The notes below the pieces were generated by a model that was given only the letters and a program-made list of their open reading frames with translations, was not told the DNA's origin and ran no database searches. A DNA stretch of 63,625 nt, counting the filler, from Octopus bimaculoides (Eukaryota), in NCBI RefSeq assembly GCF_001194135.2. It is 6 parts of 6 records of this genome, joined end to end, with 100 filler letters (N's around TTAATTAATTAA, not from the genome) between each part and the next. Parts side by side here need not be neighbours in the genome. Positions count along the whole stretch, not along the records: positions 54,899 to 62,395 come from NC_068996.1; 5 more parts are not named here. One strand, written 5' to 3'. A program made the translations under genes and the position numbers. Positions 1 through 63,625 of this stretch are shown here, piece after piece. Each line of letters begins with the position of its first letter. The first letter of the stretch is position 1.

Positions 1-42209: not shown

Positions 42210-43010
42210 CACCACGTGATTTTTAAAATTGTGGTTTCAATTCCAGAACCGGCCGATGTGTTTATTTCATGTTGTTCCAGTCCACTAAACTGGTAAAAGT
42301 GAGTAGTTCTACGAAGGACTGGTGTCCTGTCCAGGGGAAGAAGAGGGGAATATATATTCCACAGAAATCTCGCGAAACTGGTTTTATGAGTCTATAGCTC
42401 AGGAAGGACCTTTGGAGGTGTGTGGCTTTGTGGTTAAGGCATTGGACTCATGAGCGTAAGATTGTGGTTTCAATTCCTGGGCGGACCAATGCATTGTGTT
42501 CTTGAGCAAAACACTTCATTTCGTATTGGTCCAGTCCAATCAGCTTGCAAAGTGAGTAACCCCGTAATGGTCTAGCCTCCCATCCAGGAAGCAGGGAATA
42601 TATATATCCCACATGATCTACAAAAGCAGCCTTATGAGACAATGGCTCAGGAAGGACCTTTGATTTTTTTTATTTTGATAGTGAGTGAAAGCATGTGGGC
42701 TTAGTGGTTAGGGTACTTAGCTCACAATCAAAAGGTCGTGAGTTCAATTTCTGATGGCATGTTATGTCCTTGAGCAAGACACTTTATTTTACATTGTTCC
42801 AGTCCACTCAGCTGGCAAAATTGAATAGTACCTGTAATTCAAAGGGGCCAGCCTTGTCACATTCTGTGTCATGCTGAATCTCCCCAAGGGCTACGTTGGG
42901 GGTATGCAAGTATCTGTGGAGTACTCAGCCACTTGCATGTTAATTTCACGAGCAGGCTGTTCTGTTGATCGACTGGAACCTTTGCTGCCGTAATCAACAG
43001 AGTGCCAGTA
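42210..43010 (+). mobile_element. Three head-to-tail family D-type SINE copies
   Basis: Repeated heads (GTGGTTTCAATTCC / GTGAGTTCAATT) and CTTGAGCAA..CACTT..CCAGTCCA domains near 42230, 42460 and 42735. Confidence 0.75.
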
Positions 43011-44222
43011 TAGCATTGGATAGTGTAACATAGTATAGTACACAATTCGATAGTGTAGTTCAACACAGGGTTGTATAGTACAGTTCTATATTTTACCGGA
43101 AGAGTTCTAGCATGATGCCATCATGACTCTAACCCCCAAAAATAATTTAAAAAAATACCGCACGTTGATCATTAGGATGATTAATGTGCTACACCTAAAC
43201 GGCCTCCTCTCCACATATACTTCAGCAAAACTGAATTCTAGGAGTGCTGTGTGTTCCACCCACATGTAACATTAAAACTTTTCTCACATCCTACCCCAAC
43301 AAACCAAACTGCATCTCTTCTCTTCCTCACATTTCCTTTTCCCATGCATTACCCTTATCTCTAGCTCCCCAATCCTGTCCTCACTGCCCTGCTCACTATC
43401 ATTGCTACCCTGTAGTCTCCCATTCCCTCAATATATCCAGGTATAACCAGTGGATAATCAAAGTTATATTTACGAATTTTACTTTAATGTATTGGAATTA
43501 TATTATCATAGAAATATAATTCTAAAGTTTAACAACACATTTAAACAATTTCTGTAAGAAATTTTAGTAACAAGCAATAAGAGGAAATAAAATATTATAT
43601 TCTGTTCAAAGTAACCCCATTTCACGGTACAAGGCTTACAAAGATTTCTCTAACTAAAAAGCATGGCGCAGTCAAATGACTGAAACAAGTAAAAGAATAA
43701 AAGAAAAAGATTTATATATATATAGTCTGTTAAAGTCTGTCATACCGGCCATGATGAAATACCACAAGGTATAGAAAATACGTATTCGCCTTTATATATT
43801 TAATCCTTTATATTGAACACTCAATATTTCATCTATTCAATAAGACATATTCCATATATTCAATAAGACATTCAATACTTTATTTCATTGTACCATCCAT
43901 TTTTATTTTATATTATATATTGTATATTCCATATTCTATATCCCACATTGGTTTTGCAGGAATATAAATAAAACATAAAAAACAGACAGTGTTGGAACTC
44001 TTTTAAACAAAATAATATATATATACACATACATGCATACAAGGTGCATTCTAGAAGTCTTGAAACTTTTCAAGAGAGACTTTTATTAGCTTTTCATAGG
44101 CACATGTGTATTCCCACGAGTATTCCTATTCATGTCTTTGAAATTTGTTAAGAATTTGGGGTTTGGGGATTAGAGATTGTTTATAAGACATAATGTACAC
44201 ATTAAGGCATGTGTACATTAGC

Positions 44223-44260
<38 letters not shown>

Positions 44261-44262
<2 letters not shown>

Positions 44263-44367
44263 TCATCATCATCATCATCGTCGTTTAACGTCCGCTTTCC
44301 ATGCTAGCATGGGTTGGACGATTTGACTGAGGACTGGTGAAACCAGATGGCTACACCAGGCTCCAAT
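44261..44367 (-). mobile_element. RTE-type LINE 3' end with (GAT)n tail inserted in (TA)n
   Basis: Reverse complement of 47250-47350 and 54170-54280. Confidence 0.85.
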
Positions 44368-44614
44368 ATATATATATATATATATTACAATGACATAAAT
44401 AGAATATACATGGAATGCTAAATACGGGTTATTTGTCAAGCAATTTAAGGTTCAAATTCTATCTATCTATCTATCTAGCTAGCTATCTATCTATCTCCAT
44501 CCATCTATCTTTCTCTCTCTCACTTAGTGTGTGTGTATGTGAATACACACACACACACACACACACACGCATGCACACACACATACACACGCATGCACAC
44601 ACACACACACACAT

Positions 44615-44649
<35 letters not shown>

Positions 44650-45481
44650 CAATCTAAAGTTCAAATTCTATCTATCTATCTATCTCCATCCATCTATCTT
44701 TCTCTCTCTCCCTTTATGTGTGTATGTGAATACACAAACACACATGTGCACACACGCACATGCAGCGGGCGCTGGCATGCACACACACACACACACATAC
44801 ACACGTGCACATGTGCACATGCACACACACACACACGAACACCCCCCCCCCATATGTATACACCTATGTTGTCATAACATTTTCTCTTTCTTTGTTGATA
44901 CAGATCAAGAAAACCCAAAGAAGTGGGATTTGAGCAAAGCGTAAGTACACAAACACACACACACCCAAACACACACATTCACACATACACACACATACAC
45001 ACGCATGCTCACATACAAACATACTAAGTCATATTCACACACTCACCCACATGCACATACATACTCAGAGTCACATTTACTCACACACACACACACACAC
45101 GCACACATGCATGCATACACACACACACATACATAGTTACAGAAATACATTCACACACACACATGCACATAAGTCACACATACAAACACATACACACACA
45201 CATAGGCACTCAAGCACACACACACACACACACACACTCCACACACACATTGGCGCACAAATACAAAACACAAACACATACACACACGCATACACACAAT
45301 GACCCATGTGTACACAGGAAAGAGAACAGGACAAGTAAGATGATTAATAAAATATTTGTTTACAATTATTTTTGTTATAAAACTCTTTCTACTTTTTATT
45401 CGTTTTCCTCATGTTCTCAGAAACATTCCTAACACCAGATTCCAGCTGAATGTACTTGAACTATAATAGTAGCACCTCCCT

Positions 45482-45529
45482 ATCGTCCAACCCATGCTAG
45501 CATGGAAGGTGGACGTTAAACGATGATGA

Positions 45530-45532
<3 letters not shown>
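45482..45532 (+). mobile_element. Very short RTE-type 3' end
   Basis: ATCGTCCAACCCATGCTAGCATGGAAGGTGGACGTTAAACGATGATGAT. Confidence 0.8.
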
Positions 45533-45574
<42 letters not shown>

Positions 45575-45784
45575 NNNNNNNNNNNNNNNNNNNNNNNNNN
45601 NNNNNNNNNNNNNNNNNNNNNNNNNNNNNNNNNNNNNNNNNNNNNNNNNNNNNNNNNNNNNNNNNNNNNNNNNNNNNNNNNNNNNNNNNNNNNNNNNNNN
45701 NNNNNNNNNNNNNNNNNNNNNNNNNNNNNNNNNNNNNNNNNNNNNNNNNNNNNNNNNNNNNNNNNNNNNNNNNNNNNNNNNNNN

Positions 45785-45828
<44 letters not shown>

Positions 45829-45879
45829 GGTGAATAAACTGTTGTCTAAATCACGCAAAAATGAAAATAACATTGACAT

Positions 45880-46550
45880 CTCATTTTAGCAGATTTATTT
45901 ACCAAAATTCCTTAAAAATATCTTGAAATGCTAAAGAGTAAATTTATTTAATAAAATCGCCATTGACTTCAACCATGGCCTCCAGATGACTTTGGAAACT
46001 CCTGCAACTCCTCTGGATAGCCTCCTTGCTTAAGTTGGTGAATGCTGTCATAATCCTTGCCTTCAGTTCATCTTTGGTGTTACAAGGAGTTTTGTTGGTC
46101 TCTTGTTCAATAACACCCAACACATAATAATCAAGAAAGTTGCAGTCTGGGGAATTAGATGGCCAGATCTTATGGGTGATGTGGTCACAGAAATTGTCTG
46201 ACAGCCATGACTGCGTTCTCCTGCTTGTGTGGCATGGTGCAGAGTCCAGTTGCCAGGCATAAGGTCTTTCAGCAGTCACCCTCTTGATCCCGGGCACTTG
46301 ATGTAGGCCTCTGTGTTGAGTCTGAGGCCATGGGGGAAGATAAATGGCAGCATAACATTGCCATTACTTGTGATCACTCCTGTCCTCAGATTGATATCTA
46401 AACACTCTGAAATTTTCCTATTAGAGCTTTTGGCATGAATGTTAAGCAGTACAGCATGTTGTTTCCAAATTTCTGGCAGAGTGAATTGTATCATGGTGTT
46501 GTTTTCTCATAGATGGTGCCCAACTGACCCTACTATACTGTGTAGTCAAC
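45880..46550 (-). mobile_element. Tc1/mariner maT-type (DD37D) transposon, internally deleted
   Basis: QLDSAPCH..WPSNSPDCNFLDYY with 37 residues between the last two Asp. The N-terminus is fused directly to GVITSNGNVMLPFIFP. Confidence 0.85.
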
Positions 46551-46823
46551 AAAATCAAAAACAAATGTAACCGTCTTCATTCATACACATTACATGACCT
46601 TACTAGCACAGTCTTCTCTCTTGTACATTACATCTGGTATCTCATTTACCCAGTTTTTCTCTTTAAAAATCATTTACACTCTGTCATATATGCACACTGA
46701 CATTAACCCACCCAGTGAAGCATACTTGCTCCATTTCTTTCAAACCTTCACATATCCTCAAGTAATTACAACCACATCTCATTGTCATATATAGCAGTTT
46801 CTACACAGGCATCATGTAATCTA

Positions 46824-46868
<45 letters not shown>

Positions 46869-47081
46869 NNNNNNNNNNNNNNNNNNNNNNNNNNNNNNNN
46901 NNNNNNNNNNNNTTAATTAATTAANNNNNNNNNNNNNNNNNNNNNNNNNNNNNNNNNNNNNNNNNNNNATGTATTTTTCTGCAATGTATGGATATTTTAT
47001 CCTGATCACACTATTTATTAGCATTATCACACATTTGAGAATAAAAAAAAAAAGATTTCTGTATATATATATATATATATA

Positions 47082-47355
47082 GTGAGATCGTTGCCAGTGC
47101 CCCTGGACTGGCTTGTGCAGGTGGCACATAAAAGACACCATTTCGAGCGTGGCCGTTTTCGTGTGGGTGACACATAAAAGCACCCACTACACTCTCTGAG
47201 TGGTTGGCGTTAGGAAGGGCATCCAGCTGTAGAAACTCTGCCAAATTCGATTGGAGCCTGGTGTTGCCATCCGGTTTCACCAGTCCTCAGTCAAATCGTC
47301 CAACCCATGCTAGCATGGAAAGCGGACGTTAAACGATGATGATGATGATGATGAT
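47082..47355 (+). mobile_element. RTE-type LINE 3' UTR copy with (GAT)n tail
   Basis: Two GGTG(G/A)CACATAAAAG(A)CACC stem-loops, GGCGTTAGGAAGGGCATCCAGC, tail shared with 54153-54280. Confidence 0.85.
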
Positions 47356-47643
47356 ATATATATATATATTGAGAGAGAGAGAGATAGACATATATATACA
47401 TATGCATATATATGTATATATATATGAGGTTATGAGAGGTAATGGTGTCAAGAAGACCCGAAGGTGTCAGGTAATGCTAAGTGCTATAGACAGACTATAG
47501 TTAAGCTCCAGGTTCGGTGATTATGCGAATGAAGAGTGAGTCCAACGTAGGTCATATATTAGCATGGATATATATAAAAAATTAACAGAATGAGATAAAA
47601 ATCCAAGGCTGTGAAAGATTTCAGAACATTTATAAAGAGAAGA

Positions 47644-47690
47644 TCTTACAGCTGTTTCCAGGTTATTTTATATATCCCTTCATCGGAGAC
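47644..47690 (-). ncRNA. Hammerhead motif, U4C variant (left arm)
   Basis: Reverse complement GTCT-CCGATGA-A-GGGATAT..ATAACCT-G-GAAAC-AGCT-GTA-AGAT. Confidence 0.6.
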
Positions 47691-47868
47691 GATGCGAGAA
47701 AATGGTTAAGCAATAGTTACTCTAAAGAAGATATGAAATAGAGAGTGATGTGAATGGAACTGCAGATACAATATCCCTGCATATCTCATGTCTGTTTTCA
47801 TTCCTCCACTTCACTCTCTATTTCATATCTTCTCTAGAATAACTATTGCTTAACCTTTTTCTCGCACC

Positions 47869-47916
47869 GTCTCTGATGAAGGGATATATAAAATATTCCG
47901 GAAACAGCTGTAAGAC
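47869..47916 (+). ncRNA. Type I minimal hammerhead ribozyme, intact core (right arm)
   Basis: GTCT-CTGATGA-A-GGGATAT-ATAAA-ATATTCC-G-GAAAC-AGCT-GTA-AGAC. Confidence 0.8.
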
Positions 47917-47976
47917 CTTCTCTTTATAAATGTTCTGAAATCTTTCACAGCCTTGGATTTTTATCTCATTCTGTTA

Positions 47977-48013
<37 letters not shown>

Positions 48014-48446
48014 AAGAAAGAAAGAGAATGATAGATAGATTAATCGATAGAAGAGAGAGAGAGAGATGCAGATAGAATTAAATAGTTAAACAGGTGGGTA
48101 GGTGGGTAGATTGATTGATATTTATCTAGCAAGATAGATAGACATATAGATAGGTAAACATGTAGATAGGTAGGTAGGTAGGTACACATGCACTTACATA
48201 GATAACTTGGTAGTTCTGTAGGTAGGTATTTTGATAAATTGAACGTTAGAGAGATATAAGTAATAAGATGGAGTGAAAAACTGAAGCTAAACATAGAGGT
48301 AAATAGATAATTTGGAAAATGAACAAATGGATTAAAAACAGATCAGTATACATGTGTGTGTGTGTTTAAGTATACATATATACTATATATATATATATAT
48401 ATATATATACACAAGCTTTATATGTATACTTAAATATATATGTATG

Positions 48447-48480
<34 letters not shown>

Positions 48481-48654
48481 CACACACATGCTATATATGT
48501 ATACTTAAATATATATCTATCTACATACACAACACACACACACACATAGACATACATATATACATAGACACACATACATCCATATAAACTTAGTAACAAA
48601 ACTTGATAGTGTGACACTTGTGTGTGTATATATATATGTATATGTGTGTGCATT

Positions 48655-48691
<37 letters not shown>

Positions 48692-48875
48692 CTGTGTAGA
48701 TATACATATGCATATATATATGTATATGTACATGTGTATATGTATATTTATACATACACATAAATTCATATATATGCATGTATACATGTATGCATATAAC
48801 GATATGTATGTTATGTGTACAGGTATTTATGTTTATATTCATACATATGTACACACAGAAGTGTGTGTGTATATG

Positions 48876-48910
<35 letters not shown>

Positions 48911-48920
48911 NNNNNNNNNN

Positions 48921-48968
<48 letters not shown>

Positions 48969-49119
48969 TAAAGAACCATCAACTGATTTGTGTAATGAAG
49001 GAAAGAATAAGAATAAATGTATAAATCAAGTAATATATATATATGTGCGTGTATGTATATGTATATAGGCATATGTATGTATATGTATAAACATATATAG
49101 CTACATGTGTATGTATGTA

Positions 49120-49160
<41 letters not shown>

Positions 49161-49765
49161 ATCTCCAAATGACAAAAAGAATGGCAAAATAAGATGAGAT
49201 AAGAAATGTTGAGGAGAAAATGGAAAAAAAGGTAGAGAAAAGGCAAAGATATAGAAAGCAATTGAAAGAGAGACAGACGGAAAGAAAGAAAGAAAAACAG
49301 AAAAAAGAAGAACGGGGGGAAAGAGTGACAGGAAAATTAAGAAAGAAGGCAAGAAAGCAAAGAAATTGAAAGAGAGATTGATAGAAATGGAGAAAGATTG
49401 AAAACTTTTCAAGAAGACAGAAAGAAAGTGAAAGAGTGAGGGTAAAGAAGAGAAAGAAGAAAACAAATCAAAGGCAAAAAAAAAAAAACAGAAAGAAAGG
49501 AAAGATAGAAATTTCAAGAGAATAATATGTAAAGATAAGGAATGTGAAACGTAGAAAGTGAAAGTAGAAAGTGAAAGTAGAATGTTGGTATGAATTGTTT
49601 TTGCAGAGGAAATAATGGATTAATTCGTAAAATATAGTAAGAAATATAAAAAAAAGGAAAAATAAAGAAAGAAAAACCAGAAAAAAAATTATGGGGAAAA
49701 CCATTTCTGTTGTAATTGTAGATGTGGAGTTTCTGCGATAAGGAGGTTTATTGGTAAGATAAACT

Positions 49766-49860
49766 TTAACTTCCGGTCTTTTTAGCTTCTATTAATCGTT
49801 TGACTCTCGGTTTTGTTGTTGGTGTTGCTGGTGGTGTTGTTGTTAGTGTTGTTATAATTT
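49766..49860 (-). CDS. Candidate terminal exon of the Thr-rich gene (IITTLTTTPPATPTTKPRVKRLIEAKKTGS-stop)
   Basis: Phase-1 compatible CAG acceptor (weak pyrimidine tract), contains TKP like the upstream exons, AATAAA 14 nt after the stop. Could be microsatellite-derived by chance. Confidence 0.4.
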
Positions 49861-50079
49861 CTGTTTTTATAATCGAAACAGTTGTTTTATTTTTATTTTT
49901 CGGCTTTTGTTTATAGACGTGTTCTTAGTGTTATTTTCTTCTTCTTCTTCTTCGTCTTCGTCGTCTTCTTCGTCTTCTTCTTCCTATTCTTCAGATTAAA
50001 TGATAATCACATCTTACGTTGATCATTTTATTTATTTATATTTACTTACATTTGTTTTTTTTTGTTTTTTTTTCTTAAA

Positions 50080-50270
50080 TTATTGTAAGCTAACCAGCGA
50101 TGAAAGAGAAAAATCACTTTGCAAACGTATGTACAATAATGTACGAACGCTTGGTTCGATGGGACAAAATCCGAATGATACATTACAAGACCACACAGGT
50201 AATGTTCTTGTTGTTGTCTTTGCTGTTAATATTATTGTTAATGTTGTACTTATTCTTTTTGTTGTATAAG
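50080..50270 (-). CDS. Possible alternative terminal exon (YTTKRISTT..TTTRTLPVWSCNVSFGFCPIEP..)
   Basis: 63-codon open frame in phase 1, Thr-rich then two Cys. The GAG acceptor is weak. Confidence 0.22.
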
Positions 50271-50391
50271 CTCAGGTCAGATCAAATCCAGAAAATCTAC
50301 CATTAAATTAATCCTATCATTTATTCCAACATATTGCTTTCAACTTGTAGCACAAGGCCAGCAATTTTGAGGGGAGGGGAAAGTCACCACC

Positions 50392-50435
<44 letters not shown>

Positions 50436-50436
<1 letters not shown>

Positions 50437-50760
50437 GAGAAATTAAGGCAAATAGACCAGATATAGTTGTCAAAGATCATGAAGAAAAAAATGCTTTCTA
50501 ATTGATGTATCAATACCAGCAGATGACAACGTTTCCCTAAAAGAAATGGAAAAACTTTCAAAATACAAAGACCTGGAAATAGAGGTAACTCGAATGTGGA
50601 ATCTAAAAACAGAAACAATTCCTATCATAGTAGGTGCCTTAGGTATAATAAAAAAATTATTCAGACAAATACATAACAAAAACACCAGGACTTACAAATA
50701 TATATAACATACAGAAAATTGCACTACTGGGCACTGCACACATCCTACGCAAAACACTTT
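50436..50760 (+). mobile_element. R4/Dong-like non-LTR retrotransposon 3' fragment (restriction-like endonuclease)
   Basis: ANRPDIVVKD..CFLIDVSIPADDN..EKLSKYKDL..IPIIVGALG..IALLGTAHILRKTL with two homopolymer frameshifts. Begins right after (AAT)n 50394-50435. Confidence 0.92.
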
Positions 50761-51712
50761 NNNNNNNNNNNNNNNNNNNNNNNNNNNNNNNNNNNNNNNN
50801 NNNNNNNNNNNNNNNNNNNNNNNNNNNNNNNNNNNNNNNNNNNNNNNNNNNNNNNNNNNNNNNNNNNNNNNNNNNNNNNNNNNNNNNNNNNNNNNNNNNN
50901 NNNNNNNNNNNNNNNNNNNNNNNNNNNNNNNNNNNNNNNNNNNNNNNNNNNNNNNNNNNNNNNNNNNNNNNNNNNNNNNNNNNNNNNNNNNNNNNNNNNN
51001 NNNNNNNNNNNNNNNNNNNNNNNNNNNNNNNNNNNNNNNNNNNNNNNNNNNNNNNNNNNNNNNNNNNNNNNNNNNNNNNNNNNNNNNNNNNNNNNNNNNN
51101 NNNNNNNNNNNNNNNNNNNNNNNNNNNNNNNNNNNNNNNNNNNNNNNNNNNNNNNNNNNNNNNNNNNNNNNNNNNNNNNNNNNNNNNNNNNNNNNNNNNN
51201 NNNNNNNNNNNNNNNNNNNNNNNNNNNNNNNNNNNNNNNNNNNNNNNNNNNNNNNNNNNNNNNNNNNNNNNNNNNNNNNNNNNNNNNNNNNNNNNNNNNN
51301 NNNNNNNNNNNNNNNNNTATATATGTCATATATACTGGAGTAAGCACTTAGATAAAAAAAATATGTATCATATATATGTAGATGCAATAATATTTTGGTA
51401 TTCAATCCTTATAAAGCATACACGTCTTTCAAAAAGATGCTGTAATAATTACATAACAGCTGTAAAAACATTATGCACCCCACCTCATCAGTGTTCTGCA
51501 ATAAATACAATGACAGTCATGGAAAGCTCCAAATATGTACATTTTTCCATTATGCAAATTATTAACAACTTCCCATGCTTCATAAAATAAAAAAGAGATA
51601 GAAAAAATATATCGATATATAAAAAAAAATACGAGTATATATAAAAAATATATGTATATATAAAAATGTGCATGTATAAAAAATATAAGTATATATAAAA
51701 AGGTTAACTTAC

Positions 51713-51814
51713 TTGTGGCCACTGTCCCTGATGTTGTTGTTGTTGTTGTTGTAGTAGTACCTGTGCCAGTGGTCGTTAATGCTGTTGTAGCTGCTACTGT
51801 CTTCGGTTTATTTG
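51713..51814 (-). CDS. Internal exon, 102 nt, phase 1-1: NKPKTVAATTALTTTGTGTTTTTTTTTSGTVAT
   Basis: Acceptor TTTCTAATTTCACTATATCCTTTCAG, donor GTAAGT, open frame, frame-preserving length. Confidence 0.75.
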
Positions 51815-51924
51815 CTGAAAGGATATAGTGAAATTAGAAATCAGGAAATTATAGGGAAAATGGAATCAAATTTTATATTGTAGGTGCAGGCATAGTTGTG
51901 AGGGGGGCTTTACACTGTATATAT

Positions 51925-52315
51925 ATAGGCACGTAGCTTGCTTACCAACCACATGGTTCCGGGTTCAGTCCCACTGCGTGGCACCTTGGGCAAGTGTCTA
52001 CTACTATAGCCTTGGGCCGACCAAAGCCTTGTGAGTGGATTTGGTAGACGGAAACTGAAAGAAGCCCGTCGTATATATGTATGTATATATGTATGTGTGT
52101 ATGTTTGTATGTCTGTGTTTGTCCCTCCAACTTCGCTTGACAACCGAGGCTGGTGTGTTTACGTCCCCGTAATCTAGCGGTTCGGCAAAAAAGAGACTGA
52201 TAGAATAAGTACTAGGCTTACAAAGAATAAGTCCTGGGGTCGATTTGCTCGACTAAAAGGCGGCGCTCCAGCATAGCCGCAGTCAAATGACTGAAACAAG
52301 TAAAAAAGTAAAAGA
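51925..52315 (+). mobile_element. SINE family A, near full length
   Basis: Head, internal (TA/TG)n and tail all present. Confidence 0.92.
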
Positions 52316-52324
52316 GAGATATAT

Positions 52325-52371
<47 letters not shown>

Positions 52372-52516
52372 TATACATATATATATATATACACACACAC
52401 ACACATATACATATATATATATATACACGCACACTCTCTCTCTCTCTGACACACACACAAATATGCTGCTTTAGTTGGAAACAATGATGGTATAACAATC
52501 ACTTGGTGTTACTCAC

Positions 52517-52555
52517 CTTGAGTTGTAGCAACAGTTGTAGCTTTTGGCTTCGTGG
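52517..52555 (-). CDS. Micro-exon, 39 nt, phase 1-1: TKPKATTVATTQ
   Basis: Acceptor TTTTCTATATCTTTTCAG, donor GTGAGT. Confidence 0.78.
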
Positions 52556-53039
52556 CTGAAAAGATATAGAAAACTGTTGTTTATCACATCCCTAACTATA
52601 GATTCTGTTTATGAATTTCATCAACGTAAAACACTGATATCAATATCAATATTTTTGAAAATATAAGGACACAGATCATGTCGTATAGCCAGCAGGAGAT
52701 GATGTCTCCTGGGGCTAAATTATAGCAACGTTCGTCCTAAACCAGGACTGCCATGTTATGTTGGCAAATAATCTTTACTCCAAAGTACTGTTGCTGAATA
52801 TCTCTCGTTGTGAGATTTGCAAATAGTAATTTTCTAAGATGCATAGATATATAGAGAAAGACAGATAGACTGGCCAAGATAGATAGATAAGAAGATAGAT
52901 AGATAGACTGAGTGACAGAGGGAGTTTGGCAATGTGCAGTGTGCAAACTTTGCTGTTTAGATTAAACAGAGTAATTGGATGAGTGGCAGTATAAACGAGT
53001 ATTTTTAGGAGTGAGCAGAGAACGACATTCTAGTCTTAC

Positions 53040-53078
53040 CTGCCATAGCAGCGGAGGCGGTACTCCGAGGTTTAGTAA
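53040..53078 (-). CDS. Micro-exon, 39 nt, phase 1-1: TKPRSTASAAMA
   Basis: Acceptor CTTATTTTCTGCTTGTTTCAG, donor GTAAGA. Same length and TKP start as 52517-52555. Confidence 0.75.
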
Positions 53079-53714
53079 CTGAAACAAGCAGAAAATAAGG
53101 GTAAATTGTACACATCTGTAGAGGGGATATGATTGGGTGGTTGTGTGTGCAGTTAAGGATTTTGTTTCATGGCCACATGGTTCTGAGTTCGATCCCATTG
53201 GTGAGGAGAAATCTGTCTTAGGAAAGTTTTTTTTTTTTTACGGAGATGTACTTGCATAGCAAGTGACCTGATCTGAGATCGTGTGCTGGAACGAAAACAA
53301 TTGCAGCGTGGTAGGTGTTTATAAGCCATTTAAAATAATACAAAAGCCGTCAGATTCACTTCAACATTTAAATTTAATTTTATTTATTTTTTTTTTTTTG
53401 GTATTTATAACAGTTTGAGTTTAGATGATCAGTACTATGGAAATAATCTCTGGTTGGAAACTATGAACAATGTAATTCCAAGATTAAAACAAAACATTAT
53501 TTTATATGAGACTTCGCTAATAAATAGGCAAATGATAAAAAAGAAAAACTGATTTTTAACTCATAGCATTCAATTATCAAACATTCATAATTGGAATAAA
53601 TAAAATTGAATATTTAGTATTTATGGAATTTTGATTTAGTGTCGTTTGACTTTTGACCAAACCAGTATATACACACACTTACACAAATATATATGGATTT
53701 GATTATATATATAC

Positions 53715-54152
53715 ATTGTATGATGCTATATCCCCTTCTATTTCGTCAAATGCTTCAAGTAACTTGTCTCTAAGTCTCTGTCGATTTGCAGGGTCTTTAA
53801 GTTTCCATACCCTTCTCCTCCAGGCCGGTCTACTTCTGGGCACCCATATTGCCTTGATCTCGAAGTCGCTAACTACTAATCTGTGTTGGGGTGTACATTC
53901 TTCGCCAGGGAGGGTTTTGGCATTTATAAGCCTCCCTTTTTCTCTAGTTCTGGCGAGGATGTAGTCGATTTGGCTAGAGTTTCTGCCGGATTGGTAGGTG
54001 ACTAGGTGACAGGCAGGTTTCCTGAAGTTGGTATTGCAAACCATAAGATCAGTTGCATCACAGAACTCCAGCTGTCTGGTTCCCTCCTCGTTGCGGGAGC
54101 CGAAGCCATAGCCTCCATGTATGCCATGGAAGCCTCCAGCACGACGTCCGAC
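53715..54152 (-). pseudogene. RTE-clade LINE AP-endonuclease fragment
   Basis: GHVG..HGGYGFGSRNEEG..LEFC..LMVCNTNFRK..LVTYQSG..SQIDYIL..PQHRLVVSD. Confidence 0.92.
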
Positions 54153-54280
54153 ATGACCATGCCAAATTAGATTGGAGCCTGGTGTAGCCATCCGGTTGCA
54201 CCAGTCCTCAGTCAAATCGTCCAACCCATGCTAGCATGGAAAGCGGACGTTAAACAATGATGATGATGATGATGATGATG
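54153..54280 (+). mobile_element. RTE-type 3' end with (GAT)n tail, abutting the inverted endonuclease fragment
   Basis: Near-identical to 47240-47355. Confidence 0.88.
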
Positions 54281-54325
54281 ATACATATGCAGATATGTAC
54301 ATACATATATATAAACTTGTCATGA

Positions 54326-54798
54326 ATGACATTCAAAACGAAGCTCATGGTCTATCGGGCTGTTGTCGTATCAACTCTGCTGTATGGGTGTGAAACCTGG
54401 ACTGTTTACCGTGAGGACCTGAAGAAACTAGAGCGCTTCCATCAATCCAAACTTCGCTCTATCCTAGACATCAACTGGGAAGATCACATCACCAATAACT
54501 CTGTGCTTGAAAGATCAGGTCTCCTGAGCATCGAAACCTTGATCATTGAACATCGTCTCCGATGGTCAGGTCACGTCCGTCGGATGAATGAACACCGCCT
54601 TCCCAAGATCTGTCTCTATGGTGAACTGTCTGAAGGAAAACGTCCTCATGGAGCCCCCTTGAGGCGGTACAAGGTCCAACTCAAATCAACCTTGAAAAGC
54701 ACCAACATCGACCCCACACACTGGGAGGATATCTCGGCAAACAGACCCCTCTGGAGACACGCCATCAAAACGGGTTCAGCGGACTTCGAGAAAGCCCG
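54326..54798 (+). pseudogene. RTE-clade LINE ORF C-terminal (post-RT) fragment, open frame running into the gap
   Basis: VYRAVVVSTLLYGCETW..LERFHQSKLRSIL.I.WED.ITN..RLRWSGHV.RM..RLPK..LYGEL..GKR..G. Confidence 0.92.
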
Positions 54799-54898
54799 NN
54801 NNNNNNNNNNNNNNNNNNNNNNNNNNNNNNNNNNNNNNNNNNTTAATTAATTAANNNNNNNNNNNNNNNNNNNNNNNNNNNNNNNNNNNNNNNNNNNN

Positions 54899-55269
54899 AA
54901 ATATTATATTTCTAATTTTGCTGATCAGTGAATAAACTTCACTATGATTTATATAAGTTTGCGAAGGCGAAACGGGCTTCTCTATCCAGTTGGCAAGCTA
55001 CTTCAGGCTGATGACGAGCAAAGACTCAGAAACATGTCCCTGAATGCTGGCTAGGCTGGGTGGAGGAGCTTGTCTCCCCCTCGCAAACTTAAGGACACAG
55101 TAATTGTGTCAAGGCCGACAGGAAGCGGTCCAGCTTCCCAGGGCTAAACGGCAGTAGTGTGTTCCCTTATTGGGATTGTCACATTAAGTTGACAATATAC
55201 TACAACTTTATCGCTCCACTACTGCTTAAATCTCTCTGAGAGATTTAGAAATATTATATTTCTAATTTT
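54899..55269 (+). mobile_element. Candidate retrozyme monomer: 350-nt structured unit with terminal direct repeat and an HHR
   Basis: AAATATTATATTTCTAATTTT at 54899 and 55249 (period 350), HHR at 55002-55044, long rod 54955-55090 and several further hairpins. Confidence 0.7.
55002..55044 (+). ncRNA. Type I hammerhead ribozyme, intact core
   Basis: TTCAGG-CTGATGA-C-GAG-CAAAGA-CTC-A-GAAAC-AT-GTC|CCTGAA: 6-bp stem I, palindromic stem III ACATGT, predicted cleavage after C55038. Confidence 0.88.
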
Positions 55270-55507
55270 TTTTATACGTTATCTACAAAGTATGCAACTT
55301 ACTAAAAACTAAGTGACACGTGACAGCCACTACGCATAGTCTTTATGTAACGTTACACAACGATTGCAGTAAAATATATACCTAACTTGCATGAAAGTCA
55401 TTGATAGTTGCTTTACAGAGAGAAAAGAGGTGGGGAAATGGTTAAGTTTCTTTTTATCATTTCAGGTCAGTGATTCTCGATGACTTTATAATTTACTGAA
55501 AATCAAA

Positions 55508-55585
<78 letters not shown>

Positions 55586-56153
55586 TACTGATGTACTTCA
55601 CATGGAGAGTTTCGAGAATAAAACAAAAGCTAGGTGCTATTTGGTTTGCTGGACTGGTAGTGAAAAAGAAACAAAATAGCCTCAAGTATTATGGCTGAAA
55701 GTCACTAATTAAATGTTAAATGGAAATATGGCAATGTTTCGGTATTAATATATGACGTTAGTCATGAGTGTGTATGAGTGCGAGTGTGTATTTCGCTGTT
55801 CAACACTGTCGGGCAGATGAAACACATTGTCACACACTCATGATGTCAGACTTATCGAAAGGCTGCCGGAAATGTGTTAATTTGATATTCTCTTCGATTA
55901 AAAATTCTCAAGGCCATTCATGATACAACCAATTTATAACGTGTTTATAGAAGTGTGGTAGTATGATTATTATTTTATTTGTAGGCCTTTCAGAGTTACT
56001 TTAACGACTTCATCATTAAAGTTAAAACAAAAGTGTTGCTATTAAAAGAAGTAAAAGCTTTAAGTAAATGAAATTAAAAATAAAATATTCACAAACGAAA
56101 CAACACTGTGTCCCATTTATAGTTACACTGACTGGGGTCTAATCGAGAATTAA

Positions 56154-56371
56154 CCCTTTCATATTTAAATCTGCAATGTCTGGACAAAATATTCTTCCTG
56201 TTTTATGTTCAAACCAGCCAGATTAAGCCTCTCTATCATTCAATATCATTCTAAAACTCGTAATCACATCATCAAAATCTCAAAGCTACAAGACAGATAA
56301 TGCAAGATTAATTCAAAAGAATGTGAATAAATAAGCATTGCATTTGATAGAGTAATCTGAACGCTAAAGGG
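56154..56371. mobile_element. TTAA-flanked (piggyBac-like) MITE
   Basis: TTAA|CCCTTT..AAAGGG|GTAA, non-coding AT-rich interior. Confidence 0.55.
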
Positions 56372-58129
56372 GTAAATATCTTGGCAATAATGTGAATCAT
56401 AAACCTCTCGGTTGGTTGTCTAACAGATCATCCATGCACTTATCACCTTTGATGTGGTAGGTACACCATCTAACTTAATACCACCTTCATCACCACTACC
56501 TGCACCACCACCTTCACCACCACTGTCACCCCCCCCCTGGTCTTTGGATGTTTTAGTGCAGTTAACTATGTCGCAACCATTTGAACCAAGTCCTCTACTC
56601 TGCTCCCCACCACTTCCCCCACTCAGTCCTAGCTTTTCTTTTGGGTGTTCATTCTGGACAGCAACTTCACCAGAAAAGGATATTGGAAACTATCTCTGCC
56701 CTTATAAAGGAGAGTGAGAAAGAGAAAGAGTGAGAAAGAGAAAGAGTGAGAGAGGAAGGGAAAAGAAAGTAAAGACTAACTTCCTTGTTCAAATTTTGTT
56801 AGCATCAATTCTTTACAGGTCGTCTCTGAAATTAGTTATGGTTAAATTAATAATTTAGGAATAAGGAACTCAGTGGGTGGGGGGAGTTTTTTCAAACAGC
56901 TTGTGCTCAGGAGACAAAACGTGAAATTAATGAAAAATTCTGAATTCTTCAGTTTTACCAGCAGTTTTAACCAGTTATTTTCTATTCTACTACAGATGTA
57001 AGTTTTATGAGTGATTTATTCTAAATATCGGTTCACCGAACATCAGTGTAGGGAAGAACAGTTGTTTTCCATGGATGCAAACAATAATCTATAATGATAT
57101 GTGGTGCGGAAGAATATTCTATTCTATTCCATTGAGTACTGTGATGGTGGCGGTGGTGATGCCAGTGGTAGAAACAACAGCAATGGTGGTGGTGGTGGTG
57201 GTGGGGTTTGCGACAGTGATGGCAAAGGCAATCGTGTGGTAGTAGCAGCAGTGATGTTTGTAGTTGTGCTGCTGCTGCTGCTATTGTTGTTGTTGTTGTT
57301 AGTGGTGGTGGTGGTGGTGGTTTAACAAAACTCTTGTAAATTATGTCTTTGTGTCATCAAATTATAAGAGGAGCTACATCTGTTGTTGTTTTTTAACCCT
57401 AGGTCAGCATTAAGTAAGCATACCTATGATCAAAAATACTCCAGCTTTTGTCCATCACATCTTAAATTTAATTTTTTTTTTTTTGCAGACATCTAGAACT
57501 AGATTATTTAATGTGTCCTTTTACTTTTGTCTTTTTTTGTTGTTTGTTTTTGAAGACAGTGTCATGATTTAAAGCAGATTGTGCTGCTATTTCTAACACA
57601 TGAACATCTAAATAAAGTTACCAACCCTCCTCATTAGCTCATATAAACCATAAAATTGAGGCACTTAACACTTCTCATGATTAACAATGCCATACAATAC
57701 CAAACCAGTTATCCAGCAAGCTTGGGACTAGATGTGTCCCAGATTTCTGGATTTTCCAGTTCTCTGGAGACAGTCTAAATATATACTTAAAATATAAAAT
57801 AAGCTATGAAAAATAAAGAGCTAAATCGTATTTAACAGATTCACATTAATACACTTCTAAGGCAAGGCCTGGTCGATATTTATTAATCCACTTAAAAATT
57901 CTTTAAATATATCATACTTATACCTTGTACACTGTATGTTTATAGGAGGTAAATTACATGAAGAAACATAAAGAACATGTTTTTATTTAACATATACAGA
58001 TACAAATTAATATACAATTCTAAAGCAGAATATGTGTAGTCTTTATCAGTCCTTTTGAAAAGGTAAAGAACAAAAATATCTTTAACACACCAGATGCCAG
58101 TTAACCAAATTCAAAAACAGGTTCTGTTT

Positions 58130-58295
58130 ATTTTGAAGCCATGCTGGAGCACCACCTTATAGTCAAAGAAATTGACCCCAGGACTTTGTAAGCCGATCTT
58201 TTTTACTGAACCGCTAAGTTACAGGGATGTATACACACCAACATTGGTTGCCAAGCGATGGTGGTGGGGACACAGACACAAAGACACGCACATAA

Positions 58296-58332
<37 letters not shown>

Positions 58333-58490
58333 CAATGGGCTTCTTTTCAGTTTCCATCTACCAAATCCATTCACAACACTGTGGTTTGCCTGAGGCTATA
58401 ATAGAAGACACTTGCCCATGGTGCCATGTAGTACAACTGAACCTGGAACCATGTGGTTGAGAAGCAAGCTTCTTACCACACAGCCATGCC
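58130..58490 (-). mobile_element. SINE family A, near full length
   Basis: Reverse complement of the 51925-52315 architecture. Confidence 0.88.
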
Positions 58491-58639
58491 TAAAAGTACT
58501 GCACAGTATTTTCAGATTTCTGGAAACTGGACAAGAGGTCTGTTACTGTATTCTGGTATGAAGATGTCATTGAGGGATTTTATGAAACACCTGAAAATAA
58601 TTGTAGAATGTTAAGAGTTTTTAGATATGATTACAGAGG

Positions 58640-58845
58640 ATCAAAGAAAGAAAGAAAGTGTAAATTCATAGACATTGTAATACCATACGATAACAGAAAG
58701 GACATCAAAGACACTGTGAAAATTGAGAAAGATCGGGAACCAACCAGGGAGATGAAAGATTAAGATTTCAATTATTACAATTATTCCTGTGGTGAATGGT
58801 GTAATTGGCACAACACCCAAACTGTTGATGTAATCAAGTCTAGCC
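58640..58845 (+). pseudogene. Older R4/Dong-like endonuclease fragment
   Basis: Plus strand KERKCKFIDIVIPYDNR..KIEK..IPVVNGVIGTTPK parallels 50436-50760. Confidence 0.7.
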
Positions 58846-59124
58846 CTCTTCACTCAAAATTTCCGTCTTTGTGCCTATAATAGGAAGGATTACTNNNNNN
58901 NNNNNNNNNNNNNNNNNNNNNNNNNNNNNNNNNNNNNNNNNNNNNNNNNNNNNNNNNNNNNNNNNNNNNNNNNNNNNNNNNNNNNNNNNNNNNNNNNNNN
59001 NNNNNNNNNNNNNNNNNNNNNNNNNNNNNNNNNNNNNNNNNNNNNNNNNNNNNNNNNNNNNNNNNNNNNNNNNNNNNNNNNNNNNNNNNNNNNNNNATAT
59101 ATATATATATATATATATAATATA

Positions 59125-59450
59125 GCACATGGCTCAGAGGTTAGAGCATCAAGCTTACGATCTTGAGGTTGTGAGTTCGATTCCTGGACCAGACTGCGTG
59201 TTGTGTTCTTGAGCAAGACACTTTATTTCACGTTGCTCCAGTTCACTCAGCTGTAGAAATGAGTTGCGACGTCACAGGTGCCAAGCTGTATCAGACCCTT
59301 TGCCTTTCCCTTGGATAACATCAGTGGTGTGGAGGGGGGAGGCCCATATGCATGGTCTTCCATAAAAACAATCTTGCCCAGACTTGTGCCTCGGAGGGTA
59401 ACTTTCTAGGTGCAATCCCATGGTCATTCATGGCCAAAGGGGGTCTCCTC
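59125..59450 (+). mobile_element. SINE with family D head but a different 3' body
   Basis: TGGCTCAGAGG..GAGTTCGATTCC + CTTGAGCAAGACACTTTATTTCACGTTGCTCCAG, then unrelated sequence. Confidence 0.8.
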
Positions 59451-59560
59451 TTCATTATATATTAATAATGATTTTATTTTCACACAAGCAACAGATGTGG
59501 GAACATTACAGATACAGGTAGTAAAAAAAAAGTCAAGTAACTGAATGAGGGATGACATAC

Positions 59561-59639
59561 CTAGTATGCTAATGGTGACCCCAGAAATAAAAACTGCCAT
59601 TGAGGCACTATCAAAGAACCCTATAAACTGAGGATCGTC
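59561..59639 (-). CDS. Candidate exon, 79 nt: DDPQFIGFFDSASMAVFISGVTISIL (hydrophobic; signal peptide or TM start)
   Basis: Acceptor CTAATTTTCCAG, donor GTATGT, open frame ending in phase 1, internal ATG at 59600. Confidence 0.45.
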
Positions 59640-60389
59640 CTGGAAAATTAGGTAGAAGTGCTCTTTGACAACTGGCTTTCCATTATCTACATGCTCTCAT
59701 GTTAAGAGTGGCTCTATTGAAATTGTTGAAGGAAAGCATTTATACAAGTTTCACCTGACAAAGCCTTTTCTCAATATTTTATGTGTCTACTAAAAGAAAT
59801 GCACAATCACCAGTGCAAATGTGCATACACACACAGAAACATACACATCATCATCATCATAATTTAAGTCATAAACAGCTGGGATTTTGCTGTATGTAAC
59901 ATGAACTGCTGAGCCTATTTTCAGTAAAGATCAACATCGATCTATCACTCGAAAAAAATACTCAGTGTTTCTTAACACCTTCTGTGATTTGGCTACACTG
60001 TTTCTGGGGTGAAAGGGTATCGTGTGCATACATTATATGACATCAAAATTAGGTCAGATCATGCCCTACTTCCGTGGCCACGCACGTGGCCTGTCGCACT
60101 GTCGCGTTGGCCACTGAGGTGGCCTATCGCAGTTTATGGGTTAACATCCATGTTTCTATGCTTGCATAGGTTGGACAAGGTTTTTTTGAGGCAGATTTTC
60201 TATGGCCAAATACCCTTCCTGTTACTAACTCTCATCTGGTACCAAGCTTGAAGTAAGCTAACACTTCCACATGATCAGGAATGTTTTCACAGAAGATTGG
60301 GAGAAAAAGACACTGCATGCATAACAATGACACTCATTTATGACTATCACATGATGTCAAAGCAAGGAGACACACATACACATGTGTGC

Positions 60390-60570
60390 ACGACAGGCTT
60401 CTTTCAGTTTCCATCAATCAAATCCTCTTACAAAGCTTTGGTTGAGAGTTGGTTAATCCAGGGCTATAGTAGAAGACACTTTGTCCGAGGTCCTAAGATG
60501 CCATGCAGTGGGACAGCCTAAAACCATGTGGTTGGGAAACAAACTTCTTACCACACAAGCATGCCTGCAC
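60390..60570 (-). mobile_element. SINE family A, 5' half
   Basis: CGACAGGCTTCTTTCAGTTTCC..TAGAAGACACT..CTTCTTACCACAC. Confidence 0.75.
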
Positions 60571-60913
60571 TTGTTTGGTAATTCATACTGTTGTACTACT
60601 TATGGCAGTCATCTTTCTGGCTGAACCAAGCAAACTAGTTTTTCAAACAGCTAATTAGTATCATCTGTTAATCAGAACTCCTAACAAAAACATCACCATT
60701 TTTCGGTGATGAAATAAGATTTGGACTTAGAATGTACAAGGCTGTGACAGAGGTTGCAATGCATCTCATCCTAGACTCAAACAATTTCAACAACCTTTCT
60801 GATAACCTTGAAAAGTTGATCTCAGCTGGATTTGAACTCAGTATGCAAAGAATCAGAACAAATACCACAAGGCATTCCATCTCACATTCTAAGATTCCTG
60901 CTAGTATTACTGT

Positions 60914-61142
60914 GGAGGCGCAATCGCCCAGTGGTTAGGGTAGCGGATTCGCAGTCATAGAATCGCGGTTTCGATTCCCAGACCAGGCGTTGTGTGTGTT
61001 TATTGAGCGAAAACACCTAAAGCTCCACGAGGCTCCGGCAGGGGATGGTGGCGAACCCTGCTGTACTCTTTCACCACAACTTTCTCTCACTCTTACTTCC
61101 TGTTTCTGTTGTGCCTGTAATTCAAAGGGTCAGCCTTGTCAC
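60914..61142 (+). mobile_element. SINE family C, running into gap
   Basis: Near-identical to 21158-21385. Confidence 0.9.
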
Positions 61143-62184
61143 NNNNNNNNNNNNNNNNNNNNNNNNNNNNNNNNNNNNNNNNNNNNNNNNNNNNNNNNNN
61201 NNNNNNNNNNNNNNNNNNNNNNNNNNNNNNNNNNNNNNNNNNNNNNNNNNNNNNNNNNNNNNNNNNNNNNNNNNNNNNNNNNNNNNNNNNNNNNNNNNNN
61301 NNNNNNNNNNNNNNNNNNNNNNNNNNNNNNNNNNNNNNNNNNNNNNNNNNNNNNNNNNNNNNNNNNNNNNNNNNNNNNNNNNNNNNNNNNNNNNNNNNNN
61401 NNNNNNNNNNNNNNNNNNNNNNNNNNNNNNNNNNNNNNNNNNNNNNNNNNNNNNNNNNNNNNNNNNNNNNNNNNNNNNNNNNNNNNNNNNNNNNNNNNNN
61501 NNNNNNNNNNNNNNNNNNNNNNNNNNNNNNNNNNNNNNNNNNNNNNNNNNNNNNNNNNNNNNNNNNNNNNNNNNNNNNNNNNNNNNNNNNNNNNNNNNNN
61601 NNNNNNNNNNNNNNNNNNNNNNNNNNNNNNNNNNNNNNNNNNNNNNNNNNNNNNNNNNNNNNNNNNNNNNNNNNNNNNNNNNNNNNNNNNNNNNNAGTAA
61701 GGATAGAAATCGATATTGAAAAAAAAAATGTAGTATTTATAAACCTAGTTGATATTTTCCAAAACCTTGTGTATTTTCCTCAGATTTATTCCAAGCATTA
61801 GTTTTTTTTTTTTTAGTTTTGCTTTTAATCATAAAACAATATCATATACAATAATCAATATATTAGAAAATAACATATTGACATAAGAAATATACATGTA
61901 ATAACATATATATTTGTGTGTGTGTGTGTGCATGTAAGTATCTAATAACTTTCTTTGCTTCCCATTTTTGTTGTTATAAATGTTTTTAATACTCATTTTT
62001 ATTATAACACACACACACACACACATACATGTGCATGCTTGACTATACATGTATTTCTGTGTTCATATGAATGTGTATGTATGTACATATTTGTACGTTT
62101 GTCTCCCTGTATAGGTACACACACACACTTATGCGTATGTGTGCTCCATTTCACTCTCTCTCTCTTTCTCACACACACACACAT

Positions 62185-62335
62185 CACTATCATTTAACAT
62201 CTGTCTTCCCTGCTGGCATGGGTTGGATGATTTGACAGGGTCCAACCTAGAGGACTGCTGTGTTGGGCTCCAAAGTCTATTTTGGCATGTTTTTTTTAAT
62301 GGATGGACAGCCTTCCAAACCCCACTCACTTTACA
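62185..62335 (-). mobile_element. Diverged RTE-type 3' end
   Basis: CATTTAACATCTGTCTTCC..GCATGGGTTGGATGATTTGAC. Confidence 0.65.
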
Positions 62336-62495
62336 AAGTATACCAGGAATATACATACAAATACATACATATATATGTATATGTATATATATATANNNNN
62401 NNNNNNNNNNNNNNNNNNNNNNNNNNNNNNNNNNNNNNNTTAATTAATTAANNNNNNNNNNNNNNNNNNNNNNNNNNNNNNNNNNNNNNNNNNNN

Positions 62496-63625
62496 TTGTC
62501 CCCCCAACATTGCTTGACAACCGATGGTGGTGTGTTTACGTCCCAATAGCTTAGCGGTTCGGCAAAAGAGACCGATAGAATAAGTACTAGGCCTACAAAG
62601 AATAAGTCCTGGGGTCTATTTGCTCGACTAAAGGCGGTGCTCTAGCATGGTCGCAGTCAAATGACTGAAACAAGTAAAAGAGTAAAATGAGTAAAAGTGT
62701 AACCCCTCGTATGTGTGCGTGTGCCCGTGTGTGTGTGTGTGTGTGTGTCTGTGTGTGAATGTACGGTGTGTCTTGTGTCCGTTCCCCACCACCGTTTGAC
62801 GACCGGCGTTGGTCTGTTTGCGTTCCGTAACATAACTGATCGGTTAAAGAGGCCGATGAAATAAATACCAGGTTTGAAAAGATAAAGCTTTGAGTCGATT
62901 CGTTCGACTGTAAATTCTTCAAGGCGGTGCACCAGTATGGCCGCAGTCAAATGGCTGAAACAAGATGCAAGATTAAATTGTAATTGTATTTGAGGAAAGT
63001 GGCTATTAATTCTACTTACATTGTTGAACGAAAGTACTTCCGGTTGCTGCTAAGCGGTAATGTGACTAAATTTGGATACCATCTTTGGTTTCATTACTGA
63101 ACTGATTCTAAAAAAAAATCAAAATGGCTCAGGAGTGGCTGTGTGGTAAGAAGCTTGTTTCCCATCCACTTGGTTCCGGGTTCAGTCCGACTACACGACA
63201 CGTTAAGCAAACGTCTTCAACTATGACCTTGGGCTTACCAAAACCTTGTGAGTGGATTTGGTAGACGGAAACTGAAGCAATACCGTCGTATATATGTATA
63301 TATAAAGGCGCAGGAATGGCTGTTTGGTCAGAAGCTTGCTTCCCAACCGCTTGGTTCCGGGTTCAGTGCTACAGCGTGGCACCTTGGGCAAATGTCTTCT
63401 ATTATAGCCTCTGGACGCCCCCTGTGAATTAGCGGATCGGCAAGATAAACGATGGAATAAGAACCAGGACTAAGTCCTGGGATCGATTCATTCATTCAAC
63501 TAAAAATTCAAGGTGGTGCCCCAGCATGGCCATATTCTCAACCATGTTTTTACAAATAATAGACAGAGGAGTGGCAGGCGTAGGAGTGACTGTGTAGTAA
63601 GTAGCTTGCTTACCAACCACATGGT
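62496..63625 (+). mobile_element. Cluster of five co-oriented SINE family A pieces
   Basis: 3' halves ~62496-62690 and ~62770-62965, 5' half ~63126-63300, deleted copy ~63306-63530, head from ~63585. Confidence 0.85.

What the first reader, a model, noticed from the sequence alone, without database searches (positions are those of the whole stretch)
54899..55269. Candidate cephalopod retrozyme: 350-nt terminally redundant, fully structured RNA with an intact hammerhead
Seen in sequence: (1) an intact HHR core with a 6-bp stem I (55002-55044). (2) Stem I continues into a rod: 54972-54991 pairs with 55054-55073 over 20 bp with no mismatch (13 Watson-Crick, 7 G-U), and 54955-54964 pairs perfectly with 55081-55090. 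The G-U pairs would be A-C mismatches on the other strand, which points to selection on the plus-strand RNA. (3) The rest is also paired: AGTGAA/TTCACT, GACACA/TGTGTC, GGAAGC/GCTTCC, GCAGTAGTG/CACTACTGC, ATTGTCA/TGACAAT, TAAATCTC/GAGATTTA. (4) A direct repeat of at least 21 nt lies exactly 350 nt apart, and the repeat region is itself a hairpin (AGAAAT-ATTAT-ATTTCT), so it may be terminal redundancy rather than a target-site duplication. No ORF is present. Established: non-LTR retrozymes are non-coding units of roughly 150-400 nt with a type I HHR that yield circular RNAs (schistosome Sm-alpha, newt satellite 2, cnidarian and bivalve families). Inference: this is a monomer of such a family, possibly undescribed in octopus. 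It lies antisense to the putative host gene, so it would not cut that pre-mRNA.
Basis: partly seen in the sequence, partly recalled or inferred. Interest (0 to 1): 0.85.

Follow-up and report, generated by a model that had tools for sequence, protein, structure and literature searches.

The report
Hammerhead-ribozyme retroelement copy (retrozyme-like)
This is a 329-350-base non-coding mobile-element copy that carries a self-cutting hammerhead RNA motif inside a very tightly folded RNA, so it looks like a new example of the known animal "retrozyme" family; this copy has a weakened ribozyme stem, and neither its copy number nor its activity could be tested here.

Summary
The hammerhead (HHR) at 55002-55044 (+) is not a chance motif. 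A relaxed descriptor expects 0.001 hits per piece. A covariance model built only from four experimentally validated retrozyme HHRs finds exactly this site (21.8 bits, E about 5e-5). It aligns without gaps to the axolotl HHR_Amex1 ribozyme and has the identical GAAACAUGUC helix III.

The 329-350-nt unit folds far better than shuffles (z -7 to -10) and than any other window of the piece. Its size, G+C content, lack of coding capacity and pairing match validated non-LTR retrozymes.

There are four caveats:
- Helix II has a C·A mismatch where canonical HHRs have G10.1-C11.1.
- Helix III is only 1 bp plus a palindromic loop, so the ribozyme would work as a dimer.
- Rfam gives only a sub-threshold hit.
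- Only about 1.06 units with one HHR are visible, and the repeat is cut off by the piece's left edge.

Tandem arrangement, copy number, covariation, circular RNA, host organism and host gene could not be tested, because no related sequence was reachable.

Verdict: a probable solo or array-edge copy of a retrozyme-type element, a new member of a known kind and of moderate interest.

The parts
54899..54919 (+). Direct repeat, copy 1 (AAATATTATATTTCTAATTTT). It begins on the first base of the piece, so its true left end is unknown.
   Evidence: (D18)
54920..55248 (+). 329-nt core of the element between the two repeat copies. It is non-coding, has 46 % G+C and is highly self-paired.
54923..54949 (+). 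5' hairpin (GAUCAGUGAA / UUCAC..UGAUU; contains AGTGAA/TTCACT).
54955..55090 (+). 136-nt rod whose tip is the hammerhead. It includes a 20-bp helix with 7 G·U pairs and a perfect 10-bp helix. The fold is -67.3 kcal/mol on the + strand and -56.9 on the - strand.
   Evidence: (I8)
55002..55044 (+). Type I hammerhead ribozyme. Helix I is UUCAGG/CCUGAA (6 bp). Predicted cleavage is after C17, between 55038 and 55039.
55008..55014 (+). Core strand C3-A9 (CUGAUGA).
55015..55028 (+). Helix II plus loop 2: C10.1·A11.1 mismatch, 3 bp GAG/CUC, 6-nt loop CAAAGA.
   Evidence: (pair flagged non-standard)
55029..55038 (+). G12 A13 A14, the palindrome ACAUGU (A15.1-U16.1 plus CAUG loop) and C17. The string GAAACAUGUC is identical to axolotl Ax330/HHR_Amex1.
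54999..55001 (+). UAC internal loop of helix I (loop 1, opposite U55045), followed by the 3-bp extension AGC/GCU. The layout is the same as in HHR_Amex1 (UGC/U, GGC/GCU).
55094..55110 (+). Hairpin GACACA/TGTGTC.
55113..55145 (+). Hairpin with GGAAGC/GCTTCC and an outer GGCC/GGGC stem.
55150..55226 (+). Branched hairpin: GCAGTAGTG/CACTACTGC stem enclosing CCC/GGG and ATTGTCA/TGACAAT hairpins.
55227..55247 (+). 3' hairpin TAAATCTC-TCT-GAGATTTA.
55249..55269 (+). Direct repeat, copy 2. With AG 55247-55248 it forms the palindrome AGAAATAT-T-ATATTTCT (55247-55263), which folds as its own hairpin in the circular 350-nt form.
55266..55273 (+). T8 run spanning the end of repeat copy 2 and the flank. 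It marks the point where the repeat stops (G in copy 1, T in copy 2).

Best explanation
The element is a genomic copy of a hammerhead-bearing, non-autonomous retroelement of the animal 'non-LTR retrozyme' type, the same kind as newt/axolotl satellite 2, Sm-alpha and the mussel and coral retrozymes.

How the family would work (inferred from the known family, not shown here):
1. Read-through transcription of head-to-tail copies gives a multimeric plus-strand RNA.
2. Two hammerheads pair through their palindromic ACAUGU to make a 6-bp intermolecular helix III (a double hammerhead). Each cuts after C17 (55038|55039), leaving a 5'-OH and a 2',3'-cyclic phosphate.
3. A host RtcB-type tRNA ligase closes the roughly 350-nt monomer into a circle.
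4. The circle folds into the rod-and-hairpin structure seen here. A lone hammerhead cannot form helix III in that structure, so the circle is protected from re-cutting.
5. The reverse transcriptase and endonuclease of a Penelope-like element copies the circle into cDNA somewhat longer than one unit and inserts it.

This particular locus shows one unit plus at least 21 nt of overrun (or a target-site duplication), a single hammerhead, and a weakened helix II (C10.1·A11.1). On its own it cannot release a unit-length RNA. It is either a dead-end solo copy or the last unit of an array that lies beyond the left edge of the piece.
For: Shown here:
- The HHR core, the 6-bp helix I, the 4-position helix II with a 6-nt loop, and the 1-bp helix III with a palindromic CAUG loop are present at 55002-55044.
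- This layout is the 'canonical metazoan type I' layout described in PMC4209133.
- A descriptor scan finds this site only, with 0.001 hits expected per piece.
- A covariance model built only from four experimentally validated retrozyme HHRs hits exactly 55002-55044 on the + strand at 21.8 bits, E 5e-5. The next best match scores 10.8 bits.
- Rfam HH9 aligns end to end at 22.8 bits in a targeted search.
- The 55-nt domain aligns without gaps to axolotl Ax330 with 34/55 identities. It shares the GAAACAUGUC string, the same 3-nt/1-nt helix I bulge and the same helix II and loop lengths.
- A double-hammerhead fold of two domains is energetically feasible: -24.6 kcal/mol against -23.0 for two monomer MFEs.
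- Unit size (329/350 nt), G+C (44-46 %), absence of an ORF, 67 % paired bases and -0.37 kcal/mol per nt fall inside the range of the four validated retrozymes and the published description.
- The plus strand folds about 12 kcal/mol better than the minus strand.
- There are no terminal inverted repeats and no RT or endonuclease remnant nearby.

Inferred: the piece looks like a whole short-read scaffold, because it ends in a TA microsatellite and holds two N runs. Its left end falls on the first base of the repeat. That is expected if the sequence to the left is repetitive or the repeat continues there.
Against: - Only one HHR and 1.06 units are visible, and there is no second copy in the other 7.1 kb.
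- The G10.1-C11.1 pair, described as highly conserved, is replaced by C·A.
- Rfam finds no hammerhead at its gathering score and none at E<=1 in the whole-piece scan.
- Both strands fold very well (z -7.7 and -6.5), so much of the structure is plain inverted repeat and not proof of RNA-level selection.
- The structure z-score is much stronger than for validated retrozymes (-9 to -10 against -0.9 to -3.6). That could mean a young hairpin-rich repeat of another origin.
- No related sequence, copy number, covariation, expression or cleavage data could be obtained.
Confidence: 0.6

Rival explanations
1. The element is a fossil. It is the same kind of element, but this copy and perhaps the whole family in this genome is dead. 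On this view the C·A at the base of helix II is a decay mutation, for example CpG to CpA on an ancestral CUCG, the hammerhead no longer cuts, and the structure is only inherited.
For: The C10.1·A11.1 mismatch sits where G-C is described as highly conserved. There is a single HHR and no neighbouring copy. Two further A·C oppositions in the rod look like transition decay.
Against: Axolotl HHR_Amex2 has a U·U mismatch at the same place and still cleaves, 22 % as a monomer and efficiently as a dimer. The rest of the core, helix I, helix III and 117 base pairs are unbroken. The two 21-nt repeat copies are identical.
Confidence: 0.15
2. The element is a piece of the pseudo-LTR of an autonomous Penelope-like element (a 5'-truncated or solo pLTR with its 'tail'). 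It is not a separate non-autonomous family.
For: PLE pLTRs carry type I HHRs, insert as partial tandems with 30-40-bp tails and give target-site duplications of variable length. Xenopus retrozyme families are sister to PLE pLTRs.
Against: [quoted passage not shown] Here helix I is 6 bp with a defined bulge and helix II has 4 positions, which is the canonical retrozyme layout. No RT or GIY-YIG signal was found in stop-free segments of the piece. The unit is bounded by direct repeats 350 nt apart.
Confidence: 0.12
3. It is a chance hammerhead-like string inside an unrelated hairpin-rich repeat, such as a foldback or MITE-like element or a local inverted duplication.
For: Rfam scores are far below gathering. 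The minus strand also folds strongly. The first-stage scan looked at much more sequence than this piece, so some chance motifs are expected overall.
Against: The chance expectation is 0.001 per piece even with a lax descriptor. An independent CM gives E 5e-5. The colinearity with HHR_Amex1 extends to features not in the descriptor: the loop 1 bulge, the loop 2 length and sequence, and the palindromic helix III. The element ends are not inverted repeats. The HHR sits at the tip of the rod with helix I continuing into it, as in published retrozyme circles.
Confidence: 0.05
4. It is an endogenised cDNA copy of an exogenous viroid-like or satellite circular RNA rather than a genome-resident retroelement family.
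For: The size, the rod-like fold and a single-polarity hammerhead resemble small infectious circular RNAs.
Against: The HHR is the metazoan type I layout with the amphibian-type helix III. Nothing similar was found in the viral or metagenome collections.
Confidence: 0.03

Closest known systems
Axolotl/newt satellite 2 retrozymes, especially Rtz_331 with HHR_Amex1 (PMC7229834)
   Same: Both have a type I HHR with a 6-bp helix I, a 3-nt/1-nt helix I bulge followed by RGC/GCU, a 4-position helix II with a 6-nt CAAARA loop, and the identical GAAACAUGUC helix III (1 bp plus the palindromic loop CAUG). The two align without gaps over 55 nt. Both are units of about 330-350 nt that are non-coding and highly self-paired. 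The expected behaviour is also the same: poor cleavage as a monomer and efficient cleavage as a dimer.
   Different: There is no similarity outside the ribozyme domain. The candidate has C·A instead of G-C at 10.1/11.1, lower G+C (44 % against 51-58 %) and a much stronger structure z-score. The axolotl units occur in huge tandem arrays, whereas only 1.06 units are visible here.
Axolotl Rtz_353 with HHR_Amex2 (PMC7229834)
   Same: It has a mismatch at the base of helix II (U·U) with 3 bp above it, the same weakening as the C·A here. It has been shown to remain active, especially as a dimer.
   Different: Its helix III is longer (ACACGUGU), its cleavage-site base is A rather than C, and its loop 2 has 5 nt.
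Mussel (Mytilus galloprovincialis) and coral (Acropora millepora) non-LTR retrozymes (PMC7229834)
   Same: They share the element class, size range (224-390 nt), low G+C, circular-RNA-type fold and type I HHR. The mussel shows that the class exists in molluscs.
   Different: Their HHRs have a stable helix III and cleave as monomers. There is no sequence similarity beyond the core. They occur in tandem arrays with thousands of copies.
Minimal hammerheads in pseudo-LTRs of Penelope-like elements (PMC4209133)
   Same: They are type I HHRs with a palindromic or absent helix III that are thought to act as dimers. They are linked to the machinery that probably mobilises retrozymes.
   Different: [quoted passage not shown] They sit next to an RT/GIY-YIG ORF. 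None of this is seen here.
Rfam Hammerhead_HH9 (RF02275), the amniote intronic type I HHR
   Same: It is the best Rfam match, aligned end to end, with the same helix I length and a CAAAAA-type loop 2.
   Different: The score is 22.8 bits against a gathering score of 52. Helix III is deleted relative to the model and the 10.1/11.1 pair is non-standard. HH9 is a conserved single-copy intronic motif, not a repeat unit.

Membership tests
Canonical metazoan type I hammerhead ribozyme | Catalytic core CUGANGA ... GAAA ... UH | tested here: met
   CUGAUGA is at 55008-55014, GAAA at 55029-55032, and U16.1 C17 at 55037-55038.
Canonical metazoan type I hammerhead ribozyme | Helix I of about 6 bp, open-ended, with an internal loop 1 | tested here: met
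   UUCAGG/CCUGAA form 6 Watson-Crick pairs, followed by a UAC/U internal loop and AGC/GCU. The definition is from PMC4209133.
Canonical metazoan type I hammerhead ribozyme | Helix II of 4 bp with the conserved G10.1-C11.1 pair | tested here: not met
   C10.1·A11.1 is a mismatch with 3 bp (GAG/CUC) above it. Both Rfam HH9 and model R1 flag the pair as non-standard. A comparable U·U mismatch in HHR_Amex2 is tolerated.
Canonical metazoan type I hammerhead ribozyme | Short helix III (1-2 bp) capped by a 2-4-nt palindromic loop, which allows a double hammerhead | tested here: met
   A15.1-U16.1 plus CAUG is present, ACAUGU is a palindrome, and the string is identical to Ax330. The double-hammerhead fold scores -24.6 kcal/mol.
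Canonical metazoan type I hammerhead ribozyme | Loop 1 and loop 2 nucleotides that make the tertiary contacts | tested here: inconclusive
   The loop lengths and positions are colinear with HHR_Amex1 and HH9 (UAC/U against UGC/U; CAAAGA against CAAAAA). The individual contacts could not be checked.
Canonical metazoan type I hammerhead ribozyme | Reaches the curated score of an Rfam hammerhead model | tested here: not met
   No hammerhead hit at E<=1 in the whole piece. HH9 scores 22.8 bits against a gathering score of 52 in a 67-nt search. Hammerhead_II scores 14.2 bits.
Canonical metazoan type I hammerhead ribozyme | Self-cleavage after H17 | not testable with these tools
   This needs in vitro transcription of monomer and dimer constructs.
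Non-LTR retrozyme (animal) | Tandem repeat with at least two consecutive units, each with a complete HHR (operational criterion of bioRxiv 10.64898/2026.07.22.740005) | tested here: inconclusive
   Only 1.06 units and one HHR are visible, and no copy lies downstream. The piece starts on the first base of the repeat, so an upstream unit cannot be excluded. The criterion is quoted.
Non-LTR retrozyme (animal) | Unit of about 150-450 nt, G+C below 50 %, no ORF, and no LTR, PBS or PPT | tested here: met
   The unit is 329/350 nt with 46/44 % G+C. The longest ORF is 36 aa and there are no long terminal repeats.
Non-LTR retrozyme (animal) | Predicted circular RNA is stable and highly self-paired, with the HHR embedded in the fold | tested here: met
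   The circular MFE is -130.7 kcal/mol with 67 % of bases paired. The four validated retrozymes give -0.21 to -0.43 kcal/mol per nt and 66-71 % paired.
Non-LTR retrozyme (animal) | Multi-copy family in the genome, with covarying copies | not testable with these tools
   No sequence of the source organism could be reached.
Non-LTR retrozyme (animal) | Expressed as linear and circular monomer RNA | not testable with these tools
   This needs RNA data or a northern blot/RT-PCR.
Non-LTR retrozyme (animal) | Co-occurrence with Penelope-like elements in the same genome | not testable with these tools
   There is no PLE signal in this 7.5-kb piece, and the genome is not available.
Penelope-like element pseudo-LTR (min-HHR) | Minimal HHR layout: helix II of 7-8 bp, helix I of 4-5 bp, an unpaired base 5' of helix II, and no defined loop 1 | tested here: not met
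   Here helix I is 6 bp with a defined bulge and helix II has 4 positions.
Penelope-like element pseudo-LTR (min-HHR) | Adjacent RT plus GIY-YIG ORF | tested here: not met
   Pfam finds nothing in the stop-free segments of at least 38 aa on both strands of the piece. The upstream side is not visible.

The most novel reading that the evidence does not exclude
The family is a live, viroid-like circular RNA of a cephalopod. Its unusually perfect, G·U-laden rod (23 consecutive pairs, 7 G·U in 20 bp, structure z-score far beyond validated retrozymes) would then record A-to-I editing of the double-stranded RNA that was fixed as A-to-G by reverse transcription. The retrozyme copies would be a genomic archive of ADAR activity on a retrotransposing circle.
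Probability: 0.07. Interest if true: 0.6.

Novelty: new member of a known kind. Interest (0 to 1): 0.3.

Why it matters
If it is confirmed as a multi-copy, expressed family, it would extend ribozyme-processed circular RNAs (retrozymes) to another animal lineage. No paper in the searchable library reports hammerhead retrozymes in cephalopods. It would also show that the amphibian-type, dimer-dependent helix III (GAAACAUGUC) recurs in a distant lineage. The family would give a natural, very stable 350-nt circular RNA scaffold. In a heavily RNA-editing animal it would be a test case for how double-stranded circular RNAs coexist with ADAR and RNAi. In itself it is an expected find: the class is already described as widespread in invertebrates, including molluscs.

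Tried and rejected
**Looking for relatives**
- A strict HHR pattern in the metagenome contigs gave 0 hits.
- A looser helix II/loop 2 pattern gave 11 hits. All are one bacterial coding sequence, not ribozymes.
- A loose pattern in the viral contigs gave 7 hits without a helix I, so they are chance matches.

**Protein-index routes**
- A chimera of all stop-free six-frame segments of the element found nothing.
- A chimera of the SINE-like repeat ORFs of the piece, meant to reach contigs of the source organism, also found nothing.
- Exact look-ups of four ORFs of the piece, meant to recover the scaffold's upstream sequence, found none on record.
- A literature search for the sequence strings gave 0 papers.

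**Other checks**
- Rfam on the whole piece gives only microsatellite-driven miRNA-like matches and no hammerhead.
- A second, diverged copy in the piece was sought with blastn at word size 7 and with nhmmer. Neither found one.
- ARAGORN finds no tRNA-like head. By eye there are no convincing A or B boxes in the right order, so the element is not an obvious Pol III SINE.
- A MITE or foldback origin was rejected because the element ends are not inverted repeats and the fold is several local hairpins rather than an end-to-end stem.
- Two Pfam calls failed on stop codons and were replaced.

Full report

Yes. A script confirmed each pairing:
- 54972-54991 with 55054-55073 gives 20 bp: 13 Watson-Crick, 7 G·U and no mismatch.
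- 54955-54964 with 55081-55090 gives 10 perfect bp.
- 55002-55007 with 55039-55044 gives 6 perfect bp.

The 21-nt direct repeat (54899-54919 = 55249-55269) is exact and 350 nt apart (D18). There is no ORF longer than 36 aa and no stop-free stretch longer than 48 aa.

The fold is far beyond chance:
- -140.9 kcal/mol for 54899-55269, z -8.3.
- -131.6 kcal/mol for the 329-nt core, z -7.7.
- -130.7 kcal/mol for a 350-nt circle, with 67 % of bases paired.
- Twenty-six other 329-nt windows of the same piece have mean z -0.8. The strongest, z -4.8, is a microsatellite window.

**2. Is the hammerhead real?**

The motif reads UUCAGG | CUGAUGA | C-GAG-CAAAGA-CUC-A | GAA | A-CAUG-U | C^ | CCUGAA.

- All core positions are canonical.
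- A deliberately lax descriptor allows G·U in helix I, one unpaired layer at the base of helix II, and any helix III of 0-12 nt. It hits only this site in the piece. It hits 3 times in 20 Mb of first-order Markov sequence, which is 0.001 expected per piece.
- Rfam is not convincing on its own. There is no hammerhead at E<=1 in the whole piece. A 67-nt targeted search gives HH9 at 22.8 bits against a gathering score of 52. The alignment is end to end, with helix III deleted and the 10.1/11.1 pair flagged.

For a test that did not depend on my descriptor, I took the four experimentally validated retrozyme constructs printed in the supplement of PMC7229834 (coral Amil224, mussel Mg353, axolotl Ax353 and Ax330). 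I built a covariance model from their hammerheads alone. It finds exactly 55002-55044 on the + strand at 21.8 bits, E about 5e-5 (calibration is rough). The next best match is a partial one at 10.8 bits.

**3. What kind of hammerhead?**

PMC4209133 describes the canonical metazoan type I motif: helix I of 6 bp, helix II of 4 bp, interacting loops, the conserved G10.1-C11.1 pair, and a helix III of 1-2 bp capped by a 2-4-nt palindromic loop. Such a motif cuts poorly alone and well as a dimer.

The candidate fits all of this except the G10.1-C11.1 pair.
- It aligns without gaps to axolotl HHR_Amex1 (Ax330) over 55 nt with 34 identities.
- It shares the GAAACAUGUC string, the same 3-nt/1-nt helix I bulge followed by RGC/GCU, and the same 4+6+4 helix II.
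- ACAUGU is a palindrome. A double-hammerhead fold of two 55-nt domains evaluates to -24.6 kcal/mol. Two active-like monomers give -17.4 and two monomer MFEs give -23.0.

Ax330 cleaves 6 % in an hour as a monomer and efficiently as a dimer.

The deviation is C10.1·A11.1 at the base of helix II. The closest precedent is HHR_Amex2, which has U·U there and still cleaves, 22 % as a monomer and efficiently as a dimer. So the ribozyme is plausibly active only as a dimer and may be impaired. 'Intact' is true of the core but not of helix II.

It does not look like the minimal hammerheads of Penelope-like elements, which have a helix II of 7-8 bp, a helix I of 4-5 bp, and an extra base 5' of helix II.

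**4. The element as a whole**

Size (329 or 350 nt), G+C (46/44 %), lack of coding capacity and the absence of long terminal repeats match the published description of non-LTR retrozymes.

I folded the four validated sequences as circles for comparison. The sequences were taken from PDF text, and two are shorter than their names suggest, so they may be incomplete.

| Measure | Validated retrozymes | Candidate |
|---|---|---|
| kcal/mol per nt | -0.21 to -0.43 | -0.37 |
| Bases paired | 66-71 % | 67 % |
| Plus-over-minus strand advantage | 0-32 kcal/mol | 12 kcal/mol |
| Structure z-score | -0.9 to -3.6 | -9 to -10 |

The candidate's much stronger z-score has no explanation yet.

The whole MFE has 11 G·U against 2 A·C 1x1 mismatches, plus the C·A in helix II, giving two-sided p 0.02-0.06. 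The rod alone has 7 against 3, which is not significant. The minus strand also folds strongly, z -6.5.

**5. The direct repeat and the locus**

Only one hammerhead and 1.06 units are visible. Sensitive searches find no second copy in the remaining 7.1 kb. [quoted passage not shown] Monomer copies are described as non-transposing derivatives.

The piece begins on the very first base of the repeat. It ends in a TA-rich microsatellite and holds two N runs of 202 and 553 nt. It therefore looks like a complete short-read scaffold whose ends are assembly breaks at repeats (inference).

A repeat that merely happened to start on base 1 would be a coincidence. More likely it continues to the left. If it continues by 9 nt or more, it would include the 3' arm of the terminal hairpin TAAATCTC/GAGATTTA. 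It would then be element sequence, that is, a partial tandem or terminal overrun, rather than a target-site duplication.

A small hint points the same way. The AG that ends the core extends the repeat's palindrome to AGAAATAT-T-ATATTTCT.

Both readings fit mobilisation by a Penelope-like element. Those elements give target-site duplications of variable length, partial tandems and 30-40-bp tails. My estimate is about 0.6 for redundancy or tandem edge and 0.3 for target-site duplication.

**6. Surroundings**

- No Pfam domain was found in any stop-free segment of at least 38 aa on either strand, so there is no RT/GIY-YIG remnant and no recognisable host exon.
- No tRNA was found.
- The claims 'octopus' and 'antisense to the host gene' therefore cannot be judged.

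**7. Relatives**

None could be reached: metagenome and viral pattern scans, two protein-index searches, four exact ORF look-ups and a literature string search all failed. Copy number, tandem arrays and covariation remain untested.

**8. Mechanism**

The most likely life cycle is that of known non-LTR retrozymes. This is inferred from those families, not shown here.
1. Multimeric plus-strand transcripts are made.
2. Double-hammerhead cleavage occurs after C17 (55038|55039).
3. A host tRNA ligase closes the monomer into a circle.
4. The circle is stable and self-paired. The lone hammerhead cannot form helix III in it, so the circle is protected from re-cutting.
5. A Penelope-like RT makes cDNA longer than one unit and inserts it.

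The visible locus is either a dead-end solo copy or the last unit of an array.

**9. Novelty and score**

No paper in the searchable library links hammerheads or retrozymes to cephalopods. The class, however, is described as widespread in invertebrates, and a mollusc example has been characterised. This is a new member of a known kind. The interest score is 0.3.

Noticed in passing
window 58345-58491 and 60402-60566; also 59176-59214 and 60970-61008: There are two copies of a dispersed repeat at 81-95 % identity (families D9, D13, D19). There are also two tRNA-T-loop-like segments (TTCGATTCC..., D15), each lying next to an N run. They look like SINE-type interspersed repeats. ARAGORN finds no intact tRNA, and a protein-index search with their ORFs found nothing.
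   Followed up: partly
window 54899 and 62300-62395; N runs 58895-59096 and 61143-61695: The piece starts on the first base of the 21-nt repeat, ends inside a TA/TACA microsatellite and contains two N runs, one of them flanked by (AT)n. This looks like a complete short-read scaffold whose ends and gaps fall in repeats.
   Followed up: partly
window 54920-55269 compared with the validated retrozymes of PMC7229834: The candidate's structure z-score (-9 to -10 as a circle) is much stronger than that of four experimentally validated retrozymes (-0.9 to -3.6). Energy per nucleotide and fraction paired are similar. The long uninterrupted helices (23 consecutive pairs) are unexplained.
   Followed up: partly
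window 55266-55273 and 55500-55583: A T8 run starts inside the end of repeat copy 2, and a perfect (AAT)20 microsatellite preceded by (AAAT)6 lies 230 nt downstream. PLE-type elements are reported to favour microsatellite targets. The relevance here is unknown.
   Followed up: no
window 56480-56530 and 57141-57325: ACC/CAC-rich tracts and GGT/GTG-rich tracts form inverted repeats 630-770 nt apart (I12, I17). They give low-complexity ORFs on both strands, and no Pfam match was found.
   Followed up: no
window 58265-58342, 61909-62144, 62336-62395: The Rfam sub-threshold 'miRNA' matches (mir-3149, mir-297, mir-466, mir-1277) all fall on TG/CA/TA microsatellites and are composition artefacts.
   Followed up: yes
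L008-L013, L015-L018 (metagenome contigs): The string CTGATGAGTCGCAAAGAC(A/T)C(C/T)GAAAC recurs in about ten metagenome contigs. It lies inside a conserved bacterial coding sequence (translated ...LLARLMSRKDTETHVQNDV...) with no helix I, so it resembles a hammerhead by chance only.
   Followed up: yes
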